DNA from: Squalus acanthias
Lineage: Eukaryota
Assembly (NCBI GenBank): GCA_030390025.1
Contig: CM059432.1
Location: 9,300,001 to 9,364,000, forward strand
Direction of reading: 5' to 3'
DNA length: 64,000 nt
The notes under the pieces were generated by a model. The model was given only the letters and a program-made list of their open reading frames with translations, was not told the origin of the DNA and ran no database searches. Position numbers and translations under genes: made by a program. Positions 1-64,000 of this stretch are shown here, one piece after another. Position 1 is the stretch's first letter. Every line of letters begins with the position of its first letter.

Positions 1-350
1 ATGTCCCCAGTAGCTGCTTGAAAGGAGCCAGTGGCATAAACATTCAGAGCCACTGTGACCTTCACTGCCACCGACAGAGACGTCCTGGTCCTCAGTAGAG
101 GCTGCAGATCTGGCAGGTGGCAGAGCTCAGTGACCACCTCCTTGCTGAAGCGCAGCCTGCGCAAACACTGCTCCTCAGACAAATTAATATAGGAGAATTG
201 TTCCCGGAATACCCTGGGAGGGTAAGGTCTCCTGTGCAGAGGCCTGTTGACCCTCCTCCATCTGGCCACGATTACCACTCTCTCTCTGCGTCTCTGATGC
301 CTCCGATTCTGCAGGCGTAGGATGACGCCCCGAATCAGTGCAGCCCCCAG
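1..350 (-). pseudogene. Harbinger (HARBI1-like) DDE transposase N-terminal part; runs off the window start
   Basis: Manual minus-strand translation is open from CTG GGG GCT (350; probable mutated ATG) to base 1: ...PYPPRVFREQFSYINLSEEQCLRRLRFSKEVVTELCHL...SLSVAVKVTVALNVYATGSFQAATGD, the typical Harbinger transposase HTH region. Confidence 0.85.
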
Positions 351-860
351 AGTCTCTTGACAATCGAAGTAATGAAGGTCAAATCCAAAAGAACCTGCAA
401 AGTGATGCTCAATAGCCAAAACTACTTCACACAGCGTTGACTCTATGCAGAAGTCTCTCTCTCTCTCTCAGAATCTCTCTCTCTCTGTCAGAATGAGTGG
501 TGCAAAAATGTCTCCCACAAAAAAAGGCAGGAAGAGGGCGCCTTTAAATAGCGCTCCTCCAGCCCCTCACCAACTGGAAAACGTTCCAGTCTCCCTGTCG
601 TTGCTTGCGGTAGGCGGAAAGGAGGGGGACGCCACTCAATATCCGGTCCGGGGCGCCACCGGAGCATTGCACGCTCGACTGATGTCACGATCTGCGGGCG
701 CAGGAGATCGGGGCGGTAGAGTTTTGCGCCGCCGCAAAAACACTGGTCAATTTTGCGAACGGCGCAAACATCGCCGCGCCCGGGCGCTAGTTGGTTTGCG
801 CCCCATAAGCGCCCTCTTAGGGCACTAACGGGAGGCGCAAAGCAACCAAATTTTTCCCCC
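351..860 (-). mobile_element. Harbinger 5' terminal/promoter region, CpG-rich, ending in a TIR-like motif
   Basis: CpG-dense stretch upstream of the transposase ending in ...ccaaatttttcccc (~860), similar to the gg(g/c)cc..aattt termini of other Harbinger-type elements in this window. Confidence 0.5.
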
Positions 861-864
861 TTGG

Positions 865-3050
865 AACATAGAATCATAGAAATTTACGGCACAGAAGGAG
901 GCCATTCGGCTCATCGTGTCCGTGTCGGCTGAAAAAGAGCTATCCAGCCTAAACCCACTTTCCAGCACTTGGTCCGTAGTCTTGCAGGTTACAGCACTTC
1001 AGGTGCACATCCAAGTACTTTTTAAATGCGATGAGGGTTTCTGCCTCTACCACCCTTTCAGGCAGTGAGTTTCAAACCCCTGCCACCCTCTGGGTGAAAA
1101 CAGTTCTCCTCAACTCCCCTTTAATCCTTCTACCAATTACTTTAAATCTATGCCCCCTGGTTATTGACCTCTTTGCTAAGGGAAATAGGTCCTTTCTAGC
1201 CACTCCATCTAGGCCCCTCATAATTTTATACACTTCAAGTAAGTCTCCACTCAGCCTCCTCTGTTCCAAAGAAAACAACCCCAGCCTACCCAATCTTTCC
1301 TCTTAGCTAACATCCTCGTAAATCTCCTCTGTACCCTCTCTAGTGTAATCACATCATTCCTGTAATGTGGTGACCAGAACTGCACGCAGTATTCTAGCTA
1401 TGGCCTAACTAGTGTTTTATACAGTTCAAGCATAACCTCCCTGCTCTTATATTCTATGCCTTGGCTAATAAAAGAAAGTATCCCGTATGCCTTCTTAACC
1501 ACCTTATCTACCTTTCCTGCTACCTTCAGGGATCTGTGGCCATACACTCCAAGGTCTCTCTGTTCCTCTACACTTTTCAGTATCCTACCATTTATTGTGT
1601 ATTCCTTTGCCTTGTTAGCCCTCCCCAAATGCATTACCTCTCACTTCTCCGGATTGAATTCCATTTGCCACTTTTCTGACCACCTGACCAGTCCATTGAT
1701 ATCTTCATGCAGTCTACAGCTTTCTTTCTCACTATCAACCACACGGCCAATTTTTGTATTATCTGCAAACTTCTTAATCATGCCCCCTACATTGAAGTCT
1801 AAATCATTGATATATACCACAAAAAGTAAGGGACCTAGTACTGAGCCCTGTGGAACCCCACTGGAAACAGCCTTCCAGTCACAAAAACACCTGTCGACCA
1901 TTACTCTTTGCTTCCTGCCACTGAACCAATTTTGGATCCAACTTGCCACTTTCCCTTGGATCCCATGGGCTTTTACTTTTCTGACCAGTCTGCCATGTAG
2001 CACCTTGTCAAAAGTCTTGCTAAAATCCATGTAGACTGCATCAAACATGCTACCCTCATCGACCCTCCTTGATACCTCTTCAAAAAATTCAATCAAGTTA
2101 GTCAGCCATGACCTTCCCTTAACCAATCCATGCTGACTATTCTTGATTAATCCGTGCCTTTCTAAATGATGATTAATACTGTCCCTCAGAATATTTTCCA
2201 ATAATTTTCCCACCACCAAGTTTAGGCTGACTGGTCTATAATTACTCGGTCTATCCCTTTCTCCCTTTTTAAACAATGGTACAAGGTTAGCAGTCCTCCA
2301 GTCCTCCGGCACCACACCTGTAGCCAGTAAGGATTGGAAAATGATGGTCAGAGCCTCTGCTATTTTCTCCCTTGCCTCTCTTAACAGCCTGGGATACATT
2401 TCATCAGGGCCTGGCAATTTATCTACTTTCAAAGATGCTAAACCCCTTAATACTTCCTTTCTCACTATGTTTATCTCATGTAATATTTCACACTCCTCCT
2501 CCTTAACGACACTGTCTACATCGTCCCTCTTTTTGTGAAGACAGACGCAAAGTATTCATTAAGAACCATACCCATGTATTCCGCCTCCACACACAGGTTA
2601 CCTATTTGGTCTCTAATAGGCCTACTCTTTCTTTAGCTATCTTCTTGCTCTTTATGTATTCATAAAACATCTTTGGGTTTTCCTTGACGTTACTTGCCAA
2701 TATTTTTTTCATGCCCTCTCTGCTTTCCTAATTTCCTTTTTAATGTCACCCCTGCACTTACTAAACTCCTCTTGGCTTTCTGCAGTGTTTAGCTCTCGGT
2801 ATCTAACATAAGCTGCCTTTTTTGCCTTATCTTACCCTGTATGCCCCTTGACATCCAGGGGGCTCTTGGTTTGGGAGTCCCACACTTTTTCTTTGCTCTG
2901 AACCCTCATTATCTCCTCCTTGAATGCCTCCCACTGCTCTGACACTGATTTACCTTCAAACAGCAGTTTCCAGTCCATTTTTGCTGAATCACATCCCAGC
3001 TTAGTAAAATTGGCCTTTCCGCAATTGAGAACTTTTACTCCTGATCTATC
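865..3050 (-). mobile_element. CR1 (HER1-like) LINE, 5'-truncated, RT domain to 3' tail, frameshifted
   Basis: ORF 1641-2465 has NYRPVSL, YMDFSKTFDKV, GVPQGSVLGP, KFADNTK. ORFs 1398-1634 and 1072-1293 continue ORF2. A (catagaat)-type tail lies at ~865-885. Confidence 0.95.
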
Positions 3051-3174
3051 TGGGTGCAATAGTTAAAAGAGTGTTTGATTCTCCCGTACTAACGTTCCTC
3101 CGCTAGATGCTGACAAAATCTGCCAAAAGTGGCAAGTTAAAAAAATTATATCAGGTAGCTTTATTTGTGTGAAA

Positions 3175-3565
3175 AGGAAAGACTTTATATAGCGCATTTC
3201 ACGACCTCAGGATGTCCCAAAGCACTTTTGAATTGTAGTGACTCTTGTATTGTAGGAAACGCGGCAGCCAATTTGCACACAGCAAGCTCCCACAAACATC
3301 AATGTGCTAATGATCTGTTTTCGTGATGTTGATGGAGGGATAAATATTGGCCAGGACCCCGGGGATAACTCCTCTGCTCTGCTTCAAAGTAGTGCCATGG
3401 GATCTTTTACATCCGCCTGAGCTAGCAGATGGCACCTCTGACAGTGCAGCGCTCCCTCAGCACTGCACTGGAGTGTCAGGCTAGATTTTTGTGCTCAAGT
3501 CTCTGGAGTGGGACTTGAACCCACAACCTTCTGACTCAGAGACGAGGGCGCTACTTGCTGACACT
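3175..3565 (-). mobile_element. Deu-domain tRNA SINE (SacSINE1/AmnSINE1-like) with L2-type tail
   Basis: tRNA-like B box (gggttcaagtccc on minus), Deu-like core (gatcccatggcact...ccctccatcaac) and tail ttatatagcgc shared with L2; multiple copies in the window. Confidence 0.75.
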
Positions 3566-3724
3566 GTTCACGGTTCCGTTGGAAGGTTTAGGGCCCACAC
3601 CTTGGGACTGCTTGCCACTCAAGCTTGTTTCCCTTCAGTTCTTAAAGCAAAACAAGCAGGGGAACTGGCTTCAAGAGTAATTTGGCTCCAGGGGAGATCA
3701 TTATAAGGCTCTGTGGATGTTTCA

Positions 3725-4182
3725 TTCATGTCGTATGAGGAGAGATTGGGTCGACTAGGCCTGTATTCACTAGAGTTTAGAAGAATGAGAGGGGATCTCA
3801 TTGAAACGTATAAAATTCTGACTGGGCAAGACAGACTGGAAGCAGGGAGGATGTTTCCCCTGGCTGGGGGGTCTAGAACGAGGGGTCATAGTCTCAGGAT
3901 ACGGGGTAGGACATTTAGGACTGAGATGAGGAGAAATTTCTTCACTCAGAGGGTGGTGAACCTGTGGAATTCTCTACCACAGAAGCTGTGGAGGCCAAGT
4001 CACTGAATATATTTAAGAAGGAGATAGATAGATTTCTAGACACAAAAGGCATCAAGGGGTATGGGGAGAGAGCGGGAATATGGTATTGAGATAGAGGATC
4101 AGCCATGATCATATTGAATGGCGGAGCAGGCGCGAAGGGCTGAATGGCCTACTCCTGCTCCTATTTTTCTATGTTTCTATAG
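3725..4182 (+). mobile_element. CR1 LINE 3' fragment
   Basis: [27 protein letters not shown]...FFTQRVVNLWN, followed by the CR1 3' UTR and tatgtttc tail. Confidence 0.95.
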
Positions 4183-4381
4183 TATTTTATGATCAGTTTT
4201 TAAAGTACAATAAATTAACATATTTCATGGGAGACAAATTATAATTCAGTTGATGTTAATATGTGGTGGGGGGATGACAGTGCAGAGCGGCCGAATGGAT
4301 TTGTATGATACAATGGAATGATCACGATGTTGTAAATGTTTTTAATATTGAATAAATCCAAATTAAAAATATGGCATGCGG

Positions 4382-4417
4382 AACCAGGGATTGCGGGTTC
4401 AAGTCCCATCTGGGGTG
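4382..4417 (+). pseudogene. 3' half of a tRNA, most like tRNA-Arg(CCT); relic
   Basis: aaccagggattgcgggttcaagtcccatctggggtg closely resembles the recalled 3' half of vertebrate tRNA-Arg(CCT). There is no contiguous 5' half and no CCA. Confidence 0.55.
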
Positions 4418-4549
4418 AGCTTGGTTTTAAATAATCTTCATTCTGTGAAAACCAGCTCTTTGTCCTCATTGCTAAAATACGCAGAGATCAATTGGCTTCA
4501 GTCAGGGTGCTGTCTTACAGAAGCTGTGTTAAATGTAATGGGTTTTTAT

Positions 4550-4732
4550 CCGAGTATTTTCAAGGCTGAGATAGATAGATTTTTGGGCTCTAGGGGAATC
4601 AAGGATATGGGGATCGAACGGGAAAGTGGAGTTGAGGTCGAAGATCAGCCATGATCTTATTGAATGGCGGAGCAGGCTCGAGGGGCCGTATGGCCGACTC
4701 CTGCTCCTATTTCTTACATTCTTACATTCTTA
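4550..4732 (+). mobile_element. CR1 LINE 3' end fragment
   Basis: IFKAEIDRFL, then the gatcagccatgatc...ctcctgctcctat 3' UTR. Confidence 0.9.
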
Positions 4733-4785
4733 ACAGAGCCGCAAACCTCGCTGAAAGTAATGTAATGTATTTTTCGAACTGAAAC

Positions 4786-4862
4786 TGAGTGGAATAGTGG
4801 ATGATGGCAGCCTTCTCACAGCCCACCCTGTTGCATGATCTTAGATCACAACTAATGTCGTC
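4786..4862 (+). ncRNA. Degenerate HDV-like (CPEB3-type) self-cleaving ribozyme fold, 77 nt, at the 5' end of an Ingi/Vingi retrotransposon
   Basis: P1 TGAGTGG 4786-92 / CCACCCT 4823-29 (5 of 7 pairs); P2 GATGGCA 4803-09 / TGTCGTC 4856-62; P3 GCC / AGC around L3 TTCTCAC; GT after P1'; P4 TGATC-TTA-GATCA; J4/2 ACTAA with the catalytic C at 4852. Confidence 0.65.
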
Positions 4863-5186
4863 TCACAGGACACCGAACTTGTCATTAAATCGACCTCGCG
4901 GTGACAGTAACAAACCAAGCAAATCGAACGGTCCTCTCCAGGACCAAAGAAAACAACATGTAGGCCCAACCATCCGAAAATGCCAACTGAACATCGAAGG
5001 CATTTCTCACTCAAAATGCAAATATCTCGAAAGGTTACTCAAGAAACGCAGCATCGATGTCCTGGTTCTTGAAGAAACCCACATCGAACACATCCACCAG
5101 TTCGACACAAGAGGACGTTTTGACCTAATCGCTTGCAATAACCATCCCAAATATGGTCTGGCGTGCGATGTCAGACAAAGCATCGA
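4786..5186 (+). mobile_element. Ingi/Vingi-like non-LTR retrotransposon, 5' end with start of the APE endonuclease
   Basis: ORF 4801-5238 contains GPTIRKCQLNIEGISHSK...IDVLVLEETH...HPKYGLA, APE motifs I/II of Ingi/Vingi type. It is truncated by another LINE at ~5187. Confidence 0.7.
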
Positions 5187-5401
5187 AGGGAACACCACCA
5201 CCTCCAAGTTCCCCTCCAAGTCACACACATCATCCTGACTTGGAAATATATCGGCCGTTCCTTCATCGTCGCTGGGTCAAAATCCTGGAACTCCCTCCCT
5301 AACAGCACTGTGGGAGTACCTTCACCACACGGACTGCAGCGGTTTAAGAAGGCAGCTCACCACCAGCTTCTCAAGGGCAACTAGGGATGGGCAATAAATA
5401 C
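5187..5401 (+). mobile_element. 3' end of CR1-group LINE whose tail is shared with LF-SINE
   Basis: gggaacaccaccacc...gggtcaaaatcctggaactccctccc...agggatgggcaataaat; same family as 45725-46357. Confidence 0.8.
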
Positions 5402-6705
5402 TACCCCATCTCCTTTTCCTTTTTTCTTCTCCTTCCTGAATATTGAATACCCCTGGATGTTGAATTCCCAGTCTTGGTCACCCTGGAGCCATGTCTCCGT
5501 AATCCCAATTATATCATATCCATTTACATCTATTTGCGCAGCTAATTCATCCACCTTATTACGAATGCTCCTCGCATTAAGACACAAAGCCTTCAGGCTT
5601 GATTTTTTAACACTCTTAGTCCTTTTAGAATTATTATTTACTGTGGCCCTGTTTGATTTACACCCTTGATTTCTCTGCCTTCCACTTTTGCTTTTCTCAT
5701 TCCTGTCTTTTGTTTCTATCCTTGATTCCCTTTCCTCTGTCTCCCTGAACAGGTTCTCAACCCCCTGCCATTTTAGTTTAAACCCTCCCCAACAGCACTA
5801 GCAAACACTCCCCCTGGGACATCGGTTCCAGTCCTGCCTAGGTGCAAACCGTCAGTTTGTACTGGTCCCACCTCCCCCAGAACTGGTTCCAAAGTCCCAG
5901 GAATTTGAATCCCTCCCCCTTGCATCATTCCTCTAGCCACGTATTCATCTGAAATATCCTTCTATTTCTACTCTGACTAGCACGTGGCACTGGTAGCAAT
6001 CCTGAGATTACTACCTTTGAGGTCCTATTTTTTAATTTACCTCCTAACTCCCTATATTCAGCTTTTAGGACCTCATCCCATTTTTTACCTATATCGTTGG
6101 TACCTATATGCACCACGACAACTGGCTGTTCACCCTCCCCCTCCAGAATGCCCTGCAGCCACCCCGAGACATCCTTGACCCTTGCACCAGGGAGGCAACA
6201 TACCATCCTGGAGTCTCGTTTGCGGCTGCAGAAACGCCTATCTATTCCCCTTACAATAGAATCCCCTATCACTATAGCTCTCCCGCTCTTTTTCCTCCCG
6301 TCCTGTGCAGCAGACCCACCCATGGTGCCAGGAAGTTGGCTGCTGCTGCCTTCCCCCGATAAGCCATCTCCCTCAACAATATCCAAAGTGGTATATCTGT
6401 TTGAAAGGGGGATGGCCACAGGGGACCCTTGCACTACCTGCCTGTGCCTACTACTCTGCCTGGTGGTCACCTATTCCCTTCCTGCCTGTGCTGCCTTTAC
6501 CTGCGGTGTGACCAACTCCCTAAACGTGCTATCCACGATTTCCTCAGCATCGCGAATGCTGCAGTATGTATACATTCGCAGTTCCAGCGCCGCAATGCGG
6601 TCTGTCAGTCGCTGCAGCTGGATACACTTCCCGCACACATAGTCGTCAGGGACACAGGAAGTGTCCCTGATTTCCCACATAGTGCAGGAGCAGCATGCCT
6701 TGAAC
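5402..6705 (-). mobile_element. CR1 LINE internal 5' part: ORF1 (zinc finger/leucine zipper + SGNH esterase) and start of ORF2 endonuclease
   Basis: 6471-6700 CCSCTMWE...YVCGKCIQLQRLTDRIAALE; 5925-6470 IVIGDSIVRG...CLPGARV...HIGTND; 5381-5587 CLNARSIRNK...IIGITETWL. Confidence 0.92.
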
Positions 6706-6812
6706 TGCTCGAGCCCTTGCGGTGATGGTGCTCCCACCATGGTGTTATTCACCATATTGAATTCCAGCATTTTGATCCAGAGACAATGAAGGAACAGCGA
6801 TATATGGCCAAA

Positions 6813-7175
6813 TCACTGGTTAGGCCTTAGCTGGAATATTGTGTCCAAGCACTTTAGGAAGGACGTCAGGGTCTTGGAGAGGGTGCAGAGGAGATTTACT
6901 AGAATGGTACCAGGGACGTGGGACTTCAGTTATGTGGGGAGACTGGAGAAGCTGGGATTGTTCTCCTTAGAGCAGAGAAGGTTAAGGGGAGATTTAATCG
7001 AAGTTTAATCTGACGTATTTTGATACAGTAAATAAGGAGAAACTATTTCCAATAGCAAGAGAGTCAATAACCAGAGGGCACAGATCGAAGGTAATTGGCA
7101 AAAGAACCAGAGGTGAGATGAGGAGACATTTTTTTCCCGCAATGAGTTGTTATGATCTGAAACGCACTTTCTAAA
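6813..7175 (+). mobile_element. CR1 LINE fragment (degraded ORF2 C-terminus)
   Basis: ctggttaggcc...gagactggagaagctgggattgttctccttagagcagagaag matches the other CR1 copies. Confidence 0.85.
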
Positions 7176-7184
7176 AGAAAAGCA

Positions 7185-10100
7185 ACAACAGCAACAACTT
7201 GTATTTATATAGCGCCTTTCATGTAGTAAAACTTCCCAAGGTGCTTCACAGGAGTATTATAAGACAAATAATTTGACCCCGAGCCACATAAGGAGAAGTT
7301 AGGGCAGGTGACCAAAAGCTTGGTCACAGAGGTAGGTTTTAAGGAGCGTCTTAAAGGAGGAAAGAGAGGTTGAGAGCCGGAGAAGTTTAGGGAGGGAATT
7401 CCAGAGCTCAGGGCCTAGGCAACAGAAGACACGGCCGCCAATGGGTGAGCGATTATAATCAGAGATGCTCAAGAGGGCAGAATTAGAGGAGCGCAGATAC
7501 CTTGGGGGGATTGTGGGGCTGAGGAGATTACAGAGATAGGGAGGGGCGAGGCCATGGAGGGATTTGAAAACAAGGATGAGTATTTTGAAATCAAGGTGTT
7601 ACTTAACCGGGAGCCAATGTAGGCCAGTGACCACAGGGGTGATGGGTGAATGGGACTTGGTGCGAGTTAGGACACGGGCAGTCGAGTTTTGGATGACCTC
7701 AAGTTTATGTAGGATAGAACATGGGAGGCCAGCCAGGAGTGCTTTGGAATAGTCAAGTCTAGAGGCAATAAAGGCAAGGATGAGGGTTTCAGCACAGGAT
7801 GAGCTGAGGTAGGGGCAGAGACGGGCGATGTTATGGAGGTGGAAATAGGCGGTCTTTGTTATGCTGCGGATATGTGGTCGGAAGCTCATTTCAGGACACC
7901 AAGGTTGCGAACAGTGTGGTTCAACCTCAGACAGATGGTAGGGAGAGGGATGGAGTCAGTGACTAGGGAACGGAGTTTGTGGCGGGGACCGAAAACAATG
8001 GCTTCGCTCTTCCCAATATTTAATTGGAGAAAATTTCTGCTCATCTGCAAGGTTTCCAAAATTTGCAGATCCCCAAAACCTAAGGAAAAAGGACTTTGGA
8101 ACTACCTCAGAGTGATAAAAATGCATTTGGGCCTAACCTAAGGAATTTAAGACCAAAAAACAAGTTTTGACATTTTAAAAACATGTCTGGGCCTGTAAAG
8201 GGAGAAAAGGATGTGAAGGAAGTTTGGGACGACCTCTGCAAAAGCAGTTTTGGGTATTGCAGTTAATTGCATTGTCTGGGGAACTGGGATGACCTCACTC
8301 AAGCCCCAGCAAGCATTAACATTTCGACAATAGACCCTGGGAGAAGACAGTCCCACCCAAAACAACAGGCCCCATCAAAACCGATTACAGAACCCATTAA
8401 AGACATGCATAAAGCAAATATTTATAGAAGTCCAAGGCCCAGTCAAGAAACCCAAAACATGAGGACAATTCAAACTCCGATTAAACAACAGATCGACAGG
8501 ATGGAGCTATCCTGAAACCACTTCACACATTTACAAAACCTGTTAACACGCTAGTAAAGTCGTTACTGTTAACGAGGTCTTACAATGACCGGGATTTGAT
8601 TTGGTTTTGATTAAGGCCACTTCAATTTAGTATAATTGAAGGCCCATCAAGCAGTAACAGCAGTTCAAGTTCAACAGAAGGCAGTTCTGCAGTTTTCGAG
8701 TTCAATTTGAAAGCCTGTTTTCAGCAGAAGTCAATGCTGGAATTACAGAGTTCAGGAGAAGCAAGTTGGGCAGTTAAAGAAGACAGTTTAAACAGAGGCA
8801 GAGTTCAACAGAAAGAAGTTCAACAAAGAAGGCCAACAGCTCCAGAAGCAGGCCGACACACAAGAAGAGACCAGAGTGACCGCCTCAGTGACCATCGGAC
8901 ACCTCGCGGCAACAAGGGCCTTACGAAACTTTTACTCAAAAGACTCTAAACCCTAACTCTCAACTGTCAAGGATTTGTTTGGTGAGCATTATCCCTGGTT
9001 CTCCAGAGTCCAACCTAGCTAGTGAAGTGGGATTGGGAGGGGTGAAGTATTCTTCTAATGTTATTTCCCTCGCTTGTACCGAAGTGTTCCCCACCTTTAG
9101 AGTGTTAAGAGTGTTTGTGTTGTGTTTTACTTTCTTGAATAAAGATTGAAGTTCTTTCATCAAACCCAGTTCTCTGCTGCACCTTTGTATCACAACCCCC
9201 AAATAAGTCCAAGGTCTAGAACCAAGGGAGTGGGAGCGATTCGAACCGTTCAGAAGTCAGAGGTAAAGCTGACACAATAACACCACCCCCTACACATCCA
9301 GAACTGTATGTCGGACAAGTAGTCTGACAATTTAGAGACCGTGGAGGGGTCAAGAGAAGCGGTAGTGAGGTAGAGCTGGGTGTCATCAGTGTATGTGTAG
9401 AAACTGACGCTGTGTTTTCAGATGATGTCGCCAAGGGGCAACATGTAGATGAGAAATAGGAGGGGGCCAAGGATAGATCCTTGGGGGACACCAGAGGTAA
9501 CGATGCAGGAGCGGGAAGAGAAGCCGTTGCAGGTGATTCTCTGGCTACGATTAGATAGATAAGAATGGAACCAGGCGAGTGCAGTCCCACCCAGCTGGAC
9601 GACGGTGGAGAGGCGTTGGAGAAGGATGGAGTGGTCAACCGTGTCAAAGGTTGCAGACTGGTCGAGAAGGACAAGGAGGGATAGTTTACCTTTGTCACGG
9701 TCACAAAGGATGTCATTTGTGACTTTGATGAGAGCCGTTTCGGTACTGTGGCAGGGGCGGAAACCTGATTGGAGGGATTCAAACATAGAGTTGCGGGAAA
9801 GATGGGCACAGATTTGGGAGGCGATAGCCCGTTCAAGGACTTTGGAGAGGAAAGGGAGGTTGGAGATGGGGCGGTAGTTTGCAAGGACAGAGGGGTTAAG
9901 GGTTGGTTTTTTGAGGAGAGCGATGATGACGGCAGATTTGAGGGACAGGGGGACAGTTCCTGAGGAGAGAGAACCATTTTCAATGTCATCTAACATGGGA
10001 GCCAGAAAATGAAGTTGGGTGGTCAGCAGTTTGGTGGGAATAGGGTCGAGGGAGCAGGAAGTGGGTCTCATGGACAAGATGAGTGCGGCGAGGTCATGAG

Positions 10101-10970
10101 GGGAGATCGGAGAGAAACTGGAGAAAGATGTGAGTTCAGGGCTAGGGCAGGGGGGAACCTGAGAGGAATTTTGGCCCGGTGGGCTAGGGGAAGGAAGGGA
10201 AGTGGCAGAGGCAGCTGAACGAATGGTCTCAATCTTAGAGACAAAGAAGTCCATGAGCTCCTCACACTTGTTATCGGAGGTGAGGGTGGAGGAGACGGGG
10301 GAGAGGGGTTTAAGAAGACATTTAGCAGTAGAGAATAGGAGCCGGGGTTTATCTTTGCATTTCAGAATGATTCTGGAATAGTGAGCAATTTTGGCAGATG
10401 AGAGCAGGACCTGATAATGCTTTATGTGGCCAGCCAGATCTGGCGGTAAATGGCTAAACCAGTTGTCCGCCACATCCGTTCAAGTCTGCGTCCCTTAGAC
10501 TTAAGGGAGCGAAGATGAGGGCCGTACCAGTGGCAACGGCCAGGATGAGAGAGAGTAATTGTTTTAATAGGGACTAGGGTATCAAAGGTAGTGGTGAGGG
10601 TTTGGTTGAGCAGATCGGTAGCTGCAGAAATGTTGTGGTGAATGGAGTGCCAAAGGCTGGACAGTTGGGATTTCAGAAGCGCAGCTGTAAGAGAGTTGGG
10701 AGAGAGTTTTTTTCCAGGGGCGACACAGAAGGAAGTAGGGTTGCGGGGGGTGGAGGGGATGTGGGTGGAGAGCGATACGAGGAAGTGGTCAGAGATGGCC
10801 TTATCTGCGATTGACACGATGGGAGTAGCGAGGCCACGAGAGAGGGCAAGGTCGAGGGGATGGCCGTGAATATAGGTTGGGGAGTTTACATGGAGGGAGA
10901 GATTAAGGGAGGATAGGAGAGTAGTGAACTCAGAGGAGAGAGAGCATGATGAATTGAGATGGAGGTTGAA
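7185..10970 (-). mobile_element. L2-clade LINE, 5'-truncated, split by a solo LTR at 8046-9294
   Basis: ORF 9418-10473 has PTSCSLDPIPTKLL, NYRPISNLPFLSKVLE, STETALIKVTND, GVPQGSILGP. ORF 7599-7889 has SRLDYSKALL. The (caa)n L2 tail is at ~7185-7200. Confidence 0.93.
8046..9294 (+). mobile_element. Solo LTR, 1249 bp, TG...CA, 4-bp TSD CATC
   Basis: catc|tgcaagg...ccctaca|catc interrupts L2 sequence that is contiguous at 48651-48670 (tctgctcatccagtactgga). AATAAA near 9138. Confidence 0.88.
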
Positions 10971-11149
10971 AATGGCAAAGCTCTATTTCTATGATGAGAC
11001 AAATGTAACATCTGGGCAATGTTGGTTTCAACTTTGATTGGAACGCAGAAATCATTTCTTAAACCAGGTTAGCTCAAGTTGCAATATAATTTACAACATC
11101 TATCTCACCTGATGTAGCCATGTGGCTCATCTTCTTACCTGTCAATAAA

Positions 11150-11586
11150 GAAAAAAAAGAAAGACTTGGATTTCTGTAGCACCTTTCATGACCATCAAAT
11201 GCCCCAAAGCTCTTTACAGCCACTGTTGTAATGTAGGAAACACAGCAGTCAATTTGCACACAGCAAGCTCCCACAAACAGCAATATGACAATGACCAGAT
11301 CATTTGTTTTAGTGATGTTGATTGAGGGATAAATGTGGGCCAGGATACCGGATTTAACTCTTTGAAATAGTACCACGGGGTCTTTTACGTCCACCTGAGA
11401 GAGCAGACGGGGCCTCAGTATAATGTCTCATCCAAAAGACGGCACCTCCGACAGTGCAGCACTCCCTCAGCACTGCACTGGGAGTGTCAGCCTAGATTTG
11501 TGTGCTCAAGTCTCTGGTGTGGGACTTGAACCCACAACCTTCTGACTCAGAGATGAGGGTGCTGCCCACTGGGCCACGGCTGACAT
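11150..11586 (-). mobile_element. Deu-domain tRNA SINE (SacSINE1-like), near full length
   Basis: Same family as 3175-3565; head tgtcagccgtgg...gggttcaagtccc on the minus strand. Confidence 0.8.
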
Positions 11587-11849
11587 AGAAACAAAACTGA
11601 ATCCATGCGAGAAAACTATTTTAAAACATGTTTTTTTTCACATTGAATAAAAGAACTACAGAGAAGCTCATCTGTGACAGCAACTCCTCACTCCCACCCC
11701 AACACTACGCACACACGAGGGTGTTGACAAATGGGCTGTTAAAGCCAGTTAAAACCAAAAAGTAAATAATTGCAGTGCCTGCTCATTCTTCACAGGTAGA
11801 GACGTTCCATCAGCTTACGAGGTGGATACAAATATTTAGAAATACAACA

Positions 11850-12205
11850 ATTATGAAGGGCTTTGATAGAGTAAGTAAGGAGAAACTGTTTCCACTGGCA
11901 GGAGGGTCGGTAACCAGAGGACACAGATTGGCAAAAGAATCAGAGGGGAGCTGAGGAGAAATTTTTTGTTGCGGTGAGATGTTATGATCTGGAATGCACT
12001 GCCTGAAAGGGCGGTCAATGCAGATTCATTAGTAACTTTCAAAAGGGAATTGGATAAATACTTGAAGAAGAAAAAAATTGCAGGGATATGGAGAAAGAGC
12101 CGGGGGGAGAGTGGGACTAACTGGATCGCTCTTCGAAGGAGCAGGCGCAGACTCGATGGGCCGAATGGCCTCCTTCTGTGCTGTGCTGTTCTATGATTCT
12201 ATGAG
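11850..12205 (+). mobile_element. CR1 LINE 3' fragment
   Basis: MIWNALPERAVNADS...RELDKYLK plus a ttctatgattctatg tail. Confidence 0.9.
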
Positions 12206-12316
12206 GTTTAAACTTGGTTATTGGCTGATCAACCCGAATCTACATCTTGGCTCTTTGATAGAATTGGCAGATAGGAGATTACGTGTGTGCCAGGTATGCA
12301 TGAGCACAGGGGAAAG

Positions 12317-12416
12317 TCACAGCTTTGCCCCATGTGGAACAGCGCACACGTTCGCCCACAGTTGAGCATTCGGAGGGTGGTAAGCAGAAAAGAGAAGAGT
12401 GTCCCGAATATGCTTC
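12317..12416 (-). CDS. Candidate terminal coding exon of an unidentified host gene (KHIRDTLLFSAYHPPNAQLWANVCAVPHGAKL*)
   Basis: Acceptor ttttcattttgccag, open frame to TGA, CpG retention in non-repeat DNA. Phase-compatible with 26039-26108. No homology recognised. Confidence 0.2.
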
Positions 12417-12914
12417 CTGGCAAAATGAAAAATGGCACACTGACCTCCTGTAGCTGTTTACGTAACCATAAACCTATAGACCATGAAGGAAGCACAAATC
12501 TGTGGCTGGTAAAACATTGCTTAAATATTATACATTCTATAATTCCCTGAACGGTGATGAGATGGTGATAACTTGGAGAAAACAACTTAATGGCCTGAGC
12601 GTAATGACACGCTGAAGGAGCAAATGTCTGTAGTAACACGCTATTAATTGAAGATATGTTGAAACTGTTTTCATTTCATCATTCAAAAGTTTTACCAAAA
12701 GCAGCCTATTTTTCAAGTAACCAAGTGTTGACTCATCAGAACTTTGGCCGCTTTGCTCCACTGAGGAGACTTGATGAGTTTGAAGCAGGTTAATTTATTA
12801 ATGAAATACCGTTGGAACCAGCACAACAAAGATATGAATTTGATGAAAATTGGGACTTCCTGCCTTTATTTTACATGTTTTAAATATATGATAGTCACTA
12901 ATAAATCCAATAAA

Positions 12915-13450
12915 AAGAAAAAAGAAAGACTTGTATTTATATAGCTCCTTTCACGACCTCAGGACATCCCAAAGCGCTTTACAGGCAATGAAGTACTTTT
13001 GAAGTACAGTCACTGTTGTAATGTAGGAAGCGCGGCAGTCAATTAGCGCACAGCAAGCTCCCACAAACAGCAATGTGATAATGACCAGGTAATCAGTTTT
13101 TGTTGTGTTGGTTGAGGGATAAATATTGGCCGGGACACCGGAGATAAATCCCCTGCTCTTCTTCGAAATAGTGCCATGGGATCTTTTACGTCCACCTGAG
13201 AGAGCAGACGGGGCCTCGGTTTAGCGTCTCATCCGAAAGACGGCACCTCCGACCGTGCAGCACTCCCTCAGCACTGCACTGGAGTGTTAGCCTAGCTTTA
13301 TGTGCTCACAACCCACGACCATTCTGACTGAGAGGCGAGTGTGCTACCCACTGAGCCACAGCTGACACTGGGAGTATCAACCTAGAATATTGTTCTCAAG
13401 TCTCTGGAGTGGGACTTGACCCCCACAACCTTCTGACTCAGAGTGCTACC
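12915..13450 (-). mobile_element. Deu-domain tRNA SINE with a tandemly repeated tRNA head
   Basis: Full copy 12915-13367, followed by a second head segment 13368-13450 (tgggagt..cctag..ctgagccacggctgacac). Confidence 0.8.
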
Positions 13451-13472
13451 AGCTGAGCCACGGCTGACACAG

Positions 13473-13735
13473 CAGGGAATTCAGGAGAAACTTCTTTACC
13501 CAGGGAGTGGTGAGAATGTGGAACTCGCTACCACAGGGAGTGGTTGAGGCGAATAGCACAGAGGCATTAAAGGGGAAGCTCGATACGTACATGAGGGAGA
13601 AAGGAATAGAAGGTTATGCTGATAGGGTGAGATGAAATGGGATGGGAGAAGGTTTGAGTGGAGCATAAACACCGGCACGGACCAGTTGGGCCGAATAGCC
13701 TGTATCTATGCTGTGCATTCTATGTAATTCTATGC
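13473..13735 (+). mobile_element. CR1 3' end, distinct subfamily (gagcataaacaccggca...gaccagttgggccgaat tail)
   Basis: agagtggtgagaatgtggaactcgctaccac motif. Same subfamily at 14205-14520, 16471-16635, 21585-21832, 38065-38555, 45350-45630, 53950-54630. Confidence 0.85.
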
Positions 13736-14177
13736 AAAAATAGGGAAAGAATGGAACCTATCCTCCTTCACTGAGTTTCACAATGGAAGACAAAACTGGC
13801 TGTTTGTGCTTTAGTTCTGAAACTCATTGACATAAAGATACTTTGATGATTAACAAATGCAACATGTCATCAGGCAAAAATGTAATTTCCAGTCACTGAA
13901 AGGTAAAGCTTAAGCAGAAAAAAAAAATACTCACCCTGTAAGGCCCGATGGGCTAGCCAGGTAAGATATATTAGGGTGGATTTACATGATCTTGGCTCCC
14001 CCCCAGGGAATGCCCAGTTCCCCTGGCCGAAAGGTCAGAAAAATGAGGCAGAGAATCAGATGGCTGGCTCTCCACTCCATTAACATTGCCTTGGGTTTTC
14101 TGGGGCTTTTCTGGGTGAGGACGGGGGTGAGGTGAAGTTCGGCCTACACCTGCAGTAGGTGCAGGCATGTCGGAACA

Positions 14178-14762
14178 TCAACAACAACAACAACTTGCAT
14201 TTACATTGCATAGGATTACATTACATAGGATATACGGCACAGAAACAGGCCATTCGACCCAACCAGTCCATGCCGGCGTTTATGCTCCACTCGAGCCTCC
14301 TCCCATCTTTCCTCATCTAAATCTATCAACGTAATCCTCTATTCCCTTCTCCCTCACATGTTTGCCTAGCCTCCCCTTAAATGAATCTATACTATTTTCC
14401 TCAACCACTCCCTGCGGCAGCGAGTTCCACATTCTCACCACTCTCTGGGTAAAGAAGTTTCTTCTGAATTCCCTATTGGATTCCTTGGTGACTATCTTAT
14501 ATTGATGGCCTCTAGTTACAAAACCTGCATTTATATAGCGCCTTTAACGTAGTAAAACGTCCCAAGGCGCTTCACAGGAGTGTTATCAAATGAAATTCGA
14601 CACCGAGCCACATAAGGAGATATTGGGGCAGATGTCTTAGTCAAAGAGGTAGGTTTTAAGGAGTGTCTTAAGGGAGGAGAGAGAGGCGGAGAGGTTTAGG
14701 GAGGGAATTCCAGAGCTTAGGGTCTTGGCAGCTGAAGGCACGGCCGCCAACGGTGGAGCGAC
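14178..14762 (-). mobile_element. L2 3' end with a CR1 3' fragment (14205-14520) inserted in its tail
   Basis: (caa)n cttgcattta at 14178, then CR1 on the minus strand, then the L2 3' end resumes (tgcatttatatagcgcctttaacg...GGRAFSCQDPKLWNSLP). Confidence 0.85.
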
Positions 14763-14855
14763 AATGGGGGTAACATTCCCACACTCCTGCCTCATTCCAC
14801 AGTTCATCAGCTCGCTGGGAACTGCAAGGCAAGCGGGTCCAAAGAACATGATGGG

Positions 14856-15262
14856 TGGGCCTGCCCCAACCCACCAGGATTACCCTGGAGTCTCCAGGAA
14901 TTGAAAATGAATCTCCAGCACATTCCTGCGAGTGATCCCGGAGGAAAGTCATAGGGGCATTAAAGAAATAGTTTTTTTTCATTTTCTTTGAACACTTTCG
15001 TTTATTAATTATAAAAATATTGCAGATGGAGGGGGGGGGGAGAAAAGTCTGTATGACTGACAGTCAAGAATCATTCAATCGGATAACGAAGTGTCTATTC
15101 GCTTTCCATTGGCCGTGGGAAGGTGGGCGGAGGGGGGAGGGGGGCATGAGGATGGCTGTGTCGGGCAATCAATGGAGGGAGCGTTGTGGCGGGGAGGATG
15201 GGGCGGTTGGAGGTCATGTGATGAAATCTCCAGGAATACATCCAACCAGAGTTGGCAACCCT
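14856..15262. mobile_element. hAT-Blackjack-like MITE remnant
   Basis: The right end gttggcaaccct matches the (T)AGGGTTGCCA Blackjack-type TIR. The left end is degenerate (gggcctgccccaacc). Confidence 0.45.
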
Positions 15263-15589
15263 CCCCAACCCCCTGGATCCCTGAGCACCTGCGGAGGTCC
15301 ACCGGGGTCCTGGAGTAGTCCAACAGCTTTGAGGTAAGGCTGGTTTTACGAGTTGTAGCCATCTCCCCCACTCCAGGATTGTCAGATGAAAGCGGAACTT
15401 CTGGTTGCCCATCTCCAGAAAGTCCTGATCATGGAGGATAGCCACGCAGCCTCAGGCCTGAGATACCTGCAGTCTCCCCTTGAGTTTCCTGCCCTCACTG
15501 CCGGCGTCAGGCCTTGTCAGGCAGTGAGCCTATGCAGAGGTATTGTGTAAATACCAGGGATCCTGGGGCTGGATAAGAACAGAGTACTT

Positions 15590-15970
15590 ATTAAGAACAT
15601 AAGGATTAGGAGCAGGAGTAGGCCATACAGCCCTTTGAGTCTGCCCCACTATTCAATAAGATCATGACTGATCTTCGACCTCAACTCCACTTTCCCGCCC
15701 AATCTCCATATCCCTTGAATCCCCTAGAGTCCAAAAATCTCTCGATCTCAGTCTTGAATATACTCAAAGACTCAGCACCCACAGCCCTCTGGGGCAGAGA
15801 ATTTCAAAGATTCACAACCCTCTAAGTGAAGAAATTCCTCCTCATCTCAGTCCGAAATGTCTGACCCCTTATCCTGAGACTATGCCCCCTAGTTCTAGAC
15901 TTCCCAGCCAGGGAGAAACAACTTCTCAGCATCTACCCAGTCGATCCCCCTCAGAATCTTGTATGTTTTG
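15590..15970 (-). mobile_element. CR1 LINE 3' fragment
   Basis: aagaacataag...aggagcaggagtaggcc tail (reverse complement) plus the ORF2 end. Confidence 0.9.
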
Positions 15971-16238
15971 GATGCACTGCTTCTGACTAGTGCCTGGGCA
16001 GGAACATAGAAAGCGGTGCTAATGGATTTAAATCCTTGGTACTGTGAATGTAACCAGGCTGTCATGAACTGAAAAGTTTTTTTATAACAATATCTAATTT
16101 TACAGAATTGAAGTTTTCATCTCCTGTTGAGCTCCACCAAACATTTCCAGTTAGAATCAGTAATGATAATTTGAAGCCATTTGGGTTAATTGGTTTGCGC
16201 TAACATTAAGTCGGCTAGCATAGAATTACATGGAATAG

Positions 16239-16470
16239 AAACAGAAAATGCTGGAAACACTCAGCAGGTCAGGCAGCATCTGTGGAGAGAGAAACAGAGT
16301 TAACGTTTCAGGTCGATGACCCTTCATCAGGTTCCAGTTCTGACGAAGGGTCATCGACCTGAAACGTTAACTCTGTTTCTCTCTCCACAGATGCTGCCTG
16401 ACCTGCTGAGCATCTCCAGCACTTTCTGTTTTTATTTCAGATTTCCAGCATCCGCAGTATTTTGCTTTTG
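16239..16470. mobile_element. Penelope-like element pseudo-LTR in inverted arrangement (92-bp-arm hairpin) with hammerhead cores
   Basis: Arms 16239-16330 and 16340-16431 are near-perfect reverse complements around a 9-nt loop. CTGANGA...GAAAC occurs on both strands. Confidence 0.8.
16336..16372 (+). ncRNA. Minimal type I hammerhead ribozyme motif (Penelope-associated)
   Basis: AGTT-CTGACGA-A-GGGTC(ATC)GACCT-GAAA-CG-T-T-AACT: conserved cores, stem II, palindromic AACGTT stem III, and stem I AGTT/AACT. Confidence 0.7.
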
Positions 16471-16639
16471 TATAGAATAACATGGAATCACTTACAGCAC
16501 AGAAACAGGCCATTCGGCCCAACTGGTTCGTGCCGGTGTTTATGCTCCACACCAGCCTCTGCCCACCCTACTTCATCTCACCCTCTCAGCATAACCGTCT
16601 ACTCCTTTCTCCCAAATGTGTTTATCAAGCATCTAATTA

Positions 16640-16808
16640 TTCAAGGCTGAGATCGATAGATATTTGCACTCTAGGGAACTCAAGGGCTATGGGGATCGGG
16701 CGGGAAAGTGGATTTGAGGTCGAAGATCAGCCATGGTCTTATTGACTGGCGGAGCAGGCTCGAGGGGGCCGTACGGCCTCCTCCTGCTCCTAATTCCTAT
16801 GTTCTTAT
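16640..16808 (+). mobile_element. CR1 3' end fragment
   Basis: ttcaaggctgagatcgatag...gatcagccatg...ctcctgctcc. Confidence 0.88.
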
Positions 16809-17909
16809 CCTCCAAATGCAGCAAAGCCAGATTGCCAAAGTTTGCAAGAAAATGTAATTCTTCGATGGCTACCTAACCCTGAGAAGTCTGCAACATTTCT
16901 TAACATTTGTTACTAGTCTGGCATAAGATTTGATGTTAAAAAGAAACAAAGTCTTCGCGCCATGACAAATGCATGTTGCTTTGCGATATTGCAACAAGCA
17001 AATCACACCTTTTCTGCCACAACAACCCACGCAGATAAATAATGTCGAGCAACTTTATTTTCCTGATACATTAGGAAAGATTGGAAACTATAAGGAATAA
17101 AATCTGGACGAAAATGATTTTATTTTTCATTCAGGAGAAAACGTTAGACTTGTCGCTGACAGGAGAGAGAAGATTCTTCCTCCACGCTTCACTATTAACT
17201 GTGTTTTTGATTATGAGCACTGCTCCGCCGACTGCAAGGAACGACTCCAAAAACAAGCAAGTTGAGTTTAAGGCATACGGCGCATTCTACTAAATAGTGC
17301 TGGAATGGATTAGCGCAGATGGCAAAGGAAAAAAAAAAGAGAGCTCATTTGTCACAAACTTATAGGGACAATTTACATCACCCTTGAATTTTAATAGAAC
17401 AACTAATGTCAGCTTATCTAAGAGCCGCCCCAGGGCTGTTGTACTATGGAGCGTCTTAGAGTAATTTTTTTTTAAATGAAAGCCGCATCTGAGTCGGATG
17501 TTGCTATAAATCACGTTTTTTATCCATTAGCACCACAGGGGAGAAAACATACTGAAGCTCCAAGCGGCCAACGGAAAGGAACACTGGTTGGTATATTTAA
17601 CTTTCTGGTATCACAACAATCTACGAGACATGTTTGAGGCTAACATCTGTTAGAATCTGAAATACATAACATCTTTCCCAGAGAGTGTGAGACTTTATTG
17701 TAAGTCTGTGATGCTCTTTGCGGCTGCGTGTAATATCTGTGGCCGCCAAAATGGACAAGCTAAATATTTAAAGGTGAAGAATATTTCACTGAGGAGCAGG
17801 AGGCTGTGTCACATTATTCCAAATATCTTTACATGCATTTATCTGCAGGAAAACCAACTAAAAATTCTTATCATGACCACCGCTCCTTTTTTTTCGGACA
17901 GCAGCTGTT

Positions 17910-18215
17910 GGTAATGATTCTGCTGTTGCCATTCCCAGCTCCTTTAAACCCATCTTTTGTTTCTTTACTTGTCCCATTACCATCTCCTTTTGCCTTGCAC
18001 CATCATCCCTTTTGTCATTTAATCTCTCCTGCCTTCCACCCGATCACAGACCTTCCCTTTTGTTCTTTCCCCCCTTTCCCTGCCTCTGCACTTGCTGTTA
18101 CATCTCCAACTTTTTCCAGTTCTGACGAAGGGTCATTGACCTGAAACGTTGACTCTGTTTCTCTCTCCACCGATGCTGCCTGACCTGCTGAGTAATTCCA
18201 GCATTTTCTGTTTTT
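17910..18215 (+). mobile_element. Penelope-like pseudo-LTR fragment with a hammerhead motif at 18118-18154
   Basis: Pyrimidine-rich segment ending ccagttctgacgaagggtcattgacctgaaacgttgactctgtttctctctcc...ttctgttttt; same family as 16340-16470. Confidence 0.75.
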
Positions 18216-18274
18216 ATATTAAAAATTCTTTATTGTATGTACCAATATTGTAGCTACTGTGGTGCGGGGGGTGG

Positions 18275-18857
18275 GGGCTGGAAATCGAAGGGGTGGAAGT
18301 TATGCTACAGTTGTATAAACTGCATCTGGAGTACTGCATTCCATCTGGGCACCGCACCTCAGGAAGGGTATATTGGCCTTGGAGAGCATGTAGTGCAGAT
18401 TCACCAGAATGATACCAGGACTTAAAAAGTTCAATTATGAGGACAGGTTGCAAAGACTAGGCTTGTATTCCCTTGGGTATAGAAGATTAAGGGATGATCC
18501 AATTTAGGTGTTTAAGACAATTGAAGGATTTGATAGGGTAGCTATAGAGAAACTATTTCCTCTGGTATGGGAGTCCAGAACAAGGGGGTATAACCTTAAA
18601 ATTAGAACTGGGCCGTTGAGACGTTAACAAAGGGTGGTGGAAATCTGGAACATCTCTCCCCCAAAGGCTGTTGAGGCTGGGGGTCAACTGAAAATTTCAA
18701 AACGGATATTGATAGATTTTTGATAGGCAAGGGTATTAGGGGTTACGGAAACAAGGCAGGTAGATGGAGTTAAAATACGGATCAGCCATAAACTAATTGA
18801 ATGGCGGAACAGGCTCGAGGGGCCGAATGGCCTCCTCCTCTTCCTATGTTCCTATGT
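18275..18857 (+). mobile_element. CR1 LINE 3' fragment (third subfamily; also at 44555-44988)
   Basis: Degenerate HLEYCIPSG/YEDRL motifs and a 3' UTR ending cctatgttcctatg. Confidence 0.85.
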
Positions 18858-19244
18858 ACCACGTGCCTGTGCTACTTCACATGGCGGCCTGCGGTCCCAA
18901 ATAAATGTTGGATGGGTTCTAGTGGATCAGTCACTCCTCTCAAGTGCTGTGGTCATCCCCTTGGGGCCCAGTAATATTATAAGAAGTCAAGATCATTTTA
19001 TGAGAGGTTACTAATTCTGGCTAAGCCCAACTCTCCATGTTGTATGTTGGGGTTCCATCAGAAGGGTTCGATGGACTTTCATCTCAGCAACTTTCTTAGT
19101 GCATTCTTACTTGCACCCATGGGCTTATCCTGGTCTTTTGGCGTTAGATGGGGTTGCCACTGCACTCTGCCGAAGTGGCTACTCTCCAGGGCATACTCCA
19201 ATCAGAAAGGGTATTTTTCCCTCAATCTGGCTCAATTTAAGTTA

Positions 19245-20625
19245 GAATAGAATCCTAGAATCATAGAATGGTTACAGCACAGAAGGAGGCCATTCGGCCC
19301 GTCGAGCCCATGCCAGCTCTCTGCAAGAGCACTTCAGCTAGTCCCACTCCCCCGCCCTTTCCCCGTAGCCCTGCAATTTTTTTTCCTTCAGGTACTTATC
19401 CAACTCCCTTTTGAATGCCACAATTGAGTTTGCCTCCACCACCCTTTCAGGCAGTGCATTCCAGATCCTAACCACTCGCTGCGTAAAAAAGTTTTTCCTC
19501 ATGTCGCATTTGGTTCTTCTGCCAATCACCTTCAATCGGTTTCCTCTGCTTCTCAACCCTTCCGCCAATGGGAACAGTTTCTCTTCATCTACTCTGTCTA
19601 GACCCCTCATGATTTTGAACCCCTCTATCAAATGTGCTCTCAACCTTCTCTGCTCTAAGGAGAATAACCCCAGCTTCTCCAGTCTATCCATGTAACTGAA
19701 GTCCCTCATCCCTGGAACCATTCTTGTAAATCTTTTCTGCACCCTCTTTAAGGCCTTTACATCCTTCCTAAAGTGCGGTGCCCAGAATTGGACACAATAC
19801 TCCAGGTGAGGCCGGATCAGTGTTTTATAAAGGTTCATCATAACGTCCTTGCTTTTGTATTCTATGCTTCTATTTATAAAGCCCAGGATCCTGTATGCTT
19901 TTTTAACTGCTTTCTCAAATTGCCCTGCCACTTTCAACAATTTGTGCACATATACCCCCAGGTCTCTCTGTTCATGCACCCCCTTTCAGATTGTACCCTT
20001 TAGTTTATATTGCCTCTCTTCATTCTTCATCATAGAATGGTTACAGCACAGAAGGAGGCCATTTGGCCCGTCGAGCCTGGAAATCGAAGGGGTGCACTTT
20101 TCTGCGTTAAATTTCATCTGTCACGTGTCCGCCCATTCCACCAGCCTGTCTATGTCCTCTTGAAGTCTATCACTATCCTCCTCACTGTTCACTATACTTT
20201 CAATTTTTGTGTCATCTGCAAATTTTGAAATTGTGTCCTGTACACCCAAGTCCAAGTCATTAATATATATCAAGAAAAGCAGTGGTCCCAGTCCCGACCC
20301 CTGGGGAACACCACTGTATACCTTCCTCCAGTCCGAAAAACAACCTTTCACCCCTACTCTCTGTTTCCTGTCACTTAGCCAATTTTGTATCCATGCTGCC
20401 ACTGTCCCTTTCATTCCATGGGCTTCAACTTTGTTGGCAAGCCTATTATGTGGCACTTTATCAAATGCCTTTTGGAAGTCCATGTACACCACGTCAACCA
20501 CATTGCCCTCATCAACCCTCTCTGTTACCTCATCAAAAAACTCAATCAAGTTAGTTAAACACGATTTGCCTTTAACAAATCCATGCTGGCTTTCTTTAAT
20601 TAATCCACACTTGTCCAAGTGACTG
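19245..20625 (-). mobile_element. CR1 LINE, RT to 3' tail
   Basis: ORFs 20121-20618 (GVPQGSGLGP, KFADDTK) and 19338-19979 (RPHLEYCVQFW). Confidence 0.95.
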
Positions 20626-20724
20626 TTTCTGTGTGTTTGCTTCCTGGCTATGTTTGCAGCATTCCGTGGAGGGGGAGGGGGTCTGTAACTGCATCAGATT
20701 GACCAACGACAGGTAGTTTAGAAA

Positions 20725-21297
20725 GTTCTTACTACGATTATATAGGGCCTTGGTGAGACCACACCTGGAGTATGGTCTCCTTACCTAAGGAAGGATATAC
20801 TTGCCTTAGAGGGAGTGTAATGAAGGTTCACCAGACTGATTCCTTAGACATGGGAATTGTCCTATGAGGAGAGATTGAGTAGACTAGGCCTATATTCCCT
20901 AGAGCTTAGAAGAATGAGAGGTGATCTAATTGAAACATATAAAATTCTTAAGGGGCTTGACAGGTAGATGCTGGGTGGATGTTTCCCATTGGCTGGGGAG
21001 TCTAGAACCAGGGGTCACAGTCTCAGAATAAGGGGTTGGCCAGTTAGGACTGAGATGAAGAGAAATTTCTTCACTCAAAGGGTTATGAATCTTTGGAATT
21101 CTCTACCCCAGAGAGTCGTTGAGTATATTCAAGACAGAGATCGATAGATTTTTAGAAACTAAGGGACACGAGGGATATGGGATGGTGCAGGAAGGTGGAG
21201 ATGAGTTACAAGATCAGCCATGATCTTACTGAATGGTGGAGCAGGCTCGAAGGGCCGAATGGCCAATCCCTGCTCCTATTTCTTATGTTCTTATGTT
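20725..21297 (+). mobile_element. CR1 LINE 3' fragment
   Basis: ggccttggtgagaccacacctggag through the cttatgttcttatgttc tail. Confidence 0.9.
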
Positions 21298-22380
21298 CTG
21301 TGTTTTGCCCGATACGGTGACCCTCACCCTGTTGCTGTAACTGCCTTCAGCTTATTACTATTTTTCTTTCTCGTCTTTTTCCCTACTGCAGACTTGTGCT
21401 TTTCTATCTCGGATGTGGCTGTTTTCGCTCTCTCTCTCTCTGGTTACTCTTTTGGAAGTTCAACTTTATTTGTTTTTTCTTCCTTTTTCTCGTGAGGTTC
21501 CACCTGTATTTGTAGATCTTTGCTGGTCTCCAAAGGTCCTTGCCTTTTCCCATGTCACACTCCTCCGAAATTAAGACATTGTAATCAAAACTTTTTTTAC
21601 CCAGAGAGTGGTGAGAATGTGGAGCTCGCTACCACGTGGAGTAGTTGAGGTGAATAGCACAGAGGCATTTAAGGGGAAGCTAGATAAACACATGAAGGAA
21701 GAACGGAATAGAAGGATATGTTGATAGGGTGAAATGAAGTAGGTTAGGAGGAGGTTCGAGTGGAGCAAAAACACCAGTATGGACTAGTTGGGCCGAATGG
21801 TCTGTTTCTGTGTTGTATATTCTATGTAATTCTCTTTGACACAGCACTAACAAGCATTTTCTGCAGCAGTCACATCTCCCTCCCCTGATCCTCAAGAGCA
21901 TGTCCTGCCAAGGGGGTTGTGCAAAGATCCATTGACATCATCATGCTGAACTATAGAAATTAGAACAAATATGAAAAGCAGAAAGATCAGTATTAGCGTG
22001 ACATGCCACAGCATGATGCTTAATGGCCAGACTCCGCTGGGAGATACTGCAAAGGATTGCAAATGCATAGATATCAACAGATTGTATTCTCTCCTAATTC
22101 TCTCTGTCTAATCTCCTCTCTTGAAGGCAATGACCTATCCTGTGGTCTAGTTTCCGGAGCAGTGGCAGAGGTCCAATTCCTTGAGCAGCCCTGATTCTTA
22201 ATGTATGAAACAGTGGGACAGGGTGGTGCCCACCCTTTGCGTTAAGAATGGCCTGGCATTGTTGCATTCGGTGTGTTAGTGACATTGGTAATCTATAGGC
22301 TTTGCTTAAGAAGAGTGAACAGGATCAAGTCCATTATAGTATTAGTACAGAGAAGCGTGAAGCTTGTACCATCTCGTCAA

Positions 22381-22705
22381 GGCTTTTTCGGCAGCACCTC
22401 CCAAACCCGCGACCTCTTCCACCTAGAAGGACAAGGGCAGCAGGCGCATGGGAACACCACCACCTGCAAGTTCCCCTTCGAGACACATACCATCCTGACT
22501 TGGAAATATTCCATTCCTTCATCGTCGTTGGGTCAAAATCCTGGAACTCCCTCCCTAACAGCACTGTGGGAGTACCATCACCTCACGGACTGCAGCGGTT
22601 CAAGAAGGCGGCTCACCACCACCTTCTCGAGGGGCAATTAGGGATGGGCAATAAATGCTGGCCTTGCCAGCGACACCCACATCCTATGAATAAATAAATA
22701 AAAAA
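22381..22705 (+). mobile_element. 3' end of the LF-SINE-partner CR1-group LINE
   Basis: RQHLPNPRPLPPRRTRAAG..., then tail gggcaattagggatgggcaataaatgctggccttgccagcgac...atgaataaa. Confidence 0.85.
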
Positions 22706-23184
22706 CAAGCCCTGTCTCCAAAAACGGCAGCACGTGCGTTATTTATTTATTATGTTGTCTCGAGAAAAGACAATTATTGACAGCAACATTACAGTCAGTC
22801 AGCATCCAAAAGGGAAAGGTGTGTTAAAATTTGGATGGCGTCACGACGATCAAAGAGTCCCGCCCCGAATCACGAGCCGAATCTCATTCTTTCAGAAGTG
22901 TTGTGCCTTTCCAGCATTTCCGATCTTTCATTTCAGATTTTTATTTCGCATCTGCAGTTTTTCATTCTTCAGAGCTAACGTGTGAGGTGGAAGAGCACGG
23001 GAAGATGCCACAATCCTGAGTCCAGCCAACACCTGCACGCATTCACTTCTAATAGAAGGGCTGGATAGGGATAAAGTAGAGCGGCCTTGCCTGATCTTTT
23101 TCCCCTTCCTAGCCCATGAATGAAACCCCACGGCTGGCTTAGACAAGATGAGCTAATTGAGAACACAAGCAATAAATCAAACCT

Positions 23185-23445
23185 AAGATATAGAATAGAA
23201 TGATACAGCGCAGAAGGAGGCCATTCGGCCCATCGTGCCTGTGCCGGCTCTTTGAAAGAGTTCTCCAATTAGTCCCACTCCCCCTGCTCTTTCCCCCATA
23301 GCCCTGCACATTTTTCCCCTTCATGTATTTTTCCAATTCCCCTTTTGAAAGTTACTATTGAATCTGCTTCCACCGCCCTTTCAGGCAGCGCGTTCCAGAT
23401 CACAACAACTCGTTGAGCAAAACGATTTCTCCTCACCTCCCGCCC
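23185..23445 (-). mobile_element. CR1 LINE 3' fragment
   Basis: QRVVVIWNALPERAVEADS plus tail. Confidence 0.88.
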
Positions 23446-23619
23446 TTCATGAACTGTCTGGCTCAGGACAATTCCATGCCAACACTTAGCCACTGAATCA
23501 CCAATTGATGCCAAGAATTTTGTGCCAACAACAGTTACAATGAAAATAGATATGCACAAAGTATGTCTATTAAAGAAAATAACTGAATCAATTATCATGG
23601 TAGAAATACAAACTGAATG

Positions 23620-24450
23620 TTACAATCTAGACTTGTCTATTCCAACGCTCTCCTGGATGGGCTCCCATCTTCCACCCTCATAAACTTGAGCTCGTCCCTC
23701 TGCTGCCCGTGTCTTAACTTGCACCAAGTCCCATTCACTCCTGCACTCGCTGATCTACATTGGCTCCCGGTCTGGCACACGCCTCGATTTAAAAACAGAG
23801 TGACTGCTGCCAACGAACCGGAAGCTGCGCAGAAGCGAACTGTGCACTCCGACAACCGCAAGCACGATGTTTCTGCTTCTTTAAAAATGATCACGCTAAC
23901 GAGCTCGCTCCCTTCCCGGCTTTTTCACCAGCTCACTCCCTTCCCGGCTTTTTAACATGTTTTTAAATGAACCCGCTCCCATGACGGTCCGGCAGCGCAG
24001 CATGCGCAGACCGCTTCCGCTTCGTTGGCAGCAGTCATGTCCGGTTAAAAATTCTCATCCTTCTGTTCAAATCCCTCCATGACTTCGCCTCCCTCCCTAT
24101 CTCTGTAACCTCCTCCAGCCCTACAACCCTCCGAGATCTCTGCTCTCCTCTAATTCTGGCCTCTTGCGCATTCCCGATTTTAATCGCTCCACCATTGGTG
24201 GCCGTGCCTCCAGCTGCCGAGTCTCCAAACTCTGGAACTCCCTCCCTAAACCTCTCCGCCTCGCGACCTCCCTCTCCTCCTTAAGACGCTCCTTAAAAGC
24301 TGCCTCTTTGACCAAGCTTTTGGTCACCTGTCCTAATACCTCCTTATGTGGCTCGGTGTCAAATTTTGTTTTTATAACGCGCCTGTGAACCGCCTTGGGA
24401 TGTTTTACTGCGTTAAAGGCACTATATAAATGTAAGATGTTGTTGTTGTT
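23620..24450 (+). mobile_element. L2 3' fragment with a nested TTAA element
   Basis: SRLVYSNALL...LADLHWLPV and GGRASSC..KLWNSLP; tail tatataaatgtaag(ttg)n. Confidence 0.88.
23793..24044. mobile_element. ~250-bp non-autonomous DNA element at TTAA with subterminal inverted repeats (Crypton/Kolobok/piggyBac-like)
   Basis: TTAA at 23789-92 and 24045-48. Inverted repeat tgactgctgccaacgaa(c/g)cggaagc at 23801-25 and 24013-37. The outer 7-8 bp are not complementary. Confidence 0.7.
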
Positions 24451-24499
24451 GGATTACATAATGTAAGGGACAGGTCAAGATAAACCAGTAGATTGGCTG

Positions 24500-25268
24500 G
24501 ATCGTCACAAGGTGCAGCAGGTGATCAAGAAAGCCAATGGAATGTTGGCTTTTATTGCTAGGGGGATAGAATATAAAAACAGGGAGGTATTGCTGCAGTT
24601 GTATAGGGTACTGGTGAGACCACACCTGGAATACTGCATACAGTTTTGGTGTCCATACTTAAGAAAAGACATACTTGCTCTCGAGGCAGTACAAAGAAGG
24701 TTCACTTGGTTAATTCCGGGGATGAGGGGGTGGACATACGAGGAGAGGTTGAGTAGATTGGGACTCTACTCATTGGAGTTCAGAAGAATGAGAGGCGATC
24801 TTATTGAAACATATAAGATTGTGAAGGGGCTTGATCGGGTGGACATGGTGAGGATGTTCCCAATGATGGGTGAAACTAGAACTAGGGGACATAATCTTAG
24901 AATAAGGGGCTGCTCTTTCAAAACTGAGATGAGGAGAAACTTTTTCACTCAGAGGGTAGTGGGTCTGTGGAATTTGCTACCCCAGGAAGCTGTGGAAGCT
25001 ACATCATTAAATAAATTTAAAACAGAAATAGACCGTTTCCTAGAAGTAAAGGGAATTAGGGGTTATGGTGAGCGGGCAGGAAATTGGACATGAGGCTGAG
25101 TTCGGATCGGTCAAGGCCTGTGGGTGGCGGAGCGGGCCCAGGGGGCAAGTGGCCTGGTCCTGCTCCTACTTCTTGTGTTCTTTAGAGTTGAGGTTGGATC
25201 AGATCAGCCATGATCTCATTGAATGGCGGAGCAGGCTCGAGGGGCCGATTGGTCTACTCCTGCTCCTG
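24500..25268 (+). mobile_element. CR1 LINE 3' part with tandem double 3' UTR
   Basis: ORF 24512-25093 is the open ORF2 C-terminus; two successive 3'-UTR motifs follow. Confidence 0.93.
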
Positions 25269-25432
25269 TTTAAAAAAAAATAAATAAACATATACAGAAC
25301 AAGAATACACTTATTATTGCGCCATCGTGTTGCTTGTTGTTGTGCTTTGAGTCCGTTGTGGAATGCTCGATGATACTATAATTTAACTCTAGACATGCTA
25401 AACCCCTAGTTATATTCTACAATGCCAGTGAT

Positions 25433-25985
25433 GAATACTGCGTGCAGTTCTGGTCACCACATTACAGGAAGGATGTGATTGCACTAGAGGGGGTGCAGAG
25501 GAGGTTTACGAGGATGCTGCCTGGGCTGGGAATTTTAGCTATGAGGAAAGATTGGAGGGGCTGGGGCTGTTTTCTTTGGAACAGAGGAGGCTGAGGGGAG
25601 ACCTAATTGAGGTGTATAAAATTATGAGGGGCCTAGATAGAGCGGATAGGGAGGAACTGTTTCCCTTGGCAGAGGGGTCAATAACCAGGGGGCATAGATT
25701 TAAAATAAATGGTCGGAGGTTTAGAGAGATTTGAGGGGAAAATGTTTCACCCACAGAGTGGTGGGGGGTCTGGAACTCACTGCCTGAAAGGGTGGTAGAG
25801 GCAGAAACCCTCATCACATTCAAAAAGAACTTGGGTGTGCACTTGAGGTGCCGTGGCCGACAAGGCTACGGACCAAGAGCTGACAGGCGGGATTAGGCTG
25901 GATAGCTCTTTGTCCGACCGGCGCAGACACGATGGGCCGAATGGTCTCCTTCCGCGCTGTAAATTTCTAGGATAAATTTCTACGA
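25433..25985 (+). mobile_element. CR1 LINE 3' fragment
   Basis: EYCVQFWSP...[20 protein letters not shown]. Confidence 0.9.
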
Positions 25986-26038
25986 TGAAACATAAAATAC
26001 ATTCTGCACTCAATTACAGGACATCAGGCACCACATAC

Positions 26039-26108
26039 CTCAACGTCGCAGTTTTTGAACAGTCGGAGATAAGAACGTCAAAGCTGGATGTCGCCGTGAT
26101 GTTCACGG
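26039..26108 (-). CDS. Candidate 70-nt internal coding exon (xVNITATSSFDVLISDCSKTATLR), unidentified
   Basis: Acceptor tttatcctctctatcag, donor GAG|gtatgt, a single open frame, and many retained CpGs in non-repeat DNA. Confidence 0.3.
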
Positions 26109-27199
26109 CTGATAGAGAGGATAAACTGGGAGTGGTTACAAAAAGTGATAAAGCAATGTGCTGCTTGGAGCTTTAAATAACAGTTGCTGCGGAGACACTG
26201 CTGATAAACCAATATCACCCAATGGCAACGCAGGAAAGGAGACTGATTGCATTATTGTAGACGGAAGGTGACATTTCCACATTCTATAAATCAAAGCTGA
26301 CAAGGTACAGATATAAAAAGCAATCATAAAAGTGAGTAAAATCCAAATGAAAGTTGAATAGATATAGAGGCCAAAAACAGATAATATGTTTGTGTCATAA
26401 ATATCTTCAGGATTCAGATTCACAGAAGCAGTTAAAGGCAACAGGTTAAAACAATAATAAAATGGGTTTAAATTATAGAACGCCCAAAGCGAGGTGGACA
26501 CAATGAAGCAGAATTGGTACAAGTTTAAAAATAGTCATGTACTGGGCAGATGCACAAGTTGTTGGCTTTAGGGAATTACAGAAGAAACAATCAGTCAAAC
26601 GCATAAGAACTGACTGAACAGTTAGAAGTTAGAAAAATAAGTCAAGAACGGGCTTGTTACAACGCCACTGGAACACATATTCAGCCTTCAATAAAGAAGT
26701 TAAGAATCGTCTGGAGGAGATGTAAGATTAAAAGAGTGGATCAATCAAAAACAAAAGTTGATGGAATAAGTTGACCAGACGACCACTTTCAAAACCACCT
26801 GAGAGCTAACCAAAGCCTATACGTCAATACCGTTCATCGTGTATGAAAAGCATGTCAGACAAGGGCAGCAGGATACTTATACATAATGCTGGGCAGAGCT
26901 CCCAAACACAGATTAACCCAGCGAGTAACGTTTCAGCTGAACAGCTCATCAATTCCACCCTGGTACTGTACTGACTGGATGCTGAGAACTTGACATGCAG
27001 AGATGATGCAGTTCCTGACATTCAGGTTAACCTGTTTGGGCTCTGCTGTTTCTTTGGCTTGATTTGAACAGAATTGGTGTAGAATCTGCCTGAATAAACA
27101 TTTTCAATCACAACCAGTGTGTAGCCTATGGGTAACACGTACAAGATAGAAGGCGCTAGTTTGAAAATGATTGAGTAACAATGTCTATTGAACTTGGTG

Positions 27200-27810
27200 A
27201 AGAGGACCATGTACAGCAGGTACCTCGAAGCACTGGAGAGGTACCACCAACGCTGCCTCCGCAAGATCCTGCAAATCCATTGGCAGGATAGGCGCACCAA
27301 CGTCAGTGTTCTCGCTCAGGCCAACATCCCCAGCATCGAAGCTTTGACCACGCTCGATCAGCTCCGATGGATGGGTCACATCGTCCGCATGCCCGATACG
27401 AGACTCCCAAAACAAGCGCTCTACTCGGAGCTCCGACACGGCAAGAGAGCCCCAGGTGGGCAGAGGAAACGCTTCAAGGACACCCTCAAAGCCTCCTTGA
27501 AAAAGTGCAACATCCCCACCGACACCTGGGAATCCCTGACCCAAGACCGCACAAAGTGGAGGAGAAGCATCCAGGAAGGCGCCGAACACCTCGAGTCTCT
27601 TTGCCGGGAGCAAGCGGAAGCCAAGCGCAAGCAGCGCAAGGAGCGCACGTCAACTTAAGCACCCCACCCACCCCTTCAACCACCGTCTGCCCCACCTGTG
27701 ACAGGGACTGTAGGTCCTGCATTGGACTCATCAGTCACCTGAGAACTCATTTTTAATGTGGAAGCAAGTCATCCTCGGTTCCGAGGGGCTGCCTAAGAAG
27801 AAGAAGAAGA
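27200..27810 (+). mobile_element. RTE-clade LINE 3' end
   Basis: RCLRKILQIHWQDRRTN...QLRWMGHIVRMPDTRLPKQALY...GGQRKRFKD, C2H2-like CPTCDRDCRSCIGLISHLRTH, and an (aag)n tail. Confidence 0.92.
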
Positions 27811-27924
27811 GGATTGGTTCTCCTACCAGACAGCTGCGGAAGGAAATCTGAAACCAAAGCAGAACTATACCCTAGCAAGAAAAAGGTACACCAACTGCAG
27901 GTCATTGTGACAGAAGTGTCAAGG

Positions 27925-28700
27925 ATTTAACAGAGAGGTCAACAACCAGGGGGCATAGATTTGAAGTAATTGGTAGAAGGATTAGAGGGGAGTTGAGGAG
28001 AACATTTTTCACCCAGAGGGCAGTGGGGGTTTGGAACTCACTGCCTGAAAGGGAGGTAGATGCAGAAACCCTCATCGCATTTAAACAGTACTTGGATGTG
28101 CCCTTGAAGTGTTGTAACCTGCAAGGCTACGGACCAAGAGCTGGAAAGTGGGATTAGGCTGGAGAGCTCTTTGTCGGCCGGCACAGACACGATGGGCTGA
28201 ATAGCCTCCTTCTGAGCCTTAAATTCTATGATAATATAACGTACATTCCTACTTTTGCTGCATTATTCTATAGGACACAACATAAAGGAGGGATTTGTGG
28301 ATGCTGGTGGATGCTAATGTGGCAGCAATAAAGAGAATAGAGTTTTATGAGGGGTTTTGATAGAGCGAGTAGGGAGAAACTGTTTCCTTTGGCAAGTGGG
28401 TCGGTGACCAGAGGACACAGATTTAAAATAAATGGCAAAAGCACTAGAGGGGAAATGAGGGGAATTTTTTTCACACAGAGGGTTGTTATGATCTGGAATG
28501 CACTACCTGAAAGGGTGGTGGAATCAGATTCCATAGGAACTTTCAAAAGGCAAGTGGACGTGTACTCAAAGACAACTCATTTGGAGGGTCATGGGGAAAA
28601 AGCTGGGGTGTGGGACTAAATTGGAACAGCTCTGTCAGAGAGCCGGCACAGGCACAAGGAGCTGAATGTCCCCCTTCTGTGCTGTGAGATTCTATGATTC
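27925..28700 (+). mobile_element. Two CR1 3' fragments (27925-28232, 28345-28700)
   Basis: TRGHRFK...FFTQRVV...WN motifs and CR1 tails. Confidence 0.87.
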
Positions 28701-28703
28701 TCT

Positions 28704-29372
28704 GGGAGGAATTTGAACCCCAAAAAATGGATGGTTTGGGGGTCGGGTGGAAAGTTAAATAGTTAAAATTATGAATCCCGACCCCCAAACCACCTCCAAC
28801 CCGCCCACTTCCGGGGGAGGTGTGGGGGGGGTGCGGGCAGCCAACCCGCTGCCAGGAGGCGGGTTATCATTTCAATATTATAATGAGGCTCCGTGTCTCA
28901 TGGTGATCCACCATTTTAAATTTAACTCTGGCTGGTCGGGATTCCTGGGCCTCGGGGAACGCACCCAGCTAAAGGAAGGTGAGGACTGCTGGATCCAGGA
29001 GGCACGTGCCTTTCCACTTACCTGCTGGATCCAGCGACCCTACCTCACCAACAACACCCCCCCCCCACCACGATCGGACACTCCCCCGACCGTTCCGATC
29101 TCGCCCCCCGAGGCCTCCGACACCCCCCGCTTCCCCCCCCACCACCTGCCCCACGAGTCCTCCAATATTTGATCCCCCCCTCTGGCACCCAATCACCCTC
29201 CGGTCCCCGATCCCCCTCTGGCCTCCGATCCCCACCCCTACCCCCCACCACTTCTCCCTCCCTCCTCCCGGTGGCCTACCCGCCCGACAGCCAGCCGGCC
29301 TCTCCATCTGGATGGCTGCGGGTGAGAATCAGTGCTCTGAAATGCTAATCAGGCCCTGCCGTTAAATTCAAC
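28704..29372. mobile_element. GC-rich non-autonomous Harbinger-like remnant with C-tract low complexity
   Basis: Starts gggaggaatttgaacc, contains ccgatc/ccccc repeats, and resembles 30691-31195 in the opposite orientation. No TSD resolved. Confidence 0.4.
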
Positions 29373-29737
29373 AGGTTCAAGGCACCAGGTAGCCACATTA
29401 TTTTTACATTTAAACCTCATAATCACCGTACTAATTCTGACAGCTTGCAACATGACAAAGGAAACACTTTTGGGATTGATTTCAATGCTTTCCCTGCCTT
29501 TCTGTATCCTTCGATCCCCAAGGGGTGATGTCATCGGTGATGTTTGTTTAATACTTGGTTAACTGTATCTTTCCACATGTCGCAGCATGGTTGAACTCAA
29601 GGATGTGAAAGACCCAGGGAATTAAGCTAACATGATTATTCATTCATCTGTTTTCAACAGTAAAATCTGACAAAAGTTTGGTTTACATGGAGTGACTGAC
29701 TAAGATATAATGCCTCAGATTTTCATCTTTCACTTTT

Positions 29738-30063
29738 CCGTCTTTCGGATGAGACGTTAAACCGAGGCCCCGTCTGCTCTCTCAGGTGGACGTAAAAGAT
29801 CCCACGGCCACTATTTCGAAGACGAACAGCGGAGTTATCCCCGGTGACCTGACCAATATTTATCCCTCAAACAACATCACGAAAACAGGTTATCTGGTCA
29901 TTATCACATTGCTGTTTCTGGGAGCTTGCTGTGCACAAATTGGTTGCTGCGTTTCCCACATTACAACAGTGACTACACTTCAAAAGTACTTCATTGGCTG
30001 TAAAGTGCTTTGGGATGTCCTAAAGTCGTGAAAGGCGCTATATAAATGCAAGTCTTTCTTTCT
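29738..30063 (+). mobile_element. Deu-domain SINE, 5'-truncated
   Basis: ccgtctttcggatgagacg...gtaaaagatcccacggc...gcgctatataaatgcaagtctttc. Confidence 0.82.
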
Positions 30064-30156
30064 CAGACAATAGAGAAAATTTGGTCCACTTTATTTTATC
30101 TGATAAAACTCAGATGATGGGGTAACTTTTGCAAGATTCCATTCGCGGTGCAGAGC

Positions 30157-30620
30157 CTGTGTCTTATGAAGAAAGGTTGAGCAGGTTGGGCCTATACTTA
30201 TTGGAGTTTAGAAGAATGAGAGGTGATCTTATTGAAACATATAAGATTCTGAGGGGGCTTGACAGGGTAGATGCAGGGAGGATGTTTCCCCTCGTGGGGG
30301 AATCTAGAACTAGGGGGCATAGTTTCAGAATAAGAGGTCGCCCATTTAAGACAGAGACGAGAAGGAATTTCGTCTCTCAGAGGGTTGTGACTCTTTGGAA
30401 TTCTCTACCCCAGAGAGCTGTGGAGGCTGGGTCGTTGAATATATTCAAGGCAGAGATTGACAGATTTTTGAGCTACAGGGGAGTCAAGGGTTATGGGGAG
30501 TGGGCGGGAAAGTGGAGTTAAGACCAAGATCAGATCAGCCATGATCTTATTGAATGGTGGAGCAGGCTCGAGGGGCTGAATGGCCTACTCCTGCTCTTAC
30601 TTCTTATGTTCTTATGTTCT
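30157..30620 (+). mobile_element. CR1 LINE 3' fragment
   Basis: ORF 30129-30521 (CR1 ORF2 C-terminus) plus tail. Confidence 0.92.
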
Positions 30621-30690
30621 CTGCATTTATGTTGCTCCACTACTTCCTTTATTCTATTAGAGCCCAAGTTTTTTTTCCATTGCAAGACTT

Positions 30691-31195
30691 TGGCCCCGAT
30701 ATTGACAGGAGCGGGTTTCGTAAGTGGCAGGGGAGGAGTTTCGGTCGGGGGAAGTCCGGGTTTCCCCGTATGCAGGGTTCTGACTCCACAGCCTGCGTCT
30801 TCTCTCCCCAGCAGGTTCCCCACCCGGATGTCAGCCTGGCTGACATGCTTGGCTCCCTGTCGGGCGAGGAGCACTCCAGAGAAGGCCGGGAGGAGCAGGA
30901 ACAGGTAGGGAGCCTGCTGCTGGCTTAGCGGCAGCGTGGGACTTTGGGGGGTCGGGGGGAGAGTCCTATCCCGGGAGGGTCCGATCCCCGACCTCGGAGG
31001 GTGATCCAACCCGAGGGGCTGGGGGCCGAATCTGGGGGGGTGTCCGATCCTCGATCAGAGGTGGGGGGGGGGGAGTCTTTGGATGGTGTGACGGTCCAAT
31101 TGTGAGGGTAGGGGAGGTCTGATGGCAGGGAAGAAGGTAAACTTGGGGGAAGCACTCCAGCTTCTCCTGGCCCACAAGCAGTATAGGTTTGAAGG
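30691..31195. mobile_element. Harbinger-like MITE remnant, G-tract rich
   Basis: Starts with TIR-like ggccccgatatt; G-rich internal repeats; the other end is not resolved. Confidence 0.4.
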
Positions 31196-31204
31196 AGTTC
31201 TGTA

Positions 31205-31522
31205 TTTGTTGGAGGTGCCGTCTTTTAGATGGGACATTAAACCAAGACCCATGTGCCTCTTTGGGGGAAGGTGACGTTATGTGACGTTATTCAAAGAAAA
31301 GCAGGGAGTTCTCCAGGTACCCGGGCCAACATACATCCCTCAACCAACAACCACCAAAACAGAGTAACTAGGCATCTATACCAATTGTCGTTTGTCAGAA
31401 CCTTGCTGCGTGCAAATTCACTGCCATGTTTGCCGACTGTGACTAAACTTCAGATGTAATTCACGTGATGTTCTGAAGACGTGACATGCATAATCGAAAT
31501 GTCAGTTAATTCTCGTCTTTCT
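31205..31522 (+). mobile_element. Old Deu-domain SINE
   Basis: Degenerate match to the SacSINE1-like copies (gttggaggtgccgtctttt...ccctcaacc). Confidence 0.65.
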
Positions 31523-31879
31523 TAAAAGATTTTGAGGAGACGCAAAAGGTGCGTTTATACCTCAGGGTTTCTGCACCCACCCATCCTTACTCCAGAAGCT
31601 GCAATTGCACATTTAGGCTCAGTACCTGGGTATATCAAAGAAGATCTGCTATCGCAATCTATGCTTTAGCAGGAAGGCAGTCGCTGAATGACTCCGTCTC
31701 CTTAATCCCGCACTACAGGTATCTTCTGCCACTGTGATGGCTGTGGTTGTGCCAGTGATGGTGGCCACAGCACTCAATTTCTACGGCCGCAAGGTCCTTC
31801 CAAGTCACCACCAATGACGTTTCCCAGTTGGGTGTGCACCGATGCCTCAAACAAGTGACAAAAATGTTGTTTGCTGTGT

Positions 31880-32160
31880 TTTTAATTCATTCACGGGATG
31901 TGGGCGTCGGTGGCAAGGCCAGCATTTATTGCCCGTCCCAATTGCCCCTTGAGAAGGTGGTGGTGAGCCACCTTCTTGAACCGCTGCAGTCCGTGTGGTG
32001 AAGGTCCTCCCACAGTGCTGTTAGCGAGGGAGTTCCAGGATTCTGACCCAGCGACGATGAAGGATCGGCCGATATACGTCCACGTCAGGATGGTGTGTGA
32101 CTTAGAGGGGAACTGGGAGGTGGTGGTGTTCCCACGTACCTGCTGCCCTTGTCCTTCTGG
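31880..32160 (-). mobile_element. 3' end of the LF-SINE-partner LINE
   Basis: Reverse complement of the 22381-22705 family. Confidence 0.85.
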
Positions 32161-32574
32161 GCGGTATTGCTGACGATGCTGATACCTGCATTGCTTGACT
32201 ACTTTTACCCACTCCTTTTCAAGCAACAGTGCTATGTTCCAAATTTTGCAGCACGTGTCTTTTTATACATTTTATGAGTCAGTGCAGCAGACCATCCAAG
32301 GACACATATGGTGATTCAGATCTCTAACACCCAGCCCATAACTTATCTGGCACATGTGGAGCATAAACAGCAGCATGGGCCAGTTGGACGGAATGGCCTG
32401 TTTCTGTGTTGTACATTCGATTCCATCCCATTAATGGCTCGGTGTTCTCCTGACCACAGAAACCGAATCATTTAAGTGAATGCCTGGTATGCTGGTAGCA
32501 CTCATGACGTCTTCAGGTTGCTCCAGTCCACTATCTCGCGACTGTTTCAATGAGGAGGGAGGCTCCTTGGGGAT

Positions 32575-32803
32575 TGACGTAAGAAAACTACTCGGCACTT
32601 GGTCTAAGCGTTAAACAAAGCTTTAATCAACTGTTTTTCAACATGGAGATCTGGTTGTGTTCTTCACTAGTTCCTGTCAAAGAATGTCCCGAGCAAGCTG
32701 GGCCCATGCCCGAGTATTTATACTCTCCCTGGACAGCGCCACCAGCAGGCCGCCCAGTATTATTTCATAAGTCATTTCCACATGAATGACAAGATTCATG
32801 TCA
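32575..32803 (-). mobile_element. Small solo LTR, 229 bp, TGAC...GTCA, 5-bp TSD GGGAT
   Basis: gggat|tgacgt...catgtca|gggat, with TATAAAT then ATTAAA on the minus strand. Removing it restores the Harbinger LLGDHAY motif. Confidence 0.82.
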
Positions 32804-33294
32804 GGGATCATGCGTACCTTTTGGAACCTTGGTTGCTGACTTAATTGAGAAACCTGCGAAAGCCACAAAATGCTGATGCAATAAAGCTGGTGCCCGAATC
32901 GGAATTCTGGTGGGATCTAACATCAGCATACTCAAGCAGAAGATTCATTGTTTGGACAGACTGCGGGGGGTCCTTCTCTATACACGGGCCAAGTTCTCCA
33001 AGATAAGAGCCGTATGGCAACTTTGCCATCCAGCAAGGACATAACATGCTGATGGAGGATTAGTAGTCCCAGGTTCAACTATTAGAAGACGAGGATGAGA
33101 AAGATGAGGAAGAAGAAGTGAATGAAGGCGATTTGCAGCCTGGAAAAATTAGATGCCAGCTACTAAGTGATGGGACATTTACCCGACTGACAGAGCCCCA
33201 CCCCCACCACACCCGCCCCACGTCCTATTGTGAGCAGTACATCTCCACATGAGAAGCATCCATGTCCATCCTTCTCTCTACCGCTGCCTTAATA

Positions 33295-33552
33295 AGGACA
33301 TAAGAAATAGGAGCAGGAATAGGCCACTTGGCCCCTCGAGCCTGCTCCGCCATTCAATAAGATCATGGCTGATCTTGGGCTCAAAGCCACTTCCCTGCCC
33401 GCTCCCCATAACCCTTCACTCCCTTATCTTGCAAAAATCTGTCTATCTCCACCTTAAATGTATTTAATGACTCAGCCTCCACGGCTCTCTGGGGCCGAGA
33501 ATTCCACAGATTTATGACCCTCTGAGAGAAGAAATTCCTCCTCATCTCCGTT
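33295..33552 (-). mobile_element. CR1 3' end
   Basis: Closely similar to 42413-42675. Confidence 0.9.
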
Positions 33553-33975
33553 AAGCATTACATGAAGCCCACTAAAAGCCATAGCATAGAATTACTAGGT
33601 TTATGAAGTGGTTTTCACCCCATTATGGCTCGATTGTTGACATTCCAAGCCAGGAGCTTGGTCGGGTCTCTCCTCGCTCCGTCGGTGTTCCTTCACCGGA
33701 AGTGCGATGGAATCCCAGCGGTGCGTGAAAACGGAGTTTTAATTTTGTAGGATCAGGAGGCTCCTTTCCAGCTTGGTGAAGAATTATAACAGTTTTTCAG
33801 CTGTGATTGGCTGAAAACCATTTGGGCAGCATGAAGGTGTTGAAAGTTAACTTGTTTGTAAATTTCTTGCATTTGAAAATAAAAGTGAAGAACTTTGTTG
33901 GGATCTAAATTTCTGACATGCAAAAAAACATCACTCCTGCGTTCTTCTGGGCATGTGTGGAGTCAGTGAAAGATT

Positions 33976-34719
33976 GGCCCAAAAATTAGTGCCGCTACGC
34001 GAGAGTACGCACTGTGTACTCTCGCGTATTCTGTCTCCAATTGCCGGTTTTCTGCATGCACTGCGCATGCGCTGAAAACCGGCACTTGGTGAATTCAAAA
34101 GGGGGCGGTTCCTAGGTGAACCGCGTGCGCGCTACAGGCTGCGCGCACGCAGTGCACTTAGTGCTTTGGACGCGCAGGTAAGCATGGAAGATTTTAGACA
34201 TAAAGAAAGGAGGCGTAAGACCCTCTTTTAACAAGGTAAGTACTTAATTAAGTATTATTTTGAATTTTTTTTAACAGGTATATCTTTTTTAGAGACTTTA
34301 AAGACAGGTAAGTTTATTTTTATAACTTTTTAAAAGATTTTAAATTTTTTCAAAAACTTAATTTTTTGTTTAAAATGGTTAATTTATTTAACTATACTTA
34401 TTTTATTAATGTGATGGTTTTTAAAAAAAAATTAATTGAGGTTTAGCTGTTCTTTTGGGGGGGTATAGTATTCATAGCTTTCACAGCCGTGCTGTGAAAG
34501 CTATGAATGAAAGATGGTGTGCTGCCATTGGCTCTAACTGAGTCACGTGATCCCACAGCTCGCACGAATTAACTACGCCTGTGGGATACGAAAGCACTGC
34601 ACAGCTGCTGTCCAGAACATCAAGTTCGTGCGAGCTCGGACTGAAAAAGCCAGCGCGCAGTGAGAGATCGCGGGAAGGCCTTACCCTCGCACGAAGGCTC
34701 ACTCACTAATTTTTGGGCC
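33976..34719. mobile_element. Harbinger-type MITE, 744 bp, perfect 16-bp TIR, 3-bp TSD ATT
   Basis: att|ggcccaaaaattagtg ... cactaatttttgggcc|att. Confidence 0.9.
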
Positions 34720-34851
34720 ATTATTTTAAAGTTTAAAGCAATGGCCGTGCTTGCTATCCAAGCTCTGAGGAATTTCCTGGCCCTGGGCTTGAGTGCGTGG
34801 CATGGCGGCCAAAGAGAATTCTCGCTTTTTGATTTCTTCAAAGAGAAGAGA

Positions 34852-35620
34852 AGAATCATAGAATGAGACAGCCATTCGACCCATCGTGCCTGTGCCGGCT
34901 CTTTGAAAGAGCTTTCCAATTAGTCCCACTCCCCCTGCTCTTTGCCCATAGCCCTGCAAATGTTTCCCCTTCAAGTATTTCTCCAATGCCCTATTGAAAG
35001 TCCACCGCCCTTTTAAGGCAGCGCATTCCAGATCACAACTCGCTGCACAAATATTTTTCTCATTTCCCCTCTGGTTCTTTTGCCAATTACCTTAAATCTG
35101 TGTCCACTGGTTACCGACCATTCTGCCACTGGAAACAGTTTCTCCTTATTTCTTCATGATTTTGAACACAATTCTATCAAATAGGGTACTGTAGCATCGT
35201 GGTTCTGTGACTGGGCTAGTAATCCAGAGGCCTGGACTTAATCATCCATTGGAACATGAGTTCAAATCCACAGCAGTTTGGGAATTTAAATTCAGTTAAT
35301 TAAATAAATCTGGAACAAAAAGCTAGGATCAGTAATGGTGATTCATGAAACTACCGGATTGTCGTAAAAACCCATTTGGTTCACTAATGTCCTTTAGGGA
35401 AGGAAATCTGCCATCCTTACCCTGGTCTGGCCTATATGTGACTCCAGACCCACAATGTGGCTGACTCTTAACAGCCCTCTGAAATGCCCAGTTTGGGATG
35501 GGCAATAAATGCGACGCTCACATCCCGTGAATGAAAAAAAAACTATCTCTTAACCTTCTCTGCTCTAAGGAGAACAACCCCAGTTTCTCTAGTCTCTCCA
35601 CGTAATTGAAGTATTTCACC
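34852..35620 (-). mobile_element. CR1 3' fragment split by an LF-SINE-like insertion
   Basis: CR1 sequence on the minus strand stops at ~35183 and resumes at ~35545. Confidence 0.85.
35184..35542 (+). mobile_element. LF-SINE-like tRNA SINE
   Basis: tRNA head (tagcatcgtgg...gagttcaaatcc) plus ggttcactaatgtcctttagggaagg...tggcctatatgtgactccagaccc..., the recalled LF-SINE core. Tail gggatgggcaataaatgc. Confidence 0.8.
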
Positions 35621-35706
35621 CCTGTTGTAGTCCATACCATGGCAGAGATTCTCCAGGAATCGCTGGACCCTCTCACCCCCTTGCAACTTAGAAGCATTCA
35701 ACCTTA

Positions 35707-36479
35707 GGGCTGGATTTTGATACTGGGGCGGGTTGGGGTCGTGTCATCCACTTTTCGTGTTATCCACCCGACTGCAATTGGATGTGGGAGATTGATGCGA
35801 TTTTCACCTAATTGGGCAATTGAGTTCCAGCATGTGGGAACCCATGAACCAATTAGTGTTTTCAGTCTGAAAGTCGCCTCTGATGATGTCATCATTGCTG
35901 CTGCATTGAAGGTCTTCAGAGACTGCCTGGCCTTTGCTGTGAGAGGACCTGGATGCAAAATGAGCAGTAGCAGTCCTAAGTCTGCTCCCAGATATTGAGA
36001 GAGAGAAAGAGAGAGAAGAGAGAGAGATATGCAAAGACGCAAAGACTGGCCTTTGCTGTGAGAGGACCTGAAGGCAAAATGAGCAGCCCTAGGTCTGCTC
36101 CCAGATATTTTCCTACTACTACTACTTCTCCGTTCTAATAGTAATAGTGGACCTGCAGCTGATAGTCAGCTTTCGAAATGTGTTACCGCCAGGTTTCACA
36201 ATCGTGGTTCAGACCAGGCGTGCTTCACGTAGAACAAGGGTTAAAATCACAAAGGCCTTTCAAAATGGCATTATAGAGCCAATTTAGTGCTTGTTAAGGG
36301 CCTTAACAGCCTATCCCACCTCTTAAAGGCGGGACGGAGTCGGGACCAGCAGACACGATTTAATGAAAATTGTGTGGAGGCGGGATGGAGGCGGACTTGT
36401 GCCCGCCCGCCAGTTTTTGCAATTTTAACCCCCCACACGCCTCCAAACCCGCCTCCACGTGTCAATGAAAATCCAGCCC
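35707..36479. mobile_element. Harbinger-type MITE, 773 bp, 12-bp TIR
   Basis: gggctggatttt ... aaaatccagccc; internal ~65-bp direct duplication flanking (GA)n; flanks tta/aaa do not form a perfect TSD. Confidence 0.7.
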
Positions 36480-37392
36480 AAAGAGGATGAAGGCACATAG
36501 AGGAAGCCAGAGATGGGGAGGTCATAGAGCAGGTTCTCTTCCCTTCTCATACTATTGTAGCAAAACATAACCTGTCAGCAAACTAGATTACGATACCCTC
36601 ATGTCGCTCCTATTGAAAGTCATGTGCAAACTCTATGGGGAACCATAGTCCTCGAAAACCGGTAGTTAAAATCGACCGTGGTACTTACCTGCCGAGGGCA
36701 GATTCTCTTCCCACAGGTTCCCATTTTAACCTGCTGTTCTGAGCAGGCGGGAAGGGACCTTCTTTCAATATGCAGATTGGGCTCCAATGATGCCACACCT
36801 TTCCCAACCAATCATCGCGCTTCCTGTGCCCCAGGAAACTGGTGCGGGGAATGATATGAGAGCGCACTCCTTGACTGCAAAGTTGGCCCCTGCTAGTTGT
36901 ACAGTTGTACTTGAAGGGACTCGCTTAATAAAGAAAAGTGGGAAACTTTGTTATTTGACTTTTAAAGCATTTTTGATGAGATAGTGGCATTGGTAAATAG
37001 ATCCCACGCCTCCTTCCATATTCTGTTATCACTGCAGAGCTTCCAGCCCAATAGGAAATGCTTCCCAATCTCAGGGTAAAACACTCGCTGAAAGGCATTA
37101 TTTATCATACACAAGATTATCTCACACTAGAACCTTCAAAGATCTGCCAATCTTACAATAGTTTGAGGCTTCAAAGCCAAGTAAGGAAGAGCTGGATAAT
37201 GTGTTATTTAAACGTTGTGAGGGTAGAGTTTGTGCTCTGGGCGCAATCGGGAAATTGCGCAGCAAATTTAAAGGTACTGTGTGTGCAGCAAATTTAAAGG
37301 TACCGTGCACAAAACAAAAATTTAGAGAGAACATTGGTGTCCAGTTCTCCACCCGTGAGAGCCCTGATTTAAAATCACTGAAAAAATGTTAT

Positions 37393-37808
37393 TTTTTAGC
37401 TCACGGGATGTGGGCGTCGCTGGCAAGGCCAGCATTTATTGCCCATCCCTAATTGCCCTTGCGAAGGAGGTGGTGAGCCGCCTTATACAACTGAGTGGCT
37501 TGCTAGGCCATTTCAGAGGGCAGTTAAGAGTCAACCACATTGCTGTGGGTCTGGAGTCACATATAGGCCAGACCAGGTAAGGGCAGCAGATTTCCTTCCC
37601 TAAAGGACATTAGTGAACCAGATGGGTTTTTACAACAATCATGTTCATGAATCACCATTACTGATACTAGCTTTTTTTTTTCCAGATTTATTTATTAGCT
37701 GAATTTAAATTCCCCAGCTGGTAAGTATTTGAACTCATTGCCTCAGGATTATTAGTCCAAACCTCTGGATTACTAGCCCAGTGACATAACCACTACGCTA
37801 CTGCACCC
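37393..37808 (-). mobile_element. LF-SINE-like SINE, near full length
   Basis: Reverse complement of the 35184-35542 family with a complete tail. Confidence 0.82.
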
Positions 37809-38064
37809 AATGACTAAACAACTCTATACTGGACCATTTAATAGTTTCTTTGGTGTACACTAGTCAGTTTCTTAGTAAATTAAATATTTTTTGATGTGAA
37901 AAATCTTTTAAAACATGCCGACTGGAGCCTGTGCGCCTCAGACAATGAGCCCAATTTCAAGAGCCTTCCCGAACCAGCGCTATCAGCGGAATCTCGCAAT
38001 GTCCACCTGGGGGGGGGGGGGCCGTGGCCAGTTCTGTGGGCGGGGCCTGATCCGTGCGAATTGA

Positions 38065-39280
38065 ATCTGAGAAGGTGCAAAAAAAGATTTACTAGAATGA
38101 TACCATGACTGAGAGGTTATACCGATCAGGAAAGATTGAAAGCAGGCTGGGGCTCGTTTCTCTAGAAAAGAGAAGACTGATAGAGGACTACCAATTATTG
38201 TGAATGGGTCTGATAGGGTAGACGTAGAGAAGATGGTTCCACTTGCGGGTGAGACCAGAACTAGGAGTCATCAATATAAGATAGTCATTAATAAATCCAA
38301 TAGGGAGTTCAGGAGAATCTTCTTTACCCAGAGAGTGGTGAGAATGTGGAACTCGCTACCACAGGGAGTGGTTGAGGCAACTAGCATGGATACATTTAAG
38401 AGGAAGGTAGATAAACACATGAGGGAGAAAGGAATAGAAGGTTATGTTGATGGGGTGAGATGAAGAAGGGTGGGAGGAGGGTCATGTGGAGCACAAACAC
38501 CGACATGGACCAGTTGGGTCGAATGGCCTGTTTCTGTGCTGGACATTCTACGTAAGTCTTTAAATCCTTGTTGTCTTTGACACCATACACCATATTGGAA
38601 ATTGTTTCGAGTTTGAACTGCAGAATAAATTTACTAAGCTGTAATAGAATGGTCAAATCGTAGCAATAACAACAACAGCAACTGACATTTTATATAGTGC
38701 TTTTAACGCAGGCAAAGTCTCAATAGAATCATTAAGCGTACAGCACAGAAGGAGGCCATTCGGCCCATTGTGCCTGTGCCGGCCATCTTAAAGAGCTATC
38801 ATTTAGTCCCACTCCCCTGCTCTTTCCTCATAGCCCTGCAAATTTTTCCTTGTTAATTATATATCTATCCTATTCCCTTTTGAAAGCTCCTATTGAATTT
38901 GCTTCAAACAGCAGTCCAAACTATAACAAATTGCTGAGTAAAAAAAATTCTCCTCATCTCCCCCCCGGCTTTTTACCAGATCATATTAAACCTGCATCCT
39001 TTGGTTAATGACCCTCCTGCCAGTGGAAATAGTTTCTCCTCATCTACTCTACTAAATGCCTTCATAATTTTCTATTAAATCTCCCCTCAACCTTCTCTCT
39101 GCTCTAAGGAGAACAATCCCAACTTCTCTAGTCTCTCCACATCACTGAATTCCTTCATCTCTGGTACCATTCTGGTAAAACCCGCGCTGCACCCTCTTCA
39201 AGGCCTTGACATCCTTCATGAATTGCAGTGCCCAGAATTGGACACAATACTGAGGCCTAACCAGCGGTTTATAAAGTTTT
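38065..39280. mobile_element. CR1 fragments (+ 38065-38555; - 38720-39280)
   Basis: CR1 ORF2 C-terminal motifs and tails. Confidence 0.85.
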
Positions 39281-39509
39281 ACCATTCTGGTGTTCAGCTC
39301 GACAAGTTGACAGACAATCTCTATTGAGCCACTTGTCATTTAATATTGTCCTTTCTTGCAGACTTACTCAGATTTGCCATATTCTAAAATGACCTGTACA
39401 AAGGCAATTTTTCTCAGTTAGCAAAGTAAACTCCATCAGGTGGACATATGCTTGTGCCTCCAATTCATGGCCATTCGAATGAAAGAAAATCCTTTATTAT
39501 TTGAGGAAT

Positions 39510-40720
39510 GGTAGGAAGAACAAGGAGAGGTAATATAAACTAAAGGGTGCAATTCTAAAGGGTGCATGAACAGAGAGACCTGGGGGTATATGTGCACAAA
39601 TCGTTGAAGGTGGCAGGGCAGGTTGAGAAAGTGGTTAAAAAAGCATACGAGATCCTGGGCTTCATAAATAGCGGAATAGAGTACATAAGAAATAAGAGCA
39701 GGAGTCGGCCATTTGCCCCTTCGAGCCTGCTCTGCCGTTCAATAAGATCATGGCTGATCTTCTACCTCATCTCCACTTTTCTGCACTATCCCTATATCCC
39801 TTGAGTCCCTTAATATTGAAAAATCTCTGTCTTGAATATACTCAACGACTGAGCCTCCACAGCCCTCTGGGGTAGAGAATTCCAAAGATTCACCACCCTC
39901 TGAGTGAAGAAATTTCACCTCATCTCAGTCCGAAATGGCCGACCCCTTATCCTGAGACTGTGACCCCCTGGTTCTAGACTCCCCAGCCAGGGGAAACATC
40001 CTCCCTGCATCTACCCTGTCAAGCCCTGTAAGAATTTTGTATGTTTCAATGAGATCACCTCTCATTCTTCTAAACTCTAGAGATTATAGGCTGAGTCTAC
40101 TCTACTAATACAAAAGCAAGGAAGTTATGATGAACCTTTATAAAACACTGGTTCGGCCTCAACTGGAGTATTGTGTCCAATTCTGGGCACCGCACTTTAG
40201 GAAGGGTGCGATGGCCTTAGAGAAGGTGCAGAAAAGATTTACAAGAATGGTTCCAGGGATGAGGGACTTCAGTTACGTGGATAGACTGGAGAATCTGGGG
40301 TTGTTCTCCTTAGAGCAGAGAAGGTTGAGAGGAGATTTGATAGAGGTGTTCAAAATCATGAGGGGTCTGGACAGAGTAGATAGAGAGAAACTGTTTCCAT
40401 TGGCAGAAGGGTCAAGAACCAGAGGACACAGATTTAAGGTGATTGGCAGAAGAACCAAAGGCAAAATAAGAAAAAACTTTTTTACGCAGCGAGTGGTTAT
40501 GATCTGGAATGCACTGCCTGAAAGGGTGGTGGAGGCAGACTCAATCGTGGCTTTCAAAAGGGAATTGGATAAGTACCTGAAGGAAAAAATTTGCAGGGCT
40601 ACGGGGAAAGGGCGGGGGAGTGAAACTAGCTGAAGTGCTCTTGCAGAGAGCCGGCACGGGCTCGACGGGCCGAATGGCCTCCTTCTGTGCTGTCACCATT
40701 CTATGATTCTAGGATTCTAA
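39510..40720 (+). mobile_element. CR1 LINE with an antisense CR1 (39684-40105) nested in it
   Basis: ORF 39562 (HEQRDLGVYVH..IEY) resumes at 40108 (YKSKEVMMNLYK..., ORF 40127-40633). Confidence 0.92.
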
Positions 40721-42412
40721 CATTTTCCAACAGGATGATTTACACCGACACTTCAATTCAATTCCTTAAATTGTTTATTCTGTAATCTGTATTTAAATTT
40801 TGTATATTAATGATAAAACTGCACATAATTTTGAAAGAAAAATATTTTTTACATGTTTAGAAGGCTTGTAATTGTAGTTGTTCACAGTAGAGATATAATT
40901 CTTCAACAATTGTAACTTTCAAAAAGAGAATTGGATAAACACTTGAAGGGGAATCATTTTACAGGGCTACGGGGAAAGAGCGGGGGAGTGGGACTAATTG
41001 GATCGCTCTTTCAAAGAGCCGGCACAGGCACGATGGGCCGAATGGCCTCTTTCCGTGCTGTATCATTCCATGATTCTATGACTCCCTCATTGATCATGCT
41101 AGATTTCAGAACAAAATGATTTTGTGGAGGAATGCAGACAATGGGATAACCATCCAGTCCATCTGGAGATGTTAGTAAGCACATGGGTGGTTGAGAAAGA
41201 AGAATGAGTGTTTCCAAATCTTTCTTCATCATTTTCTTGGAATCTTGCAGACTGCGGGTCCCCTGTTGACATTGCTTTCACATTCTCATGCAAGTTGAAC
41301 TTCATTAACATAAGACTGACAGGACTGCTGACTGGAAGTGCTTGGGGGGGGAAAAAAGTGAAATGCAGTGAATTATTAACAGTGCTACAACGGGCCAAGC
41401 CGGCACACGTCTCAACATGAAATCTGCTTTGCGATTCATGCACTGCACTGAATGCTTCGTTTGAAAAGATGTTACGTGGTAAGTGAAGCCATTTAAAAGG
41501 CCGGCGATCAGATGAGTGGCTTTTAATTCAGCTGGAGTCTCGATATGCTATTCCAGCCTACGCGTAGCTCGGTGGTGTGGCTTTCTGCTCCGGGCTTTGG
41601 AGTTACCCATGAAGCCTTTTGCAGGATTTGCTTCCGAACCGCAGAATGGTCGCAGGGGAGTGGTTTAACATTCTGTCTGTCAGGCACCTCAACACACGAG
41701 TCTATGCAAATCGCAGATGGTGCAGTCCAGGGGTACAACCACTGGGGATTGCAGCTACGACGGGCTTGTGTTCACCTTGTCCCCACTGAGCTAACCTTGC
41801 ACAGTAATGCAGGGTCACCGCATCGAAATATTTGAATCGGCCTCCCAGCAATTGGCTTGTGATGTAATGTGAATACTGCAGGATGGGGAGGGCCGGTGGG
41901 AGGGGCGGCGGGGCTTTTCAGTAGCAGAAGCTATTAAAGAGCTGCTGGCTGCCCTAAAAACACCACCACTCCTTCTTTTAACCCTTTGGGGCACAATGAC
42001 CCCCTTGGTGCTTGGGTCTTTGGAGGCTGAAGGAGGAAAGACCGTCGTCAAAGAGGGTTGGCCATCACAAGGTTATTTGGGATTGAAAATTGGAAATAGA
42101 AAATAGTGACAGCGGGTTGCATGTTGAACATTGACATTTTGCAGGTGCCTAGTATTGAAAGTACACGAGTGGCAACAGGAAGAGAGGGAGCACTAGAGGA
42201 AATAGTGACAAGTGGGCAGACACTACTTATTGGCACTGAGGTGCAGGAGGACCTGCCCATTTTCAGGAGGTTTTTTTCTCATTGTAGCAGAAGAAACATA
42301 TCTTTTGGCTTATCCAATGCTCCAATTAGGGTTCATGTCCTCAGGAATTAAATCACAGAAAGTTACTGATAGATACTACATATGGCAGTCCTGTTTCTGG
42401 CACTGTCTACTT

Positions 42413-44490
42413 AGAACATAAGAATATAAGAAATAGGAGCAGGAATAGGCCGCTTGGCCCCTCGAGCCTGCTCCGCCATTCAATAAGATCATGGCTGATC
42501 TTGGGCTCAAATCCACTTCCCCACCCGCTTCCCATAACCCTTCACTCCTTATCTTGCAAAAATCTGTCCATCTCCACCTTAAATGTATTTAATGACCCAG
42601 CCTCCACAGCTCTCTGGGGCAGAGAATTCCACAGATTTACGACCCTCTGAGAGAAGAAATTCCTCCTCATCTCAGTTCTAAAAGGGCGACCCTTTATTCT
42701 GAAACTGTACCCCGCTTTCTAGATTTCCCCACGAGGGGAAACATCCTCTCTGCATCTACCTTGTCGAGCCCCCTCAGTATCTTATATGTTTCAATAAGAT
42801 CACCTCTCATTCTTCTAAATTCCAATGAGTATAGGCCCAGCCTGCTCAACCTTTCCTCATAAGTCAACCCCCACATCTCTGGAATTAACCTAGTGAATCG
42901 TCTCTGAACTGCCTCCGATGCAAGTATATCCTTCCTTAAGAAAGGAGACCAAAACTGTACGCAGTACTCAAGGTGTGGTCTCACCAATACCCCGTACAGT
43001 TGTAGCAGGACTTCCCTGCTTTTATACTCCAACCCCCTTGAAATAAAGGCCAGCATTCCATTTGCCTTTTTGATTACTTGCTGTACCTGCATGCTAACTT
43101 TTTGTGTTTCATGCACAAGGACCCCCAGGTCCCTCTGAACTGTAGCATTTTGTAATCTCTCTCCATTTAAATAATAATTTGTTTTTTTATTTTTCCTGCC
43201 AAAGTGCATAACCTCACACTTTCCCACATTATACTCCATCTGCCAAATGTTTGCCCATTCACTTAGTCTGTCTATATCCCTTTGCAGGTTCTTTGAGTCC
43301 TCTGCACATCTTGCTTTCCCACCCATCTTTGTATCATCCGCAAACTTGGCTACATTACACTCGGTCCCTTCATCCAAGTCATTAATGTGGATTGTAAATA
43401 GTTGAGGCCCCAGCATTGATCCCTGTGGCACCCCACTAGTTACCGTTTGCCAACCGGAAAATGACCCATTTATCCCGACTCTCTGCTTTCTGTTAGTTAG
43501 CCAATTCTCTATCCATGCTAATATATTACCCCCAATTCCATGAGCTCTTATATTATGCAGTAACCTTTTATGTGGCACCTTATCAACTGCCTTCTGGAAA
43601 TCCAAATACACCACATCCACTGGTTCACTTTTGTCCACCCTGCTCGTTACCTCCTCAAAGAACTCCAGCAAATTTGTTAAACATGATTTTCCTTTCATAA
43701 AACCATGTTAACTCTGCTTGACTGCATTATGATTTTCCAAATGCCCTGCTACTGCTTCCTTAATGAAGGACTCCAGCATTTTCCCAACGACAGATGTTAG
43801 GCTAACAGTCTATAGTTTCCTGCTTTCTGTCTCCCTCCTTTCTTAAATAGGGGTGTTACATTTGCGGTTTTCCAATCCGCTGGGACCTCTCCAGAGTCCA
43901 GGGAATTTTGGTATATTGCAACCAATGCATCCACTATCTCTGCAGCCACTTCTTTTAAGACCCTGGGATGCAGGCCATCTGGTCCAGGAGACTTGTCATC
44001 TTTTAGTCCCATTATTTTACCAAGTACTATTTCCTTAGTGATAGTGATTGTCTTTAGTTCCCCCCTCCCTGTGGCCCCTTGATTATCCATTATTGGGATG
44101 TTGTTAGTGTCTTCTACCGTGAAGACAGATACAAAATATTTGTTCAGAGTCTCTGCCATTTCCCCGTTCCCCATTATTAATTCCCCAGTCTCATCCTCTA
44201 AGCGACCAACGTTTACTTTAGCTACCCTCTTCCTTTTTATATATCTGTCGAAGCTCTTACTATCTGTTTTAATGTTTCTTGCCAGTTTACTCTTATAATT
44301 GATCTTCTCTCTCTTTATTATTTTTTTAGTCATCCTTTGCTGGTTCTTAAAAATTTCCCAATCCTCTGGTCTCCCACCAATCTTGGCAACATTGTATGCC
44401 TTCATTTTCAATTTGATACCATCCTTTACTTCCTTAGTTAGCCACGGATGGTGCTCCCTTCTCTTAAAATCTTTCTTTCTCACTGGAATA
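42413..44490 (-). mobile_element. CR1 LINE, ~2.1 kb, RT to 3' tail
   Basis: ORFs 43797-44495 and 42694-43698 (GVPQGSMLGP, KFADDTK, RPHLEYCVQFW). Confidence 0.96.
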
Positions 44491-45724
44491 TGCATGCTGC
44501 TATTAAGTGCAAATGTTCTCCCTCCTTAACGCATTTTCCTAATGTGCTAAAGAGTTAAGTTATGAGGACAGCTTGCATAGACTAGGCTTGTGTTCCCTTG
44601 AGTATAGAAGTTTAAGAGGTGGTTTAATTAAGGTGTGTAAGATGATTAAAGGATTCGATAGAGTAGATAGAAACTATTTCCTCTGGTGCGGGAGTACAGA
44701 ACAATGCCTTAAAATTAGAGCTAGGCCGTTCAGGGGTGATGTCAGGAAGCACTTCTTCACACAAAGGGGAGTGGAAATCTGGGATCTGCTTCCCCAAAAG
44801 CTGTTGCGGCTGGGGGTCAATTGAACATTTCAAAACTGAGATTGATAGATTTCTGTTAGGCAAGGGCATTAAGGGTTATGGAACCAAGGTGGGGAGATGG
44901 AGTTAAGATACAGATCAGCCATGACCTAATTGAATGGCAGAGCAGGCTCGAGGGGCTGTATAGCCTACTCCTGTTCCTATGTTCCTATGAGCCATCCACC
45001 TCCTAGTTTTGATGGGTACGGTACTGGTGTCCATGATCTACCTGCTGCTGTAAATGAGAGGGCAGAGCTGGATAACCGCTGCGGCTTATGGTTTCTTCTG
45101 ATTGGAGTGGACTTCCTGGATCTTCTGCCCTTTCATCAGTGCCTTCTATGCTCGAAATGCTGCGGTGTTTCTATTATCAGAGGCAGCCCTCGAAGCCACT
45201 TGTGCTGTGCCTGCACCTGACACAAAGCTCCAGCTGATATTTTGGGCGCACTTGTGCCTGTGCCCATGAGCTGTTGTCAGAGGGCATTTCCTCAGGAGGT
45301 CAACTCATCTGACAGAGAATGGAACAGAGCACATTTCTTAAGTTCCTGAACTCATAGAGTTACTTTGAGCCTACAGCACAGAAGCAGGCCATTCGGCCCA
45401 ACTGGCCCATGCCGGTGTTTATGCTCCACACGCGCCTCCTCCCACCCCTCTTCATCTCACCCTATCAGCATACTCTTCCATTCCTTTCTACCTCATGTAC
45501 TGATCTAGCTTCCTCTTAAATTCATCTCTGTTATTCGCCTCAACTATTCCCTGTGGTAGCGAGTTCCACATTCTAACCACTCTCTGGGTAAAGAAGTTTC
45601 TCCTGAATTCCCCGTTGTATTTATTAGTATTCCCTCAACAGATGCTTGTGACCCAACTTTGATGGATTTAATGGTGCAGCTTATCATAGTGATTACGGCA
45701 ATTCTGAATGATGCTGTTGCCTCA

Positions 45725-46357
45725 CCAATACTGTGGCAACAAGAGCAGCTCAGAGGCTGGGTATTCTGCGGCGAGTGTCTCACCTCCTGACTCCATAAAG
45801 CCTTTCCACCATCTACAAGGCACAAGTAAGGAGTGTGAGGGAATACTCTCCACTTGCCTGGATGAGTGCAGCTCCAACAACACTCAAGAAGCTCGACACC
45901 ATCCAGGACAAAGCAGCCCGCTTGATTGGCACCCCATCCACCACCTTCAACATTCACTCCCTGCACCACCGGCGTACCGTGGCTGCAGTGTGTACCGTCT
46001 ACAAGATGCACTGCAGCAACTCGCCAAGGCTTCTTCAGCAGCACCTCCCAAACCCGCGACCTCTTCCACCTAGAAGGACAAGGGCAGCAGGCGCAAGGGA
46101 ACACCACCACCTCCAAGTTCCTCTCCAAGTCACACACCATCCTGACATAGAAGTATATCGCCGATCCCTTCATCGTCGCTGGGTCAAAATCCTGGAACTC
46201 CCTCCCTAACAGCACTGTGGGAGTACCTTCACCACACGGACTACAGCGGTCGAAGAAGGCAGCTCACCACCACCTTCTCGAGGGGCAATTAGGGATGGGC
46301 AATAAATGCTGGCCTTGCCAGCGACGCCCACATCCTATAAACTAATTTAAAAAAAAA
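45725..46357 (+). mobile_element. Longest copy of the CR1-group LINE that shares its tail with LF-SINE
   Basis: ORF 45835-46209 EYSPLAWMSAAPTTLKKLDTIQDKAARLIG...HSLHHRR is an RT C-terminus distinct from HER1-CR1 and L2; it ends in the LF-SINE-type tail. Confidence 0.85.
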
Positions 46358-46644
46358 GTTGCCACAGGAATAGAGTCAAAAGACTTCTCTGTGTTTCCAG
46401 TTATCCTCTTTTAGCCCAAGGACCCCAGGTAGAGGGTGCACTGGGATCTCCTGTCCTGCACATGCTATTCCTAATTAGTGCCAAGCGCCTTGAGACATTT
46501 TACTACGTAACAGGCACTACATAAATGCAAGTTGTTGTTGTTGCTGCTGTCTGATATCCAATGCTTCCTCGTGCCACTCACTCCTGTAAATCCTTAAATG
46601 AGCTGCTATTCGGTGAAAATTTAAGTGGTAACACGAGGTGCTAA

Positions 46645-47080
46645 TCTAGGCCTATATTCTCTAGAGTTTAGAAGAATGAGAGGTGATCTCATTGAAATGT
46701 ATAAAATTCTTAAGGGGCTTGACAGGGTAGATGCTGAGAGGCTGTTTCCCCCGGCTGGGGAGTCTAGAACTAAGGGTCACAGTCTCAGGATAACGGTTCG
46801 ACCATTTAGGACTGAGATGAAGAGAAATTTCTTCACTCAAATCTTGTGAATCTTTGGAATTCTCTACTCCAGAGAGCTGTGGAGGCTGAGTCTTTGAGTA
46901 CATTCAAGACAGAGATTGATATATTTTTGGATATTAAGGGAATCAAGGGATATGCGGATAGTGCAGGGAAGGTGGAGTTGAGGCAGAAGATCAGCCATGA
47001 TCTCATTGAATGGCGGAGCAGGCTCGAGGGCCCGAATAGCCAACTCCTGCTCCTATTTCTTATGTTCCTATGTTTTTATG
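46645..47080 (+). mobile_element. CR1 3' fragment
   Basis: [17 protein letters not shown] plus tail. Confidence 0.9.
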
Positions 47081-47606
47081 TGCTCTGGTGTAGTGTACTG
47101 CTCTGGTATCTCTACTGTCTGCAAAGAGAGTTCCAGATACATTGCTGAGTGAATTAGCGCACTTCGCCGATTCACTATTGTCTTTGAAAGTAATGATCAG
47201 AAAAACTGTTCTCAGTGTGAGAGTGTAGACAGTTTGACGTTGCCGGCTCCAAAAAATAAAACCAAGAGAAGTTAGCACGATATGAATACATTGCAGGTGG
47301 GGTACTCCACCCTGTCACCTCTTGTAAGGGAGAGTCCTCAACCTTCTCCATGTCAGTGAAGGTCATGACCTGTGTTCAAAGGCTGTCAGGAGCTTCATTA
47401 TGATGGACCCTGTTACTGAACACCAGTGACATGAGTTGACATTACTGCCGAGGGCTGTAAAGCAAAACTGCTGTATTGCTACATCCGATCCCATTGAAAA
47501 TAAGAAGCATCACTTTCATTCGGGCATCTTCACACAATAATTTGTGTCAGTACTGGTCTGATGAATTCTTCAAATGAAGACGTTTAGAAAACCTAAAGAA
47601 GTCACA

Positions 47607-47872
47607 CAGGACTGAGATGAGGAGAAGTTTCTTCACTCAGAGGCTGGTGAATCTTTGGAATTCTCTACCCCAGACGGCTGTGGATGCTCAGTCGTTGAGT
47701 ACATTCAAGACTGAGATCGATAGATTTTTGGACTCTAGGGGAATCAAGGGATATGGGGATCGGGTGGGAAAGTGGAGTTGAGGTCAAAGATCAGCCATGA
47801 TCCGATTGAATGGTGGAGCAGGTTCGAGGGGCCGTATGTCCTACTCCTGCTCCTATTTCTTATGTTCTTATG
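47607..47872 (+). mobile_element. CR1 3' end
   Basis: aggactgagatgaggagaa through the cttatgttcttatg tail. Confidence 0.9.
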
Positions 47873-47996
47873 TCACATCTGAATATATTCATACAATCCA
47901 TAGTAAAGGCTGCAGCCGTCACAGATTCATTCTGCATTACCTTAAAGGCTATGCCTCAGCCTTGGCACTTCTTCCTAACCACCTTCCAGGATCTTT

Positions 47997-48712
47997 AGTT
48001 TAGGGAGGGAATTCCAGAGCTTCGGGCCTCGGCAGCTGAAGGCACGGCCGCCAATGGAGCGATTAAAATCAGCGGGTCTCAAGAGGCCAGAATTAAAGGA
48101 ACGCAGATATCTCGGGGGGTTTGTGGGGCTGAAGGAGATTGCAGAGATAGGGAGGGGGCGAGGCCATAGAGAGATTTGAAAACAAGGATGAGAATTTTAA
48201 AATCGAGGCGCTGCTTAACCGGGAGCCAATGTAGGTCAGCGAGCACAGGGGTGATGGACGAACGGGAGTTGGTGCGAGTTAGGACACGGGGCAGCCGAGT
48301 TTTGGATGAGCTCAAGTTTACGGATGGTAGAATGTGGGAGGCCAGCCAGGAGTGCGTTGGATTCGTCGAGTCTAGAGGTAACAAAGGCATGGATGAGGGT
48401 TTCAGCAGCAGATGAGCTGAGGTAGGAGGCGGAGTCGGGCGATGCTACGGAGGTGGAAGTAGGCGGTCTTGGTGATGGAGAGGATATGGGTCAGGCTCAG
48501 GATCAAATAGGATGCCAAGGTTGCGAACAGTCTGGTTCAGCCTCAGACAGTTGCCAGGGAGAGGGATGGAGTCGGTGGCTAGGGAACAAGTTTGTGATGG
48601 GTACCAAAGACAATGGCTTCAATCTTCGCAATATTTAATTGGAGGGAATTTCTGCTCATCCAGTACTGGATGTTGGACAAGCAGTCTGACAAATCAGAGG
48701 CAGTGGAGGGGT
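47997..48712 (-). mobile_element. L2 LINE fragment
   Basis: Homologous to 7385-8045 plus 9299-9350 (LADLHWLPVKQRLDFKIL). Confidence 0.9.
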
Positions 48713-48833
48713 CAAGCTGATGCCAAAAAAAAGCATGCATGAAAAGGAGTTCTTCCATATTAAGTTGCCTGGGACCGGAGGGAGCTGCAAGGTGACCTAG
48801 AGAGTCTCATTGTAGGCAGCAAGTGAAGATAAA

Positions 48834-49579
48834 GGCCCAGGTTTTCTTGGAACAGGGCATCTCAGGTGCCCTGTTAGTCAGACATTTTCCCTCACCCTTC
48901 AGCTCAAATAATCTTTGCCCTGCAAGTTGCTGGAAGTGTGGACTGATCACGAGGGCAACAGGGCATCTGGGACCTGAGTGAACAACTGGATCAACAGTCC
49001 ATCTCCTTAACCAATGAGATTTAAGAATTGAGAAAGAAACCGAGGAACGACAGAGAAGGAAGTAGGGTGAATAAGAATCAGATACAGAAAGAGAAATAAA
49101 GAGAAGGAAAGAAAGATTAGATTAAGAGAATGGAGGAAAAAAGAGACAGTAAGAAAAGTTAAAAGAAAATGTAAACATTTAAAAAATCTCTAACAACAAT
49201 TTACTACCTGCTGGAATGAGACTCCACAGTTTAAACTGTTCCCTTTCTGGGCTGGAGAGTTTGAGTGGCATTGGAGGAACATAAATCTCCTCATTAAAAA
49301 GGTACTTACGCTGTTAAGTACCAGCCCAAGCTTTCGGCAGCGAGTTTAATGGGTAATTAATTCGCAAATGCAGGAATTTCTTGAAGCTCACGGGGAGGTT
49401 GAGGGCGAGCTGCCGTTTGCGCGAGGCTGACGGCGGAGCGGCGCAACTCGTCCAGCAACTGGTGGCAGTTCGCAACTCACGGGGCAGCTCTTCCTCGCCA
49501 CAAGTCGCAGGCCGATTTACACATGAATAACGACGAGCAACATTAAACTCGACGTCACTTTGGCAGCAAAATCTGGGCC
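48834..49579. mobile_element. Harbinger-type MITE, 746 bp, TIR ggcccag(g/a)tttt, 3-bp TSD AAA
   Basis: aaa|ggcccaggtttt ... aaaatctgggcc|aaa. Confidence 0.8.
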
Positions 49580-50050
49580 AAAGTTAATTTGGAGTTTGGA
49601 TTTGAGGCCAACAAATACTGTCTTTCATGGCTGAAGCGGAACAAGATGAAAGATTGATATGCCGGGGAGACCAGCAGGAATCTGGGCCACAATCACCACA
49701 CGTTAAGAACACTGGGATATTTACCTTGACAAGAATATTCATCAAGAGCATCAAATGATTTCTTAAACCTTCACAGTGAATCTTTGTCAAGAAACACTCT
49801 GGACCAGTCTATGGATAGGAGTGAATGATGCCCATATTTGGCTCGCCGCACTGTCTTATATCAGTCGGTTTGGAATGTATTAGAACTTACACTAACATCC
49901 TCCCATCCGACCCACATAAGCTACTGAGTGAACGAATTAACCCCTTCTTACCAATTCATCAGGCAACAAAGTAATGAACTAACAATTTGGTAATAACCTT
50001 AGAATCACAGTTACCAGCACGTAAACATCTCACCAAGGCCCTGTGCAACT

Positions 50051-50586
50051 TTTTTTTTAATTCATTCACGGGATGTGGGCATTGCCGGCAAGGCCAGCAG
50101 TTATTGCCCATCCCGAATTGCCTTCGAGAAGATGGTGATGAGCCGCCTTCTTGAATACAACTGAATGGCTTGCTGTGCCATTTCAGAGGGGCAGTTAAGA
50201 GTCAAGCACATTGCTGTGGAGTCATATATAGGCCAGACCGGGTAAGGACGGCAGATTTCCTTCCTTAAAGGACATCAGTGAACCAGATGGGTTTTTACAA
50301 CAATCCGGGTAGTTTCATGGTCACCATTACTGACGCTAGCTTTTCAATTCCAGATTTATTTAGAATTTACATTCCCCAGCTGCCAGTGATGGGATTGTGA
50401 ACTCACGGCTCCGGATCATTGGTCCAGATTACTAGCCCAGTCACATGTGGGAGTACCTTCACCGCACGGACTGCAGCGGTTCAAGAAGGCGGCTCGCCAC
50501 CACCTTCTCGAGGGCAATTAGGGATGGGCAATAAATGCTGGCCTTGCCAGCGACGCCCAGATCCCAGGAACGAATTAAAAAAAAAA
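50051..50586. mobile_element. LF-SINE-like SINE (-, 50051-50445) head-to-head with the partner LINE 3' end (+, 50446-50586)
   Basis: Both carry the same tail, producing a ~100-bp inverted repeat. Confidence 0.8.
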
Positions 50587-50699
50587 TAACCACGATGCTA
50601 CTGTACCCCAACTGAAGCATAACTTCCTCCTCCATGTATTCCAGACCCATTGAGGTAAAAGCCAATATTCCATTGGCCTGTCTTATTACCTTTAGTGCC

Positions 50700-51005
50700 T
50701 GGGCACTGGGTGGTCAGCTGTATTCTACATAACTTTGCCCTGCAAAGGAGTCAACCCTTGGAGCAACCGCAGGGGGAAGAAGTGGAAGCACGTAAGAGCA
50801 GGTGGGTGACCAGGCAACCGAGGGTGCAGAGGAGAAGCAAGGGCCAGCAACTCTACGAGAGAGCAGGTAATAAATCGAGGCCCAGAAATTTGTCTCGGGC
50901 GGGTGGCGCAAAGCGGGCGGTATCGGATCGGCCGCCCGTTATACTCAGCGCCTGAGATTCAGTCCATTGCAGTCAGTGTAACTGAATTAACAGGCGCTGT
51001 GTGTA
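50700..51005 (+). mobile_element. Harbinger transposase C-terminal remnant and a Harbinger-type terminus at 50879
   Basis: VVSCILHNFALQR..EEVE, then TIR-like ggcccagaaattt. Confidence 0.6.
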
Positions 51006-51017
51006 ATGGGCCGATTC

Positions 51018-53386
51018 AAGACCAGAGATCAGGCCATCTTAGACTGGGTATTATGTAATGAGAAAGGATTAATTAGCAATCTTGTTGTACGAGGCCCCTT
51101 GGGTCAGAGTGATCATAATATGATAGAATTCTTCATTAGGATGGAGAGTGAAGTAGTTGAATCAGAGCCTAGGGTCCTGAATTTAAATAAAGGAAACTAC
51201 GATGGTATGAGGCACAAATTGGGTAGGATTGATTGGGGAATGTCACTCAAAGGGTTGACGGTGGATAGGCAATGGCAAACATTCAAAGACTGCATGGATG
51301 AACTACAGAATTTGTTCATTCCAGTGTGGCATAAAAATAAAACGAAAAGGGTGACTCAACCGTGGCTAACAAGGGAAATTAGGGATAGCATAAGATCCAA
51401 GGAGAGGGCATATACATTGGCCAGAAAAAACGGTAACCCTGAGGATTGGGAGCAGTTTAGGATTCAACAAAGGAGGACAAAGGGATTAATTAAGAAGGGG
51501 AAAATAGAATATGAAAGTAAGCTTGCAGGGAACATAAAAACTGACTGTAAGAGCTTTTATAGATATGTGAAGAGAAAAAGATTAGTGAACTCAAGTGTAG
51601 GTCCCTTGCAGTCAGAAGCGGGCGAAGTTATAATGGGGAACAAAGAAATGGCAGACCAATTAAATGCATATTTTGGTTCTGTCTTCACAAAGGAGGACAC
51701 AAATAACCTCCCAGAGATGTTGGAGAACATACGGTCTGATGAAAGGGAGGAACTGAAAGAAATCAGTATTTGCAGGGAAATGGTGTTAGGGAAATTGACG
51801 GGATTGAAGGCCGATAAATCCCCAGGGCCTGATAATCTACATCCTAGGGTACTTAAGGAAGTGGCCCTAGAAATAGTAGATGCATTGCTGATCATCTTCC
51901 AACATTCGATGGAATCTGGAACTGTACCCATGGATTGGAGGGTAGCTAATGTTACCCCACTATTCAAAAAGGGTGGTAGAGAGAAAGTGGGGAATTACAG
52001 ACATCGGTAGTGGGGAAAATGCTAGAGTCCATTATAAAGGATGTAATAGCTGAGCACTTGAAAAACAGTGACAGGATCGGACAAAGTCAACATGGATTTA
52101 CAAAAGGTAAATCGTGCTTGACTAATCTACTGGAATTTTTTGAGGATGTAACTGGGAAAATAGATAAGGGAGAACAAGTAGATGTGGTGTATTTGGACTT
52201 TCAAAAGGCTTTCGATAAGGTCCCGCATAAGAGATTAGTGTGTAAAGTTAAGGCACATGGGATTGGGGGCAAGGTATTGACTTGGATAGAGAACTGGTTG
52301 GCGGACAGAAAGCAGAGAGTAGGAATTAATGGGTCTTTTTCCGAGTGGCAGGCAGTGACTAGTGGGGTACCGCAGGGATCGGTCCTTGGACCCCCAGCTA
52401 TTCACAATATACATTAATGATCTAGATAAGGGAACTAAATGTAATATCTCCAAGTTTGCAGATGACACAAAGCTGGGTGGGAGTGTGTGCTGCGAGGAGG
52501 ATACCGAGAAACTCCAGGATAATTTGGACAGGTTGGGTGAGTGGGCAGAAGCGTGGCAGATGCAATATAACGTGGATAAATGCAAGTTTATCCACTTTGG
52601 TGTCAAAAACAGAAAGGCAGACTATTATCTGAATGGCAATAGATTGGGAGAAGGGGAAGTGCAACGAGACCTGGGTGTCCTTGTGCACCAGTCGCTGAAG
52701 GTAAGCATGCAGGCACAGCAGGCGGTGAAGAAGGCAAATGGTATGTTGGCCTTCATAGCGAAAGGGTTTGAGTATAGGAACAGGGATGTCCTGCTGCAGT
52801 TGTACAGGGCCTTGGTGAGACCACACCTTGAGTACTGTGTGCAGTTTTGGTCGCCTTATCTGAGGAAGGATGTTCTTGCCATGGAAGGAGTTCAGCGAAG
52901 ATTCACAAGGCTGATACCTGGGATGGCAGGAATGACATATGAGGAGATATTGGGTCGATTGGGCTTATACTCGCTGGAGTATAGAAGAATGAGAGGGGAT
53001 CTCATCAAAACATATAAAATTCTGACAGGTCTGGACGAACTAGATGCAGGAAGAATGTTCCCGATGGTCGGAGAGTCCAGAACCAGGGGTCATAATCTAA
53101 GGATAAGGGGTAAGCCATTTAGGACAGAAATGAGGAAGAATTTCTTCACCCAGAGAGTGGTGAACCTGTGGAATTCTCTACCACAGAAGGTAGTTGAGGC
53201 CAAGTCATTAAATATATTCAAGAATGAGTTAGATATATTTCTTAAATCTAAAGGTATCAAGGGATATGGAGAGAAGGCAGGTACAGGGTACTGAGTTTGG
53301 ATGATCAGCCATGATCTCATCGAATGGCGGAGCAGACTCGAGGGGCCGAATGGCCAACTCCTGCTCCTATCTTCTATGTTTCTATG
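51018..53386 (+). mobile_element. CR1 LINE, ~2.4 kb, relatively young (ORF2 in three long frames)
   Basis: ORFs 51006-52010, 52010-52417 and 52362-53294 run from the endonuclease end (SDHN) through RT to the stop; there are only two frame breaks. Confidence 0.97.
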
Positions 53387-53740
53387 TTTGAATATACTCA
53401 AAGACTCAGCATCCACAGCCCTCTGGGGCAGAGAATTACAAAGATTCACAACCCTCTGATTGAAGAAATTCCTCCTCATCTCAGTCTTAAATGGCCAACC
53501 CCTTATCCTGTGTCTATGCCCCCTAGTTCTAGACTCTCCAGACAGGGGAAACAACCTCTTAGCATCTACCCTGTCAATCCCCTTCAGAATCTTGTATGTT
53601 TCAATGAGATCACCTCTCATTCTTCTAAACTCCAGAGAGTTCAGGCCCATTCTACACAATCTCTCATCATAGGACAGCCCTCTCACTCCAGGAATCAATC
53701 TAGCGAACCTCCGTTGCACCGCCTCCAAGGCAAGTATCTC
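53387..53740 (-). mobile_element. CR1 fragment
   Basis: LALEAVQRRFARLIPG...FFNQRVVNL. Confidence 0.9.
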
Positions 53741-54631
53741 CAAGTGTGCTCTGGAGGGGTTCCCTCCTCTTCCTCTGCTCTAAATGGCCCCTTCATCTTT
53801 TGGTGGACCTGAAAAGGGAAGAGAGGGACAACGGTTAGTAGTTAATGGCAAGGATAAGCAGAGGCAGATGGGCAGCAGCTCGAAGCATCATCGCTCTGTC
53901 ATGCAGAGTATGTGAGGGGGAGATTTCAGTGAGCAGAGAAAGGAAATCAAGATTACATAGGATTACTTAGGATATACAGAACAGAAAAAGGCCATTCGGC
54001 CCAATCAGTCCATGCCGGCGTTTATGCTCCACTCGAGCCTCCTCCCGTCTTTCCTCATCTAACTCTATCAGCATAACCCTCTATTCCCTTCTCCCTCATA
54101 TGTTTGTCCAGCCTCCCCTTAAATGCATCTATATTGTTCGCTTCAACCACTCCCTGTGGTAGCGAGTTCCATATTCTCACCACTCTCTGGGTAAAGTAAC
54201 TTCTTCTGAATTCCCTATTGGCTTTCTTGGTGACTATCTTATATTGATGGCCTCTAGTTTTGCTCTTCCCCACAAAGGAAACACTCTTTCTGTGTCTACT
54301 CTATCAAAACCTTTCAGAATTTTAAAGACTTCTATTAGGTCACCCCTCAAGAAAAAGAGACCCAGCCTGTTCATCCTTTCCTGATAGGCAAGCCGTCGCA
54401 TTTCTGGTGTCATCCTTGTAAATCTTCTCTGCACCCTCTCCAGTGCCTCTATATCCTTTTTATAATAATGGCAACCAGAACTGTATGCAGTACTTCAAGG
54501 TTCGATACAAGTTTTGCATAACTTCTCTACTTTTCAATTCTATCCCGCTAAAAATAAACCCTAGCGCTTGGTTTGCCTTTTTTTTATGGCCTTATTAACC
54601 TGCGTCGCTACTTTTAATGATTTGTGCATTT

Positions 54632-55010
54632 GTTTTTTTTTTCTTATTCGTTCATGGGAATCACTGGCATTTATTGCCCTTGAGAAGGTGGTGGTGAGCC
54701 ACCTTCTTGAACCACAGAGGGCAGTTAAGAGTCAACCCCATTGCTGTCAGTCTGGAGTCACATATAGGCCAGACCGGGTAAGGTCGGCAGATTTCCTTCC
54801 CTAAAGGACATTAATGAACCAGATGGGTTTTTATGACAATCATGTTTCCATGGTCATTATTACTGAAGCTAGTTTTGAATTCCAGATTAAATTAATTGAA
54901 TTTAAATTCACCAGTTACCGTGGTTGGGATTTGAACTCACATCTCCGGATCATTAATCCAGGACCTCTAGGATTACTAGTCCAGTAACATAACCACTATG
55001 TTACCGTACC
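54632..55010 (-). mobile_element. LF-SINE-like SINE nested in CR1
   Basis: Same family as 37393-37808. Confidence 0.8.
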
Positions 55011-55489
55011 CACGATTTGTATTCTGAGGTCCCTTTGCTCTTCTACCCCATTTAGATGCTTGACCAAACACCCTGTGGAGCGTATCCTCCAGCCTCGCCA
55101 GTCGCCCATGATTTCCATGGCCGCCTCTTCTACTGGGGGACGGATGTGGATGCATGGTGGGCCCTCCTCCTGCCTGGGCTTGCTCCCTGGCGTTGTGTGC
55201 CCGCTCCTCCCACAAGAAGAAAGGGAGTGCGTTAGCGTGTGGCCTGGTGAAAGGTTGTGAGGATGTGCGCGCCAGGGTACAATCGTGTTGCTGGCGTGCG
55301 AAAGGTGGCACAGGTATGGGGAAGTGAGAGGGGTTTAATTGTGAAGAAGGTCGCAGGTGCGGACTGCGCAAGGAGCAGCAGAAGGAGGATCAGTGAAGTG
55401 TGTTGGAGGAGAGTGGTGGGAAGCGAGAGAGAGGAAGGCTTGTGAGTGCTAGGGGCTACAAGTGGTGCAGAGCTAAAGAAAGAAAGTCA

Positions 55490-55808
55490 AGAAATAACTT
55501 GCATTTCTATGGCACCTTTCAGGACCTCAGGAACTCCCAAAGTGCTTCACAGACAATGAAGTACTTTTGAAGTGTAGTCACTGTTGTCATGTAAGAAACG
55601 CGGCAGCCAATTTGCACACAGCAAGCCCCCACAAACAGCAATGTGATAATGGCCAGATATTCTGATTTTAGGTGTTTGATGAAGTATAAATATTGGCCAG
55701 GACACCAGCAAGAACGCCCCTGCTCTTCTTCAAAATAGTGGCCGTGGGATCTTTTATGTCCACCTGAGAGGGCAGATGGGGCTTCGGTTTAATGTCTCAT
55801 CTGAAAGC
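55490..55808 (-). mobile_element. Deu-domain SINE inside the Myb-gene intron
   Basis: Same family as 11150-11586, 5'-truncated. Confidence 0.8.
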
Positions 55809-56231
55809 AGAGAGTAAGAGAGATGTGAGTAGGAGTCTTACCTTACCAGTTCTGGTCAGATCATTCAACTTTTCTCAGCATTGCAACCAGGTCCTGGGTG
55901 CTATGCTTCTCATGTTCACCTGCTCCACCACCTCTGCCCACCAGTGGCGGGCAACTTGCCCGGGCACCCTTCTGCTGTCTGAGGGGAAGAGCCCCTCCTT
56001 CCTCCAGCTGGCCTCCTTCACCAACACCTGCAGAACAGGGTCTGAAAATCCCTCCTTGCACCACCTCTGCCCGCCATATCCACTGATCAACAGGAATTCC
56101 ATAGAATGTATGGCCCTGAAACAGGCCATTCGGCCCAACTGGTCCGTGCCGGTGTTTATGCTGCACACGAGCCTCCTCCCACCCAACTTCATTTCACCCT
56201 ATTAGCATAACCATTTCACTCTATCAGCAAT

Positions 56232-56655
56232 TAGAAACATAGAAACATAGAATCTAGGAGCAGGAGTAGGCCATTCGGCCCGTCGAGCCTGCTCCGCCAT
56301 TCAATACGATCATGGCTGATCATCCAGTACCCTGTCCCTGCTTTAATCCCCACAGTACACATATCCCACCCTACCCCCGTAACCCCACGTATTTAATTCC
56401 CCCTAACATATCCCATCCTATCCCCATAACCCCACATATTTAATCGCCCCTAACACTAAGGGTCAATTTATCACAGCCAAATCAACCTAACCCACACATT
56501 TTTGGACTGTGGGAGGAAACCGGAGCACCCGGAGGAAACCCACGCAGACACGGGGAGAATGTGCAAACTCCACACAGACAGTCACCCGAGGTCAGATTCG
56601 AACCCGGGTCTCTGGCGCTGTGAGGTACCAGTGCTAACCACTATGCCACCGTGTT
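56232..56655 (-). mobile_element. V-SINE (HE1-like) with CR1/HER1 3' tail
   Basis: On the minus strand: tRNA head cacggtggcatagtggttagcact...gggttcgaatc, V-domain gtggagtttgcacattctccccgtgtctgcgtgggtttcctccgggtgctccggtttcctcccaca, then a CR1 tail. Confidence 0.88.
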
Positions 56656-57392
56656 GTTAATTGCAGCCAAAGTACACCTCCCCTTTAAGAGGTGCAGGCT
56701 GCCTTCAAATGGCTTCACTGTGACCCGGTTTCCTCTTCCCCCCACAATCGGAAAGCTGCCAATCTTTTATCGATTGAGGCACCAGCACTATTTCTGCTCG
56801 TGCTTCTCCCCTCAGGTAATCGGGCATGCGGTCTGACCACTTTGTGCTGCTTTCCCCCACGAGGCTAGCATAGGAGCAGGAGTAGGCCATTCGGCACCCT
56901 CCCCTCCCCCCACCCCCGTAGCACGCAAAATGTCGTCAGGCAGAAAGACAGACACTGAAGAAATTCGCCACGAAAAGGTTTGCTTGCCTTAATTATCCGA
57001 CTATCCCTGCTGATTGAAGAATCAAGCCACATCATTTATACAAAGATATGAAAATAGGCTATGACATTCAATCATATCTGCTTGAGAGCTTACAGTGCCA
57101 GGAAATTGTTGCCCTTTATTTTCCAAACACTGCAGAATAATTTTGCTGGTGACTACTCCAAGGTCAAGCAGTATGATTCAGGTCAGCAGCTGTATCGCGT
57201 TGTGTCAGCCATACATATCCCTGATGATCAAATCTCCAACTCCCACACGGGCATCTCCCACCCCAGCATCCCATTCTCCACATTCATTTCCGGATCTTCG
57301 GCTGATGCCTTAAGGAATAATGCCATCATAAACAGTTTGGGGGAGACTAATGTTTGTAATATTAAGAAGCAAAAAGACTTGCTTTATTTAAC

Positions 57393-57962
57393 AACATAAG
57401 AAATAGGAGCAGGAGTCGGCCATTCGGCCCCTCGAGTCTGCTCTGCCATTCAGTAAGATCATGGCTGATCTTCGACCTCAACTCCACCTTCCCGCACTAT
57501 CCCCATATCCCTTGGTTCCCTTTGTATCCAAAAATCTATCGATCTCAGCCTTGAATATACCCAATGACTGAGCCTCCACAGCCCTCTGGGGTAGAGAATT
57601 CCAAAGATTCACCACCCTCTGAGTGAAGAAATTTCTCCTCACCTCAGTCCTAAATAGCCGACCCCTTATCCTGAGACTGTGACCCCTGTTGTAGACTCCC
57701 CAGCCAGGGGAAACATCCTGCTTGTATCTACCCTGTCAAGCCCGGTAAGATTTTATAAGTTTCAATGAGATCACCTCTCATTCCTCTAAACTCTAGAGAA
57801 TATAGGCCTAGTCTACTCACTGTCTCCTCATAGGACAATCCCCCTCATCCCAGGAATCAGTCTAGCTAACTTTCGTTGCGCTCCCTCTAAGGCAAGTATA
57901 TTCTTCCTTAGGTAAGGAGACCAAAACTGTACACAGTACTCCAGGTGTGGTCTCACCAAGGC
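57393..57962 (-). mobile_element. CR1 3' fragment
   Basis: ALVRPHLEYCVQFWSPYLRK plus tail. Confidence 0.9.
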
Positions 57963-58358
57963 CTTCCACATCCTCAGCACATCCCTAGACACTTGCGCAG
58001 ACAATTCATTCATTTTATTTTTGAAGTGCAATCACCTTTGCTTAGTTGGCAAACATGGCAACCAATATGTGCATAGCAAGATCCCACAACTAAGAGAAAT
58101 AAATAATCTGTTTTGGTGGTGTTGGTTGAGGGAGAATGAACAGGCAGGTTAGCTGGAGAACCCCCTATCTTCAGAGAGTGCAATGGAATGCTTTATATCT
58201 ACCCGAATAGGCAGCCAGGACATCAGTTTGAGATCTCATCCAAAAGCTCTTGACAATCCAGCACTCCCTCAGTGCTGCACTGGAATGGCAGCCTGGAACA
58301 GGGCTTCAACCCACAACCTTCTGAATCAGAGGTGAGAATACTACCAACTGAGCCAAGC

Positions 58359-59102
58359 TGAAGGGCCCTAATTGCCTACAATGTGACTTTGGCCTCACGG
58401 TCGAGGTCGCGAATTGACTAGAGACTTAACAGCCCAGTTAACAGGACACGCCCGGACTATGCCTCGAGACCAACGGAATGATGGGAAAGTTGGTCACGAA
58501 CTCAGATCAGCAGCGGTGGGAAAAGTGCTGACTGTGAAAGTGCTGAGAGTGAAAGACAAGTTCATCTGACTAACCGCATCATCCTGCTGAGCAAGCAAAG
58601 GAACTCGATAACCAGGAACCAGCTTGTGAGAAACAAGGGCTTGAGAACTGGTAAAGTCATCACAGCTGAGGACAAAGTGCAGGTGGCTTTGTAAATGTAC
58701 GTACGGAACAGAACAAAACCAACTTGCTGGGCGCGACTTGGCTTTTGCGCGCGAAGAGCTGTATTTAAACAGCCCGGGTTCAGCGGATAACTGGCTGATC
58801 TTGACAGACAGAAGAAGCAGGAGGTGGGAACGGTCACTCATCTCATAGACAACTACTTGGACCAGGGGAAGACTGACCGGACTGGTGATAGTGAGTATAC
58901 ACACGATAGTCTAAGTAACTAAGCGGAAGAGTAAGAAAACTGTTAGAGATTTACGCTTGATGAACCGTATGTGTGGGTTTAATAAAGGAACGACCATATT
59001 AAACAGAACTAAACAATCGGTTGCCGTGTGAATCTTCTTTCTCTCATTTATATCGTAAATCTAGAGTCTGAAACCCAGGTGGGGAAGAGAAAGATCCCTA
59101 CA
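58359..59102 (+). mobile_element. Solo LTR, 744 bp, 4-bp TSD AAGC, inserted in the head of an old Deu SINE (58030-59110)
   Basis: aagc|tgaaggg...ccctaca|aagc; TATTTAAA ~58762 and AATAAA ~58981; a second copy starts at 62964. Confidence 0.9.
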
Positions 59103-59584
59103 AAGCTGACAAGTAATTGTAAATTTTGCGAATGATACCAAAACATTGTTGCCAGTTGACTAAACTAAGGACATTACAGCATTCCAAGCTTCCTATTTGG
59201 CCCTAAGCTGAGCTTCTGCCCTCATATCCTTTCCGTCACAAAGACCGCCAACTTCCACCTCTGTATCATGGTCCACTTCCACACCTACCTCAGCCCATCT
59301 GCAGCTGGAACATTCATTCATGCCTTTGTCACCCCCCAGACTCGAGTATTCCAACACTTGCCTGGGCCGGGTTTATTTTGTGGGCCCAGGAGAAACGCTC
59401 CTGCTTATCCTGGCCCCGCGAAAACAATAAAAAAAAAGCTTTGTCCGGTTTCTGAGCGGCATCCAGCGGTCTCCTTCTAAGGACCGCCGGTTATGGCCGC
59501 TCGCTGCCGGTACAAATGAGCAGAGCATGCATATTACAGGTGGCCTCCGGCCTGAAACAGGTGGTCACCCCGGTTGCCCATCTC

Positions 59585-60123
59585 TGCCTTACCTGAGGAA
59601 GGATGTTCTTGCCATGGAGGGAGTGCAGCGAAGATTCACCAGACTGATACCTGGGATGGCAGGAATGACGTATGAAGAGAGATTGGGACGATTGGGCTTG
59701 TATTCGCTGGAGTTTAGAAGAATGAGAGGGGATCTCATTGAAACTTATACAATTCTAACAGGACTAGACAGACTAGATGCAGGAAGGATGCTCCCGATGG
59801 CGGGGGAGTCCAGAACCAGGGGTCACAGTCTAAGGATAAGGGGTAAGCCATTTAGGACTGAGATGAGGAGGAATTTCTTCACCCAGAGAGTGGTGAACCT
59901 GTGGAATTCTCTACAACAGAAGGCAGTTGAGGCCAATTCATTAAATATATTCAAGAAGGAGTTAGATATATTTCTTAAGACTAAAGGGATCAAGGGATAT
60001 GGGGAGAAAGCAGGGATAGGGTACTGAATTTGGATGATCTGCCATGATCGCATTGAATGGCGGAGCAGGCTAGAGGGGCCGAATGGCCTACTCCTGCTCC
60101 TATCTTCTATGTTTCTATGTTTC
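59585..60123 (+). mobile_element. CR1 3' fragment
   Basis: ORF 59527-60027 (YLRKDVLAMEG...). Confidence 0.94.
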
Positions 60124-60342
60124 TCAGGACCTTACCCATGATGGCAGTGGCCAAAGTGCTAGCATAATTAGGGCAGTAAGTGACCTGATGCCACGGTCAC
60201 CAGGTGGAGGCACTTAAAATCGTCCCCTCCTGACATTGTGGAGGATAATCTTGTTAATGACTGTCTCCAGTGCGCGGCAGCGGGCGTGACGCGCACTCGC
60301 ATGACGGGATCTCAACTCGACTATTTAAAGGGCCAATCCAAA

Positions 60343-62770
60343 GATGGCGTTTGGAGGAGTCAGGAGAGTGCACAAAGGGAGGGAGAAGTTTCGTGACAGA
60401 TTCAGGACGATGCATCGCTTGACGTATTGCTGGGTGCAGTGAGGGGTCGGAGAGAGCTCATCTTCCCCGGCAACAGGAGGAAGAAACCTGCTGCTCTCAC
60501 CAAGAAGGCGTGCTTGGAGGTGGCTGAGGAGGTCAGCAGCAGGAGCGTTGTGGCTCGTTCCTGGATCCAGTGCGGGAAGTGCTTTAATGACCTAACCAGG
60601 CCAGGAAAGGTGAGTACAGTTGCTGATTCACCTACATCCTGTAGTGCACATCATCTCACCCACACCCCCCACCCCACTCTGTCTTGTCAAGCCTACTCCA
60701 TCACATCACTCCTCACACCCACTTAAGTGTCCAGAACCCATCCTTCACTTTCTATGCACTTGCTCACCTCCCCATTTATCCTTCCACCGCTGCCACTCAC
60801 CCCGGTCCTTATGCAATGTGATGCCTCTGCCTGATGGTCGCCCTCACCGTGGGCACTGCATCCATCGGGTAAACACATGCCTTACAGTCACTCACAGGTC
60901 TGTTCATTCCCACGTGGCAGGAGAAGAGAGCATAAAGCACAAGGGAGAGGGAGAGGACTGGAGGTGGGCCGGCACAGATTGTGCAGCTGACAGCTGCAGT
61001 GGAGGAGGCAAAGGAGATCAGTGGCATCTCAGCGTCCCTGACCATCAGAGATGGAAAGTCAGACTTAGCGGCCGCCTGGTGACAGAATTAAATAATTCTG
61101 ACCTACATCTCATGCAGTACTCAGTCATGTTGGCTTGATTTCAGCAACGAGTAAAATATGATAAGCCTGATTATGCTGAGTGGCAACATTGCTGCATTGC
61201 CAGGACTGGTTCATATCCCTTTCTTCTCTCCTCCAGGGCCTTCATGCGTAGAGCAGCAATCTGTTGACTTTCCGAAGGACGATTCCTCGGGGGACCTCAT
61301 TGCTTCTGAGGCTGCACCGTTACAGGACATACTACCCAGGCACCAGCGCAAATACTCGCACTTCAGTGGGCCCGGTTAGACAGCTGGTTGGGTTTTCCCC
61401 TGGTGACTCACTGTTCACAAGTGAGCACGAGCAGACACTGGTGGCAGGGACAGCTGTGGGGGAGGCGCAGCCCTCTCCAAGCTCTGCTCAGCTAGACGCA
61501 GATGCTGAACCCCGGGGGCAATCGATGAAAAAGGAGAATCATTGAGGGGCAGCAGCAAATTTACGAGGTATTGGCAGACACATACGCTCCACAATAGCGC
61601 AGAGCATGGAGGAGTCCAACTTGATCGCTAGTGGATTGATGTTGTAGGCCATTGCGAGAATGTTTGTCATGAAGAGAGTGGCCGCCTCCATGGAACTTCA
61701 AGCATGTCTATCAAATAAGTCCATGCAGGCCATGAAGACTTTGGAAGCCAGCATGTCTGCCACCTTAAACTGAAGGAAGGATGTTCTTGCCATGGAGGGA
61801 GTGCAGCGAAGATTCACAAGGCTGATACCTGGGATGGCAGGAATGAAGTATGAAGAGAGATTGGGTCGATTGGGCTTGTATTCGCTGGAGTTTAGAAGAA
61901 TGAGAGGGGATCTCATTGAAACTTATAAAATTCTAACAGGACAGGACAGACTAGATGCAGGAAGGATGTTCCCGATGGCGGGGGAGTCCAGAACCAGGGG
62001 TCACAGTCTAAAGATAAGGGGTAAGCCATTTAGGACTGAGATGAGGAGGAATTTCTTCACCCAGAGAGTGGTGAACCTGTGGAATTGTCTACCACAGAAG
62101 ACAGTTGAGTCCATTTCATTAAATATATTCAAGAAGGAGTTAGATATATTTCTTAAGGCTAAAGGGATCAAGGGATATGGGGAGAAAGCAGGGACAGGGT
62201 ACTGAATTTGGATGATCAGCCATGATCGAATTGAATGGCGGAGCAGGCTCGAGGGGCCAAATGGCCTACTCCTGCTCCTATCTTCTATGCTTCTATGCTT
62301 CTACCTTATCCGTGGCCTTACAAGGCGTCACTGATCTGTACGAAGCTGCTCCCCCGCAGAGTGGTAGAAGTGACATGGCGCTAGCCCAGGAGAGGGATGA
62401 TGGCTGAAGGGGACATGGAAGTGGCGACTCCACTCAAAGTGCTCCCACTTCTCCTCCATTGCACTCCCCCCCGCCTCCCCCCCCACCCCCTGGTCAGTAT
62501 TCAGCTTGTTGCCTCATCTCCCGATGGCGAGTCTGCCCCTTTGGCGGAGCCCACATGGCTCAAACACCCAGAGGTTGTTGGCCAAGAACATCTCAGCAGT
62601 TCGAGCAGGGATCTGAGCAGCCTGCCTCTACCTCTGCTGAAGCCTCAGGGGTTGCACCACGTAGGAGCGTTACACGAAGGAAGAGAAATTCACCAAGTGT
62701 GTACACGCGGGTGTTTGAGAAAATGTTATGTTGTTAAGTTTCCTTTTGTTATCACGGCAAATAAAATGTA
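60343..62770 (+). pseudogene. Harbinger Myb/SANT-like gene, spliced, decayed
   Basis: Exon 1 to 60609 (RRELIFP...CLEVAEEVSSRSVVARSWIQCGKCFNDLTRPGK|gtgagt); exon 2 from 60921 (EKRA*STRERERTGGGP); exon 3 after ttctctcctccag 61236; AATAAA ~62760. Confidence 0.8.
61771..62302 (+). mobile_element. CR1 3' fragment inserted in Myb exon 3
   Basis: ORF 61792-62205; very similar to 59585-60123. Confidence 0.94.
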
Positions 62771-62963
62771 TTAAATTTTCAATATTTCCCCGTGTCGTCC
62801 ATTCTTGCGTGCCGAGTGGGAACTCGCCTTTTCAGTTGGTAATGAATGTGAAGACCGTGAATTGATGGGACTAATTGGGGGATGTGCAATGTGAGAGTGG
62901 TTGGTTACAGGAATTCTTGTGGGAGTGGTAGGGGAGGTTGGGGAGAGGTGGGGGGGCAGGGGG

Positions 62964-64000
62964 TGAAGGGCCCTAATTGCCTACAATGTGACTTTGGCCT
63001 CACTGTAGAGGTCGCGAATTGACTAGAGACTTAACAGCCCAGTTAACAGGACAGGCTCAGGCTATGCCTCGAGACCAACGGAATGATGGGAAAGTTGGTC
63101 ACGAACTGAGATCAGCAGCAGTTGTGTAAGGGTAAAATTAATTGTAATAATGTAAGAGCAAATCAGTTGTAATGCTTAAAGTTAGTTGAACTGCTTAAAG
63201 GACTAGAGTAAAGGTCAAATTATCTCCCGAAGGCCACAAGCCAATGGAGACAGGGGTATAATTAAATAAAAACCTGCTTGCTTGGTCTGCGGTATAGATA
63301 ATGCAGACACTGCAGAACAAAACGTGAATCATTGTTGTCTATAATAAACTAACCTCGAATGGTGTCCAATCACCAACAGACAACTCAGGTTGACCGAAGC
63401 TATGATGGAGCAAGAATAATCCTTGCAGCTCAGATGGCTAACCACCATTAGACAAAAGCAGAACTAGAGAATGGATTTCGCTAACATTGTAAGATTCTAA
63501 TCAGGTTGTTTTTAGAGACCCTGACTAAGGGTCGCTCATGATGTAATAACTGCTGATGTTTGTACTTTCTGGCTTCTTGAAGTGTATAAAGAAGCTTGGC
63601 TGCTACTATTAAATTGAGAAGTTGACCACTAGACCGCGGGGTCTATGGCTCTTCTCCCAGGGCGTTCTGAATAATAAACTGTGATCTTCTGCTTTGAGAC
63701 AGTTCGAGTGAATTCATTTTTCACCAACATTGGGAAAAGTGCTGACTGTGAACCAGAGTGAAAGACAAGTTCATCTAACTAACCGCATCATCCTGCTGAG
63801 CAAGCAAAGGAACTCGATAACCAGGAACCAGCTTGTGAGAAACAAGGGCTTGAGAACTGGTAAAGTCATCACGGCTGAGGACAAAGTGCAGGCGGCTTTG
63901 TAAATGTACGCACGGAACAGAACAAAACCAACTTTCTGGGCGCGACTTGACTTTTGCACGCGAAGAGCTGTATTTAAACAGCCCGGGTTCAGCGGATAAC
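62964..64000 (+). mobile_element. LTR of the 58359-59102 family (runs off window), interrupted by another LTR
   Basis: 62964-63124 and 63730-64000 align with 58359-58790. Confidence 0.9.
63125..63729 (+). mobile_element. Nested solo LTR, 605 bp (ERV/Gypsy-like)
   Basis: TGTAAG...CACCAACA; TATAAA ~63585 and AATAAA ~63673; only ttg is duplicated at the flanks. Confidence 0.8.

Follow-up and report, generated by a model that had tools for sequence, protein, structure and literature searches.

Results

A decayed 5' fragment of a probable Vingi-type retrotransposon

We analyzed a window of 64,000 nt from Squalus acanthias (assembly GCA_030390025.1, contig CM059432.1, positions 9,300,001 to 9,364,000 of the forward strand). 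Window positions below refer to this whole stretch, and element nucleotides (nt) are counted from the first base of the family. Window 4794–5189 is, with good confidence, the degenerate 5' portion of a Vingi-type retrotransposon with an HDV/CPEB3-type head (Table 1). This copy retains element nt 4–405 at 4797–5189, with 26 substitutions and a 9-nt deletion relative to the family majority; positions 4794–4796 are not element-like, the first three G being missing. A fragment of an unrelated abundant repeat lies in place of the remainder of the element, and other copies of that repeat continue upstream with different sequence. The window is densely packed with LINE and SINE fragments, among them an ORF1 fragment of a CR1-type LINE with a GDSL-esterase (PF13472; 5925–6470, minus strand) and a 353-aa open reverse transcriptase (RT) frame of another LINE (PF00078; 9418–10479, minus strand).

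Table 1. Features of the window copy and its immediate surroundings (window positions).
Feature	Position	Strand	Basis or remark
Predicted HDV/CPEB3-type ribozyme head (69 nt, decayed here)	4794..4862	+	Family alignment, pair counts
P1 5' strand	4794..4800	+	Family has four G then TGG; G1 pairs with U
J1/2, 2 nt	4801..4802	+	1–3 nt in relatives
P2 5' strand	4803..4809	+	99% of cells paired across 30 copies
P3, 7-nt L3, P3'	4810..4822	+	
P1 3' strand and J1/4 GU	4823..4831	+	Single-pair P1.1 is C4815–G4830
P4 hairpin	4835..4849	+	7-nt insertion in 11/68 copies
J4/2 with predicted catalytic C4852	4850..4855	+	Placed by analogy
Likely start codon, overlapping J4/2 and P2'	4855..4857	+	Final in-frame AUG upstream of endonuclease
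P2 3' strand	4856..4862	+	Pair counts
Segment S (element nt 113–132), complementary to family 3' UTR	4906..4925	+	9+7 bp, 4-nt bulge
Start of APE endonuclease domain, truncated at element nt 405	4966..5189	+	
Host flank, outside the element (formerly taken as P1 5' strand)	4786..4793	.	Copy comparison
Unrelated abundant repeat fragment	5190..5402	+	7 other matches in window

Long copies of the family measure approximately 3.15 kb and carry a GAA tail. The majority frame of 10 long copies encodes approximately 1036 aa, with the Pfam domains Exo_endo_phos (APE endonuclease) and RVT_1 (RT) and a C-terminal CCHC-type knuckle recognized by eye. The predicted endonuclease frame downstream of the head is clear in other copies and weak in the window copy (Pfam E 0.19, or no match). 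RNase H gave no match in two C-terminal stretches of the family protein and was absent from the families listed for 77 homologs, mostly of approximately 1000 aa on contigs of 3.2–3.5 kb. According to the accessible part of a recent study (PMC13708176), the Vingi clade has a compact single ORF with APE endonuclease and RT and without RNase H, and the available portion of another source gives Vingi-2_Gav a length of 3128 nt (PMC5786205). The family is like Vingi-1_Acar and Vingi-2_Gav in its compact single ORF, its APE and RT domains, its lack of RNase H and its size of approximately 3.1 kb. Judged by domain content, size and the published descriptions of Vingi, the element is Vingi-type and not Ingi. 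Hence, of the original prediction of a fold at the 5' end of an Ingi/Vingi element, the fold and the Vingi type stand and Ingi falls, RNase H being absent. The best identity listed was 58%, and a PDB sequence search for the family protein returned no relative. When a second Vingi family was sought in the genome with a divergent protein, 12/12 fetched loci aligned to the same family. Exact target-site duplications (TSDs) of 7–12 bp ending at most 3 nt from G1 were present in 6/12 distinct two-ended copies, the sample left from 32 loci after 19 without one end and one duplicate.

Family copies begin with a run of G at position 4794

A genome search with window 4740–5236 gave 924 candidates, 40 of which were scored at 85–90% identity. 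Divergence from the majority was approximately 3–7% in most copies, and the family looks old. The element started within 3 nt of window 4797 in 38/39 other scored copies. Among 29 other copies, G was present in 20/29 at both 4794 and 4795 and in 26/29 at both 4796 and 4797. Selecting 30 copies, the query among them, on element nt 150–500 only, we found that 26 reached nt 1–5 and that upstream of the element no sequence was common to any of the 30. Copies do begin with a G, as had been proposed, at 4794 and not at 4786, and family likeness stops at 4794. The G-run before T5 comprised exactly four G in 30/68 copies and five in 2/68. A T occupied position -1 in 16/32 full-head copies and in most heads of relatives; this may reflect a target preference or untemplated addition. 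Contigs from four runs on four other organisms had loose ends at G1 and at the preceding base. Contigs from runs presumed to be RNA cover family copies, and are without information on ends, strand or level.

The family head is predicted to fold as an HDV-like ribozyme

In this register the family head has 69 nt, and its first G is the first base of the element. It consists of a 7-bp P1 (with G1–U), a 2-nt J1/2, a 7-bp P2, a 3-bp P3 with a 7-nt L3, a single-pair P1.1, P4 and J4/2. Family copies show the nested double-pseudoknot order P1, P1.1, P2, P3, P4 and the conserved core, that is, U...G in L3, C and A in J4/2 and G1 opening P1. Across 30 copies, 93.4% of 713 cells were paired, versus 28–47% for slid partners, and intact copies restore the pairing of P1 and P3. 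The J4/2 motif C-N-A-A was found in 6/6 representatives, the L3 G was retained in 46/61 copies, and our strict descriptor was passed by 7/30, 6/30 and 16/30 copies in three overlapping sets. Compensatory change was seen in 0 pairs among the 30 own-family copies, with shuffles scoring as high; this is expected under neutral decay from one master and adds no support for the stems.

Most parts of the fold had been placed correctly by the original prediction. P2 (4803–4809/4856–4862) is 7/7 paired with two G-U, P3 (4810–4812/4820–4822) is 2/3 paired, and L3 (4813–4819), P1' (4823–4829), GU (4830–4831) and P4 (4835–4849) lie where they had been put, as does C4852 in J4/2. The 5' side had to be revised. 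The proposed P1 5' strand at 4786–4792 is flank, with no base exceeding 41% there in 29 other copies, and the family register shortens the supposed 10-nt J1/2 to 2 nt and the supposed 77 nt to 69 nt from 4794. Consequently, this head is no counterpart by length of the trypanosome Pr77, and the earlier likeness in length was a coincidence.

The reading frame is open through the head. Because the 7-nt P4 insertion throws the first two AUGs out of frame, the AUG overlapping the 3' edge of the fold is left as the likely start. In three relatives an in-frame AUG lies 3–5 nt past the fold, and it is absent in four others examined. Ribozyme-aided initiation has been proposed for R2 and L1Tc, as far as the accessible sections of two papers go (PMC6765202, PMC3185411).

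Pairing in the window copy is reduced to 5/7 in P1 and 2/3 in P3, and both G1 and the L3 G are lost. The changes at 4818 (the L3 G) and 4820 (which breaks one P3 pair) are G>A, each in a CpG, in agreement with the CpG decay proposed earlier. This copy is in all likelihood inactive as a ribozyme, as had also been supposed, because G is missing from its first three positions and from L3, and one P3 pair is broken. The same L3 G>A change abolished cleavage in a wasp R2 ribozyme and did not fully silence HDV, according to the portion of the source available (PMC3774820). Rfam HDV/CPEB3 models, which had been suggested as a check of the head, gave no match in the window at E≤10 and none in three loci from this genome, two of which are good copies. 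Our descriptor, strict or relaxed, matched on neither strand of the window; other family copies pass its strict form. Single-strand folding, a method without pseudoknots, gave no significant result for the window copy, whichever register was used (z +0.9), or for two intact copies. A covariance model built from own copies placed the window-copy head at 4794–4863, the window copy itself being in the training set. The window copy alone is not above chance, and the case for a ribozyme head rests on the family.

Three related lineages have a matching predicted head

To represent relatives, we used 80 metagenome loci (656,568 nt) selected by protein alignment. The strict descriptor gave 7 matches in these 656,568 nt, all on the coding strand and upstream of the endonuclease, and 0 matches in 3.28 Mb of shuffles. 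In six well-anchored relatives the distance from the head to the first endonuclease motif was 96–149 nt, versus 125 in this family. The seven matches represent three lineages, which makes four Vingi-like lineages counting this family, and in the three others the fold recurs in that position with stems that differ. Double changes across the four lineages affected 7/7 positions of P2, 3/7 of P1 and 2/3 of P3; pairing in relatives is partly by construction, the descriptor having selected them. These counts were made on the descriptor elements because a MAFFT cross-lineage alignment, which we dropped, misaligned L056 and L064. The strict descriptor gave no match in 44/50 relatives with upstream sequence, of which many look decayed or truncated and one had a wrong anchor.

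The covariance model trained on own copies alone detected the heads of five relatives at E<0.01 among 50 sources and failed to detect those of L056 and L064; as a test independent of the descriptor, it partly confirms the changes seen across lineages. The head of relative L108 (3314–3395) matched the Rfam CPEB3 model with 25.6 bits and E 0.0074, the gathering score being 35. We also observed that the L3 of L108 is the same as that of CPEB3, that L056 has a CPEB3-type P3, and that in L094 (2949–3044) the P2' region is tandemly duplicated inside P4. Because Rfam models are lineage-specific, the missing Rfam match of our family makes it less probable that the head is of the CPEB3 or HDV family and leaves untouched the view that it works like them. 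As far as sequence can tell, the ribozyme head is a further member of the known class of LINE ribozymes, and, by analogy with that class, the family ribozyme very likely cleaves.

A segment behind the head is complementary to the 3' UTR

Read as its reverse complement, segment S matches the stretch of 3' UTR that immediately precedes the tail. In an all-against-all test of heads and tails, the cognate tail was the best-scoring partner of the head in this family (1/300 shuffles as good), in L069 (4/300) and in the L128/L126 family (0/300), with unrelated sequences. The non-cognate combination of L056 with L116 scored 28, as high as the own pair, and the own head of L126 failed to pair with its own tail (114/300 shuffles as good). 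By whole-region duplex energy, a blunt test, one of 139 other element windows gave a lower value. The exact 9+7 match is kept in only 4/9 long copies.

The head is recurrently captured up to the edge of this segment

Among copies selected on an intact core, many end near nt 130. We collected 83 exact matches to a head pattern, corresponding to 80 distinct copies that reach nt 4 by construction. In 31/80 of these head-picked copies the head is inverted, and its G1 abuts a truncated 3' part of the element. An end at nt 125–140 was found in 32/80, including 18/31 of the inverted copies; among the 44 newly fetched copies of this set, 10/17 inversions end there. A second small group of breakpoints lies at nt 160–170. 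Both flipped and head-only inserts end at the 3' edge of segment S. An independent sample, chosen with a 3'-end pattern (617 matches, the first 30 of them used), contained 5/30 inverted copies, three of which carry nt 1–132, 1–132 and 6–125. Ordinary internal inversions are also present. We had considered the copies of approximately 130 nt as one head-only subfamily and rejected this, most of them being inversions.

Outer TSDs of 7–13 bp were found in 13/19 inverted copies with the tail in view, and in 10 of these 13 the TSD overlaps the head by 2–6 nt. These copies thus bear the marks of twin-primed insertion (inverted 5' piece, outer TSD and microhomology); the window copy is not inverted. 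TSDs of at least 8 bp directly flank the head in 8/19 short non-inverted copies versus 8/342 control pairings. Copy L314 has ten A after nt ~131, and L223 (1501–1660) is a bipartite mini element of approximately 150 nt in which the terminal tail directly follows nt 1–131 and which has a 7-bp duplication. The 3' parts fused to flipped heads begin anywhere from nt ~1300 to ~3050, and this scatter indicates that the inserts are separate events, except for one duplicated pair. The pair consists of L309 and L311, two flipped-head insertions of identical sequence, both on contig C26, that probably arose by segmental duplication. Flipped heads were not seen among the relatives, a weak test in loci chosen on protein.

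Discussion

A proposed end-to-end paired RNA

We propose, with a probability of roughly 0.55, that Vingi RNA travels paired end to end: a ribozyme would set its 5' end, a helix would park the head, and both cut strands would prime on the same RNA, the stereotyped flipped-head, head-only and bipartite products being part of the same reading. The head would fold during transcription, and C4852 would promote cleavage 5' of G1, as in the L1Tc and R2 ribozymes. By the same analogy, cleavage would free the element RNA from a host read-through transcript and leave an uncapped end. Translation might then start at the AUG overlapping the 3' edge of the fold, a weaker step of the proposal. Nucleotides 113–132, whose complementarity to the 3' UTR is seen in the sequence, would close the RNA end to end and hold nt ~130 at the site of insertion. 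Priming at nt ~130 would be by the target strand that is cut second, or by the one cut first, and the reverse transcriptase would run off at G1. Given the complementarity and the breakpoints, we lean towards the view that the fixed breakpoint results from end pairing, which probably brings the head to where insertion takes place.

The breakpoint could also stem from a discrete head RNA of approximately 130 nt, cut, trimmed to the helix or ended early, that is then copied, an explanation we regard as quite possible. It accommodates the TSDs of head-only inserts, and the ten A of L314 and the direct tail join of L223 are what template jumping to a free 3' end predicts. It fits less well with the 2–6 nt overlaps between target and head in 10/13 inverted copies, which suit annealed internal priming, and with breakpoints spread over nt 125–140 and a second small group at 160–170. 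Rather unlikely is a local hot spot near nt ~130, or a self-copying subfamily, with the complementarity incidental. The weak points in the pairing tests and a C>T at nt 122 in 8/24 short versus 5/46 long copies speak for it. Against it, the 3' parts of flipped-head inserts start at scattered points, which argues for separate events, no variant is diagnostic of short copies, and the breakpoint coincides with the helix edge.

As to the 5' end itself, the head might be an internal promoter that sets it, with the HDV-like fold a relic that no longer cuts or with a dual role. In L1Tc, Pr77 acts as a promoter as well as a ribozyme, and certain heads of trypanosome SIDER elements stay uncleaved although they fold well, according to the accessible text of PMC4035085. 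An internal promoter would likewise yield a sharp 5' boundary, and covariation is absent inside the family. We nevertheless consider this improbable, the master retaining all five pairings and the core and the boundary coinciding with the predicted cleavage site. As in L1, an extra G at the 5' end is expected if a capped RNA is copied, and it was found in only 2/68 copies. The earlier register, a 77-nt Pr77 counterpart from 4786 with a 10-nt J1/2, can practically be discounted: 4786–4792 does pair 5/7 with P1', equal to the decayed true strand, and the flank does carry a GTGGA eight bases before that of the element, yet this stretch recurs in no other copy and is refuted as a family feature, a 5/7 partner occurs in 36% of 30-nt stretches drawn at random from the window (9% when Watson-Crick pairing is required at the inner four), and P3 and L3 of the window copy are broken anyway. 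The doubled GTGGA at 4788–4803, which spans the 5' junction and could reflect microhomology or a minor duplication at the junction, accounts for the false P1 strand.

Relation to known systems

The mammalian CPEB3 ribozyme is a conserved intronic single copy. It shares with the present head a 7-nt L3, GU after P1' and a short J1/2, but the family head does not match its model (Rfam RF00622). L1TcRz/Pr77 of L1Tc and ingi is a parallel in position, an HDV-like fold at the extreme 5' end of a dispersed LINE of the APE type, and also has a 3-bp P3, a single-pair P1.1, a +1 cleavage site (predicted here) and TSDs of approximately 12 bp, as described in the available parts of PMC3185411 and PMC4035085. 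The present head differs from it in its 69 nt and 2-nt J1/2, in an element without RNase H and in its animal host. R2 ribozymes have, by the accessible sections of PMC3774820, a P1 of 6–7 bp, a variable P4, a catalytic C (predicted here), a conserved L3 G and release from a co-transcript (again predicted here), whereas R2 is rDNA-specific, has a restriction-like endonuclease and has a J1/2 that ranges from tens to hundreds of nt.

Twin priming with 5' inversion in L1 is similar in the inverted 5' piece, the TSDs and the microhomology at the second priming site (PMC2912911, portion available). Among three LINEs tested, 5' inversions were seen almost only for L1, as far as the accessible part of PMC4245944 goes. 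Unlike in L1, over half of the head-bearing inversions here start near nt 130 and run to the first base of the RNA, and this start lies far from the stop of the first cDNA.

The available portion of PMC5786205 lists six ribozyme-bearing clades, and Vingi is not one of them. Full-text literature searches (including PMC3391268) returned, in the parts of the sources covered, no Vingi ribozyme, no Vingi 5'-3' pairing and no fixed head inversions; such a ribozyme could already be described in subscription papers, supplements, Repbase entries or Vingi-1 patents. End pairing and stereotyped head capture would set this family apart from known ribozyme-headed LINEs.

Implications

As a fossil, the window copy has little interest of its own. 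LINEs with ribozyme heads are already known, and a head on a vertebrate-type Vingi would add one clade to them. The Vingi clade is now in use for RNA-based gene insertion with native UTRs, according to the accessible part of PMC13708176, and self-cutting in the 5' UTR and pairing with the 3' UTR bear on the design of gene-insertion templates and on inverted by-products. From a fixed inversion point one can read in the genome how the RNA is held as it inserts; the point is also a second mapping of the RNA 5' end, and it offers a testable route to short ribozyme-headed elements. If the proposal is true, the end-paired RNA would amount to twin priming programmed by RNA structure, and it would be a means of spreading intact ribozymes, as well as miniature elements with ribozyme heads, across animal genomes.
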